NCBI GenBank assembly: GCA_038087875.1
Contig: CM075990.1
Coordinates: 3,040,001-3,104,000 of the forward strand
Direction of reading: 5' to 3'
DNA length: 64,000 nt
Source: Malacoraja senta
Taxonomy: Eukaryota
In this document: one piece after another, positions 1 through 64,000 of the stretch
How positions within the stretch are numbered: position 1 is the stretch's first letter
How the letters are laid out: every line of letters starts with the position of its first letter
Translations under genes and position numbers: made by a program
Notes under the pieces: model-generated
Told to the model about the DNA's origin: nothing
Database searches by the model: none
What the model saw: the letters and a program-made list of their open reading frames with translations, nothing else

Positions 1-150
1 AACCTACAAGCTCACGCGTCTTTGGAGTGTGGGAAGAAACTGGAGCACCCGGAGAAAACCCACGAGGTCACGGGGAGAACGTACAAACTCGTACAGGCAA
101 CACCTGTAGTCAGGATCGAACCCGGGTCTCTGGTGTAAGGTATCAACTCT
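1..150 (-). mobile_element. HE1-like tRNA-derived V-SINE, partial
   Basis: Reverse complement of the SINE head (B-box GGTTCGATCC) and V-domain seen in the other copies. Confidence 0.85.
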
Positions 151-638
151 ATCTGTTTGGATAGTGAAAGCCTCTGCCTAACAAAGCGATATTGGAGACC
201 ACACTGGCGGTCAGACATGCACATGCCTGGGAAAGCCATTTTAGTTTGCAGCCACAGTATAGAGTCCCTTGATACTGGAATGCATCCACCATAACCTATC
301 TTACACCAGCGACAAGCCATAAGGAATGTAATTGGCTGTAAAACACATTGGGATCATCAGCGCTCATGAAGGAGTCTATATTCATTTTATTAATGTTTTA
401 TTAAGAGACGTTGCTTGTTTCTTTGCATATTTCATTGGAATTTACTCCTATCTATTGTATTTTAAATATAACACTGGGATCAATCCATGAATACAATTTG
501 CTGGAAATTTGTAAGTAATGCTTAATTTCTTGAGATTCAGATTATGTTCTTGAAAATTATTCTGTAAGTTTATTTCAGGCAATAGGTGGAGTCAGACAGC
601 ACGGAAACAGGCCTTTCAGCCCATCAAGCCTGCGCCAA

Positions 639-929
639 GGTGGCACGGTGACATAGCGGTAAAGTTGCTGCCTTATAGCAAGTTCGATCCTGACTACAGG
701 TGCTGTCTGTGCGGAGTTTGTACGTTCTCCCCGTGACCTGCGTGGGGTTTCTCCGACATCTTCGGTTTCCTCCAACACTCCAAAGACGTACCGGTTTGTT
801 GGTATAAGTGTAAATTGTCCCTAGTGTGTGTAGGGTAGTGTTAATGTGCGGGGATCGCTGGTCGGTGCGGACACGGTGGGCCGAAGGGCCTGTTTCCACA
901 CTGTATCTCTAAACTAAACTAAACTAAAC
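639..929 (+). mobile_element. HE1-like V-SINE, near full length (representative of ~30 copies in the window)
   Basis: tRNA-like head with A/B boxes, V-domain (ggtgctgtctgt..gagtttgtacgttctccccgtgacc), CR1-like tail gggccgaagggcctgtttcc and (TAAAC)n end. Confidence 0.9.
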
Positions 930-976
930 CTGCCCATTTACACCCATTCCATTCTCCATCATACGCCTACATGTAA

Positions 977-1085
977 GGGGCCAAATGGCTTACCACAACA
1001 CCTCTTATGGACGTGGAAATAAACCAGACCACTGGGTTGAAGGAAAGAGCGTTCACGTCGCGGCCCTGTTTCCACCAATCTTTCC
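977..1085 (+). ncRNA. Predicted HDV/CPEB3-like self-cleaving ribozyme with long J1/2
   Basis: P1 GGGGCC(977-982)/GGCCCT(1062-1067); P2 GGAAAGA(1042-1048)/TCTTTCC(1079-1085); P3 GCG/CGC around L3 TTCACGT(1052-1058); G1068 for P1.1; J4/2 C1075-CAA. Confidence 0.8.
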
Positions 1086-1220
1086 ACCACCACGCACAAG
1101 AAGCACAAGAAGCGCAAGAAGCGCAAGACGCCATTGTACGCAGATGCCGAGAAGTGCGATCAGCTCTGGCTGAACAACTTCTAATCTTGTGTGTGGACTC
1201 GAAGAAGAAGAAGAAGAAGA
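977..1220 (+). mobile_element. Short non-autonomous (GAA)n-tailed retroelement, Vingi/Ingi-like, with 5' HDV-like ribozyme
   Basis: Starts with ribozyme P1 GGGGCC; 3' part reads LYADAEKCDQLWLNNF* (1134-1184), resembling a LINE ORF C-terminus; ends in (GAA)n 1201-1220; no clear TSD. Confidence 0.7.
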
Positions 1221-1776
1221 CCAGAGCACTCAAAGGAAACTCAGGCAGTCACTGCGTTAACGTGCAAACTCCACACAAACAGCAGCCATGGTCAGGACTG
1301 AACCTGGTTTGCCAAGCTCTGAGGCAGCGGCTTCCTCTGGCAGCTCATTCCAGTTGGGGACTACACTCTGGGTGAAAACGTTGCCCCTGAAGTCCCTCTT
1401 AAATCTCTCCCCTCTCACCTTAAACCTGTGCCCTCTAAATTGTGAATACTCTACGCTGGAAGAAACACTGTGAGCGTTCACTTTATTCATGACTCTCACG
1501 GTTTTGTATCGGAAGGAACTGCAGATGCTGGTTTACGCTGAAGATACACACTGGAATAACTCAGCGGGTCAGGCAGCATCTCTGAAGAAAACGAATAGGT
1601 GGCGTTTCGGGTCATGACCCTTCTTTCTTAGTCTTCTCCAGAGATGTTGGCTGACCCGTTAAATCCCTCACGATCTTGTACACCTCAATAAGGTCACACC
1701 TCAGCCTCCAAAGCTTCAAAGATAAGGTCCCAGCCTATCCAACCTCTTCCTACAACACAAGCCTGCAAGCTGAGGC

Positions 1777-2345
1777 TCTATAAGGTGCTGGTCAGGCCAC
1801 ATTTGGAGTACTTTGAGCAAATATTGCCCCCATATCTGAGGAAGGATGTACTGACTCTGGAGAGGGTCCAAAGGATGTTTACAAGAATGATTCCAGGAAT
1901 GAGTGGGTTAGCACATGATGAGTGTTTAACGGCACTGGGCCACAACTCGTTGGAGTTTAGAAGGTTGAGGGGGGACCTCATTGAAACGTACAAAATAATG
2001 AAAGGCGTAGATAGAGTGGATGTGGAGAGGATGTTTCCACTGGTGGGAGAGTCTATCACCAGAGGTCACAGCCTCAGAATTAAAGGGCGCTCTTTTAGAA
2101 AGGAGGTGCGGGAGGAACTTCTTTAGTCAGAGGGTAGATAATCTGTGGAACTCATTGCCACAGAGGGCTGTGGAGGCCAAGTCAGTGGATATTTTTAAGG
2201 AAAATTCTTGATTAGAACGGGTGTCAAGGGTTGTGGGGAGAAGTCAGGAAAATGGGATTAGGAGGCAGCGATCAGCCATGATTGAATGGCGGAGTGGACT
2301 TGATGGGCCGAATGGCCTAATTTTTTATCCTATAACTTGGAACTC
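1777..2345 (+). mobile_element. CR1 LINE 3' fragment
   Basis: ORF 1785-2126 with LVRPHLEY, LERVQRMFTRMIPG, RRLRGDLIETYKI, TRGHSLRI; CR1 3'UTR follows. Confidence 0.9.
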
Positions 2346-2605
2346 GTGAAGCTCAGGTAACATCTTGGTAAATCTCCGCTGCACCCATTCCAGCAGAGAT
2401 AGTACACTTTATTCCTGGCGTAGTTGGTTATACTGATGACTAATGCCGGCAAATGACATTGACTATCAAACTGACTGTGTGAGTAAAAGGGAATCTAACC
2501 AATGGTCCCAATTGCAATTGTAATCAGACTTGTGCACTGCATGCCCACCTGCTTGGGGCCTGGCTCTGTTGCCTTCCAGTGTCAGACACCCTGCCTACTT
2601 TTCGT

Positions 2606-2897
2606 TTAGAGATACAGTACCGAAACAGGCCCTTCGGCCCAGAGAATCCGCGCCGACCAGCGATCCCCGCACACTAACACCATCCCACACACTAGGGACA
2701 ATTTGCAACTTTCAGAAGCCAATTGGCCGACAAACCTGCACGTCTTTGGAGTGTGGGAGGAAACCGGAGCACCCGGAGAAAACCCCCGCAGGTCACGGGG
2801 AGAACGTACAAACTCCGTACGGACAGCACCCGTAGTCAGGATCGAACCTGGGTCTCTGGTAATGTAAGGCAGCAACTCTACCGCTGAGCCACCGTGC
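2606..2897 (-). mobile_element. HE1-like V-SINE
   Basis: Full reverse-complement copy of the SINE. Confidence 0.88.
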
Positions 2898-3837
2898 AGC
2901 CTTTAAACGTGGAGTCTCCACTTGAATGAATGTGTGAGGTGAGAGCTGGAGGGCAGCCAAGCATCTACGCTGGTCACTATGTTCTAGAATTGGTGAGCTT
3001 GGAGCCATCAGGCAGCAGAGCGCAGTGCTGCAGCGGGTGGAGCTGCTGCCTCACAGCACCAGAGAACCACCTTCGACCCTGACCTCGGGTGTTGTCTGGT
3101 GGGATTCTTCCGGTTTCCTTCCACATCGCAAAGATGGCCTTCTGTAAATTGTCCCTCGTGTGTAGGGAGTGGATGAGATAGTGGGATAGCATAGAACTAG
3201 TGTGAATGGGCGATTGATGGTCCGCATGGACTCGGTGGGCCGAAGGGCCTGTTGTCCACGCTGTATCTTGCAATCGATCAAACATCTAGGGTGAGGAAGG
3301 TAAGATGAAAAATTACTTAGCGTAACATGTCCAAAAAGTTCATAAACTGATGGTACTGTTCTTAAAGACATAGGGGTTGTAGGTTCAATGGCACTATGAA
3401 TTGCCCCCAGTGTGTAGGGAGTGGATGAGAAAGTGGGATAGCATACAATTAGTGTGAATGGGTGATCGATGGTTGGCATGGACTCGAAGGGCTGAAGGGC
3501 CTGTTTCCATGCTGTATCACGGAACTCAACTAAAAACTAAAAGATCTTTCCACCTTAACCAGCGACAGCATCTTCTGATCCGTGCGACCACAGGTTTAAG
3601 CTTCACAGTGCAATGTTTATTCCTTATCTATGATCTAGGATGATATGAAATGCAGTATGGAGAGAATTCAGCATTGAGGATGAGTTTACACTTTAGACTT
3701 GAGAGATACAACCCCGTGAACGGGCCCTTCAGCCCACCGAGACCATGCCAACCAGTGATCACCTGTACACTAGCACTATCCTACACACCAGGGACAATTT
3801 ACAGAAGCCATATGACCTACCAGCATGCACATCTTTG

Positions 3838-4433
3838 AGGGTATTGCACCGAGGTGTTCCCCTGCAACCTGTTTCTCTCGCGGTTCACAGACTCGCCAGC
3901 CGCCTGCCACTTTTGCGGGATGGAAGAGTCTGTGTACCACGTGTACATGGAGTGCGTGAGGCTGCAGCCCTTGTTTGAATACCTAAAGGGGCTGCTCCTT
4001 GCCTTTCGGCTGCATTTTTCACCCACCATCTTCTTCTTCAGACACCCTGTGCATAGGGGAGAGGGTAGGGCTGAAGATGTCCTGGTTGGGTTGCTCCTGG
4101 GCCTGGCCAAGCTGGCCATCCGCGAGTCACGGCGCCAGGCGGAAGAGGGCTCTGCCCGAGCCGGCTGCCTGCCCCTTTTCCGGGGTTACGTCCGTACCCG
4201 GGTGGGGTTAGAAAGGGAATACGCCCTGTCCACGGGCAACCTGGGGGAGTTCCGGGACCGCTGGGCTCCGCAGGGTGTTGAATGTATCCTCAATAAGGAT
4301 TGTACCATAGTTGTATAGAAGGCTATTATGGATATATGTTTGTATTGTATTATGGTGGCGGGTTCTGGCTTGGTTTAGTTTAGTGTAAATATTATTTTTA
4401 ATAATTGAATACATTTTTTGATTAAAAAAAAAA
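3838..4433 (+). mobile_element. Tx1/L1-clade LINE 3' fragment inserted in a minus-strand V-SINE
   Basis: ORF 3854-4318 with CCHC knuckle CHFCGMEESVYHVYMEC; poly(A) from 4424; 16-bp TSD agcatgcac(a/g)tctttg at 3822-3837 and 4434-4449. Confidence 0.85.
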
Positions 4434-5166
4434 AGCATGCACGTCTTTGGAGTGCGGGAGGAAACCGGAGATACGGAGAAACCCCACACGGTCACGGGGA
4501 GAACGTACCAACTCCATACACACAGCACCCATGGTCAGGATCGAACCTGGGTCTCTGGCGCCGTGAGGCAGCAACTCTACCGCTGCACCACCGTGCCGCC
4601 TGTGGCAAGTGTGGCAGGTAATATGTGGACGCAGGCGAGGGGGGGGGGGGGGGGTGGGGTTGCAACCCAGGGTGTTCTCGTAAACAAGCTTCCTATTACC
4701 ATTTCCAATCCATGTCCCTTGAGTTGTTAAACCAAAACCGTACTTGGAGCAGCTACTGGGGTTTGCTCTGGCCAGTATTCATCGCTCATCCGAAGAAGGG
4801 TCCCTGTCCATTCCCTCCACAGATGCTGCCTGACCCATTGACTTACTCCGGCAGTTTGTGTTTTGAACAACTTTGGATTATCCACTCATTATTTGATTGC
4901 TATCTGTGGGGTAACTTGGATTGTACAGTTGTCCTTACAATAGTGGACTATTTCTCTGGAGCGTCACAAGTCAAAGGGAGTTATGAGGGGCACAGACAGG
5001 GTAGACATTCAGAACCTTTTCCCCAGAGTGGAAATGCCCAACACTAGAGGGCGTAGATATAAGGTAAGAGGGTGAAAGTGTAATGGAGACGTGCGGGGCA
5101 AGTTGTTTACTCAGGGAACACATTGCCGAGGTTGGTGGTGGAGGCAGATACGATAGTGGTGTTTAA

Positions 5167-5631
5167 AGGGCCTGTCCCACTTAGGTGATTATTTAGGCGA
5201 CTGCCAGCAACTAGACTGTCGCCTCACGGTCACCAGGGCGTCTGCCTGCGACTAGGCTGTCGCCTCACGGTCGTGAGTCGTCTCCTCAAGCGCCCAAGGA
5301 GTTGTAGCGTTTTTCTGGTGGCCGCTGGATTTTGAAATGTTCAAAACTTTTCGGCCACAGTCGCCAGCCGTGGGCTTGTCCTAGCTTGTCTTCTCCGGAT
5401 GTCGGTGATGTCGTAGGTTGTCGCCAGGATGTCGTAGGTTGTCGCCAGGTGACATAGGTTGTCGCCGGTACTGACTTCGGTGAATTCCATTGTCATAGTC
5501 ACCGGCAGTCGCCTAAAAAATTGCCTAAGTGGGACAGGCCCATTAGTCCAGTCGCTGGTTTTTCGACGACCAGCTATGACTATGACAGTCGCTGGCAGTC
5601 GCCTAATAAATCGCCTAGTGGGACAGGCCCT
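5167..5631. mobile_element. PIF/Harbinger-type MITE inserted in a CR1 3' end
   Basis: TIRs AGGGCCTGTCCCACT / AGTGGGACAGGCCCT; TAA TSD at 5164-5166 and 5632-5634; extra internal TIR ~5527-5541. Confidence 0.85.
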
Positions 5632-5931
5632 TAAGAGGCTTTTAGATAGGCATATGGAAGTGAAGGGAAAAGAGGGGTATGGATCACATACAGGCAGAGG
5701 AGATCAATTTTTCTAGGCATCATGTTCGGGACAAACATTGTGGGCTGAAGGGACAGTTCCTGTCTTGTACTGTTCTATGCTCTACGTAATAGTATTGGCT
5801 ACAGGTGCAGGTTACACTGGGATATCCAATGGTTATGGAAGGTGCTGCAGTAAAACAGGTCTACATTTCACACGTGTTCCCTTTGTACCATGAATTATGC
5901 AGGAACAGTTTGTAGCTTTAAGTAAAGACAA

Positions 5932-6226
5932 GGGCGGCACAGTGACGCAGCGGTAGAGTTGCTGCCTTACAGCGCCAGAGACACCGGGTTCGATCCTGAC
6001 TACGGGTGCAGCATGTACGGAATTTTTACATCCCCCCGTGACCTGAGTGGGTTTCCTCCCACACTCCAAAGACGTACAGGTTTGTAGGCTAAATAGCCTG
6101 GTAACATTGTAAATTGTCCCTAGTGGGTGTAGGATAGTGTTAGTGTGCGGGGATCGCTGGTCGGCGCCGACTCGGTGGGCCGAAGGGCCTGTTTCTGCAC
6201 TGTATCTCTAAACTAAACTAAACTAA
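5932..6226 (+). mobile_element. HE1-like V-SINE
   Basis: Head, V-domain and (TAAAC)n tail all present. Confidence 0.88.
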
Positions 6227-6782
6227 CAAGCTCCTTTACAGCAGTCTGTGTTACAGAAATTCACAGCTACCGAAAAAATCAGGAATACAGAATAAAAATT
6301 CACTGAAATTTAAGTGAAAAAAATCTTTTCAACTCCCTTGTCACATGTGCAGATGATATGGCTTTGCCTTATGGAAAATCACAACACAGATTATTTCCCC
6401 GCAAACTAACCCTCTTCTATTGCAGGGGCCACCTGTACTTACGAAAGGATAGATTGTAGAAGTAAAGACTATTTTTGTACTGGTACACGCATGTGCATTC
6501 TGGTTACGTATGGACATCAGGTACACAATGAATCTTACGGGGGAAACCTTCACAGTGTTTTGCTACTCTACTCCAAAGACATACAGTTTTCGGTCCTGAC
6601 CACGGGTGCTGTCTGTACGGAGTTTGTACGTTCTCCCTGTAACCTCGTGGGTTTTCTCAAGGTGCTCCGGTTTCCCCCCACACACCAAAGACGTACAAGT
6701 TTGTAGGTTAATTGGCTTTGGTAAAAATTGTAAATTGCCCCTTGTGTGTAGGATAGTGCCACTGTATGGGGATCGCTGGTCA

Positions 6783-7835
6783 GCGTGGCAGGCAGTGACT
6801 AGTGGGGTACCGCAAGGCTCGGTGCTGGGACCGCAGCTATTTACAATATACATCAATGATTTGGATGAAGGGATTCAAAGTAACATTAGCAAATTTACAG
6901 ATGACACAAAGCTGGGTGGCAGTGTGAACTGTGAGGAAGATGCTATGAGAATGCAGGGTGACTTGGACAGGTTGGGGGAGTGGACAGATGCATGGCAGAT
7001 GAAGTTTAATGCGGAAAAATGTGAGGTTATCCACTTTGGTAGCAAAAACAGGAAGGCAGATTACTATCTAATGGCGTCAAGTTGGGAAAAGGGGAAGTAC
7101 AACATGATCTGGGTGTCCTTGTTCATCGGTCAATGAAAGTAAGCATGCAGGTACAGCAAGCAGTGAAGAAAGCGAATGACATGTTGGCCTTCATATCAAG
7201 AGTAGTTGAGTATAGGAGCAAAGAGGTCCTTATGCAGTTGACCAGAGCCCTAGTGAGACCACACCTGGAGTATTGTGTGCAGTTTTGGTCCCCTAATTTG
7301 AGGAAGGACATTCTTGCTATTGAGGGAGTGCAGCGTAGGTTTACAAGGTTAATTCCCGGGATGGCGGGACTGTCATATGCTGAGAGAATGGAGCAGCTGG
7401 GCTTGTGCACTCTGGAGTTTAGAAGGATGAGAGGGCATCTCATTGAAACATATAAGATTGTTAAGGGTTTGGACACGTTAAAGGCAGGAAACATGTTCCC
7501 GACGTTGGGGGAGTCCAGAACCAGGGGCCACAGTTTAAGAATAAGGAGTAAGCCATTTAGAACGGAGACGAGGAAACACTTTTTCTCACAGAGAGTGGTG
7601 AGTCTGTGGAATTCTCTGCCTCAGAGGGCGGTGGAGGCATGTTCTTTGGATGCTTTCAAGAGAGAGCTAGATAGGGCTTAAAAATAGCAGAGTCAGGGGA
7701 TATGGGGAGAAGGCAGGAACGGGGTACTGATTGGGGATGATCAGTCATGATCACATTGAATGGCAGTGCTGGCTCGAAGGGCCGATGGCCTACTCCTGCA
7801 TCTATTGTCTATTGTCTATTGTCTATTGTCTATTG
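6783..7835 (+). mobile_element. CR1 LINE 3' ~1 kb with RT C-terminal part, frameshifted
   Basis: SGVPQGSVLGPQLFTIYINDL and SKFTDDTKL RT motifs; continues in ORF 7082-7681; (ATTGTCT)n tail 7803-7835. Confidence 0.95.
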
Positions 7836-8009
7836 ACTTGGTGGGCTGAAAGGCCTGCTACCATGCTGTATCTCTAAAGGAGAAGGTAGGAGAATGGGGT
7901 TGAGAGGGAAAGATAGATGAGCCATGATTGAACGGCGATTTAGACTTGATGGTCAAAATGGCCAAAATCTGCTCCTCAAACTTATGAGCCTAAGTCTAAA
8001 GTCTCCATG

Positions 8010-8738
8010 AGTGGGGGGGGGGGGAGGGGGATTGAAAGTGAGATGACAGCGTCTGCTTGAATCGAGAGCGGGTGGCGGAGCTGCGAGCGCAGGGGCATTG
8101 TGACGTCTGCAGCTGCTGATTTAAAGAAAACAGTAAGTTTTGTGAAGGATTTTATTGAAAATGTGTACAGAAAAATGACCAAATTTAATGAGGAGTGGAT
8201 ATGCGAATGTAAAAGTAAAATCTCTAGCGAAATGGTAAAAATCTCGGCGATTTTGCATCTGGTTTTCGCGGAGTAACGAATCAAAGGCAAAATGCCGTAC
8301 ACCCACACACACACACACACACATAGTTTTAAAAGTATAGTAGACCAAGTGCAGACCCGTTGGGTCTGGACCCCGAATGTGCTTCAGACCCCGGGGCGAA
8401 AATCGCTATCGAAAGGAAAGAAATGGCATCGTTTTCGGAGCAGAAGCCGGGCGGCAGCAGCCGTTATGGTGGCTGGCCAGCAGGAGTAGACAAAATGAGT
8501 GAGTGGGGTGGGGGAGAAGGATTTTATTAAAAATGTCTACATAAAGACGACGAAATTAAATCAGGAGCGGATACTTGGAATGAAAAGTGAAATCTCTACC
8601 GAAATGGAAAAAATCTCGGCGTTTCTGCGTGTGGTATTTGGCGTAGCAAGGAATCAAAGGAAGGCTGGCACCCACAAGACAGGCAGAAACACACACAGAA
8701 ATGCACACACACACAGAGTTTTAAATATAGATAGATTA
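8010..8738 (+). repeat. Two tandem related units, possibly a non-autonomous Helitron-like element
   Basis: ~200-bp block 8146-8340 recurs at 8518-8730, each ending (CA)n..gtttta..tag; unit 2 begins TAGACC with hairpin AGACCC-GTT-GGGTCT. Confidence 0.45.
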
Positions 8739-8759
8739 GATATATACACATGCTCAAAA

Positions 8760-9250
8760 AACAGTGCAATAATTATAATTATAATAATAGTCTATTGTAG
8801 TTCAGAGCTTATATGAGGTTGTCATGTTTAATAGCCTGATGGCTGAAGGGAAGAAGCTGTTCCTGAGCCTGGACATTACAGTTTTCAGGCTCCTGTACCT
8901 TCTTCCTGATGGCAATGGTGAAATGAGTGTGTGGCCAGGATGGTGTGGGACTCTGATGATGTTGGCTGCCTTTTTGAGGCAGCGATTCCGATAAATCCTT
9001 TCGATGGTGGGGTGGTCAGAGCCGGTGATGGACTGGGCAGTGGTCACAACTTTTTGCAGTCATTTCCGCTGCCGGATGTTCAAGTTGCCGAACCAGGCCA
9101 CGATGCAACCCGTCAGAATGCTCTCTACTGTGCACCTGTAGAAGTTCAAGAGAATCCTCTTTGACATAGCGAATCTCCGTAATCTTATCAGGAAGTAGAG
9201 GCGCTGATGTGCTTTCCTTATAATTGCATCAGTGTGCTGGGTCCAGGAAG
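8760..9250 (-). mobile_element. Rex-Babar LINE 3' fragment
   Basis: HPGHTLISPLPSGRRYRSL..SFFPSAIRLLN motif. Confidence 0.85.
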
Positions 9251-10194
9251 GATCTTTGAACCTCTCCCATCAGGCAAGAGGTACAGAAGTGTGAAAATGC
9301 TCACCTCCAGATTTAGAGACAGTTTCTTCCCAGCTGTAATCAGGCAACTGAACCATCCTACCACAAACTAGTGAGCGGTCCTGAGCTACAATCTACCTCT
9401 TTGGAGACCCTTGGACTATCTTCAATCGGACTTGACTGGACTTTATCTGGCACTAAACTCTTTCTCTTTCTCTTTATCATGTATCTGTACACTGTGAATG
9501 GCTGGATTGTCATCATGTATACATAATGCAGGCATGGTGGCATAGTGGTAGAGTTGCTGTCTTACAGCGCCAGAGACCAGGGTTCGATCCTGACTACAGT
9601 GGCGCCTGTACAGAGTTTGTACGTTCTCCCCACGACTGTGTGGGTTTTCTCTGGGAGCTCCGGTTACCTCCCACACTCCAAAGACGGACAGGCTTGTAGG
9701 TTAATTGGCTTGGTATGATTGTAAATTGTCCCTAGTGTGTGTTGGATAATGCTAGTGGATGGAGATTGCTGGTCAACACAGAACAGGTGGGTCGAAGGGC
9801 CTTTTTCCACACTGTATCTCCAAACTAAAGTAAACTATTGTCTTTCCCGCTGAGTGTTTCGCACGCAACAAAAGCTTTTGCTGTACACATACAGGTGACA
9901 ATAAACTAAACTGAAATTGTGTTTGAATGTATTCATGTGGGGAGTGCCATCTGATTTGATTGTATATCATGCAATCAAAAGCCTTTCACTGTAAGTGTGA
10001 CAATAATAAACCTGAACCTAACCCTAATTGTCATTCCACTTCTCAACAGATTATGTCACCCATTCCTTCTCTCCAGAGATGCTGCCTGTCCCGCTGAGTT
10101 ACACCAACATTTTGTGCCTACCTTCGGTGTAAACCAGCATCTGCAGTCCCTTCCGACACCATCCAGCTCAGCTCAGTTCCGTTCAATAGAATAT

Positions 10195-10790
10195 AGACAA
10201 TAGACAACAGGTGCAGGAGCAGGCCATTCGGCCCTTCGAGCCAGCACCGCCATTCAATGTGATCATGGCTGATCATCCCCAATCAGTACCCCGTTCCTGC
10301 CTTCTCCCCTGACTTCACTATTTTTAAGAGCCCCATCTAGCTCTCTCTTGAAAGCATCCAGAGAACCTGCCTCCACTGCCCTCTGAGGCAGTGAATTCCA
10401 CATTCAGTTTAGTTCACAAGTTATAGGAGCAGAATTAGGCAATTCGGCCCACCCCGCCATTCAATCATGGCTGATCTCTGCCTCCTAATCCCATTCTCCT
10501 GCCTTCTCCCCATAACCCTTGAGACCCCCGTTCTAATCGAGAATTTGTCTGTCTCTGCCTTTAAAATATCCACTGACGGCCTCCACAGCCCTCTGTGGCA
10601 ATGAGTTCCATAGATTAACTACCCACTGACTAAAGAAGTTCCTCCTCACCTCCTTTCTAAAAGAGCGCACTTTAATTCTGAGGCCATGACCTCTGGTCCT
10701 AGACTATCCCACCAGTGGAAACATCCTCCTCACATCCACTGTATCTATGCCTTTCATTATTCTGTAAGTTTCAATGAGGCCCCCCCTCAA
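10195..10790 (-). mobile_element. Two adjacent CR1 3' fragments
   Basis: (AGACAAT)n tail and CR1 3'UTR/ORF end in reverse. Confidence 0.8.
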
Positions 10791-10797
10791 CCTTCTG

Positions 10798-10893
10798 CTC
10801 GGCTCGGCTTGGCTCGGCTGGCTTGGCTCAGCTCGGCTTTGCTCGGCTCAGCTCGGCTTTGCTCGGTTCGGCTCAGCTCGGCTTGGCTCAGCT
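10798..10893. repeat. (GCTCG/GCTTG)n pentanucleotide microsatellite
   Basis: Direct reading. Confidence 0.9.
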
Positions 10894-11543
10894 CACACCC
10901 ACTGGGTACGAGATCCCTAATTTGTTTCCTCATCCTAAACCCTAAAGCTCAGTTGCAGCTGCATCCAATCTATGAAGTTGAACCATGACAAGATCTGACA
11001 TTGATTTTTGTACTTTCCCAAATGAGACAGGGCAGCGGATCACAGAAGCTGTCTTCCCTTGACAACCCCCTCACCTCCTCTGTCCCGTCCCTTTGACTGA
11101 TGCTCTTTAAATAATATCCATCAAAAACTTTCACTCTCTCCAAAACACTCCTGCTACGAGTGCTTTTCTAGACAATATTTAAGCCTTATTAACCCAATTA
11201 CTTTTGCAGGCAGTGATTAGGTCTGTGAAGCCACTGATGGAGAGGTTTCAATTTTCACGAAAACTCACCCATTAATCTCTGGGATTCAAATGTCCCCGTT
11301 TTAATACGCTGCTGGCCAGCTGACTCTAATGTATTGCTGGATCCTAAACCTCAAACTCTCGTTAGGAAGAAATTAAAAGGCACTCAATTTCCCCTAATAT
11401 TCCTCTGTAGGTTTTCGTCCACCTGTGACTAAGGCATTGATAATTATGGCATTTTAGTGGCTCTGCTGTTAAGCTTTCTCAATTAATTTGGGACCAATAT
11501 TTTTGTCTGAAGCTGTCTAGATCTCTCGATAATTAATGACCAT

Positions 11544-12424
<881 letters not shown>

Positions 12425-13544
12425 TATTTATGTGCATTTTGTGAGTGTGTATTTGTATATAAACATGTGTACATGTATGTGTGTTCGCCTATTACCTTGA
12501 GCATGTGTGTGCTTGTATGTTTTCATTTAGTTTAGTTTAGTTTAGAGATACAGCACGTAAACAGGCCCTTCAGCCCACCGAGTCCGTGCCGACCAGCGAT
12601 CCCCCCATACACTAGCACCACCCTACACACACTAGGGGACAATTTTACACTCATACCAAGTCAAGCACCCTACCAACCAACACGTCTTTGGAGTATGTAA
12701 GCGCTGTGTGGCAGCAACTCTACCGCTGCGCCACCGTTCCGCCCGTGTGTGGGAAGTGTGCTGGAAGCTGTATCATAGTTTGGAGTTTCTAACCTTGCAG
12801 CTCCATCTATTCCTCTTGTAATGTTCTTCTCTGAACTATAATCTCCTTTCTGCTGCTCTTCCCTGTTGTGCAAATGTGGTTTTTTTTTTTTTTTTTCCCT
12901 GATCTTTATTTTTTAATGTCCATCCTCTCTGGACTAGTAATGTTCCTTCTTATTCCTTGTTCTCCCATCTCTGTTAATTCATCACCATCTGCCTCAGCAT
13001 CTGTTTCTAAAATATAAAAAAAAAGAACGCGGTCTGCATACAATGCCTTTTGCTTCTTTTTTGCCTGTTTCCTCAATTTCCCTGTCAGAGGCTGCATCTT
13101 CCCCCCACCCCCCCCCTGCTTTTGTTCCTTAAGCCTTCAATCCACCCCTTTCCGAAACCGGCCTTTCGCTCCTTTGATTTCTGTGTCTCCGTGCGTCCTC
13201 CCCCCCCACCCTACCACCCCCTCACACAACAGTGTCTGAGTCCTATTGCACACCTATCTGGTGACGGAGGGAGAGGAGGGCTGGATTTGGGGGTGGGAGA
13301 GGGGCGTGGGGGAATGAATGTGCTCCCTCTCTAGCCCCCTATCCCGGACCAAACTCCACTTAATAACTGGAGCCGGGTCGAAAGGTGGAAAGGAACAGAG
13401 AGGGAAGAGTTTCAAAGACAATAAGAACCGGGTTTAACTCTGACGGGGTCCGCAAAGGCCGGCAATTCTTCCTGAGCGGTGCTGAAAAAGTAGGCCCCAC
13501 TGTTTCACTGGACCGAGGGACGAAGTTATCATGAGTGGTCGAGG

Positions 13545-13975
13545 AGTGACGCAAAATGCTGGAGTAAACTCACTCAGAGTGTGACAGGCAGCATCTCTGG
13601 AGAGAAGGGAATGAACGGGTGATGTTTCTGTTCGAGGCCCTTCTTCAGACTTAGAGAGAGAGTCAGGGGGAGAGGAGGGGGCACATAGATAAGGAAGTGA
13701 AGTGTGAAAATAGGACAAAGTGAATGGAGATCAAGGGAGATGTAGAATAGATCACGGGTAGGAAGGAACTGCAGATGCTGGTTTAAACCGAAGATGGAAA
13801 CACACAAAAAAAAAGCTGGAGTAACTCAGTGGGACAGGCAGCATCTCTGGAGAGAAGGGAACGGGTGATGTTTCGGGGCGAGACCCTTCTTCAGTCCCGA
13901 CCCGAAACGTCATCCATTCCTTTTCTCCAGAGATGCTGCCTGTCCCGCTGAGTTACTCCAGCTTTTTTGTGTCAA
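13545..13975. mobile_element. Cluster of Penelope terminal-repeat (pLTR) fragments including an inverted pair
   Basis: ggagtaactcag..gcagcatctctggagagaagg and hammerhead-type motifs in both orientations. Confidence 0.8.
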
Positions 13976-14355
13976 TAGACAATAGACAATATATGCAGGA
14001 GTAGGCCGATCGGCCCTTCGAGCCAGCACCGCCATTCAATGTGATCATGGCTGATTATCCCCAATCAGTACCCCGTTCCTGCCTTCTCCCCATCTCCCCT
14101 GACTCTGATATTTTTAAGAGCCCTATCTAGCTCTCTCTTGAAAGCATCCAGAGAACCTGCCTCTACCCGCCTTCTGAGGCAGAGAATTCCACAGACTCAC
14201 CACTCTCTGTGAGAAAAAGTGTTTCCTCGTCTCCGTTCTAAATGGCTTACTCCTTATTCTTAAACTGTGGCCCCTGGTTCTGGACTCCCCCAACATCGGG
14301 ACCATGTTTCCTGCCTCGATCGTGTCCAAACCCTTAACAATCTTATATGTTTCAA
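13975..14355 (-). mobile_element. CR1 3' fragment
   Basis: GESRTRGHSLRIRSKPFRTETRKHFFSQRV; AGACAAT tail. Confidence 0.9.
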
Positions 14356-14990
14356 CTGTCTATCTGTAGAACAGATCATTGTTAGCTCGGAGAAGGTGAC
14401 AAACAAAGCAACACGATGAGTGGTCGGCGGATTTAGGGGATTTTTCCCGGGAGGGGGGGGGGCTGGGGGGTGGGGGGGGGAGATATGGTGTGGACCCCAC
14501 CTCCCGAGAAGTCCACAGAGGCTGACTGACTGCCTTTGGCTCGCTGTGTGTCTTAGTGTGACAGCACAGAGCCTCTCATAATCTCCAGTCTCTTGGGGGC
14601 TTCGACCATTTGCTTAGCAGCCTTCCAAAGCTGTTTGCAGCTCCTTTCCTCAATTGTGACCTGCTCCCCGCTCATGGAGTAATTTAATTAATTGAAATCT
14701 ACACGAACAAATTATTAATTGTTCCGATAATTATGCTTTTCTTATTCTTGGTGAATAATACGCTGTTCCATTCTTAATTAATTTCAGTTCTTTGCTAGTT
14801 GGTTATTCAAGGAATCATCGTTCTTAGACCCACCTAATGTTTCACCAAACGGATATAGTTCATAAATTCACCATCTCTTCAAGCTGCCAAGTTATAGGGC
14901 GGTCGCATCCGTAAAGATAAGACAGGAGATTTTTTAAATTAATTTTTTAATTTTTTTTGCTCTCGATTTTAAGTACAAACCTGCAAATTG

Positions 14991-15190
14991 NNNNNNNNNN
15001 NNNNNNNNNNNNNNNNNNNNNNNNNNNNNNNNNNNNNNNNNNNNNNNNNNNNNNNNNNNNNNNNNNNNNNNNNNNNNNNNNNNNNNNNNNNNNNNNNNNN
15101 NNNNNNNNNNNNNNNNNNNNNNNNNNNNNNNNNNNNNNNNNNNNNNNNNNNNNNNNNNNNNNNNNNNNNNNNNNNNNNNNNNNNNNNNNN
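14991..15190. other. Assembly gap (200 N)
   Basis: Run of N. Confidence 1.
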
Positions 15191-15297
15191 CGCGTCACTG
15201 CCTACGTCACCACGCACCATACGCACGTCGTGCATCGTGGCGCGTAAATGATGTCGCGTAAATGACGCGCAAAAGACACCCAAGTGGGACAGGCCCT
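15191..15297. mobile_element. Right end of a Harbinger-type MITE truncated by the gap
   Basis: Ends in AAGTGGGACAGGCCCT TIR; CpG-rich internal motifs. Confidence 0.7.
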
Positions 15298-15869
15298 GTA
15301 TTCTCCTTCCCTTAAATAAAATGCAGATTAAAGTTATATGAAGAGCCCCGGGATAGTGTGGCATTCCGTGTCTTCGGGCCCCATTGACAGCAAGCGACAA
15401 TTAACAGACTCTGTGCGTTTACACATGGGCTTGTGGGTGGAAGACCTGTCCCACCTCCCTTCATAAGTAAAACCCTTAGTTTCCGGCACATCCCAGTGAA
15501 TCCCCTCTGCACCCTTTCGAACGCTAACCAAAGCAGTACACACACCACAGTATACATTGACGGACCCAAAGTCCAAGTTCCCAGGAACAAATATCACCAT
15601 GAACTTGGCCTGGACCAGGCACATCGAAGCTATCACACAAAGGGTGGTGGATGTATGGAACAAGCTGCCAGGGGAGGTAGTTGAGGCTGGGACAATCCCA
15701 TCATTTAAGAAACAGTTAGACAGGTACATGGATAGGACAGGTTTGGAGGGATATGGACCAAGCGCAGGCAAGTGGGACGAGGGAAGCTGGGACATTGTTG
15801 GCCGGTGTGGGCAAGTTGGGCCGCAGGGCCCATTTCCACACTGTATCACTCTATGACCCTATGACTCTA

Positions 15870-16325
15870 TGGCCAAGAAAGCACATCAATGCCTCTACTT
15901 CTTTAGAAGGCTTAGGAAGTTCGGCATGTCCCCAACAACTCGCACCAACCTCTGCAGATGTGCTGTGGAAAGCATTTTATCAGGATGCATCACAGCTTGT
16001 CTTGGGAACAGCTCCATCCATGACTGCAAGAAATTGCAGAGAATTGTGGACGCAGCCCAGACCATCACACAAACACAACCTCCCTTCCATTGACTCCATC
16101 TACACTTCACGCTGCCTCGGCAAGGCCAGCAGCATAATCAGGGAGCAGTCTCACCCCGGTCACTCCCTCTTCTCCCCTCTCCCATCAGGAACGAGGTATC
16201 GAAGTTTGAAAACGCACACCTCCAGATTCAAGGACAGTTTCTTCCCAGCTGTTATCAGGCAACTGAACCGTCCTCTCATCAGCTGGTGTGCGGTCCTGAA
16301 CTCCCATCTACCTCTTTGGAGACCT
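15870..16325 (+). mobile_element. Rex-Babar LINE fragment preceded by an inserted CR1 end (~15630-15870)
   Basis: AHQCLYFFRRLRKFGMS..ESILSGCITA; LPSGTRYRSL..SFFPAVIRQLN. Confidence 0.85.
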
Positions 16326-17261
16326 TTGATGTGGTGTTGTAAGCTCTGTAAGGCAGCAACTCCGCTGCTGCTCACCATACCACCCCATGTGATATTTTGG
16401 GTCGGGACCCTTCTTCAGATGCTCGGTCTCCGTGTTTCCATGTGTGGCTAGTGCAGTTGGGGGGTCCTTGGTCGGCATAGTCGCGCTGAGGTGCCTGTTT
16501 CCATGCTGTATAACTCTATTACTCGGCATGGTGGCGCAGGGGTAGAGTTGCTGCCTCACAGCGCCAGGTTCGATCGAACCCGGGTTCGATCCGAGCTATG
16601 CATGCTGCATGTACGGAGTTTGTACGTTTTCCCCGTTGGTTTTCTCCGGGTGCTCTGCTTTCCTCCCACACTCCAAAGATGAGCAGGTTTGTAGGTTAAT
16701 TGGCCTCTGTAAAAATAGTTACCCGTGCCTGGGTTAGAACTAGTGTACGGGATGATCACCAGTCGGCTGTCTCCGTGGGCCAAAGGGCCTGTTTCCATGC
16801 TGTATCTCTAAACTAAACTGAACCAAACTAAACTGAACTAAACTAAACTAAAAATGATCCCATAACAGGGATAATGGGAAAGTTTCTCGAAGTTACACAG
16901 AATTTTCCAGTTGTAATAAACAGCCTAGATCTGAGTGTGTTTTTACTTGGACTGTGTCACAGTGTAAAGACTGATTTATACATTACTAGGAAATGCTCAT
17001 GATTGTTTCACTGTCTTGTCAAGACTCAATGTAATCACATCCATGCACAAAACCTCAAGGTAGGTTACAACATATAAATCAAATTTAGTTAGAAACCATT
17101 GGTTACAAATTCCATGCACCTAGAATATCCAAAGAAAACAAACACCTTAGAGTGACAAGGTGTTTAAGAAGGAACTGCAGATGCTGGAACAATCGAAGGT
17201 AGACAAAAATGCTGGAGAAACTCAGCAGGTGAGGCAGCATCTATGGAGCGAAGGAATGGGT

Positions 17262-17289
17262 GACGTTTCGGGTCGAGACCCTTCTTCAG
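17262..17289 (-). ncRNA. Predicted minimal type I hammerhead ribozyme in Penelope pLTR
   Basis: Reverse complement reads CTGAAGA-AGGGTCTCGACCC-GAAA-CGTC (intact core, stem II, GUC site). Confidence 0.75.
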
Positions 17290-17949
17290 ACTGATGTGGG
17301 GGTGGGTGGGTGGGAAGAAGAAAGGAAGAGGCGGAGACAGTGGGCTGTGGGAGAGCAGGGAGGGGAGGGGTAACAAGGAGCTTGTTTGGGGCGGCACGGT
17401 GTCGCAGCGGTAGAGATGCTGCCTTACAACTCCAGAGATCCGGGTTCGATCCTGACTACAGGTGCTGTCTGCATGGAGTTTGTACGTTCTCCCTGTGACC
17501 ATGTGGGTTTTCTCTGGGTGCTCTGGTTTCATCCCAAACTCAAAAGAAGCGCCGGTTTGTTGGGTAATTGGCTTGGTAAAATTATAATTTATCCCTATTG
17601 TGTCATATAGCTTGCTGGTCGGTGCGGACTCAGTGGGGCTGCATAACTGAGCATTCGGAACTGCAGATGCTGGAATCGTGAGTACAATGGATAGGCAGCA
17701 TTTCAGGTCGGGACTGAAGAAGGCTCCCGACCCACAAACGTCGCCTGTCCATTCCTCCATAGATGCTGCCTGACCTGCTGAGTTACTCCAGCACATTGTA
17801 TTTCACCATGTATAATTGATTGCTATTGTTCCCTTGTTGGCATTGAGAACCTTGTCTGTACATCGAGAGCACCCAAATGTCCCTGGGCATGAATATCTGA
17901 CCATCTGTGCCCAGCATATTGATGGAATCATGATGTACCCCCATCAATG

Positions 17950-18325
17950 GATCGCAGCCTCGCGGGTCGACAGAGCCCGTGGCCAACGGCCCCTGGGTCT
18001 GCGGAGCGCGTGGCTGGGGCCTGGGTCGGCGACAACGGAGGCGTCCGGAGAGGACCTGGCGGCGATAGTGGAGAGGTCGGCGCGGCGGTCGATGATGGCG
18101 ACGACCGACGGATGAGGACGGACCACGTGGAAGTGAGGACGCCGCTGCCGGGGGAAGGAACAACGGAGGACCTGGCGTGGTGGGACCACCGTGAAGAAGG
18201 GGGAGAGTGGCTGAGCAAAGGGGGACCTGGCGCGGGGATACTTGTAACTATGTGGTATGCCAGCAAAGAATTTCACTGTGATCCGTCACGTGACAATAAA
18301 GTATTCAATTTTATTCAATTCATTT
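17950..18325 (+). mobile_element. GC-rich non-autonomous repeat with LINE-type tail
   Basis: CpG-rich body ending caaagaatttcactgtg..cacgtgacaataaa; a related fragment (gcctcgtgggtcga..agcaaagaatt) lies at ~26700-26890. Confidence 0.55.
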
Positions 18326-18389
18326 CAATGCCTCTACTCCTTTAAAAGATCAAGCAGATTTGGTATGTTGACAAATAATCTCTTGGACT

Positions 18390-18955
18390 CAATAGACAAT
18401 AGATAATAGACAATAGGTGCAGGAGTAGGCCATTCGGCCCTTCGAGCCAGCACTTCGAGACATGGCTGATCATCCCCAATCAGTACCCCGTTCCTGCCTT
18501 CTCCCCATATCCCCTGACTCTGCTATCTTTAAGAGCCCTATCAAGCTCTCTCTTGAAAGTATCCAGAGAACTGGCCTCCACCGCCCTCTGAGGCAGAGAA
18601 TTCCACAGACTCACAACTCTCTGTGAGAAAAAGTGTTTCCTCGTCTCCGTTCTAAATGGCTTACCCCTTATTCTTCAACTGTGGCCCCTGGTTCTGGACT
18701 CCCCCAACATCGGGAACATGTTTCCTGCCTCTAGCGTGTCCAAACCCTTAACAATCTTATATGTTTCAATAAGATTCCCTCTCATCCTTCTAAACTCCAG
18801 AGTGTACAAACCCAGCTGCTCCATTCTCTCAGCATATGACAGCCCCGCCATCCCGGGAATTAACCTTGTAAATCTACGCTGCACACCCTCAATAGCAAGA
18901 ATGTCCTTCCTCAAATTAGGGGACCAAAACTGCACACAATACTCCAGGTGTGGTC
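18390..18955 (-). mobile_element. CR1 3' fragment
   Basis: RPHLEYCVQFWSP..RRMRGNLIETYKI; AGACAAT tail. Confidence 0.92.
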
Positions 18956-20054
18956 TCCTGCAAATGTGCAGGAGAGACCATATTGACTGGTTGCTTCGAC
19001 TGGTTTGGCAATTCGAATGCCCAAATAAATGATCACAAAATGTGTTGAACACTGCCCAGTCCATCACGGATACTGATCTCCCCACCATTGAAGGGATCAG
19101 CAGGAGGCTCTTTCTCAAAAAGGCAGCCAGCATCATCAGAGACCCACACCACCCTGGCCACGCTCTCATTTCACTCCTGCTGTAGGGAAGATGGTATAGG
19201 AGCCTGAAAACCATGACATCTAGTTTTGGGTAACCCTTGCCTTCCCTCCCTCTCCATCCCACCCCCTTCCCAGTTCTCCGACCAGTCGGAAAGTCCCTGA
19301 TTACATTTTATCTCTGGTTGCTTTGTTGTTACCTTCTCCCAGCTAACAATGGTCTATTTTACATGTTCCTTGGTCTCCATCCCCTTTGATGTCTCATTCT
19401 CACACCTTACACTTCCTTATCTCTATATCTCCCCTTCCCCTGACTCTCAGTCTCGACCCAAACATCACCCATTCCTACTGTCCAGAGATAGCTGCCTGTC
19501 CCGCTGAGTTACTCCAGCATTTTGTGTCTATCTTCGGATTAAACCAGCATCTGCAGTTCCTTCCTACACCTCTAATTTTGGGAACAGCTTCATCCCAATG
19601 AATATCAGTCTGTTGAACACTACAAACTCCAACTAAAGCCTTAAGCATAAACTGCCTGGGTCGCACTGGGAACACTGGGCTATGTTTCGTTTTTGCACTA
19701 TATCGTTATTTTTTTTAATTGAACATTTTTGTCTGTATGTTATATTATCCACTCAGCATTGTGGCTACAAACCCGTGGTGCCTCTGCTGCAAGTAAGAAT
19801 TGTCTTCCGAGTGACGCTGCCTGTCCCGCTGAGTTACTCCAGCATTTTGTATGCATTCAAGAGAGAGTTGGATATGCAGTAGCTCTTTGGGTTAACGGCA
19901 TCAAGAGACATGGGGAGAAAGCAGGAACGGGGTACTGATTTTGGATGATCAGCCATGATCATTGAATGGTGGTGCTGGCCTACTCCTGCACCTATTTCCT
20001 ATGTTTCTATCTGAAGTTCATTCCTACACAGAGTTTCATTCTTCTATTTCAATT

Positions 20055-20496
20055 TCCTTTCTTCTTCTTTCTTAGGCCCCTTCGGTCATGGCTGACCATG
20101 GGTGTCTCCAGGGTGCTATTCCCTATATGGAGGACGCCTATGCGTGACTTTGTTTAACGTGGGGAGACTGGTGCACAGACAGCCACCCCACGGTCCTTGA
20201 CAGGTCTGGGTCAGGATCCAGTGGCATGGAGTCCAAGACGGCCGGAGACCCTTTTCTACTGCAGCCTTCATCCATCCGCGTTCCCAGCCGTTGTGACGCT
20301 CCACTAAGGTCAGCCATCATCCTCCGCCTGTTCCACCGTTGAGGTCTTGGTTGGATTGCTCTTTGTCAGAGTCCTCCCCCTCGACCTTACCGCCGCGGGT
20401 GGCCCTACCAGGAGCATAGCTCCAGACGGCATCGCTCTCAGGATCTCAGGACCACACAAGCTTCTCCACCACGACAAGGTGACAGTCCACGAGAAG
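20055..20496 (-). mobile_element. RTE-5'UTR-derived non-autonomous element (copy 1)
   Basis: Head caccttgtcgtggtggag..ggtagggccaccc..ctgacaaa resembles RTE (Expander/BovB-type) 5' ends; (GAA)n tail; homologous to 56712-57137. Confidence 0.7.
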
Positions 20497-20638
20497 CATT
20501 GTGTCCACATTTCAATTACGTAATCGCAATAAACCACTGTTGATTCTCTTCTTATTTTCCTGTAGTCCTGCCACTTATTTTCACAGGCATTCCCTTTTAT
20601 GGTTCTTTCTGGGACTTCCCAACACACAGGATAATATA

Positions 20639-22229
20639 CAGTGCATTCAGAAAGTATTCAGACCCCTCAACTTTTTCCACATTTTGTTACGTTACAGCCT
20701 TATTCTAAAATGGATGAAATTCATTTTTTTTATCATCAATCCACACACAATACCCCATAATAAAAAAGCAGACAGGTGTTTGGAAATTTTTGCAAAGTAA
20801 TTAAAAATAAATAACTGAAATATCACATTTACATAAGTATTCAGACCCTTTACTCAGTACTTTGTTGAGGCACCTTTGGCAGCGATTACAGCCTCAAGTC
20901 TTCTTGGGTATGACGCTACAAGCTTGGCACACCTGTATTTGGGTAATTTCTCCCATTCTTCTCTGCAGATCCTCTCAAGCTCTGTCAGGTTGGATGGGGA
21001 GCGTCGATGCACAGCTATTTTCAGGTCCCTCCAGAGATGTTCGTTCGGGTTCAAGTCCGGGCTCTGGCTGGGCCATTCAAGGACATTCACAGACTTGTCA
21101 CAAAGCCACTCCTGCGTGGTCTTGTCTGTGTGCTTTGGGTCGTTGTCCTGTTGGAAGGTGAACCTCCGCCCCAGTCTGATGTCCAGAACACTCTGGAGCA
21201 GGTTTTCATCAAGGATCTCTCTGTACTTTGCTCCGTTCATCTTTCCCTCGATCCTGACTAGTCTCCCAGTTCCTGTCGCTGAAAAACATCCCCACAGCAT
21301 GATGCTGCCACCACCATGCTTTACCGTATATATGGTATTGGCCAGGTGATGAGCGGTGCCTGGTTTCCTCCAGACGTGACGCTCGGCATTCAGGCCAAAG
21401 AGTTCAATCTTGGTTTCATCAGACCAGAGAATCTTGTTTCCCATGGTCTGAGAGTCCTTTAGGTGCCTTTTGGCAAACTCCAAGCGGGCTGTCATTGCCT
21501 TTTACTGAGGAGTGGCTTCCGTCTGGCCACTCTACCATAAAGGCCTGATTGGTGGAGTGCTGCAGATATAGTTGTCCTTCTGGAAGGTTCTCCTATCTCC
21601 ACAGAGGAACTCTGGAGCTCTGTCAGATTGACCATTGGGTTCTTGGTCACCTCCCTGACCAAGGCCCGTCTCCCACGATTGCTCAGTTTGTCCGGGCAGC
21701 CAGCTCTATGAAGAGTCCTGGTGGTTCCAAAGTTCTAGCATTTAAGAATGACGGAGGCCACTGTGCTCTTTGGGACCTGCAATGCTGCGGAAATTGTTTT
21801 ATACCCTTCCCCAGATCTGTGTCTCAACACAATCCTGTCTCGGAGGTCTACAGACAATTCCTTCGTCTTCATGGCTTGGTTTATCTCTGACATGCACTGT
21901 CAACTGTGGGACCTTATATAGACAGATGTGTGCCTTTCCAAATCATGTCCAATCAATTTAATTTACCACTGGTGGACTCCAATCAAGTTGTAGAAACATC
22001 TCAAGGATAATCAATGGAAACAGGATGAATCTAAGCTCATTTTTGAGTGTCATAGCAAAGGGTCTGAATAGTTATATAAATGTGATATTCCAGTTTTTGT
22101 ATCTTCATTCTGGGGTATAGTGTGTGGATTGATGATAAAAAAAATGAATTTAATCCAATTTAAAATAAGGCTGTAACGTAACAAAATGTGGAAAAAGTGA
22201 AGGGGTCTGAATACTTTTTGAATGCACTG
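20639..22229 (-). mobile_element. Full-length Tc1 (IR/DR-type) DNA transposon, 1591 bp
   Basis: Long TIRs starting CAGTGCATTCA; TA TSDs 20637-20638 and 22230-22231; inner repeats of tattcagaccc at ~20838 and ~22060. Confidence 0.97.
20854..21872 (-). pseudogene. Tc1 DD34E transposase, disabled
   Basis: MKTKELSVDLRDRIV start at 21872; [25 protein letters not shown] with 34 residues between D and E; stop TAG 21735-21737 and frameshift near 21496. Confidence 0.95.
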
Positions 22230-22642
22230 TATGGTAGCCAATTGACCCACTCGTTCTTTGTGAGGACATGGGATGGTACTGGACCATTTGTCCTCAATGG
22301 TAAACCGAAGACCTCGGAGAAAACCCTACGCAGGTCACGGGGGAGAACGCACAAACTCTGTACAGGCAGCACCCGTAGTCGGGATCAAACCCGGGTCTCT
22401 GGCGCTGTAAGCGCTGTAAGGCAGCAACTCTACCGCTGTGCCACCGTGCCGCCCTTTATTCCAGCACTAGTGTTACTCTGGCACTTTGTGTTTCACGCAA
22501 GATTCCAGCATCTACAGTTCCTTTTGTTTCCACTGTAAATGTTGTTTTGAGTGAGTGGTTGGATCTGAAGGGTGTTGATGCGAATGTGGGTAGAATAACG
22601 TGGAATTAGTGTAGGATTAGTGTAAATGGACCTTTGATGGAT

Positions 22643-22689
22643 GGTATGGTATGGTATGGTATGGTATGGTATGGTATGGTATGGTATGG
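22643..22689. repeat. (ATGGT)n microsatellite
   Basis: Direct reading. Confidence 0.95.
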
Positions 22690-22916
22690 AGGGCAGCACG
22701 ATGGCGCACCGGTAGAGTTGCTGCCTCACAGCGACAGAGACCGGGTTCGATCCTGACTATGGGTGCTTATCTGTACAGAGTTTGTACGTTCTCCGTGTGG
22801 GTTTTCCCCGAGAGCTCCAGTTTCCTCCCACACTCCAAAGACGTACAGGTTTGGAAATGAATTGGTTTGGTAAAATTGTAAATTGTCCCTAGTAAGGGTA
22901 GGATAGTGTTAGTGTG

Positions 22917-23053
22917 TGGGTGGGAGATTGCAACCTTCACGTGGTCCACCCTGCTTCAACAAATGCAAGCAACCTGGCGTGCACAAACAGAAGATCAAAC
23001 AGAACAAGTTGTCTTACAACTTGAGGCTGTACACGCCATACGCAAGAAGAAGA
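22917..23053 (+). mobile_element. 137-bp SINE-like element headed by a minimal HDV-like ribozyme, inserted in a V-SINE
   Basis: 12-bp TSD agtgttagtgtg (22905-22916 / 23054-23065); P1 GGGTGG/CCACCC, P2 GATTGCA/TGCAAGC, P3 ACC/GGT, L3 TTCACGT; tail catacgc(AAG)n. Confidence 0.8.
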
Positions 23054-25129
23054 AGTGTTAGTGTGCAGGAATCGCTGGTCGACGCGGGCTCGTTGCACCA
23101 AAGGGCCAGTTTCTGCACTGTATCTCTAAACTAAACTAAAGTCTGTATCACTCTATGGCTCTAACAAGCCATAAGACAACTCTTGCCTCAATTTCTTAGG
23201 CTGCCATGGTTGAATAGTGAGCAAACGTCCACTGTCTGGCATCTTCTGTGGGAAAGTATGGCCATTTTGCAAGAGTATCTGAGGCCAGGAGTGCAGCAGG
23301 GAACCAAAAATCTTCAGGAGAAAATGCGAGGAAAATGCATACAAATGTAGTCAACTTAATAATATTGACAACTGGGATCTGGCAGTCTTACTTCCAATAT
23401 TTGTTTCGAGGCAGGGAGATGATTGGTAATATTATTGTAAATTTACTGCATATTGCCATCTTTCAGCATTGGTGCTTATACAGCACTTAAAATAATGATC
23501 ATTATTTCATGCATCCCTTGTGCTATTAACCCAGTGATAATACAATGCTGGATGTTGACTAAACACCAATTTACTGAACTATTGGAGGGTGGATTGCATT
23601 AAAGTAAAGACAAACCATCTCCTGCGCATTGGGGCCACACAGTCTATATTTGGAGCAAGATTTACAGCATTGGCTCAGTGACTCTAATACCCCGGAGGTT
23701 AAGAGAAAGGACATCGAGGGCTGGCGTAACTCAGCGGGCCAGGCAGCATCACTGGAGAACATGACCATCCCTCCGGAAAGTGGACAGAAGTGTGGAAACG
23801 CTCACACCTCCAGATCCAGGGACAGTTTCTTCCCAGCTGTTATCAGGCAACTGAATCATCCCACCACAAACAGAGAGCGGTCCTGAACTACTATCTACCT
23901 CATTGGTGACCCTCGGACTATCTTTGATCGGACTTCACTGGCTTTACCTTGCACAAAACTGATTGGGGTTGATCAGCCATGATCACATTGAATGGCGGTG
24001 CTGGCTCGAAGGGCCGAATGGCCTATTCCTGCACCTATTGTCTATTGTCTATTGTCTAAAATGTTATTCCCTTATCATGTATCTGTACACTGTAAACGGC
24101 TCGATTGCAATCATTTTATTGTCTTTCCGTATTGTCTGGTTAGCAGCCAACAAAACTTTTCACTGTACCTCGGTACACGTGACAATAAACTAAACTGAAC
24201 TGATGCTGCCTGATCCGCTGAGTTACTCCAGCACCATGTGTCATTTGTTTGTAAATCAGTATCTACAGATCCTTGTTTCTATACGCTGTTTTTTAAAATC
24301 ACACCTTCAATCTAAGAACAGAGCAGGTTGCAGGTCTTTTCCCATGGTCCAAAGGACAACAGCACCAACTTGCGCTTAAGATGTGGTTTGACTGAAGAAG
24401 GGTCTCGACCTGAAACGTCACCTATCCATGTTCTCCAGAGATGCTGCCTGACCCACTGAGCTGCTCCAGCATTCCGTGTCCTTTGTAATATTGAATTATC
24501 TTGAAATGTGTTGCCGAGGTATAAAGATGGCTATGTGGGAGATCATCCCCAGTGAATATCAAGCTGGTTTGAAATTGAGCACGAACTATTGCACAACCCA
24601 TCAGCGGTTTAAAGACTTGAGTCAGGATCTTGCCCAAGGGTGGGTGAACCAGGACAATGAAAATCCAAGTACCGCTCACGACCACTGCCCTAACCCTTAC
24701 CCTAGCCCAGGCTGGGAACCCTAAACCCTCTCTCCCCACATTCCCATCAACTCGCCACAGATTCTACCCCTCGGACAAACATTCGGCTCAATTCCCAGAG
24801 GTCATTCGTTCATAAGATCCAGGAGCAGAATAAGGCCATTCGGCCCACCAAAGTCCACTCCGCCATTCAATCAGGGGCCAATGAACCCACCGGCCCACCC
24901 ATCTTTGGGACGTTGGAGGAAACCCGAGCACCCGGGGGAATTCCTTGAGATCGCCGGGAGAACGTGCAAACTCCGCACAGACAGGGTCGGATGTGGGTAC
25001 TGAACCTGGGTCTCTGGAGCTGTGAGACAGCACCCCTACCCATTTCACCACCCCAGCAAATATTTCAAAGGGGGGGGGGGAGTTTCCCTTGTACCTTCAC
25101 CCATATTTCCCTCCGAGTCAGCAGTCCTG

Positions 25130-25305
25130 AAACAGACTAGTTGGTGATTATCACATCGGTTTTCAATGGGGCCTGCTGTGTGCAAATTGGAACTTTACTT
25201 CCAGCTCTGCCACGGTGATAACACTTCAGAAGTGCTTCATTGGCTGTGAAGATCTCTTGGATACCCGGAGGTTTAAAAGATGTTATATAAATGCAAATTT
25301 GTCAT
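25130..25305 (+). mobile_element. Ancient DeuSINE (SacSINE1/AmnSINE1-like) 3' relic
   Basis: attatcacat..gctgtgtgcaaattgg..acacttcagaagtgcttcattggctgtgaag..tatataaatgcaa matches the Deu-domain and tail pattern. Confidence 0.7.
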
Positions 25306-25529
25306 TGCATCTGCTTTATCTCAGCAACTTGGGGCTTGTAGGTTCTGTCTAACTTGATTAATCCTCTGACAACCGTTTCTGCGCACACACCCTCTGATCC
25401 TCATTCAAACTTAGCGAATAGTGAAAGGGTTAAAATAGTGGATGTGGAGAGAATATTACCACTCGTGGGGTAGTGCAGGATTAAAGGAAATCCCTTTAGG
25501 AAGGAGATGAGGAGGAATTTCTTTAGTAA

Positions 25530-25975
25530 CAGACAATAGACAATAGGTGCAGGAGCAGGCCATTCGGCCCTTCGAGCCAGCACCGCCATTCAATGTGATC
25601 ATGGCTGATCATCCCCAATCAGTACCCCGTTCCTGCCTTCTCCCCATATCCCCTGACTCCACTATTTTTAAGAGTCCTATCTAGCTCTCTCTTGAAAGCA
25701 TCCAGAGAACCTGCCTCCACCGCCCTCTGAGGCAGAGAATTCCACAGACTCACCACTCTCTGTGAGAAAAAGTGTTTCCTCGTCTCCGTTCTAAATGGCT
25801 TACTCCATATTCTTAAACTGTGGCCCCTGGTTCTGGACTCCCCCAACATCGGGAACATGTTTCCTGCCTCTAGTGTGTCCAAGCCCTTAACAATCTTATA
25901 TGTTTCAATGAGATCCCCATCCTTCTAAACTCCAGAGTGTACAAGCCCAGCCGCTCCATTCTCTCAGCATACGAC
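25530..25975 (-). mobile_element. CR1 3' fragment nested in an older opposite-strand CR1
   Basis: ORF 25619-25882; flanks 25430-25528 and 25978-26200 rejoin as a + strand CR1. Confidence 0.85.
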
Positions 25976-26427
25976 AGGGAGGTGAGTCTGTGGAATCCAT
26001 TACCAGAGTCGGCTGTGGAGGCCGTCAATGGATATTTTAAAGTCAGAGATAGATAGATTATTGATTAGTACGGGTGTCGGGGGTTATGGGGAGAAGGCAG
26101 GAGAATGGGGTTAGGAGAGAGAGATAGATCAGACATGATTGGATGGCATAGTAGATGGGCCAAATGGCCTAAGTCTGCTCCTATCACTTATGACCTTATG
26201 ACTTTATGACGCACTCGGATCTGTAAAATGTATCACCTTAAACTCCAAAACAATGATCGCTCTTCACAACGTTGAAGCCTTGCTTGACGCTTTTGCATGT
26301 GATAGTTGCATGAGATGTCCTCCCATCTCGAAGGTACAGGTACTATTATGGCTCGCGGACTGTGTATATCATCAAGCTCAGATACCCATTCCAAACCAAG
26401 GAAGAAGGAAATGTGTAAGAAAAAAGT

Positions 26428-26622
26428 GCAGATGCTGGTAAAATCGAAGGTGGACACAGAATGCTGGAGTAACTCAGCGGGTGAGGCAGCATCTGTGGAG
26501 AGAAGAATTGGGTATCGTTTTGGGTTCAGACTGATGAAGGGTCTCGACCCGAAACGTCGCCCATTCCTTCTCTCCACAGATGCTGCCTCACCCGCTGAGT
26601 TACTCCAACATTTTGTGTCCAC
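26428..26622. mobile_element. Inverted pair of Penelope pLTR units with hammerhead motif
   Basis: Arms are reverse complements; CTGATGA-AGGGTCTCGACCC-GAAA-CGTC at 26531-26558. Confidence 0.8.
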
Positions 26623-26927
26623 CAAGGAAGAAGGAAGAAGAGTCTCGTCCCGAAAGGTCCAGCATCTGTGTTTCCTCCTACCCTCGTTCATCGCGGCGCC
26701 GGTGAAGCCTCGTGGGTCGATGAGAGTGCGGGGTGAACCACCATGAGTGGGGGAGGGGAACACCAATGGGTGGACCTGGCATGGGTGGGTGGGGGGGGGA
26801 GAATAAAGGAGGAGCCGGCGTCTTTGTAACACTCTGAAGGTGGCCGCTATTTGTATACCTTGGGTGTGCAAGCAAAGAATTGTGTGCAAGCAAAGATAAG
26901 CATTGAAGTATTTTGGAAATACATAGT

Positions 26928-27608
26928 CAATAGACAATAGACAATAGACAATAGGTGCAGGAGTAGGCCATTCAGCCCTTTGAGCCAGCACCGCCATTCA
27001 ATGTGATCATGGCTGATCATCCCCAATCAGTAGCCCGATCCTGCCTTCTCCCCATATCCCCTGACTCCGCTATCTTTAAGAGCCCTATCTAGCTCTCTCT
27101 TGAAAGTTTCCAGAGAACCGGCCTCCACCGCCCTCTGAGGCAGAGAATTCCACAGACTCACAAGTCTCTGTGAGAAAAAGTGTTTCCTCGTCTCCGTTCT
27201 AAATGGCTTACTCCTTATTCTTAAACTGTGGCCCCTGGTTCTGGACTCCCCCAATATCGGTAACATGTTTCCTGCCTCTCACGTGTCCAAACCCTTAACA
27301 ATCGCAGGTACACAAAAATGCTGGAGAAACTCAGTGGGTGCAGCAGCATCTATGGAGCGAAGGAAATAGGTAACGTTTCGGGCCGAAACCCTTCTTCAGT
27401 CTACTCCTTAACAATCGTATATGTTTCAATAAGATACCCTCTCATCCTTCTAAACTCCACAGTGTACAAGCCCAGCTGCTCCATTTTCTCAGCATATGAC
27501 AGTCCCACCATCCCGGGAATTAACCTTGTAAACCTACGCTGCACTCCCTCAATAGCAAGAATGTCCTTCTTCAAATTAGGGGGCCAAAACTGCACACAAT
27601 ACTCCAGG
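26928..27608 (-). mobile_element. CR1 3' fragment interrupted by a pLTR mini-unit (27305-27405)
   Basis: CR1 ORF motifs on both sides; 12-bp TSD ccttaacaatcg. Confidence 0.88.
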
Positions 27609-29769
27609 TCCTTCTGGGGAAGGGAGATCTGAGGGTGGAGAAGGCTGCTCTGCTTCAGATAAACAATGAGCTGAGGTTTGAAGGTGAGCATGGGATACTG
27701 CTTGTAACATTGAGAAGTCACAGAAAAGAAGGTAAGACGGGCAGCTCAGTGGAGCAGCTGGTAGAGTGGAGCAGCTGCCTCACAGCACCAGAAACTCAGG
27801 TTCGATCCTGACCTCCGGTGCTGTCTGTATGGAGTTTGCACGTTCTCGCTGTGACCGAGTGGGTTTCCTCCGGGTGCTCCGGTTCCCCCCACATCCTGAA
27901 GACATGAGGGGTGGGTAGACAATAGACAATAGACAATAGACAATAGGTGCAGGAGTAGGCCATTCGGCCCTTCGAGCCAGCACCGCCATTCAATGTGATC
28001 ATGGCTGATCATCCCCAATCAGTACCCCGTTCCTGCCTTCTCCCCATATCCCCTGACTCCACTATTTTTAAGAGCCCTATCCAGCTCTCTCTTGAAAGCA
28101 TCCAGAGAACCTGCCTCCACCGCCCTCTGAGGTAGGTTTAATTGGCTTCTGTAAATTGTTCCCTGGTATGTAGGGAGTGGATGCGAATGTGGAATAACAT
28201 AGAGCTAGTGTGAACTAAAGTGACCTGCTGCATGGGTTTACTCCGGGATCTCCGGTTACCTCCCACAGGTTTTGTTGGCTAATTGGCTTGGTAAAATTGT
28301 AATTTGTCCCCCGTGTGTGTAGGACAGTGTTCGTGTGTGGGGTGATGGATGTATGGCGTGGGCTCGGTGGGCCGAAGGGCCTGTTTCCCCGCTGCATCCT
28401 TCGATCAATCCAACCGAGAAGAACCAGGGAAGGTTAGAATAAGTGAGGGGAACTCATATTTCCATCACCGTGTTGTAATTAAAATTAAAATGAAAAGGAA
28501 AAGTGATGGAGAAAACCATAGCTAAAGGCTGAGTGATGATCGCTGTTGGAGAATTAGTTACTTCATGAAAACAGTTCAGGAAAGAGAGAAACAGACTGGA
28601 GGAACCATTTTCTCAGCTTTCTTCTCACCATATGGAAGAGCAGAAGACACTCAAGTTAATCTTCTACTAAACTAATAAAAAACAACATTTTCTGCAGACC
28701 TTGGGGGAGAAACATTTGTTCCAATCGTTTTATTGCAATGCTACAAACAATATGGTGTAGCTTAAGCAAACACATCTTATTACTCTAACCAACTGGTAAT
28801 ATGAAATGGTTGCTATTCTGCAGCTGCAAAGTATTAATAACTGTTCTGTTAAAAGCTGCTTTATTTATTTCCTCCCGTTATAACATTTTAATTGTAGCCT
28901 TAAGACCTGAAAGTTCACGCAAATAACCGAGGGCTTTCTCAAAGCCTTATTAAACGTGGTTCTTTATGAACAAGAGGCGCTGTTATTAGGATATCCTGCT
29001 TAATGCTTCTCCTTTTGCTGTGGTGCTGAAATAATGCACGAGAAAACTGCCCCCCCCTCCAAACCCTGTCATAAATTTGATTGTAGTTAAGCTTTGAACA
29101 TCCGAATTAAATGAGTAACAAATGCGAGAATGGAAGTCATGGCTTCTTTAAGGGAAAACTGAAGGCATTATCGACGCTACAATCTTAAAATTCTCATCTT
29201 GGTTGGTATCTCATTTCCTGGAATTCCTGCCTCCGACCTTAGCTTAGTTTAGTTTAGAGATACTGAGCGGTAACAGGCCCTTCAGCCCACCGGGTCCGCG
29301 CCGACCAGCGATCGCCCTGCACATTAACACTGCCCTACACACACTAGGGACGATTTACACTTATACCAAGCCAATTAACCTACAAACCTGTACGTCTTTG
29401 GAGTGTGGGAGGAAACCGGAGCACCTGGAGAAAACCCACGCAGGTCACGGGGAGAACGTACAAACTCCGTACAAACAGCAGCCGTAGTTAGGTTTGAACC
29501 CTGTGGCCTAATTCTACTCTCTATCACTTATCAACTTATGAACTTATGAAAAACCCTGTCAGAGGTACAGACACGGGTTATTGATTTGGGACGATAAGGC
29601 AGGCACGGGTTATTGATTTGGGACGATCAGCCATGATCACAATGAATGGCGGTGCTGGCTCGAAGGGCCGAATGGCCTCCTGCTGCACCTATTTTCTATT
29701 TGTCTCTGTTTTTCTAGGTGGTCAGCCATTTTGAGCAGAACGGTTACTAGTGTAGTCTTTATATATTTC

Positions 29770-30472
29770 CTGGACCCAGCACACTGATGCAATTAACTGA
29801 TGCAATTATTATCAACGCCTCTAATTCCTGAGAAGATGAGGGAGGTTTGGTAAGTCAGAGAGTATTGACTTGAACGTCTACAGGTGAACAGCAGAGAGCA
29901 TATTGACTGGTTGCATCATGGCCTGGTTCGGCAACTCGAATGCCCAGGAGCGAAAAAGACTGCAACAAGTTGTGACCACTGCCCTGTCCATCTTGGGTAC
30001 TGACATCCCCACCATCAAAGGGATCTACAGGAGTCGCTGCCTCAAAACGGCAGCCAGCATCATCAGAGACCCACACCACCCTTGCCACGCTCTCATCTCC
30101 CCCCTGCCATCGGGAAGAAGGTACAGGAGCCTGAAAACTGTAACGTCCAGGTTCAGGAACTGCTTCTTCCCTACAGCCATTCGGCTATTAAACACTATAA
30201 CCTCAAATAAGCTCTGAACTACATAGGCTATTATTGTTATTATTGCACTATTATTGGTTGTTTTTTGTGTGTGTATATGTGTGCGTGCATGCCTGTGTGT
30301 GTGTATATATATGTGTGTGTGTGTGTGTGTGTGAGTGTGTGAACTGAATTTTTTTTCCCCTCTCGTTTATCATATTGTTTACAGTGTACTATGTTTACAT
30401 ATTCTGTTGTGCTGCTGCATGTAAGAATGTCATTGTTCTCTCTGGGACATATGACAATAAAACACTCTTGAC
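29770..30472 (+). mobile_element. Rex-Babar LINE 3' fragment with 3'UTR
   Basis: ORF 29903-30217 motifs; ends gacaataaaacactcttgactc. Confidence 0.85.
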
Positions 30473-31143
30473 TCCTGTTTAGTTTCCTTTAGAGATACAG
30501 CGTGGAAACAGGCCTTTCGGCCCACCGGGTCCACATTGTCAAGCGATCCCCACACATTTACACTACCCTACACACAGTAGGGACAATTTTCTTTACATTT
30601 ATACCAAGCCATTTAACTTACAAACCTGTGCGTCTTTGGAGTGTGGGAGGAAACTGAAGGTCTCGGAGAAAACCCACGCAGGTCACGGGGAGAACGTACA
30701 AACTCTGTACAGACAGCACCCGTAGTCGGGATCGAACCTGGGTCTCTGGCGCTGCAAAGCAGTAGCTCTATCGCTGCGCCACGGAGCTGCGATATCAAGA
30801 GAAGCAAATATAAGCTAGGAGTCAGCAGCTCCAAGAACAGGGTGGATACCATTATCGGAAAAGGTGCTCGAGCCAGATTTGAGTAAAGGCTTTGCTTTAA
30901 AGGTATTGTTCCCTGAATGAGGCAAAGTCCATTTCTCTAGAAAGAAAACACTTGCCAATAAAAAATCCACGTAAAGAAACATTTTTTTCCCCCCAGTTTT
31001 TTTTCGTTTTAAGATGAGTTTAGTTTAGTTTAGAGATGCAGCATGGAACCAGGCCCCGAAGAAGGGTCCAGTCCCTAAATCCACATATCAATTGTCTCCA
31101 GAGACGCTGCCTGATCCGCTGAGTTACTCCAGTATTTTATGTC

Positions 31144-31149
<6 letters not shown>

Positions 31150-31179
<30 letters not shown>

Positions 31180-31582
31180 TTATTTATTAGAAGTACATTA
31201 CATCACAGCCACATACATTAATACTCGTCATTTATCTTCTTACAATTAATGTACTCCCTTTATTTATTTTTTTTACACTAAAGAAAGAAAAGATTGAAAG
31301 AGAGAAGAAAGTGAAGGAAAAAGTGCAAGTGTAGAAAAGTGTAGAAAATGTAACAACAAAAAAGGACGAAGACCCTATAAGAGCGAAATTAAAAACAAAA
31401 AGAAAAAGAGTTAAGAAATAGGCCCTAAGAAAAGAAAAGAGAGAGAGAAAAAAAGAAAAACAAATGTTTTTTTTTGAGCATCACGTAAATAGGACATACC
31501 AACTCTTCAACTATCATCCCCCCTTACCCGACCTCAATTTTTTATTTTTTTAAAGTACTTTTGCACCCTATGTTTGTAATAA
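31150..31582 (-). mobile_element. 5'-truncated L1 (last ORF2 codons, 3'UTR, polyA)
   Basis: Poly(T) to 31174; right end ttgcaccctatgtttgtaataa matches the L1 ORF2 end at ~59098; 121-bp flanking direct repeats. Confidence 0.85.
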
Positions 31583-32346
31583 TTTAGAGATACAGCATGG
31601 AACCAGGCCCCGAAGAAGGGTCCAGTCCCTAAATCCACATATCAATTGTCTCCAGAGACGCTGCCTGATCCGCTGAGTTACTCCAGTATTTTATGTCTAT
31701 TTTAAGCCTTCTCTGCACCCTATCCAAAACCTCATCCTTCAAGTGATGGGGCAGTCGGAACTGCAGGCAATATTCCAAATGCGGCCAAACTCAATGTCCT
31801 GCAAAGCTGCAAAATGTTCTATGCAGACTTGTAAGGACTGAAGATATAGCCACAAAGGGTGAGGGAGGGAAAGCATCGGAACAATTTGCCATGCTGGCAG
31901 AGGAGGAATATATACAGGTGCTGCGTACAGGTGCCTGTGGTGAAAAGTTAGGCTCACTGCTATTAACTGTATTACTGTATCATAGAGTCATACAGCATGG
32001 AAAGGACCCTTCAGCCCAACTTGCCCACACCGGCCAACATGTCCCTTTGACACTAGTCCCACCCGCCTGCGTTTGGCCCATATCTCTCTAAACCTATCCT
32101 ATCCATGTACCTGTCCAAATGTTTCTTAAATGTTGTAGGTACACAAAAATGCTGGAGAAACTCAGCGGGTGCAGCAGCATCTATGGAGCGAAGGAAATAG
32201 GCAACGTTTCGGGCCGAAACCCTTCTTCAGACCCTCCTCCATAGATGCTCCATAGATGCTGCTGCACCCGCTGAGTTTCACCAGCATTTTTGTGTACCTT
32301 TGATTTTCCAGCATCTGCAGTTCCTTCTTTAACACATTTCTTAAAG

Positions 32347-32826
32347 TGTTCGGCAACTTGTGCGCCCAGGAGCGGAAAAGACTGCAAAAAGTTGTAAACA
32401 CTGCCCAGTCCATCATTGGCTCTGACCTCCCTTCCATCGAGGGGATCTACCACAGTCGCTGCCTCAAAAAGGCTGGCAGCATCATCAAAGACCCACACCA
32501 TCCTGGCCACACACTCATCTCCCCGGTACCTTCAGGTAGAAGGTACAGGAGCCTGAAATCTGCAACATCCAGGTTCAGGAATAGCTACTTCCCCACAGCC
32601 ATCAGGCTATTAAACTCAACTCAAACAAAACTCTGATCATTAATAGCCCATTGCACTTTATATGCTTATTTATGTGTGTATATATATATATATTCAATGG
32701 TTTATGGACACACTGATCCGTTCTGTATTTATTCATGCCTACTATGTTCTGTTGTGCTGAAGCAAAGCAAGAATTTCATTGTCCCATCTGGGACACATGA
32801 CAATAAACTCTCTTGAATCTTGAATC
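32347..32826 (+). mobile_element. Rex-Babar LINE 3' fragment
   Basis: ORF 32346-32636; tail ctcttgaatcttgaatc. Confidence 0.85.
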
Positions 32827-33418
32827 TAAGTCCCTGCCTCAACTATTTCCTCAGACAGCTCGTTCCATAAACTTACCACACTTTGTGAAAAAAAGTTGCG
32901 TCCCTCACCTTAAAGACTCCATGTATTCACCCTATCTATTCCTCTCATGATCTTGTACACCTCTCTAAGATCACCCCTCATCTTCCTGCGCGCCAGGGAA
33001 TAAAGTCCTAGCTAACTGAACCTCTCACTATAGCTCAGTCCCTCGAGTCATGGCAACATCTGCACCCTTTCCAGACTGACAACATCTTTCCTATAATAGT
33101 GTGACCAAAACTGAACATAATACTCTAACTATGGCTTCACCTATTATTTCAGACTTTGGACTTTAGAGATACAGCATGGAACCAGTACCTTCACACCAAG
33201 TTCCCACCGACCAGCGATCCCCGTACACTAGCACTATCCTACCCCCTGGGGACAATTGGCTACACAAAACCCAATTAACCTGCCAATCTGTATATCTTTG
33301 GCATGTTGGAGGAAACCGGAGTACCTGGAGAAAACCCACGCGGTCACTGGGGGAACGTCCAAACTCCGTACAGACAGCACCAGTGGTCAGGATCGAACAC
33401 TGGCCCCAGGCGCTGTAA

Positions 33419-34010
33419 AGGGCCTGTACCACTTTCACGAGGTCATTCACGAATTCTCCCGAGTTTTCCCCTGATTCAAACTCGCAGAATGTCCGTAACG
33501 AGTCCGTAGCGAGTTCGTAGATATATCGTAGCGGCTCGTTATGCCGGCCATAGGTACTCGGGGCATCAGGTAAGTCAGGACGTTTTTTCCAGCACGATGA
33601 AAAATGACCACGAGTAAAAAAATATTCGGGATGAAAAAAATTGCAACTTTTTACTCGTAGTTAGTTCGTCGGCAGACTACGTAGTAGGCCGCGAGGGTAG
33701 TCGTAGGTAGTCGTGGGTACTCGTAGATATTCATGGGTACTCGTAGATATTCGTGGGTACTCGTAGATATTCGTGGGTACTCGTAGATATTCGTGGGTAC
33801 TCGTAGCTCGGCAGCTAGACAGAGAAAAAAAGATGAGTGAAAAAGAAAGCTTAAGTCAACATCAGAACGTGACCTGTGTCACTCCAGTTCGTGACCATAT
33901 ACGTGGAAGGTCATAGGAGTTCGTAGATTACCAAAATCTTGATTTTTTTTTTAACGTCCTTTAAACTTGGCAGAGGTTTTGGATTAAGTCGTGAAAGTGG
34001 GACAGGCCCT
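33419..34010. mobile_element. Harbinger-type MITE inserted in a V-SINE head
   Basis: TIR AGGGCCTGT(A/C)CCACTTTCACGA; TAA TSD 33416-33418 / 34011-34013; internal 20-bp tandem repeat 33711-33806. Confidence 0.9.
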
Positions 34011-35871
34011 TAAGGCAGCAGCTCTAGCCCTGGACCACCGTGCCGCCCCCTTCAAGGATCTGGACATGTGACTGCCGTCTCGCGACGGATTTTCTCGTGC
34101 AAGTCGTGGTGATGAGCAGCTTTTTGTTTTGTGGTATTTCCTGGCATTCGGGTTTTCCACTTCTCAGAAGAACCACTGAGTGCATCGAAGCGGGCCAGAG
34201 TTTGACGTCGAATAAACATCTGTCCCCATAGTCAAAGCTGCAATCGGCACAGTGGGGAGGGGTAAGGAGATAGTGCAAAGTCAGCATCGCCGACTCCCTC
34301 CACCCTCCTCACCGGTGTTCATTGCCGAGTAAGGGCCGGGTTCGGCGGCTACCCGCTCCCAATTCTGCTGCGGGTGAGCCCGGCCTTCTCTCACGGTATT
34401 GCCACAGCTCACTGGGACCTTCTACCACATGCGGCTTGTCCGGACTTGTAGATAGACACAAAATTCTGGAGTAACTCAGCGGGACAGGCAGCATCTCTGG
34501 AGAGAAGGAATGGGTGACGTCTCGGGTCGAGGCCCTTCTTCAGACTGATCTTGTCGGGACTTGTTGCAGTTTGTAACTGTTGCAAACATGAAATCTATCT
34601 AAGACTTGTGGCAACAGCAAACATTCCCCATGACAGAACATCGAGGAATAATTCTTCCTTTTCTCGGACGTCCCTTGGGAACATAAGACCAATAGACATA
34701 GGAGCAGACTTTGGCAAATTGGCCATTTGAGTCTTTTCCTCCATTCAATCATGGCTTGTCTATCTTTCCCTCTCAACCCCATTCTCCTGACTTCTCCCCA
34801 TAACCTTGGACAGTCATACTAATCAAGACCTTACCAATCTCAAGACCCTAAAATATCCAATGCCTTGGCCTTCACTGCTGTCTGTGGCAATGAAACAGAA
34901 TTTACCACCTTCTGGCTATAGAAATTCCTCCTCATCCCCATCTTAAAGGTACATCCTTTTTTTCCTGAGGTTGAGCCCTCTGCTCCTAAACTCTTCCACG
35001 AGGAGTTAGAATTTAGACTTTAGAGATACAGCTTGGAAACAGGCCCTTCGGTCCACCAAGTCCGTGTTGACCAGTGATCGCCGTGTACACCAGCACTATC
35101 CTACACATTAGCGACAATTTACAATATTACCAAAGCTAATTAACCAACAAACCTGTACATCTTTGTAATGTTGGGAGGAAACCAGAGCACCCGGAGAAAA
35201 CTCACGCTGTCACGGGGAGAACGTGCAAACTCCGTACAGACAGCACCCGTAGTTAGGATCGAACCCATGTCTCTGGCGCTGTGAGGCAGCAACTCTACCG
35301 CTGCGCCACTGTGCCGCCCCGCTGGAAACCATTGCAAGCGTTCTCTCCACATCCACTCCATCCACTCCTTTCATTGTTCTGTAGGTTTCAATGAGATCCC
35401 CCTTGTTTCCATTCCATTCTGTGGGGTTGGTGGTAGCGAATGAAACCAATGTGACACCAAACCGTGACATAAATGGAGCATGGAGTGCTTGACAGGGCAG
35501 GCAGGTGAGTAGTTTGGAATAGCTCCCTTCTACAGTAATTTTCACTGCATGCTACTGAATACGTAGTAGCCATTTAGCTTAACTCAGTATATTATAATAA
35601 TAACCAGTTACTTATAAATATTTATCTGCCTGTTATTATGTGGGTGGGATTCCTACGTAGTCTGGGGCGTGGTTTGTGGCTGGGACTCCCACGGAGGTTA
35701 GTTTAGTTCTATGAAGATGGTGGGAGAGGCATAGTTTTCGACCATGGACACGAGCATGACCACCAGTATGATTGAAACGTATATATGCTGGAAGATGATG
35801 TACTTATACAAGAAGATGTTTTCAGAGTGATTTTACTGTTTGTACTACTATAATAAAGAAATTATCAATCA

Positions 35872-36198
35872 AGGGGCCACAGTTTAAGAATAAGGAGTAA
35901 GCCATTTAGAGCGGTGACGAGGAAACACTTTTTCTCACAGAGAGTGGTGAGTCTGTGGAATTCTCTCCCTCAGAGGGCGGTGGAGGCAGGTTCTCTGGAT
36001 GCTTTCAAGAGAGAACTAGATAGGGCTCTTAAAAATAGCGGAGTCAGGGGATATGGGGAGAAGGCAGGAACGAGGTACTGATTGGGGATGATCAGCCATG
36101 ATCACATTGAATGGCGGTGCTGGCTCGAAGGGCCGAATGGCCTACTCCTGCACCTATTGTTTATTGTCTATTGTCTATTGTCTATTGTCTATTGTCTA
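35872..36198 (+). mobile_element. CR1 3' end
   Basis: ggggccacagtttaagaataagg through (ATTGTCT)n tail. Confidence 0.9.
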
Positions 36199-36507
36199 AG
36201 AGACTGTTTCTGGAATATCGATCTCTCGACGGCGGTGAATGTCTTGTGGAGGGCTCGTGGGTGCGTATAGATTACCTTCTGATCCACGGTCATCAATTAA
36301 AGTGACTATTGAGGGCTAAACCCTTGAGACGTCGTAGAGACTGTCGCTATATGACTCTTCAGATTCCCCTTCTTCATTTAGTTTAGTTTAGCCTAGTTTA
36401 GTCTCGAACCGAAACGTCACCTATTCCTTTTCTCCAGAGTTGCTGCCCGACCCACTGAGTTACTCCAGCCTTTTGTGTCTGCCTTTCGTTTAGTTTAGTT
36501 TGGAGGT

Positions 36508-36653
36508 GGGATGCAAGCAGAAGCCTCCAACGTCGACAGAAACTGTACCACAGTGACTGACTGAAGTAGCCAATTCTGCAACCACCGACCGTCAACCGTC
36601 ACTGACCGACCGGAAAGACGTGATATAGAAGATGGCCGGACACGAGGAAGAAG
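36508..36653 (+). mobile_element. 146-bp (GAA)-tailed retroelement with degenerate HDV-like head
   Basis: 11-bp TSD agtttggaggt (36497-36507 / 36654-36664); P2 GCAGAA/TTCTGC preceded by C-CAA; 3' end ggacacgaggaagaag resembles that of 977-1220. Confidence 0.65.
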
Positions 36654-37841
36654 AGTTTGGAGGTACAGCGCTGAAACTGGCCCTTCGACCCACCGCATCC
36701 GCACCAATCATTGAGCGCTCCCTACACACTAGGGACAACTTCCAGAGGCCAATTAACCTACAAACCACTGAGAATATTCATGGACCATGGATTCCCGTGA
36801 GATTTATTATTGATTATTATCAGTTTATTATCGTCATGTGCATGGAGACATAACTTTAAAAATTGCTTGTGTGTTATCCAGGAAGACCACAGCATGGACA
36901 AGCTGGGTGAGAGTGCAAGGTAGTGCTGGAGTGAAAGAGAGACAGAATGCAGAACTAGGCACCACCCTACCTGCCTTCTCCCCATAACCTTTGACGGACT
37001 TACTAATCAAGACCCTACCAATCTCTACTTTAAAAATATCCAATGCCTTGGCCCCCACTGCCGTCTGTGGCTTGAAACAGAACTCACCACCTTCTGGCTA
37101 AAGACATTCCTCCTCATCTCCATCTTAAAGGTACATCCTTTTTTCCTGAGGTTGTGCCCTCTGCTCCTAAACTCTTCCACGAGGCGTTAGAATTTAGACT
37201 TTAGAGATACAGCTTGGAAACAGGCCCTTCGGTCCACCAAGTCCGTGTTGACCAGTGATCGCCGGGTACACCAGCACTATCCTACACATTAGCGACAAGT
37301 TACAATTTTACCAAAGCTAATTAACCTACAAATCTGTATGTCTTTGTAATGTTGGGAGGAAACCGGAGCACCCGGAGAAAACCCCCGCAGTCACGGGGAG
37401 AACGTACAAAGTCCGTTCAGACAGCACCCGTAGTCAGGATGTCTACCACCCTACCTGAGGCCATTTGTAGCCCGTCTAAATTGGTCTTGACCTTTACTCG
37501 CTTCCAGCTTTTCAAACCCCCTCCCCCCCCACCCCCACCCCCAACTTTCAGTCTGAAGAAGGATCCCGACCAGAAAAGTCACCCATCCTTTATCTCCAGA
37601 GATACTGCCTGACCTGCTGAGCTACTCCAGCAATTTGTGTCTTTCTTTGGTATAAACCAGCACCTGCAGTTCCCCGTTTCCGCAGAATATAATGTTGCAG
37701 TTGCAGAGACAGCGCGGCAAATTAAAAAAAAATAAGAGCACAGCAAAGTAGATCCCAAGCAATTGAGAGGCAAGTTCAAAAGTCTGAAAACAGCGGGAAA
37801 GAAGTTGTTCTTGAATCTGCTGGCATCTTCTTCTGTCTAAC

Positions 37842-38107
37842 GGAGATTTACGGTAATGGCCACTCGTCGGTACTCGGGGCTCTCGTGGACATTTTTCAAC
37901 GTGTTGAAAAATCTTCACGAGTCTTCCCGAGCTTACCTGCCGTTAGCGAGTCTTCCCGAGTACCTGCCGTTAGCGTTACGAGCCGCTAATAGACGTCCCC
38001 GAACTCCGACGTACCCGCTACGTTCATTCTCCGTGCTTACCACGAGTTTGATTTTTTTTAAACTCGGGAGAGCTCTTGGAATGAACTCGCACCGTGGGAC
38101 AGGGCTA
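37842..38107. mobile_element. Truncated Harbinger-type MITE, same family as 55748-56075
   Basis: Near-identical internal sequence; right TIR followed by TTA. Confidence 0.85.
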
Positions 38108-38109
38108 TT

Positions 38110-38958
38110 ACTTGCTGCAGCACAACAGAATATGTAAACCTAGTACACTGCAAACCATCTAATAAACGAGAGAGAAAAAAGTTCCGTGAGCGTATATATA
38201 TACACATACTCACAAATACACTCATATATGTACTCATATATATTGTGAGTATATATACACACATACGCACACACAACGGGAGGAAAAAAGTTCAGTGTGT
38301 ATATATACACATGCACACATACTCAATAAACAAACAACTATAGTGCAATAATAATAATAATAATCTATTGTAGTTCGGAGCTTATTTGTTGTTGTGTTTA
38401 ATAGCCTGATGGCTGTAGGGAAGAAGCTGTTCCTGAACCTGGACGTTACAGTTTACAGGCTCCTGTACCTTCTTCCCGATGGCAGCGGTGAAATGAGTGT
38501 GTGGCCAGGATGGTGTGGGTCTCTGATGATGTTGGCTGCCTTTTTGAGGCAGCTACTTCGATAGATCCCTTCGATGGTGGGGAGGTCAGAGCCAGTGATG
38601 GACTGGGCAGTGGTCACAACTTTTTGCAGTCTTTTCCGCTCGTGGACGTTCAAGTTGCCGAACCAGGCCACGATGCAACCAGTCAGCATGCTCTCTACTG
38701 TGCACCTGTAGAAGTTCATGAGAATCCTCTTTGACAAACCGACTCTCCGTAATCTTCTCAGGAAGCAGAGGCGCTGATGTGCTTTCTTTATGATTGCATC
38801 AGTGTGCTGGGTCCAGGAAAGATCTTCAGAAATATGCAGGAATTTGAAGTATTTAACCCTCTCCACCATCGTCCCATTGATATAAACAGGATTGTGGGTC
38901 CTCATCCTTCCTCTTCCAAGGTCCACAATCAGTTCCTTGGTTTTACTGATGTTGAGAG
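38110..38958 (-). mobile_element. Rex-Babar LINE 3' fragment
   Basis: ORF 38453-38971: LNISKTKELIVD..KAHQRLCFLRRLR..LPSGRRYRSL. Confidence 0.9.
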
Positions 38959-40800
38959 CCACCAGGACCATGTCTGAACATCATGAGGTGTTGATTAGGA
39001 AGCAGACTCGTCCATCCTTTATGAAGTCTGAAGAAAGGTCTCGACCCATTCCTTCTCTCCAAAGATGCTGCCTGTCCCGCTGACTTACTCCAGCATTTTG
39101 TGTCCATCTTCGGTTTAAGCCAGCATCGGCAGTTCCTTCCTACACAGATTTTTGAGCCTCAGTTTCTGCTTGTAAGCAGGGAGAAGGTTTTCTAAACTGC
39201 GGGCAGGGCATGGAGCGGTAACATCGTTGATGGGTGTATAACAGTGATCAAGGCTGCCTGGGTCTTTGGTGGGACTTTGACAGCATACTCTTGAAGCTGA
39301 CTTGTAGACCCAGGCTACGAAGAACTAGGCCTCGAGGCGTATCATTTCAAGGCTCTTGGTAGCAGCATAGACTTCATTTGGAGCAAGCTAATGAAGGACG
39401 GCACGGTGGCGAAGCGGTAGAGTTGCTGCTTTACAGCGCCAGAGACCCGGGTTCGATCCTGACTACAGGTGCTGTCTGTGCAGAGTTTGTTCATTCTCCC
39501 CATGACCGCGTGCATCTTCCCCAAGTGCTCTGGCCTGCTCCCACACTACAAAGACGTGCGGGTTTGTAGGTCAATGGGCTTCGGTACAGATTCTCAACTG
39601 CCCCGAGTGAGCAGGACAGTGCTAGCGTGTGTGGGGATCACTGGTCAGTGCGGTCCAGTGGGCCGAAGGGCCTCTTTCCACACTGCATCTCTCCAAATCT
39701 GCGTGGGGTGGCATTTAAACTGAAGTCAGCAGAGCCAGGAGGTGGTAGGCGATAGGAACGGCACCTCACCGTCAGATATCACAGGTCCAGGAGGCAAGAA
39801 CTCGCCAGGACCATGTCTGAACAAGAGCTGATGATTAGGAAGCAGGCTTGTCCATCCTTTGCCTGCTTAAGGGCACCATAGGTGAATTGAGAACCCCTTA
39901 GATAGTGTGGCACGCCTGAGAGGATGTGGGGGGTGGGGGGGGGGGGGGGGCAGCGGAAACATGCTGGGCTAATAATCCTGAGGTTGATTGATCAAAACCA
40001 CCCTCTGCTATACAGTAATGTACATTTTTGGGGCGGCACGATGGCGTAGCAGTGGAGCAGAGACCCTGACTAAAGGTGCTGTCTGTACGGAGTTTGTACG
40101 TTCTCCCCGTGACCTGCGTGGGTTTTCTCCGAGATCTTCGGTTTCCTCCCACACTCTAAAGGCGTACGGGTTTGTAGGTCAATTGGCTTGGTATAAATGT
40201 AAATTGTGCTTAGTGCGTCTACGGGCAGTGTTAATGTGTGGGGATCGCTGGTCGGTGCGGACGCGGCGGGCCGCAGGGCCTGTTTCCGTGCTGTATCTCT
40301 AAACTAAACCAAAACTAAATGTAGGAGTGAGCCATGTCTCTGTAAAACAGAGCATGCTGCCTCTTCTCAGTTCCCAGAGGGAGGCAAGTCAACACAATGT
40401 TTCTATTCTTTGAAGGAGACTTGGAGAACATCCTTAAGAAATGTTCTCCTGGTAATTCCTAGCAGTGGTTGGGTTGGGAATAAACCTTATTCTTTGGGGG
40501 TCTGGTATTGGGAATGCATGCAAGTGATATGACAGATATTCTGTATTAGAGCTAGCTAGGTCTAATCAGATCCTCAATGCTAGGGTTATTGTCCTGGGAG
40601 AAGAATCTAATGTTGGTTCCATCATGCTGCCAATGGATTTTAGAGAATTTACACAGACAGGTTTGGTGGCTTTTCTCCAGAGTTTTGCATTGAATGCATT
40701 TGGTGGAACTATTTTAGTTCAGTCTAGTTTAGTTTATTGTCACGTGTACCGAGGTACAGTGAAAAGCTTTTGTTGCGTGCTAACCAGTCAGCGGAAAGAC

Positions 40801-41103
40801 GGGGGATGATGTTGTTGACCTCCCCATGGTGAGCCCTGTCAACTGCCCTCAGTCAGGTGAACGAGAACGAACAGAGACAGCTGCAGGGATAATGCAGCCT
40901 CGGTCACCGCAGCTTGCAGCCCCAATGCAACCTCAGTCGCAGCGGCTTGGCGCCAATCCGGAGCCTGCGCCCTATTTCGGCGCGGGCACCTACGGATGTC
41001 GAACCGGATGGCATCACCCTGCTGCAGCTGAATGCAGAAGGCCTCACTGGCTACAGCGCCTGCAGGGTGTTACATAATCTCTGCTGCCTCAAACGCAAGA
41101 AGA
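40801..41103 (+). mobile_element. Internally deleted Vingi/Ingi-like LINE derivative with degenerate HDV-like head
   Basis: 11-bp TSD agc(g/a)gaaagac; APE-endonuclease-like motif ITLLQLNAEGL (41013-41045) joined to a C-terminus-like HWLQRLQGVT*; aaacgcaagaagaag tail. Confidence 0.75.
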
Positions 41104-42357
41104 AGCAGAAAGACAATACATGATTACAATTCTTGATTAGTACGGGAGTCATGGATTATGGGGAGAAGGCAGAAGGATGGGGTATAGAGGGAAAGATAGA
41201 ACAGCCATGATCAAATGGCGGAGAAGTCTTGATGGGCCGAATGGCCTAATTCTGCTCCTATCATTTACGAGCATGAACAATCAAGCTGTCCACAGTATAC
41301 AGATACAGGAAACATACTTTGAAGGTTGCTTGGATTTGATTTAGAATGCTTCCTTCTTAAACCTGCACCGGGTCACTCACACACTTATTTGTCTTCATAT
41401 TTACACTCACATTCAGCTCACACTCGTATTCACACTCAGAGTCCCCATTAGCACTCACACTCACGCAAACCACCCACCACCCTCTCCGAGAATCAAAATG
41501 AAGGCACATCATTAGCACTTGCTCTAGTCTAGGTAAACCACCCTGCACAGTGGAAAACAGGAAAGAATTAACTGTTTCACCAAAGAATAGTTGTATATTA
41601 AAAATGAAAACAAATGCAGCATAAAGCCATAAACTAACAAAACGATTCACTCTATTAAAACAGGGAAGTGCTTCACACCAGCTTCTAATGTGAAACTGCT
41701 AAACACTAAACACTTCAGAAAAAAAATTAAATGACTTCTGGATAATTACTGCTATTGCCTGAAATCTCTGGGGTGTCATTTGAAGTGCTAGGGAGCCCAG
41801 ATGGCTAAAAAATGGAATTTTGTAGAAAATTACCGACATTATTCATGGCAACATTATCAATTACCTGTGTATCAATTATACTAATGTTGAATTTGAAAAG
41901 GTTGCTAAAAACTGCATTAAGAATCGGATCAAAACAATTGACAAGGGGGAAATCTCGGAGTAATTGCTATTAACAAAATAAGTGTAATTTTCTGTGCTTT
42001 ATTAGAAATTACAACCTTTTATAACTGTCAGCAAAAGGACATTTCATGGGTAAACAGCGAGAGACAAAGCAGGGATGATTGGAACTGTGTTTTTAACCAC
42101 ATCTGAAAAATATCATATTATAGCTTCTTCGTTGCTTTTTTAAAGTTTAATCCAGCCTTTATTATTTTCCAATGACTTCTAAGATTTTTCCTATATTTGA
42201 TGATTAAATTTGTTGAGGTATTATCTAGCCCGAACATTGGCCAATACTTAGACCAGAAAGATCTGTGTTTGATTCCTAGACATCGCAGCTAGTTACAATA
42301 TTCTGATCGAGGGCGATGGTTTGTCCATCCTGATGGGTTTCCATGAGCTCTGCTAGA

Positions 42358-42358
42358 C

Positions 42359-42389
<31 letters not shown>

Positions 42390-42449
42390 GAGTGTGCGTG
42401 TGAGTGTGTGCGTGTGCGCCTCTGTGTGTGTGAGTGTGTGTGTATGTGT

Positions 42450-42480
<31 letters not shown>

Positions 42481-42631
42481 GGTGTGAGTGTGTGTGTGAG
42501 TGTGTGTGTGTGTGTGTATGTGTGTGCGCGCGTGTGTGTGAGTGTGTGCATGTGTTGGCGTGTGTGTGTGTGTGTGTGTATGTGTGTGTGTGCGAGAGTG
42601 TGTGTGTGTGTGTGTGTGTATGTGTGTGTGT

Positions 42632-42674
<43 letters not shown>

Positions 42675-42679
42675 TGTGT

Positions 42680-42758
<79 letters not shown>
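42358..42758. repeat. (TG)n tract
   Basis: Direct reading. Confidence 0.98.
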
Positions 42759-42762
<4 letters not shown>

Positions 42763-43327
42763 GTGCTTTGGACACAGTCAAATGTACATCCATGCAAACT
42801 AATTGGCCAAAGAAACTGGGACAGACAAGCAGCCGCAGATGCTGGTTTACAAAAACCGACACAGATGCTGGAGTAACTGCCGGAGCAGCCAGGTAGTATC
42901 TGCCTGGCCTGCTGAGTTGCTCCTGCACTTTGCATCTTTTTCTGGCCGATAAACCTAATTGCTTTCAGAGGCTTGACCTAAACATCATAATGATAAAAAA
43001 AATCATAATTGGACCCTTGGATTTTCACTCCCATCCCTTCCATAGTCATAACCTCATCGATGATAGAACAGGGAAGTATTCTTGATCACTTACCTTGGTA
43101 GAAACCCCTCTATCTCAAGACAGTGAGACCACATCAGGCAGTCCGAAGCAAAATATTGTTTGATGGAGGGCCAGAAGGGGGAAAGTGGTAATAAAGCAGT
43201 TGTGTAGGAAGGAACTGCAGATGCTGGTTTACACAAAAGATAAACTCAAAAATGCTGGAGTAACTCAGCGGGTCTGGCAGCATTTCTGGAGAAAATGAAT
43301 AGGTGACGTTTCCGGTTTAGACCTCTC

Positions 43328-43981
43328 GAAATATTCACAAAATTATTTAAGACAAAAATGGAACCCAATAATGAATTGATTATATTTGGGGTAATGGAAG
43401 ATGGGTACAAATTGAACCCATCTCAAAAATTATTTTTTAATTATGGTTTAATAATAGCAAAAAAATTAATATTGAAATTTTGGAAAAATACACCAATACC
43501 AACGCTCAAAATGTGTATTGCAAGTATGTTGGATACCGCACATTTTGAGGAAATGCGATTCCTACTAATAGATAAATTTGACCAATTCATAACGAGTTGG
43601 TCTCCATTTGTCGTCTTTTTGGAAACATATGGTGCAACACAAGTGTAAAAGCTAATCCGTGACTGGGTGAGGAATGGTCAAGATTATAAATACGATCTCC
43701 TTACTTCTCTTTTCTTTTTCTTCTCTTTTCTTCTTTTACTCTTTTTCTTCTATTTTCTATTTCTTAACTTTCTTCTTTCACTCTCTATTTTTCTTTTTCA
43801 CACACTATATATCTCACATTTTTCTATTCTTCATTATCTAATTTATTTTTCTTTTTCTTCTTTATTACAAATTTTAAAAAATAAGAAGCTGTACATAAAA
43901 TGTATTATGAAAATATGATTGTATACAATTGTACTTACTTCTAATAAAAATAAATAATAAATATATATATATATTTTTTAA
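43328..43981 (+). mobile_element. L1 3' fragment inserted in a pLTR hammerhead
   Basis: ORF 43358-43648 (NYGLIIAKKLILKFWK..WSPF); TSD agacctctc 43319-43327 / 43982-43990. Confidence 0.88.
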
Positions 43982-45396
43982 AGACCTCTCTTCAGACTAA
44001 CAAGGTAGTTAATGCACAGACACTGTGTTCTTGCCCCCCTCTCACATGATGGAAACAGGGCCCTGCTCACATTGATCTGAAGAAAAGGCAAATCCTGCAG
44101 ATGCTGGAAATCCGAGATAAAAACCGAAGAACACCAGAGGTAATCAGGCTGTCAGGCAGCAGCTGTGGAGAACTGCAGAAACAAGGAACTGCAGATGCTA
44201 GTGTACAAAAAAAGACACACAGTGCTGAAGTGACTCAGCAGGTCAGGCAGCATCTCTGGAAAACATGGATAAGTGATGACTCCGTTTGGGACCCTTTTCA
44301 GACTGATTTTGAGTGGGGTGGGACGAAAGCAGGAAGAGAGGAGGGAAAGGACATAGCCAGGCAGGTGGTAGGTTGGTGGAGGTGGGGGGAGGGGGGGTGG
44401 TTGAAAGGCAGATGTGGACAAGGGCCGGAGATGAAAAGAGAGACGGTGTGAGACAAAAGGATTGAATAGCTGCAAATTGTGAAGCCAGAGAATGGAATGT
44501 AGGTGGATGGGGAGGAGGAGAAAGTGAGAAGTAGGTGCAAGACCAGGTGGGGCACAGGGAAGAGGGGGGAGGGGGTGGATATATGAGGGAAGAAGTGAGA
44601 GGGGGAGGGTTATGGAAGTACCTAAAATTAGAGAATTCAATATTCATACCACGGACATTATCTGTTGAGAGATACACAAAGTTAATTTTTGACGACAAGT
44701 TATCAGTTTTCAATGTAACAGTTTTTTTCTCCACAGATGCTGCCTGATCTGCAGAGTATTTCTCCATTTTGTGTTTATATTTCAGTAATAAAACCCCATT
44801 TTGTCCACAGTACCTGCATTTAGTTTTTTTTAATAGTTTGAGAGATACGGCCTGGAAACAGGCCCTTCGGCCCACCGAGCCCATGCCAGCCAGCGATCAT
44901 CTGTACACTGACGCTATCCTCCACACACTAGGGACAATTTACACAAACTTGTACGTCTTTGGAGTGTGGGAGAAAACTGGAGAAGATCCATACGGTCACA
45001 GGGAGAATGTACGAACTCCGTGCGGCCAGCACCCATAGTCAGGATTGAGCCCGGGTTTCTGGCGCTGTAAGGCAGCAACTCTACTGCTGCGCCACTGGGT
45101 CTTCCTATCTGCCCTCCACAATGTTGCTTTGCATGGATCATTGTGATTCAGCTACCAATTACAGAATAGAGCACCTGCTTCTCCCCCTCATCTCTTAGTT
45201 ATTCACCCTCCCTAAAGATGTGTTCTTTTCGAGTTAGAAGCATTGAAACACAGACAATAGGTGCAGGAGTAGACCTTCGGGCCTTCTAGCCAGCACCGCC
45301 ATTCAACATGATCATGGCTGATCATCCAGAATCAGTACCCTGTTCCTGCTTTCTCCCCATATCCCTTGAGTTTAGAGATACAGCGTGGAAACAGGT

Positions 45397-45783
45397 CAAT
45401 AGACAATAGACAATAGACAATAGGTGCAGGAGTAGGCCATTCGACCCTTCGTGCCAGCACCGCCATTCAATGTGATCATGGCTGATCATCCACAGTCAGT
45501 ACCCCGTTCCTGCCTTCTCCCCATATCCCCTGACTGCTATTTTTAAGAGCCCTATCTAGCTCTCTCTTGAATGCATCCAGAGAACCTGCCTCCACCGCCC
45601 TCTGAGGCAGAGAATTCCACAGACTCACCAATCTCTGTGAGAAAAAGTGTTTCCTCATCTCCGTTCTAAATGGCTTACCCCTTATTCTTAAACCGTGGCC
45701 CCTGGTTCTGGACTCCCCCAACATCGGGAACATGTTTCCTGCCTCTAGCGTGTCCAAGCCCTTAACAATCTTATATGTTTCAA
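45397..45783 (-). mobile_element. CR1 3' fragment
   Basis: ORF 45476-45757; AGACAAT tail. Confidence 0.9.
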
Positions 45784-47649
45784 CGAATGTGGGTCATTCG
45801 GCCCACTGAGTCGACGCCAACAATCGATCACCCATTCGCGCGCTGGTTCGGTTATTCCACTTTCTCATCCACTCCCGACAAGCTAGGTTCAATTTACAGA
45901 TGAACCTGTAAACCTGCACATCTTTGGGACGGAAAATATGGGACTGATGCACGACAGCTGAGAACTATATTTGGCACTCAGTATCTTCCATTTGCTCTAT
46001 CTATTGTACTTGAGTTTGACTTGTTCGTGTTGATGTGTTATGTCTGATCCATTTGAACAGCGTACAAAACTAAACCTTTTCACTTTCCTTGGTACATGTG
46101 ACAATAATAAACTTAAACCTCAACCTTTGAAGCCAGCTAATTTCATATGAATGTAACTTTCCACCCTCCCATTCTCCGCTTTTGAGACACAGCAGAGATA
46201 CAGGCCCTTTGGCCCAACGAGTCTGGGCCGACCAGCGATCACTCCGTACACTTGCACTATGCAACGCATCAGGGACGATTTACAATTCTACAGAAGCCAA
46301 TTGTCCTCCAAACTTGTACGCCTTTGGAGTGTGGGAGGAAACCGGAGCACCCGGAGAAAACCCACGCAGTCACAGGGAAAACATGCAAATTCTATACAGA
46401 CAGCGCCCGTAGTCAGGATTGAACCCGGGTCTCCGGCGCTGTAATGCAGCACTATGCACCACTATGCCGCCATTTGTTAGTACTATCTTTCAACGGAGAT
46501 CTTACGACAAACTCAAGCACATCACAATGGCTCAGTTGGACGAGCTGCTGCCTCACAGCGCCAGAGACCCGGGGTCGATCCTGACTACGGATGCTGTCTG
46601 AATGGAGTTTGCACGTTCTCCCCGTGACCAGGTGGGTTTCCTCCCGGTGCTCAGGTTGCTTTCCACATCCCAAGGTTAATTGGCTTCCGTAAAATTGTCC
46701 TTGGTGTGTAGGGAGTGGATAAGAAAGTGGGATAACACAGAACTGGTGCAAATGGGCGATCGATGGTCAGCCTAGACTTGGTGGGCCAATGGAGCCGTTT
46801 CAATGCAGTATCTTTCAATCAATGAAGCGGATGTTAAAATCCTACGGCAGCGTTTTACTTTAACCACAATCAATGTTTAAACTTCAACAAACATTACTAA
46901 GACCAGTGATCATAGTGCTGATCATTAGTTCATAAGTTCATAAGTCATAGGAGTGGAATTATGCGGTAAGTTTCAATGAGGTCCCCCCTCATCCTTCTGA
47001 ACTCCAGCGAATACAGGCCTGGAGCCGTGAATTGCTCATCATACGTTAACCCGCTCATCCCTGGAATCATTCTCGTAAACCTCCTCTGGACCCTCTCCAG
47101 CTCCAGCGCATCCCTTCTCAGATGGGCGGTACAGTAGTGCAGCGGTAGAGTTGCTGCCTCACACCACCACAGACCCGGGTTCGATCCTGACTGTGGGTGC
47201 TGTCTGAACGGAGTTTGTATGTTCTCCCCTGACCACATGGGTTTTCCCCTGGTGCTCCTGTTTCCTCCCACACTCCAGACATACAGGTTAGTAGGTTAAA
47301 TGGCTTCGGTAAAAATTGTCCCTAATGTGTGTAGGATGCACTAGTGTGTAGGGATTTCTGGAAGCCACAGAGGGTCGAAGGGCCTGTTTCCATGCTGTGT
47401 CTCTAAACTGTGCTAAACTAAAAGATATTGGATCTAAAACTGTTCATAATACTCTAAAAGTGGCCTGACAAATGCCTTATAAAGCCTTATCATTACATCC
47501 CTCCACTTGTTCTACATGCAGTTCAGTTTAGTTTTTTAATGCAACGTTTCAGTTCAGTTCAGTTTAGTTTATTGTCACGTGTACTGAGGTACAGTGAAAA
47601 GCTTTTGTTGCGTGCTAACCAGCCAGTAGATGGACAATACATGATTACG

Positions 47650-48075
47650 TGAGACCAAGCGTAGGCTTGGCGATCGTTTCGCCGAACACCTCCGCTCGGT
47701 CCGCATTAACCAACCTGACCTCCGCACTTCAACTCCCCCTCCCATTCCGAATCTGACCTTTCTGTCCTGGGCCTCCTCCATTGCCAGAGTGAGCACCACC
47801 GGAAATTGGAGGAGCAGCACCTCATATTCCGCTTGGGCAGTCTGCACCCTAGTGACATAAACATTGACTTCTCCAATTTCCAGTAGCCCTTGCTGTCTCC
47901 TCCCCTTCTCAGCTCTCCCTCAGCCCTCTGGCTCCTCCTCTTCCCTTCATCTTCCCACCCCCCCACCCCCCCCCCCCCACCCCACCCTACATCAGTCTGA
48001 AGAAGGGTTTCGGCCCGAAACGTTGCCTATTTCTTTCGCCCCATAGATGCTGCCTCACCCGCTGAGTTTCTCCAG
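47650..48075 (+). mobile_element. Penelope 3' fragment (GIY-YIG end plus pLTR)
   Basis: ETKRRLGDRFAEH..KLEEQHLIFRLG; hammerhead at 47997-48024; inserted in a Rex-Babar 3'UTR. Confidence 0.85.
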
Positions 48076-48079
48076 TCTA

Positions 48080-48535
48080 CATACATGATTACAATCGAGC
48101 CATTTACAGTGTGCAGATACATGCTAAAGGAATAACAATTAGTGCAAGGTAAAGCCAGCAAAGGTGACTATCAAGGATAGTCCGAGGGTCACCATTGAGG
48201 TGGAGAGTAGTTCAGGACTGCTCTCTGGTTGTGGTAGGATGATTCAGTTGCCTGATAACAGCTGGGAAGAAACTGCCCCTGAATCTGGAGGTGTGCGTTT
48301 TCACACTTCTATACCTTTTGAATGATGGGAGAGGGAGAAGTTGGAGTGGCCAGGGTGCGACTCGACCTTGATTATGCTGCTGGCCTTGCCGAGGCAACGT
48401 GAGGTGTAATGGAGTCAATAGAAGGGAGGCTGCCTTGTGTGATGGTCTGGGCTGCGTCCACAATACGTTGCAATTTCTCGCGGTCTTGGATGAAGCTGTT
48501 CCCAAACCGTGCTGTGATGCATCCCGATAAAACGC
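48080..48535 (-). mobile_element. Rex-Babar LINE 3' fragment
   Basis: RYRSVKTHTSRFRGSFFPAVIRQLN. Confidence 0.8.
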
Positions 48536-49047
48536 CTCGGCTGTATCTGTTCCATACTTCAGAAGTGTCTACTCATCATTAGTGTTAAAAATCTCTTGGT
48601 TGTATTGAGGGTCATAAATCCAAATTGCTCCTTATTTTCCGAAATTGTGAACTTAGATCATGCCGCCTTATGTTATTGAGATATTTTTCGACTGGGTGCT
48701 TCTTTAAAAAAAAATTCAATTCTTTATTAAAAAAAGTGAATGTTCCCTGATAATTTGTCATTGATTCAATTTACATATATTATCCTGGGCAACTGTGACT
48801 GGTTCATTTATCCACATTATTTATCCAACAAAATGTTTAATGACAAATATGGATGGATTGCCAAATTGGATTTATTGGCAATGAACTGCTCTATATTTCC
48901 CATTAACTCCTGATCAACAGCAACATTTGCTTTCCATTATAATTATGAGATTACACCAGACACTTCTTGAAAGCAAAACTTTTAAATAATTTTCAAAATA
49001 ATAGTTCACGTAGTATTTTGCCACATTACAATGGATGTGCATGCATA

Positions 49048-49625
49048 GGCAGGCAGAGGTTCACTTGCACCTCCTCCAACCTCATCTGCCGCATCCGCTG
49101 TTCCAGGTGTGGACTCATATATATCGGCGAGACCAAGCGCAGGCTCAGCGATCGTTTCGCTGAACAACTCTGCTCAGTCCACCTGATCTCACAGTTGCTA
49201 AACACTTTAACTCCCCCTCCCATTCCCACACTGACCTTTCTGTCCTGGACCTCCTCCATTGTCAGAGTGAGGCCCAGCGCAAATTGGAGGAACAGCACCC
49301 CATATTTCGCTTGGGTAGCGGAATGAGCATTGACTTCTCTAACTTCAATAACACTTGCATTCCCACTCTCTCCATCCCTCCCCTTCCCAGTTCTCCGACC
49401 AGTCTGACTGTCCCCCTGATTACATTGTATCTCTGTTTGCTTTGTTGTCACCTTCTCCTAGCTAACATTTACCTTGAACTTCATCTCTTTTGATCTCTTA
49501 CACTTCCTCCCTCTCCACTGACCCTGTCTGAAGAAGGGTCTCGACCTGAAACATCGCCCATTCCTTCTCTCCAGAGATGCTGCCTGTCCCGCTGAGTTAC
49601 TCCAGCATTTTGTGTCTATCTTCAG
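49048..49625 (+). mobile_element. Penelope GIY-YIG endonuclease fragment plus pLTR
   Basis: FTCTSSNLICRIRCSRCGLIYIGETKRRLSDRFAE; hammerhead motif from 49528. Confidence 0.9.
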
Positions 49626-50910
49626 GGAACATGTACATGGATATGCAAGGAATGGATAGATATGGATCATATTGGCAAAGAAGATTAGTTTAATATGGCA
49701 TCATGTCCGGCATGGACATTGTGGGCCGAAGGGCCCGTTCCCGTGCTGGACTGTTCTACATTCGTTGCTATCAGAAACAGAAAACAAAGGAGTTACTTTT
49801 ATCTATTGCCTTTCACATCCTCGGGACCTCAGTTTGTCACAAACCTTGGTTTGCGTACGTACCGTTTAGTTTGGTTTAGTTTAGAGATACAGCGTGGAAA
49901 CAGGCCCTTCGGTCTACCGAGTCCGTGCCGACCAGCAATGCCCTGTACACCTGCAATATCCTACAGACTAGGAACAGTTTACAATTTTACCAAAGCCAAA
50001 TTAACCTACAAACGTGCGCGTCCTTGGAGCTGTTGCCGCGTGCAGCGGCAGGCAGTCGATCGGACAATTTGGTGTACTTTTGTAACTTTGAGAGTGCCAG
50101 ACTCTTACAAGGCAGTACAAGGCAGACTCTTATGTACTGCCTTGCTGAGGTCTGCTGCATGATTTTACCGGATTGTATGGAAAACAAAGCATTTCACTGT
50201 TGCTTGGTACATGTGACTATAAAGTATAAGTTGCATCAGAGATAGGAGCAGAATTAGGCCATTCGGCCCATCATGTCTACTCCGCCATTCAATCATGGCT
50301 GATCTCCCTCCTAACCCCATTCTCCTGCCTTTTCCCCATAACTCCTGCCACTCATACTAATCATCCCGTACTATCATTGAATTATTAAATCAATCAATAT
50401 TTTCTTGGTAATTCAGCTGCTGTTGAAACTGTTTCGAGGTTAATCGGTGATCTGAGTTTTAAATAAACCCACGGCTGTAGTTATGGTCTTGTCATCTCCA
50501 TAGCTTCTGGCTTGATCCGTGGTCGGAGACCCAATGGTAACCTAACCGGCTGATAGCGAACAGGACTGAGATTTCTGAATGGGACAAAGATTCCACGTTA
50601 TCTGTATTGGAGCAGTTATCGGGCAACGTAAACATCCGACCACAACTAGAGAGCGGACTTGAACTACTATCTACCTCAATGGAGACCCTCGGACTGTCTT
50701 TGAAGAGACTTTACTGGCTTTATCCTGGGCTAATCGTCATTCTCTTTATCATGCATCTGGAAACTGTGGACTGCTCGATTGTAATCATGTATTGTCTTTC
50801 CGCTGGCTGGTTAGCGTGTAACAAAAGCTTTACGCTGTACCTCAATACACGTGACAATAAACTAAACTAAAACTGAACTGAAGCAGTTGCATTAATGACA
50901 ACAACATATA

Positions 50911-51235
50911 GGGCGGCACGGTGGCGCAGCGGTAGACTTTCTGCCTTACAGCGTCAGAGACCCGGGTTCGATCCCGACTACGGGTGCTGTCTTTTGGGAG
51001 TTTGCACGTTCTCCCCGTGATCTGCGTGGGTTTTCTCGGAGATCTTTGTTTTTCTCCCACATTCCAAAGACGTACAGGTTTGTAGGTTAATTGGCTTGGT
51101 ATAAATGTACAAATGTCAAATTGTCCCTAGTGTGTGTAGGATGGTGTTAATGTGCGGGGATCGCTGGTTGGTGCGGACTCGGTGGGCCGAATGGCTTGTT
51201 TCCACACTGTATCTCTAAACTAAACAGAACTAAAT
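50911..51235 (+). mobile_element. HE1-like V-SINE, full length
   Basis: Head, V-domain and tail present. Confidence 0.9.
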
Positions 51236-51897
51236 CTATCAAACCAGCGCCGACCATCAGCAGTTTGTACAAACGTCACTAGAGAGATATAGCATGGACA
51301 TCGCAGGCTGATTCCCTTCAGATCCTGTACCATCCCACCACCCTTGGTTAAACAACCAGCGCCCCAGAGGCAGGCTCGTTCCAGGATGACCAGTGACATT
51401 TGATAAATGACAGCGGCCGGCTTCCCTCTGTTACTGGTGGGAGTCCTGCGGAAATCATCCAGGCTTCCTCACGTGACCCAGAGGAACAGCGACAGGCTCT
51501 GAGGTGTGACTTAAGGTTAAACTGGGGGAGGGTTAGAAAAGCGAGTTTCCAACTCAGTGAGATCTAAGGAAGACACAGACTGTGATAAAGGCATAGTGTC
51601 ATACAGTGTGGAAACTGGCCCTTTGGCTCAACTTGCCCACACCGACCAACATGTCCCATCTACGAAGATAGACACAAAATGCTGGAGAAACTCAGCAGGT
51701 CAGGCAGCATCTCTGGAGAAAAGGAATAGGAGACGTTTCGGGTCGAGACCCTTCTTCAGACACTTTTCTTCACGTCCTATCTACACTAGTCCCACCTGCC
51801 TACGTTTGGCCCATATCCCCCTGAACCTGTCCTATCCATGTGCCTGGCTAATAGTTTCTTAAATGTTGTGACAATACCTGCCTCAACTAACTCCTCA

Positions 51898-52449
51898 AGG
51901 GGCTGTCCCACTTGGACAACCTAATCCACAAGTTTAGAAGACCCTAGACGAGTTGAAAAAAATATCAAGGTTGTGTTGACTCGCCGAAGTAAAAGACCTC
52001 CTATGACCTCCTACGACTATGTCTACGACCTCCTACAACCTCCCTCGACCTCCGTCTTCCACACCTAAGACCAACTACGACTAGCTACGAGTGGACAATG
52101 ATCACATGACAAAATGATGTCATGTTTGCTTTTTTCTCCTCGGGCCAGTTACCGACCTACGACTACCTACGACTACCATCACAATCTACTACGACCTACC
52201 TACGAGTAAAAAGCGCCCATTTTTTCCATGCGGAACTTTTTTTTACTTGTGGACATTTTTTATCAGGCTGGAAAAAAACGCCGCGACCTACTTAAGGCTA
52301 CGAGTACGCGGAGACCACTCACGAGCATGAGGAAGAGTTACGAAGACCTCCTACGACCTCCTACGACCTCGTGGCGACCATGCTGCGAGTATGTCAAGGG
52401 CAAACTCGGCAGAGGTCGCCAATTAGGTCGTGAAAGTGGGACACGGGCT
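51898..52449. mobile_element. Harbinger-type MITE in a CR1 fragment
   Basis: TIR-like ends AGGGGCTGTCCCACTT / AAGTGGGACACGGGCT; TCA TSD 51895-51897 / 52450-52452; internal ctacgac repeats. Confidence 0.8.
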
Positions 52450-53102
52450 TCAGGCTGCTCGTTCCATACACCCGCCACCTTTGTGTAAAAAGGTAACCCC
52501 TCAGATTACTATTTAACTCTTCCTATTAACTCTTTCCCCCCCTCACCTTAAGCCTATGTCCTCTGGTTCTCGATTCCCCTACTCTGTGCGTCTACTCGAT
52601 CTATTCCTCTCATGATTTTGTACACCTGCTCAGCCTCTCCCTATAGCTCAGACCCTCGGGACATGACAACATCCTTGTAAATCACCTCTGCACCCTTGCC
52701 AGCTTGACAACATCTTTCCTATAGATGTCCATGAGTGTGCCAGAGTAACCTAGCGGGTCAGGCAGCGTGCCTGGAGAACATGGATAGGTGACATTTTGGG
52801 TCGGAACTCTTCTTCACACTGATTATGGTGGGGGAAAGAAATGCTAGAAGAGAGGACACCAGGAGGGTGTGTGGGGGGGGGGGGGGGGGGGTGGTCTTAG
52901 GCAGATGGTTCCAAAGCAAATGCCAGAGATGAAAGAAAAGGTGTGAGACAAAAGGATCGAAGGGTTGCAAATTGTGAAGCAGGATTCCATGACTAGATCC
53001 TTAGTGTGCGGGGTAGTGCTGGAGTACAGGGTGATTGCTGGTTGTCCTAGACCCACTGGGTTAAAGGGCATGTTTCCATGTTACATCTCTAAAGACTAAA
53101 GT

Positions 53103-53549
53103 CAATAGACAATAGACAATAGACAATAGGTGCAGGAGTAGGCCATTTGGCCCTTCGAGCCAGCACCGCCATTCATTGTGATCATGGCTGATCATCCCCA
53201 ATCAGTACCCCATTCCTGCCTTCTCCCCATATACCCTGACTCCGCTATTTTTAAGAGCCCTATCTAGCTCTCTCTTGAAAGCATCCAGAGAACCTGCCTC
53301 CACCGCCCTCTGAGGCAGAGATTTCCACAGACTCACCACTCTGTGAGAAAAAGTGTTTCCTCGTCTCCGTTCTAAATGGCTTACTCCTTATTCTTAAACT
53401 GTGGCCCTTGGTTCTGGACTCCCCCAACATCGGGAGCATGTTTCCTGCCTCTAGCGTGTCCAAGCCGTTAACAATCTTATATGTTTCAATGAGATGCCCT
53501 CTCATCCTTATAAACTCCAGAGTGTACAAGCCCAGCTGCTCCATTCTCA
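53103..53549 (-). mobile_element. CR1 3' fragment
   Basis: ORF 53260-53562; AGACAAT tail. Confidence 0.9.
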
Positions 53550-54499
53550 AGTCCAAAGTCACCTATAACCTGCCACACTTTGTCCCACCTCTCTTCTCCC
53601 CCATCTCTCCTCCCTCAGTCTGAAGAAGGGTCCCAACCCAAACATTTACCTGCCTGACCTGCTGAGTTACTCCAGCACTTTGTGTCCTTCTGGGGACTGG
53701 TGGTCTGGCTATTGGTGAGTAGTTTGGTTTAGTTTAGTTTAGAGATACACCGCGGAAACAGGCCCTTCGGCCCGCCGAGCCCATACCGACCAACGATGCA
53801 CCTCCGAAGCCAATAACCAACAAACTTGTACTTGTTTGGGAGTGTGGGAGGAAACCGGAGCACCAGGAGAAATCCCACGCGGTCACAGGGAGAACGCACA
53901 TGCTCCATACAGACAGCATCCGAGGTCAGTATCGAACCCAGGTCTCTGGCGCTGGAAGGCAGCAATTCCACTGTGCCGCCCCTGAACGTACCGCTTGAGT
54001 GCACTGTCCATTCCTTGACAGCTTCAACCTCTCTCTTATGACTTTATACATTTTTTTGTTTCAGGGTTTTTCTTGGTTATTCTAGGATTCTGCTGCCGAT
54101 GCAATAGAGTTATTTTAATCCGCTGGATTTCCGCGCTAACCCTCCCACACCCATTGCCACAGGCCCCGTGGTTTCTCAATCAGCTCACTGCGGTTAGTGG
54201 GACGCTGAAAAATAGCAGCCACGTGCGCTGGTCTAACCGCCTCGGAATCCCACAGACTCCCACTTCCCCGTTATGGATCAATCTTTTCCGTTCACTTCTG
54301 AAAGACTTCACTCACACCAGCAGCCCTCCAGAACCTATCGCAGCTCGAAACACAAAGTTAGACACAAAAAGCTGGAGTAACTCAGCAGGGCAGGCAGCAT
54401 GTGTGGAGAGAAGGGAATGAGTGATGTTTTTAAACCGAAGGCAGACACGAAAAAGACACTGTTGCTGTCTTACAGCGCCCGAGTTACTCCAGCTTTTTG

Positions 54500-54911
54500 T
54501 CACTCACATACACACTCATACACACTCACACACATACACATACACACATGCGCGCATTCACACATACACGCGCACGCAAACACACACACACACACAATAC
54601 AAATAGAGATGCACACACGCGCGCGCACACACACACGGGCACACACACACACCATACAAAATACAGGTACACGCACACACATGGACAAGGTACAAACATA
54701 AACACATGTATAAAGAGCTGCACAGAATGATAAAACACAGATTTAAACAAGACTGGCGGATATACTCGCACAGACACAATTTAACACACAGAGGCACACA
54801 CACACACATATACACATACACATACCCACACACATGTACACACAAACATGCACAGGCACATAAACACACAGGCACATACACACACACGCGCGCACATACA
54901 CACATATAAAA

Positions 54912-54943
<32 letters not shown>

Positions 54944-55140
54944 ATACACACACGTGCACATACACCCCCACACACACACACACAGGCGCATACACACAGG
55001 ACATGCTCACACACATAAGCATACACGTACACATGCACACACGTACACATGCACAGGCACATACACACAGGCGCATAAACACGCACACACACACAGATAT
55101 ACACACACAACAGACATACATACAGTTGTGCACACACAGG
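54500..55140. repeat. Degenerate (CA)n tracts
   Basis: Direct reading. Confidence 0.92.
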
Positions 55141-55747
55141 CACCAAGATCGATACAGAAGCATCAGCACTGCACTGGCAGGGATGGTGGAAGAGGAACAC
55201 CGGCCAGATGTTTTGGGGAATAGGACAAGAGGGGTCCAGGTACCTTGTGTGAGACAGAGGAACAACCAGAGGCTGGTAGTCGGAGAGAGAGTGGGGATGA
55301 GAGGCCAGCTAAGCTGTAGGTGCCTCGCTGACATTTGGACACCCCACCTGGGTGACTTTCATCCGGAGACAGACATCCTGGCAAATTTAGTGAATGATGC
55401 AAAAAAATAGTTATCATGCTTGACTCAAGGAGAAATCGATTTTCAATTGTAGAAATCTAGAAGAAGTGCAGTGTAATTGGATTTCCAGACTGTCTACTCT
55501 TTGCTTGTCTTATCAATATCCTTTATAATATTAAAGCTTTCCATCAGGTCACTGCACATTCTTAAGGTGTCCAGCCTTCCCAATACATATATTTCCACAG
55601 TTTAATGAGCTCCTCAAAATGTTTTTGCACTTCCTCCTGTATATCCAGAATCTTTGCTTAATACGAAGACCAAAATGTGCACAGCATTGAAGAGCATGGA
55701 ACATAGAACAGTACAGAAGGGGTCGGCACAGTAGAGTTGCTGCCTAA

Positions 55748-56075
55748 AAGCCCTGTCCCACTGTACGAGTTCATTCCAAGAGCTCTCCCGAGTTTGCCCT
55801 GATTCGAACTTGGAGATTTACGGTAATGGCCACTCGTCGGTACTCGGGGCTCTCGTGGACATTTTTCAACCGCGTTGAAAAATCTTCACGAGTCTTCCCC
55901 GTGCTTCCCGTTAGCGAGTCTTCCCGAGTACCTGCCGTTAGCGTTACGAGTCGCTAAGAGACGTCTCCGATCTCCGACGTACCCGCTACGTTCATTCTCC
56001 GTGCTTACCACGAGCTTGATTTTTTTTAAACTCGGGAGAGCTCTTGGAATGAACTCGCACCGTGGGACAGGGCTA
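55748..56075. mobile_element. Harbinger-type MITE with ~45-bp TIRs in a V-SINE head
   Basis: agccctgtcccac..gagttcattccaagagctctcccgagttt and its inverse; TAA/TTA flanks. Confidence 0.88.
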
Positions 56076-56711
56076 TTATAGCTCCAGAGACCCGGGTTCG
56101 ATCCTGACCGCGGGCGCTGTCTGTACGGAGTTTGTACGTTCTCCCCGTAACCTGCGTGGGTTTTCTCCGAGATCTTCGGTTTCCCCCACACCCCGAAGAC
56201 GTACAGGTTTGTCGAATAATTGGCTTGGAATAAATGTAAAATTGTCCCGAGTGTGTTTAGGATAGTATGGAGCGATCGCTGGTCGACACAGACTCGGTGG
56301 GCCAAAGGGCCTATTTCCGCACAATATCTCAAAAACTTTAAAAAAAAACTGAAAGTAGCCAAACACAAAATGCTGGAGTAACTCAGCGGATCAAGAGTCA
56401 TAAGTCAAAGGTTAAGAGTGCTCTATTGTCCCAGATAGAACGATTACATTCTTACTTGCAGTAAATGCAGAAATTCTTCACATTGAAGAAGGGTCTCGAC
56501 CTGAAACGTCATCTATTCCTTTCCTTGATTGATGCTGCCTGACCCGCTGAGTTACTCCAGCATTTTGTGTCTATCTTCGGTGTAAACAATACAGCACAGG
56601 AGCAGGCCCTTTGGCCCACCAAGTCTGTGCCAAACTAGCACAATGTCAAGTTAAACTAATCTCCTCTGCCTGCATGTGATCCCTATCCCTCCATTCCCTG
56701 CATATCCATGT

Positions 56712-57137
56712 CTTCTCCGTGGATTGTCACCTTGTCGTGGTGGAGAAGCTCGTGTGGTCCTGAGATCCTGAGAGCGATGCCGTCTGGAGTTATGCTCCTG
56801 GTAGGGCCACCCGTGGCGGTAAGGTCGAGGGGGAGGACTCTGACAAAGAGCAATCCAACCAAGACCTCAACGGTGGAACATGCCGAGGACGATGGCTGAC
56901 CTTAGTGGAGCGTCACAACGGCTGGGAAGGCAGATGAAGGCTGCAGCAGAAAAGGGTTTCCGGTCGTCTTGGACTCCATGCCACTGGATCCTGACCCAGA
57001 TCTGTCAAGGACCGTGTGTGGTGGCTGTCTGTGCACCAGTCTCCCCACGATAAACAAAGTCACACACAGGCGTCTTCACGTCCCTATGGAGAGGAGAGGA
57101 CAGTCATAATCGTTTCGAGTGATTGCCAACAATGATG
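56712..57137 (+). mobile_element. RTE-5'UTR-derived non-autonomous element (copy 2)
   Basis: TSD atatccat(g/a)t 56702-56711 / 57138-57147; RTE-like head; short (ATG)n tail. Confidence 0.75.
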
Positions 57138-57429
57138 ATATCCATATGCCTATATATCTAAAAGCCTCTTAAATGCTACTATTGTATCTGCCTCCGTCAT
57201 CACCCCTGATGGCACTTTCCAGCCATCCACCACGCTCAGTGTAAAAAATTAGCCCCACACATCTTTAAACTTTGCCCCTTTTACCTCAGAGCTAAATCTT
57301 CCAGTCTTTGACATTTCCAACCTGGGAAAAAAAGTTCTACCTATCTGCCCTATCTATGTCTCCCATAATTTTATATATTCTACCAAGTCTCCCCTCAATC
57401 TCCGGCACCCCAGAGAAAACAAAATGTCC

Positions 57430-57892
57430 TTCCCATTCCCATACTGACCTTTCTGTCCTGGGCCTCCCCCATTGTCAGTCAGGCTAAACACAAATTGGAG
57501 GAACAGCACCTCATATTGTGCTTGGGCAGCTTACACCCCAGATGTATCACTATTGATTTGTCTAACTACAAGTAACCACGGCATTCCCTCTGACTCCATC
57601 CCTCCCCACCCTGGTCACACCACTTTCAAAGTCATCTTGTTGAGTCTCATTCTGTTTCCTTTATCATTTTTGCATATTTTTCTTTCATTCATTTGTTCTA
57701 TATCTCTCGACATCACCATCTATATCTCTCGACATCACCATCTATATCTCTTGACATCACAGTCTATATCTCTTGCTTCCCTCTCCCCTGACTCTCAGTC
57801 TGAAGAAGGGTCTCAACCTGAAACATCACCTATACCGTTTCTCCAGAGATGCTGCCTGACCCGCAGAGTTTCTCCAGAATTTGGTGCCTATC
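57430..57892 (+). mobile_element. Penelope 3' fragment plus pLTR
   Basis: KLEEQHLI-like coding remnant; pyrimidine-rich UTR; hammerhead motif from 57800. Confidence 0.8.
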
Positions 57893-58310
57893 TTCTAAGT
57901 CTGTCCAATCTCTTTTTTTCTCTAATACCCCCTTAATCCAGGTAGTCTTCTGGTAAACACAAAAAGCTGGAGTTACTCAGCGGGTCAGACAGCATCTCTG
58001 GAGAAAAGGAATGGGTGACGTTTCAGGTCGAGACCCTTCTTCGAACTGCAGATGTATGAAGAAGGGTCTTGACCAGATGCTGCCTGACCCGCTGAGTTAC
58101 TCCAGCTTTTTGTTTAAACCAGCATCCGCAGTTCCTTCCAACGCAGTCATCTGATAAACCTCTTCTGCACCCTCTCTAAGGCCTCCACATCCTTCCTGTA
58201 GTGGTGAGATAGCAGAACACTAGTGTAAACGGGTGATCGATAGTTGGCAGAGACTCACGGAGAGTCCTGCGTCCATGCTGTATCTTTCAATCCTTCATAA
58301 CATTGTTCCT

Positions 58311-58543
58311 AAGATAGACACCAAAAGTTGGAGTGACTCAGCGGGACAGGCAGCATCTCTGGAGAGGAATGGGTGACTTTTTGGGTCGACACCCTTCTTC
58401 AGACTTCTCCAGTCTGAAGAAGGGTCTCGACCGGAAATGTCACCCATACCTTCTCTCCAGAGATGCTGCCTGTCCCGCTGAGTCACTCCAGCTTTTTGTG
58501 TCTCTCTTCGCTTAAAACCGGCATCTGCAGTTCCTTCATACAC
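58311..58543. repeat. Fold-back pair of hammerhead-bearing pLTR units
   Basis: ~95-bp arms in inverted orientation separated by TCTCC. Confidence 0.9.
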
Positions 58544-58729
58544 ATCTCACTGCTCCTTCTTGACAAATGGTTCTACTGAAGCATTGGATGGGAATCATCC
58601 TCTTGAGTTAATGATCCTATACGTAAGCAGCATGTGGGGGAATACATTAACCTGAAGTTGTCTCATAACAAACCCAATTCTTGATGCTAGCGTTGTGCGT
58701 GACGGTACGTGAGCAGTGAGATGACTTTC

Positions 58730-59931
58730 TTTTTTATTTTATTTTTTTTAATTTTATTTTTTTTATTTTTTTGTTAGAAGTATTGTACATTACAGTAATC
58801 TGCAATAACAGAAGTTTATACAGTCCTTGTACCACTTCTTATTTTAAACTTTAATAGGAAAAAAGGATAGAAAGAGTTAGTAAAGATAGTCAGTGAGTGA
58901 ATGAAAGAGTGGTCCAGGAACACCCATATGGACCTAAACCACAAGAAATAGTTAAAAAAGAAAAGAAAAAAAACAAAAGGAGGAAAAAGAAAAAAGAAAA
59001 AAGAAAGTAAGATAGGACAAAATGAGAGGGATGTACCTACTTCTTATCTTTACTCACCCCTCGCCAGGTCCTAAAACCATTTATTATCAACATTTTGTTG
59101 CACCCTATGTTTGTAATAAGTCGATATATGGAGACCAAATCTTTTGGAATTGGTCTTGTTTACCTGCTAGGAGGAAACTCATATCTTCTAGGTGTAACAA
59201 TTCCGACATGTTAGAAGTCCACATTTTTATTATTGGCGTGGGAGCATTTTTCCAAAATTTCAGTATCAGTTTTTTTGCCGTTATTAAGCCATAATTAAGA
59301 AAACTCCTTTGAAACGAAGTCAGCTCCAAACTTGCTTCTATTGTTCCAAAAATAATCAATTCTGCATTTGGTTTCAGTTTTATTTTAAATAATGTAGTGA
59401 AAATTTCAAACATTTCATTCCAAAATTTTTGAATTTTTATACAAAAAACAAAAGAATGTGCTATAGTTGATTCTTGGATTAGGCATTTATCACAGATAGC
59501 AGAGGTATTTGGGTAAAATTTACTTAATTTAGCTTTTGAATAGTATAATCTATGTAAAATTTTAAATTGAATCAGAGTATGTCTTATGTTAATCGAGCAT
59601 TTATGCAAATATAATAGGTCTTTCGAGATTTTTATAGCTAGTTCCTGTTCCCATTCTCTTCTAATCCCATCCGATGAAGGAATTTCTATGTTTAAAATGG
59701 AATTGTATAGGTATGATATTAAATTAGCTGATTCCGCTTTTATATTCATTATCCCATCTAATAGGTCAGGAGACATATTTTGATATTCTCGTGTATATTT
59801 GAAATATTGATTACTATTCAAGTTGTATTTAAGTTGTAGTTGGTGAAATGTTTTAAAAACTTTCATTTTCATACATATCTCCAGACGTTTTAATTCCTAC
59901 TCTTTCCCAATTTATAAATTTATTGGGAAAA
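58730..59931 (-). mobile_element. 5'-truncated L1, ORF2 C-terminus
   Basis: ORF 59105-59872 (QFKILHRLY, CDKC..H..C); A-rich tail; 15-bp TSD agtgagatgactttc 58715-58729 / 59932-59946. Confidence 0.93.
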
Positions 59932-60739
59932 AGTGAGATGACTTTCAGCAGATATTATGAATCGCACATGCCCTGTGAGAACATGAACAGTCAGAAGAGC
60001 CATCTACAACTGAGCTCCGCCAATAATACTTTGGATAAAGGCAACACAATTTATCGTGTTATACACCAACAACTTTCTCAGATTTAATTCCTGATGGATT
60101 TACTGCACAAAATGTGCATTTCTACAATGTATATCGTGATGGGGGAGAAGAAATGACCATTGTTCCATGCAGATATTATGATGGCAGAAGTACAGGAGAT
60201 TGAACACACATACCTCCAGATTCAAGGACAGTTTCTGAAGGAGGGTCTCGACCCGAAACATCACCCATTCCTTCTCTCCAGAGATGCTGCCTGTCTCGCT
60301 GAGTTACTCCAGCATTTTGCGTCTATCCACAGTTTCTTCCCAGCTGTTATCAGGCAACTAAACCGTCCTCCTACCAGCTAGAGAGCGGTCCTGACCTCCC
60401 ATCTACCACATTGGAGGCCCTCGGGCTATCTTTAATCGGACTTTACTGGACTTTAACTTGCACTAAACGTTATTCCCTTTATCCAGCGTCTGTACACTGT
60501 GGACGGCTCGATTGTAATCATGTGCGGTCTGTTTCGCTGACTGTCTGCACGCAACAAAAAGCTTTTCACTGTGCCCTCCATGCACGTGACAGTATTTAAT
60601 TAAATAAACTAAACACAGATTTAGAAGCGGATGTTGGCACAGGGGAAGAGGTGGACGGGGGGCATAAAGCAAGTGATGGAGGCCAAGCAAGAGCCTTCGA
60701 CCATGGGGATGTGATGGACTTGGTCCTCCAAGATCCAAG

Positions 60740-61085
60740 ATTAACTCCCCATTCCCATTCCGAATCCGACCTCTCTGTCCTGGGCCTCCTCCATGGCCAG
60801 AGTGAGCACCACCGGAAATTGGAGGATCAGCACCTCATATTCCGCTTGGGCAGTCTGCACCCTAGCGGCATAAACATTGAATTTTCCAATTTCCGGTAGC
60901 CCTTGCTGTCTCCTCCCCTTCTCAGCTCCCCCTCAGCCCACGGGCTCCTCCTCTTCCCTTTTCCTTTCTTCTCCCCACCCTACATCAGTCTGAAGAAGGG
61001 TCTTGGCCCGAAACGTTGTCTATTTCCTTTGCTCCATAGATGCTGCTGCAACCGCTGAGTTTCTCCAGCACTTTTGTCTACCTTC
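60740..61085 (+). mobile_element. Penelope 3' fragment plus pLTR
   Basis: SHSESDLSVLGLLH..KLEDQHLIFRLGSLHPSGINIEFSNFR*; hammerhead motif 60990-61017. Confidence 0.88.
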
Positions 61086-62096
61086 CATGTTGGAGATGTT
61101 CTTTGTTGTCCAACTAAAGGGGAGAAATTCATCTTTACGGAATCAACTCTGAACACATGCAAAGCTACACATTGTGTAGGAGGGAACTGCAGATGCTGGT
61201 TTAAACTGAAGATAGACACAAAAAGCTGGAGTAACTCAGCAGGACAGGCGGCATCTCTGGAGAGAAGGAATGGGTGACGTTTTGTGTCGAGACCTTTCTT
61301 CAGATGTGGTTGTACATTGTTAATTATAACATTGAGTTCTCCCCAAAAAACAATGAGTTGTAGGGTATAAGCCTGCAGTGAATTTTAATAGTAAATATAC
61401 TGTGCAGAATCAATGGAAGTGAAGAATGGATAGGTGAGTGGAATTAGATTAACGGAGTCACCTGGAAGAGAATAGCACTAACACCAGATTAACTGCTTGT
61501 ATGGCCTCCATTCTGGTGGCTCTGATGAAAGTACCTCCCTCGCTTGTATCCACCTATCACTTGCATACTGTCAGTCTGAAGAAGGGTCTCGACACGAAAC
61601 GTCAGCCATTCCTCCTCTCCAGAGATGCTGCCTGTCTCGCTGAGTTACTCCAGCATTCTGTGTCTATCTTCGGTTGAAACCAGCATCTGATGTTCCTTCC
61701 GACACATCCTCTCACTTGCAAGGCTTTGTGCTGCCCCCACCTCTCTTCCAGCATTCTCCCCACCACCACAATCAGTCTGCAGAGAGGTCTCAACCTGAAA
61801 CGTCACCTGTTCATGTTCTCCAGAGATGCTGCCTGACGAGCTGAGTTTCTCCAGCACTTGTGTCTAGCATCACAAGTTTACTTTGGTGTATTGATCAGTG
61901 TAGCTGGGACATGTTGGTTGCTGTGGGCAGGTTGGGCCGAAGGGACTGTTTCCACGCTGTTTGACCCTATGACTTTAGAGATACAGCGCGGAAATAGGCC
62001 CTTCGGTCCACCAAGTCCGTGTTGACCAGCGATCACCCTGCACGCTAGCACTATCCCACATTGGGACAATTTACAATTTTACCAAAGCCAATTTAG

Positions 62097-63487
62097 TTGT
62101 TCCGAGCAAACACTGGCCCGATCCCCACACTCTATCTCAATTGCATTGATGACTGCATCGGTGCTACCTCCTGCACCCATGCAGAACTCATGGACCTCAT
62201 TAACTTCACCACCAATTTCCATCCTGCACTCAAATTCACTTGGACAATCTCTGACACTGCCCTCCCCTTTCTTGATCTCATCATCTCCATCACAGGAGAC
62301 AGACTATCGTCTATTACAAACCCATTGACTCTATCTCGACTACACTTCCCACCCTGCTTCCTGCAAAGTCTCTATCCCCTACTCCAAATTCTTCCGTCTA
62401 CGCCACATCTGTGCCCAAGATGAGCTGTTCCATACCAGGACCTCTTTAGGGAACGGGAGTTCCCTTTTTCCATCATAAATGTCAAGTCAAGTCAAGTCAA
62501 GTCAAGTGAGTTTATTGTCATGAGGCAAATGAGGCCCTCACTCGTGTCTCCTCGGTACCCCACAGCTCCGCTCTTGCTCCGTCTCCCCCTAGTCTCAATT
62601 GGGACTATTCCCTGCTTTTCACCCCATCAGCTGTCGCATGCATCACATAATCCTCAGACATTTTCTCCACCTCCAACTGGATCCCTCCACCAGCCACATT
62701 TTCCCATCTCCATCCCTGTCCGCCGTCTGCAGTGACCGTTCCCTCCGCAACTCCCTGGTTAACTCATCCCTTCCCACCCAACAACCCCATTCCCAGTACC
62801 TTCCCCTGCAACCTCAGAAGATGCCACACCAGTCCATATACCTCCTCCCTCGACTCTGTCCAGGGACCCCAACTGTCCTTTCAGGTTAGGCAGAGGTTCA
62901 CTTGCACCTCCTCCAACCTCATCTACTGGATCCATTGTTCAAGATGTGGACTCTTATACATTGGCGAGACCAAACGCTGACTGGGCGATCGTTTTGCTGA
63001 ACACCTTCACTCAGTCCACTTGGACCTACTTGATCTCCCAGTTGCCAAACACTTTAATTCTCCTTCCCATTCCCACACCGACCTTTCTGTCCTGGGTCTC
63101 CTCCATTGTCAGAGTGAGTCTAAACGCAAATTGGAGGAACAGCATCTCATATTTCGCTTGGGCAGCTTACAACCCAGTGGTATGAATATTAACTTCTCTA
63201 ACTTCAAGTAACCCCTGCATTCCCTCTCTCTCCAACCCTCCCCCACCCAAGTCGCACCAGCTTCTCGTTCTCACCTAGCAAACAGCTAACAATAACCTGT
63301 TTTCTTTAATATTGTTACTTTTTTTGCATATTTTTCATTTATTTGTTCTTTATCTCTCTACATCATCGTCTATATCCCTCGTTTCCTTTTCCCCCGACTC
63401 TGTCTGAAGAAGGGTCTCGACCCAAAACGTCACCCATTCCTTCTCTCCAGAGATGCTGCCTGTCCCGCTGAGTTACTCCAGCATTTG
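62097..63487 (+). mobile_element. Penelope-like element 3' half (RT C-terminus, GIY-YIG, pLTR), decayed
   Basis: YLNCIDDCIG..FHPALKFT..LPFLDL RT motifs; CSRCGLLYIGETKR; stops and frameshifts; pLTR hammerhead at 63404 (GAAA mutated to AAAA). Confidence 0.93.
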
Positions 63488-64000
63488 GAGTCTGTCAACC
63501 TACAAACCTGTACGTCTTTGGAGTAGGAGGAAACCGGAGCACCCGGAGAAAACCCACGCGGTCGCTGGGAGAACGTACGAACTCCATACAGACAGCACCC
63601 GTAGTCAGGATGGAACCTGGGTCTCTGCCGCTGTGAGGCAGAAACTCTACCGCTGCGCCACCCTGCCGCCACCAACCCTTATTACCTCAATCTCCTTTCC
63701 TGTTGCTTCTTCAAAGGTTTCTCTGAGGTTGGTCGACCACAATCTACCCCTGAGAAATTATGCTGATTAGCTCACACCTCTCCAAGAGTTTTAATTTCAT
63801 CCCATATTACACACTCTCGTGGTTTATGAACCACTCAGCTAGCTGACTGACTGCTTTATAATTCCCGTGTTATCACTGACTCCCAGCTCCTTTGGCACGG
63901 TTTCTATTCCGAGAAAGATATACTAGTCAGGTTTTGTACGGATTTGGGGATATCAGTGATCAGTTTTGTTTGGTTGAGTTTCGTTTAGAGATACCGAGCA

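What the first reader, a model, noticed from the sequence alone, without database searches (positions are those of the whole stretch)
977..1220. Retroelement headed by an HDV-like ribozyme with a CPEB3-type core
Seen in sequence: a complete nested double-pseudoknot layout. P1 GGGGCC/GGCCCT starts with G·U, P2 GGAAAGA/TCTTTCC is a perfect 7 bp, P3 GCG/CGC closes L3 TTCACGT, G1068 allows a 1-bp P1.1, P4 is vestigial and a candidate catalytic C1075 sits in C-CAA. J1/2 is ~59 nt. Downstream are a 9-bp tandem repeat, a LINE-like C-terminal remnant (..QLWLNNF*) and a (GAA)n tail. Established: HDV-like ribozymes process the 5' ends of R2, RTE and Ingi-type retrotransposons. From memory, the mammalian CPEB3 ribozyme has the same GCG-UUCACGU-CGC core. 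Inference: this is a non-autonomous 'ribozyme-SINE' that releases itself from host transcripts instead of using a Pol III promoter, and its family may bear on the origin of the CPEB3 ribozyme.
Basis: partly seen in the sequence, partly recalled or inferred. Interest (0 to 1): 0.9.

Follow-up and report, generated by a model that had tools for sequence, protein, structure and literature searches.

The report
Ribozyme-headed mini-retrotransposon resembling CPEB3 ribozyme
This is a damaged copy of a short jumping gene that begins with a predicted self-cutting RNA, and its full-length relatives carry an RNA so similar to the mammalian CPEB3 ribozyme, which is linked to memory, that they probably reveal where that ribozyme came from.

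Summary
Real, but the 5' end was misplaced. The element spans 1034-1219, bounded by an 11-bp target-site duplication, inside an older SINE. The family has at least 463 copies with a perfect head. The family head is a 52-nt HDV-like fold (6-bp P1, 2-nt J1/2, no P4). This copy's own P1 is broken, so it is probably inactive. The last ~70 nt come from a single-ORF endonuclease-RT LINE with Vingi features, so this is a two-part non-autonomous LINE, a known class (SIDE, RIME, NARTc). The larger result: several such LINE families in this genome carry HDV-like folds at their 5' ends, with strong covariation across families. One family with intact ORFs scores 41-64 bits on Rfam's mammalian CPEB3 model (cut-off 35). 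A published crocodilian Vingi 5' end matches the CPEB3 consensus at 38 of 40 and 14 of 14 positions. The CPEB3 ribozyme is therefore probably a domesticated Vingi 5' end. I did not find this stated in the papers I could search. No cleavage was measured.

The parts
1034..1219 (+). Whole element: two-part non-autonomous LINE derivative, 186 bp
1023..1033 (.). Target-site duplication, left copy (11 bp, one mismatch)
1034..1039 (+). True P1 5' strand; G1034 is the predicted cleavage-site G. Positions 4 and 6 differ from the family and break two pairs
1040..1041 (+). J1/2, 2 nt
   Evidence: copy L026
1042..1048 (+). P2 5' strand (7 bp with 1079-1085)
1049..1061 (+). P3-L3-P3' core; 1048-1066 is identical over 19 nt to the Rfam CPEB3 consensus
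   Evidence: alignment
1062..1068 (+). P1 3' strand (6 nt) and G1068, which can pair with C1054 as a 1-bp P1.1
1069..1078 (+). Short linker in place of P4, then J4/2 CCAA with candidate catalytic C1075 (kept in 50 of 52 copies)
   Evidence: catalytic role inferred from homology
1079..1085 (+). P2 3' strand; end of the 52-nt fold
1086..1141 (+). Middle part with a 9-bp tandem repeat (1094-1128, 3.9 units; number varies among copies); origin not found
1142..1200 (+). 3' end of the partner LINE: last codons of the ORF, stop at 1182-1184, short 3' UTR
   Evidence: 69 of 77 bases identical to L094
1201..1219 (+). (GAA)n tail
   Evidence: same tail on the partner LINE
1220..1230 (.). Target-site duplication, right copy
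977..982 (+). NOT part of the element: chance hexamer at the edge of the host SINE that can pair with 1062-1067

Best explanation
The element is a short internal-deletion derivative of a Vingi-type LINE: a 5' HDV-like ribozyme fold joined to the last ~70 nt of the LINE and its GAA tail. Shown: the boundary, the target duplications, the shared 3' end, and HDV-like folds at the 5' ends of related autonomous LINEs. Inferred: a master copy was transcribed from a host promoter, the 52-nt fold cut the RNA just before G1 to free a unit-length RNA, and the partner LINE's protein bound the shared 3' end and inserted it by target-primed reverse transcription. Copies then decayed neutrally. This copy has a broken P1 and probably no longer cleaves. 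The mammalian CPEB3 ribozyme most likely descends from the 5' end of a LINE of this clade.
For: Boundary and duplications; 52 of 56 copies reach G1, and 22 of 26 of those picked on the 3' end only. 463 exact matches to the first 35 bases, 0 for the reversed control. Partner 3' end with a C-terminal Cys/His motif, same stop, UTR and tail. Its best full-length protein relatives have endonuclease and RT domains and no RNase H hit. Autonomous family A is 3,224 bp with a 1,008-aa open frame and its five heads score 40.7-64.2 bits on RF00622. Across 14 heads from 7 families and 2 isolated heads, 14 of 18 pairs change on both sides and 88% of cells pair; 0 of 500 shuffles reach this and slid registers pair 34-50%. 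The Vingi-2_Gav 5' end printed in a supplement of PMC5786205 has the same layout. A 6-bp P1 and a missing P4 both occur among R2 ribozymes (PMC3774820). In a consensus-type copy P1 forms with probability ~1.0; in this copy 0.0 for either P1 (pseudoknot-free model).
Against: No cleavage was measured. Within the family there is no covariation or selection signal (non-CpG divergence 2.5% in the head, 2.3% in the 3' part); this is expected for dead copies but means the family alone cannot prove function. P1 is one pair shorter than in CPEB3 and holds two G-U pairs, P1.1 is one pair and P4 is gone, so the fold may be weak. In polyA reads of one run set, 86 reads ran on upstream of G1 and no pile-up of starts was seen. 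The direct partner's own 5' end was not recovered. No tree against named Vingi, Ingi or RTE proteins was built. The alignment holds several copies per family and hand-cut ends, so its counts are not independent events.
Confidence: 0.72

Rival explanations
1. Same element, but the shortened head is catalytically dead. It is a relic of the parent's 5' UTR that survived as an internal Pol II promoter or as a signal for the LINE protein, and that is why copies start at G1.
For: Loss of one P1 pair and all of P4 against family A and CPEB3. The equivalent 77 nt of L1Tc act as promoter as well as ribozyme (PMC4035085 passages). Reads run through G1 in polyA RNA. A tRNA-headed SINE with a Vingi head, where cleavage would be harmful, also has the 6-nt P1'.
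Against: P1, P2, P3, P1.1 and C-N-A-A all still pair or stand in register in the family majority sequence despite the two deletions. Both P1 strands are 6 nt, so the shortening is matched. Another autonomous family seems to have a 6-bp P1 too (L112, L120, read by eye). P4-less and 6-bp-P1 ribozymes have precedents.
Confidence: 0.2
2. One reading: this copy cleaves at G977, using a flank-supplied P1 strand and a 59-nt J1/2, as R2 elements use 28S sequence for P1.
For: The hexamer pairs perfectly (-10.8 kcal/mol against -6.9 for the native strand) and the descriptor accepts it. Flank-supplied P1 exists in R2 (PMC3774820).
Against: It lies outside the target duplication, in 1 of 52 copies. It is predicted to be locked in a local hairpin, P1 probability 0.0. 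Long J1/2 linkers slow cleavage unless structured to pinch P1 and P2 (PMC4908430 passage).
Confidence: 0.06
3. The CPEB3 likeness is convergence on a small constrained fold, not descent.
For: The core is only 13 nt and partly forced by catalysis. This window's copy scores only 19.2 bits. No LINE remnant around mammalian CPEB3 was tested.
Against: Sister families in the same genome use other cores and stems and score 29 bits or less, or nothing, so the CPEB3 letters are not forced. Vingi-2_Gav matches at 38 of 40 and 14 of 14 positions, including P1, P2 and J4/2, and SINE2-1_AMi has the same 7-bp P4 stem (hand count).
Confidence: 0.12

Closest known systems
SIDEs of R2 (Eickbush and Eickbush 2012, PMC3414825; abstract read)
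   Same: 5' HDV-like ribozyme joined to a LINE 3' end, non-autonomous, spread by target-primed reverse transcription.
   Different: SIDEs sit in rDNA of Drosophila and derive from R2/R1; this family is dispersed in hundreds to thousands of copies in a vertebrate-sized genome and derives from an endonuclease-RT LINE.
RIME, NARTc and SIDERs of the Ingi/L1Tc clade (PMC4035085; passages read)
   Same: Short derivatives that keep a 5' HDV-like ribozyme; several were shown to cleave. Ingi is the sister clade of Vingi.
   Different: Trypanosomatid, 77-nt hallmark with P4; this head is 52 nt, lacks P4 and has a CPEB3-type core.
Vingi LINEs and their internal-deletion derivatives (PMC5786205 passages and supplement passage; PMC13708176 passages)
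   Same: Single ORF, endonuclease plus RT, no RNase H, about 3.1-3.2 kb; known to yield two-part non-autonomous forms; Vingi-2_Gav begins with the same fold.
   Different: [quoted passage not shown]
Mammalian CPEB3 ribozyme (Rfam RF00622)
   Same: Same topology, G1-U wobble, identical P3/L3, single-pair P1.1, 19-nt identical run; autonomous relatives pass the family's gathering score.
   Different: CPEB3 is single-copy, intronic and conserved, with 7-bp P1, a P4 stem and CGAA. The short element has 6-bp P1, no P4 and CCAA and falls below the cut-off.
Minimal P4-less HDV-like and theta ribozymes (PMC10879173; passages read)
   Same: No P4, about 50-60 nt.
   Different: Nearly 99% of those were in phages, beside tRNAs; this one heads an animal retroposon.

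Membership tests
HDV-like ribozyme | Nested double pseudoknot P1, P2, P3, P1.1 in the right order | tested here: met
   Family majority pairs in all helices; 25 of 52 copies fully intact; descriptor hit on L026
HDV-like ribozyme | Intact native P1 in this particular copy | tested here: not met
   T-C and G-G at pairs 4 and 6; P1 probability 0.0
HDV-like ribozyme | Catalytic C followed by purines in J4/2; U and G of L3 | tested here: met
   C in 50 of 52 copies; L3 U20 and G24 in 52 of 52
HDV-like ribozyme | Covariation of the stems | tested here: met
   Met across LINE families; absent within this young family
HDV-like ribozyme | Mg-dependent self-cleavage 5' of G1 | not testable with these tools
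   Needs an in vitro assay; the polyA reads laid showed no start pile-up
Rfam CPEB3_ribozyme RF00622 | Score at or above 35 bits (window copy) | tested here: not met
   19.2 bits; no gathering-level hit in the window
Rfam CPEB3_ribozyme RF00622 | Score at or above 35 bits (autonomous family A heads) | tested here: met
   5 of 5 family A heads, 40.7-64.2 bits; 1 isolated head 38.4; the other 10 of 16 sources below the cut-off or no hit
Two-part non-autonomous LINE (SIDE type) | 3' end shared with an autonomous LINE, tail and target duplications | tested here: met
Two-part non-autonomous LINE (SIDE type) | 5' end shared with the same autonomous LINE | tested here: inconclusive
   All 3 long partner copies fetched were 5'-truncated; homologous heads seen only on sister families
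Vingi clade | Single ORF with endonuclease and RT, no RNase H, about 3 kb | tested here: met
   Family A 3,224 bp, 1,008-aa frame; 4 of 4 protein relatives scanned have RT and endonuclease hits and no RNase H
Vingi clade | 5' end alike to a named Vingi element | tested here: met
   Vingi-2_Gav nt 2-74, compared by eye
Vingi clade | RT tree groups with named Vingi, sister to Ingi | not tested
   No named reference protein came from any call
Pol III SINE | tRNA-, 5S- or 7SL-derived head | tested here: not met
   The element begins with the fold at G1; no tRNA or Rfam hit at cut-off in the window

The most novel reading that the evidence does not exclude
Vingi LINEs as a clade carry HDV-like ribozymes at their 5' ends, the mammalian CPEB3 ribozyme is a domesticated Vingi 5' end, and this short family is an animal retroposon that spread with an active 52-nt, P4-less version, leaving hundreds of cleavage-competent copies in the genome.
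Probability: 0.5. Interest if true: 0.82.

Novelty: new variant of a known kind. Interest (0 to 1): 0.64.

Why it matters
The papers I could read treat the CPEB3 ribozyme as mammal-specific and name no source, or speak of domestication only in general terms. A named donor clade with near-identical heads makes the origin testable: one can resurrect the donor, date the insertion, and ask whether activity was tuned down after capture. It also weakens the idea that CPEB3 is a unique source of the HDV fold in animals. Vingi elements are used as RNA-templated gene writers (PMC13708176), so a self-cleaving 5' UTR would bear on template design. A 52-nt natural ribozyme with hundreds of genomic variants is a ready mutational library.

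Tried and rejected
G977 as the element start: rejected. Search for a long-P4 version of this exact head in the genome: one search gave 8 matches and one search gave 3, all short-element variants; one search gave 2, one a short copy and one an isolated, different head (L110). Search for the direct partner's 5' end: 3 candidates fetched, all truncated; none of the 14 endonuclease-adjacent stretches carried this head. Metagenome scan for the core: 4 matches, 3 chance matches in GC-rich contigs, 1 true fold. Plain folding of 977-1086 was uninformative (z -0.03; pseudoknots not modelled). Sequencing runs: no RNA holder listed; the one raw RNA set laid was polyA and of a coded organism, unsuited to find cleavage ends. 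PDB search gave only distant L1, R2 and group II RTs. Earlier findings of this scan: nothing. Webb 2009, Ruminski 2011, Webb and Luptak 2011 and the 2011 Vingi paper were not held. No tree was built.

Full report
OBSERVATION. The tandem repeat is 1094-1128, period 9, 3.9 copies. Rfam gives one relevant match, CPEB3_ribozyme at 1021-1085, 19.2 bits, E 0.025, below the gathering score of 35; it already placed P1 near 1033, not 977. A descriptor for the HDV fold that I wrote hits only this place in the window and found nothing in 20 resampled 64-kb sequences. The fold is more than chance.

TRUE BOUNDARIES. The window lies in a 1.94-Gb genome; its SINEs look like those of rays and skates (recalled, from no call). 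A search with 960-1225 gave 2,081 first-look candidates, 40 scored; matches began at query 64-85, none near 977. All 29 other copies aligned begin at the equivalent of G1034 with unrelated flanks. Of 87 loci examined, 82 were distinct; 71 had both ends, and 57 of these have a direct repeat of 9 or more bases abutting G1, mostly 10-13 bp, against 14 of 695 swapped-flank controls. Here it is 1023-1033 / 1220-1230. With the element removed, the flanks rejoin into one old SINE: 19 of 27 hits span the junction and the longest reaches window 980. Contigs of three other runs also break off into varied flanks at G1 (274, 21 and 5 records). The first 35 bases occur exactly 463 times, the reversed control 0 times.

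THE FOLD. In 56 copies (30 picked on the whole element, 26 on the 3' end), 52 reach G1. The majority head is 52 nt: 6-bp P1 starting G-U with a second G-U, 2-nt J1/2, 7-bp P2, 3-bp P3, 7-nt L3, one-pair P1.1, a short linker instead of P4, and CCAA. 25 of 52 keep every pair and the C (6 of 22 among those not picked on the head). Non-CpG divergence is 2.5% in the head and 2.3% in the 3' part, i.e. neutral decay; the sample is biased to close copies. This copy has T-C and G-G in P1. In a pseudoknot-free ensemble it is held in a local hairpin and neither P1 forms (probability 0.0), whereas copy L026 forms P1 at about 1.0. R2 ribozymes have P1 of 6 or 7 bp and some lack P4, and P1 mismatches go with loss of activity (PMC3774820, passages and one section).

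THE PARTNER. A pattern excluding the short element gave 17 matches, one of which (L092) continues upstream into a Cys/His-motif domain. That DNA has 84 candidates in the genome. Four fetched copies end in the same last codons, stop, UTR and GAA tail; identity to the window is 58-69 of 67-77 bases from about 1142 on. The domain's 11 protein relatives include full-length ones with endonuclease and RT and no RNase H hit, the architecture given for Vingi (PMC13708176, passages). The three longest partner copies fetched are 5'-truncated and decayed, so the partner's own head is not seen.

SISTER LINES CARRY THE FULL RIBOZYME. A relative found full-length elements in this genome. Family A is 3,224 bp with a 1,008-aa frame free of stops and a target duplication. 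Its 5' end is a complete HDV-like fold with 7-bp P1, the same P3/L3, a P4 stem and CGAA. All five heads score above the CPEB3 cut-off: 64.2, 63.8, 57.1, 52.6, 40.7 bits; positions 1-40 match the Rfam consensus at 33 (hand count, L103), with two-sided changes in P1. Other families carry HDV-like folds with different letters at the same place; my strict descriptor confirmed 5 of the 21 genome stretches tried, the rest being truncated, decayed or read by eye. On a sequence-only alignment of 14 heads, 88% of cells pair, 14 of 18 pairs change on both sides, 0 of 500 shuffles reach these values, and slid registers pair 34-50%. Related rows inflate these counts, but P1, P2 and P3 each vary between families while pairing.

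LINK TO CPEB3. The supplement of PMC5786205 (one passage seen) prints nt 2-74 of crocodilian Vingi-2_Gav and the alligator SINE2-1_AMi. Against the Rfam consensus lines, Vingi-2_Gav matches 38 of 40 positions from 2 to 41 and 14 of 14 at the 3' end; SINE2-1_AMi has the same 7-bp P4 stem (hand counts). That paper has no mention of CPEB3 in text or supplement and does not list Vingi among ribozyme-bearing clades. Sister families show that these letters are not forced by the fold. Heads of this type occur in this genome, in crocodilians and in an AT-rich animal-like metagenome contig (L074), while CPEB3 is mammalian, so LINE-to-host is the simpler direction (inference).

MECHANISM. Shown: anatomy, boundary, duplications, shared 3' end, covarying folds on related LINEs. 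From established knowledge: HDV-like ribozymes free R2 and L1Tc RNAs from host transcripts, and short derivatives keep them (PMC3414825 abstract; PMC4035085 passages). Inferred: the same cycle here, about 0.7 for an active family head and about 0.1 for this copy. Against: in 242 polyA reads, 86 ran on upstream of G1 and no start pile-up appeared; strands were not separated there and most pairs may be antisense, so this is weak. An internal promoter role is not excluded.

WHAT IS KNOWN. Two-part non-autonomous LINEs are reported from RTE, Ingi, Vingi and R2, so the class is known. New here are the P4-less 52-nt head on an animal retroposon and the specific Vingi-CPEB3 link. Eight literature searches were answered; 'Vingi' with 'ribozyme' listed 6 papers, none on this. 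Passages of PMC7761336 suggest domestication in general terms without a donor; passages of PMC4836649, PMC8256844, PMC13635239 and two preprints name none; PMC8233481 has no hit for 'transpos' (introduction read). Four key papers were not held, bioRxiv supplements are closed, and patents and Repbase reports were not searchable; lancelet ribozymes close to CPEB3 are recalled from Webb 2009. The link may therefore be in print.

VERDICT. Observation partly confirmed, interpretation partly supported. New variant of a known kind; interest 0.64, carried by a testable origin for the CPEB3 ribozyme rather than by this decayed copy.

Noticed in passing
L098 and L102 (family A 5' ends): The 26-nt unit from the end of P1 through P2, P3 and L3 is repeated head to tail 4 and about 6 times before the last complete fold. 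Both P1 strands hold the palindrome GATC, which may let the RT slip. L119 of another family shows a similar partial duplication.
   Followed up: partly
L104, L106, L112-L114, L116, L117, L119-L125: At least six further endonuclease-RT LINE families in this genome appear to begin with HDV-like folds of different sequence; one (L112, L120, L122) has the same P2 letters as CPEB3 and seemingly a 6-bp P1 with an A-U first pair.
   Followed up: partly
L094-L097, L126-L128: The partner LINE is closer to outside proteins (65-77% to P0001/P0004; P0005 is from a teleost) than family A of the same genome is (about 55%), which may mean horizontal transfer; no tree built.
   Followed up: no
copies L001-L090: The base before G1 is T in 44 of 71 copies and G in only 6; target duplications are mostly 10-13 bp; some copies have one extra base between the duplication and G1.
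   Followed up: partly
L110 (G000:C2:156808020) and L074:3484-3556: Two isolated, 5'-damaged CPEB3-type heads with P4 and the same P2 letters, one in this genome (38.4 bits) and one in an AT-rich metagenome contig. L110 lies about 1 kb from an opposite-strand LINE C-terminal match.
   Followed up: partly
supplement of PMC5786205: SINE2-1_AMi places a tRNA head before a Vingi head whose L3 is altered, as expected if cleavage had to be lost in a Pol III SINE.
   Followed up: no
window 20854-21501 (-): Open frame that looks like a Tc1/mariner transposase fragment (motif recalled, not scanned).
   Followed up: no
window 6600-7681, 18675-19307, 38453-38980, 59105-59896: Fragments that look like CR1/L2-type and other LINE reading frames; many copies of an old SINE with TAAAC tails fill the window; no host exon was identified.
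   Followed up: no
window 11545-12425: An 880-bp GT microsatellite array.
   Followed up: no
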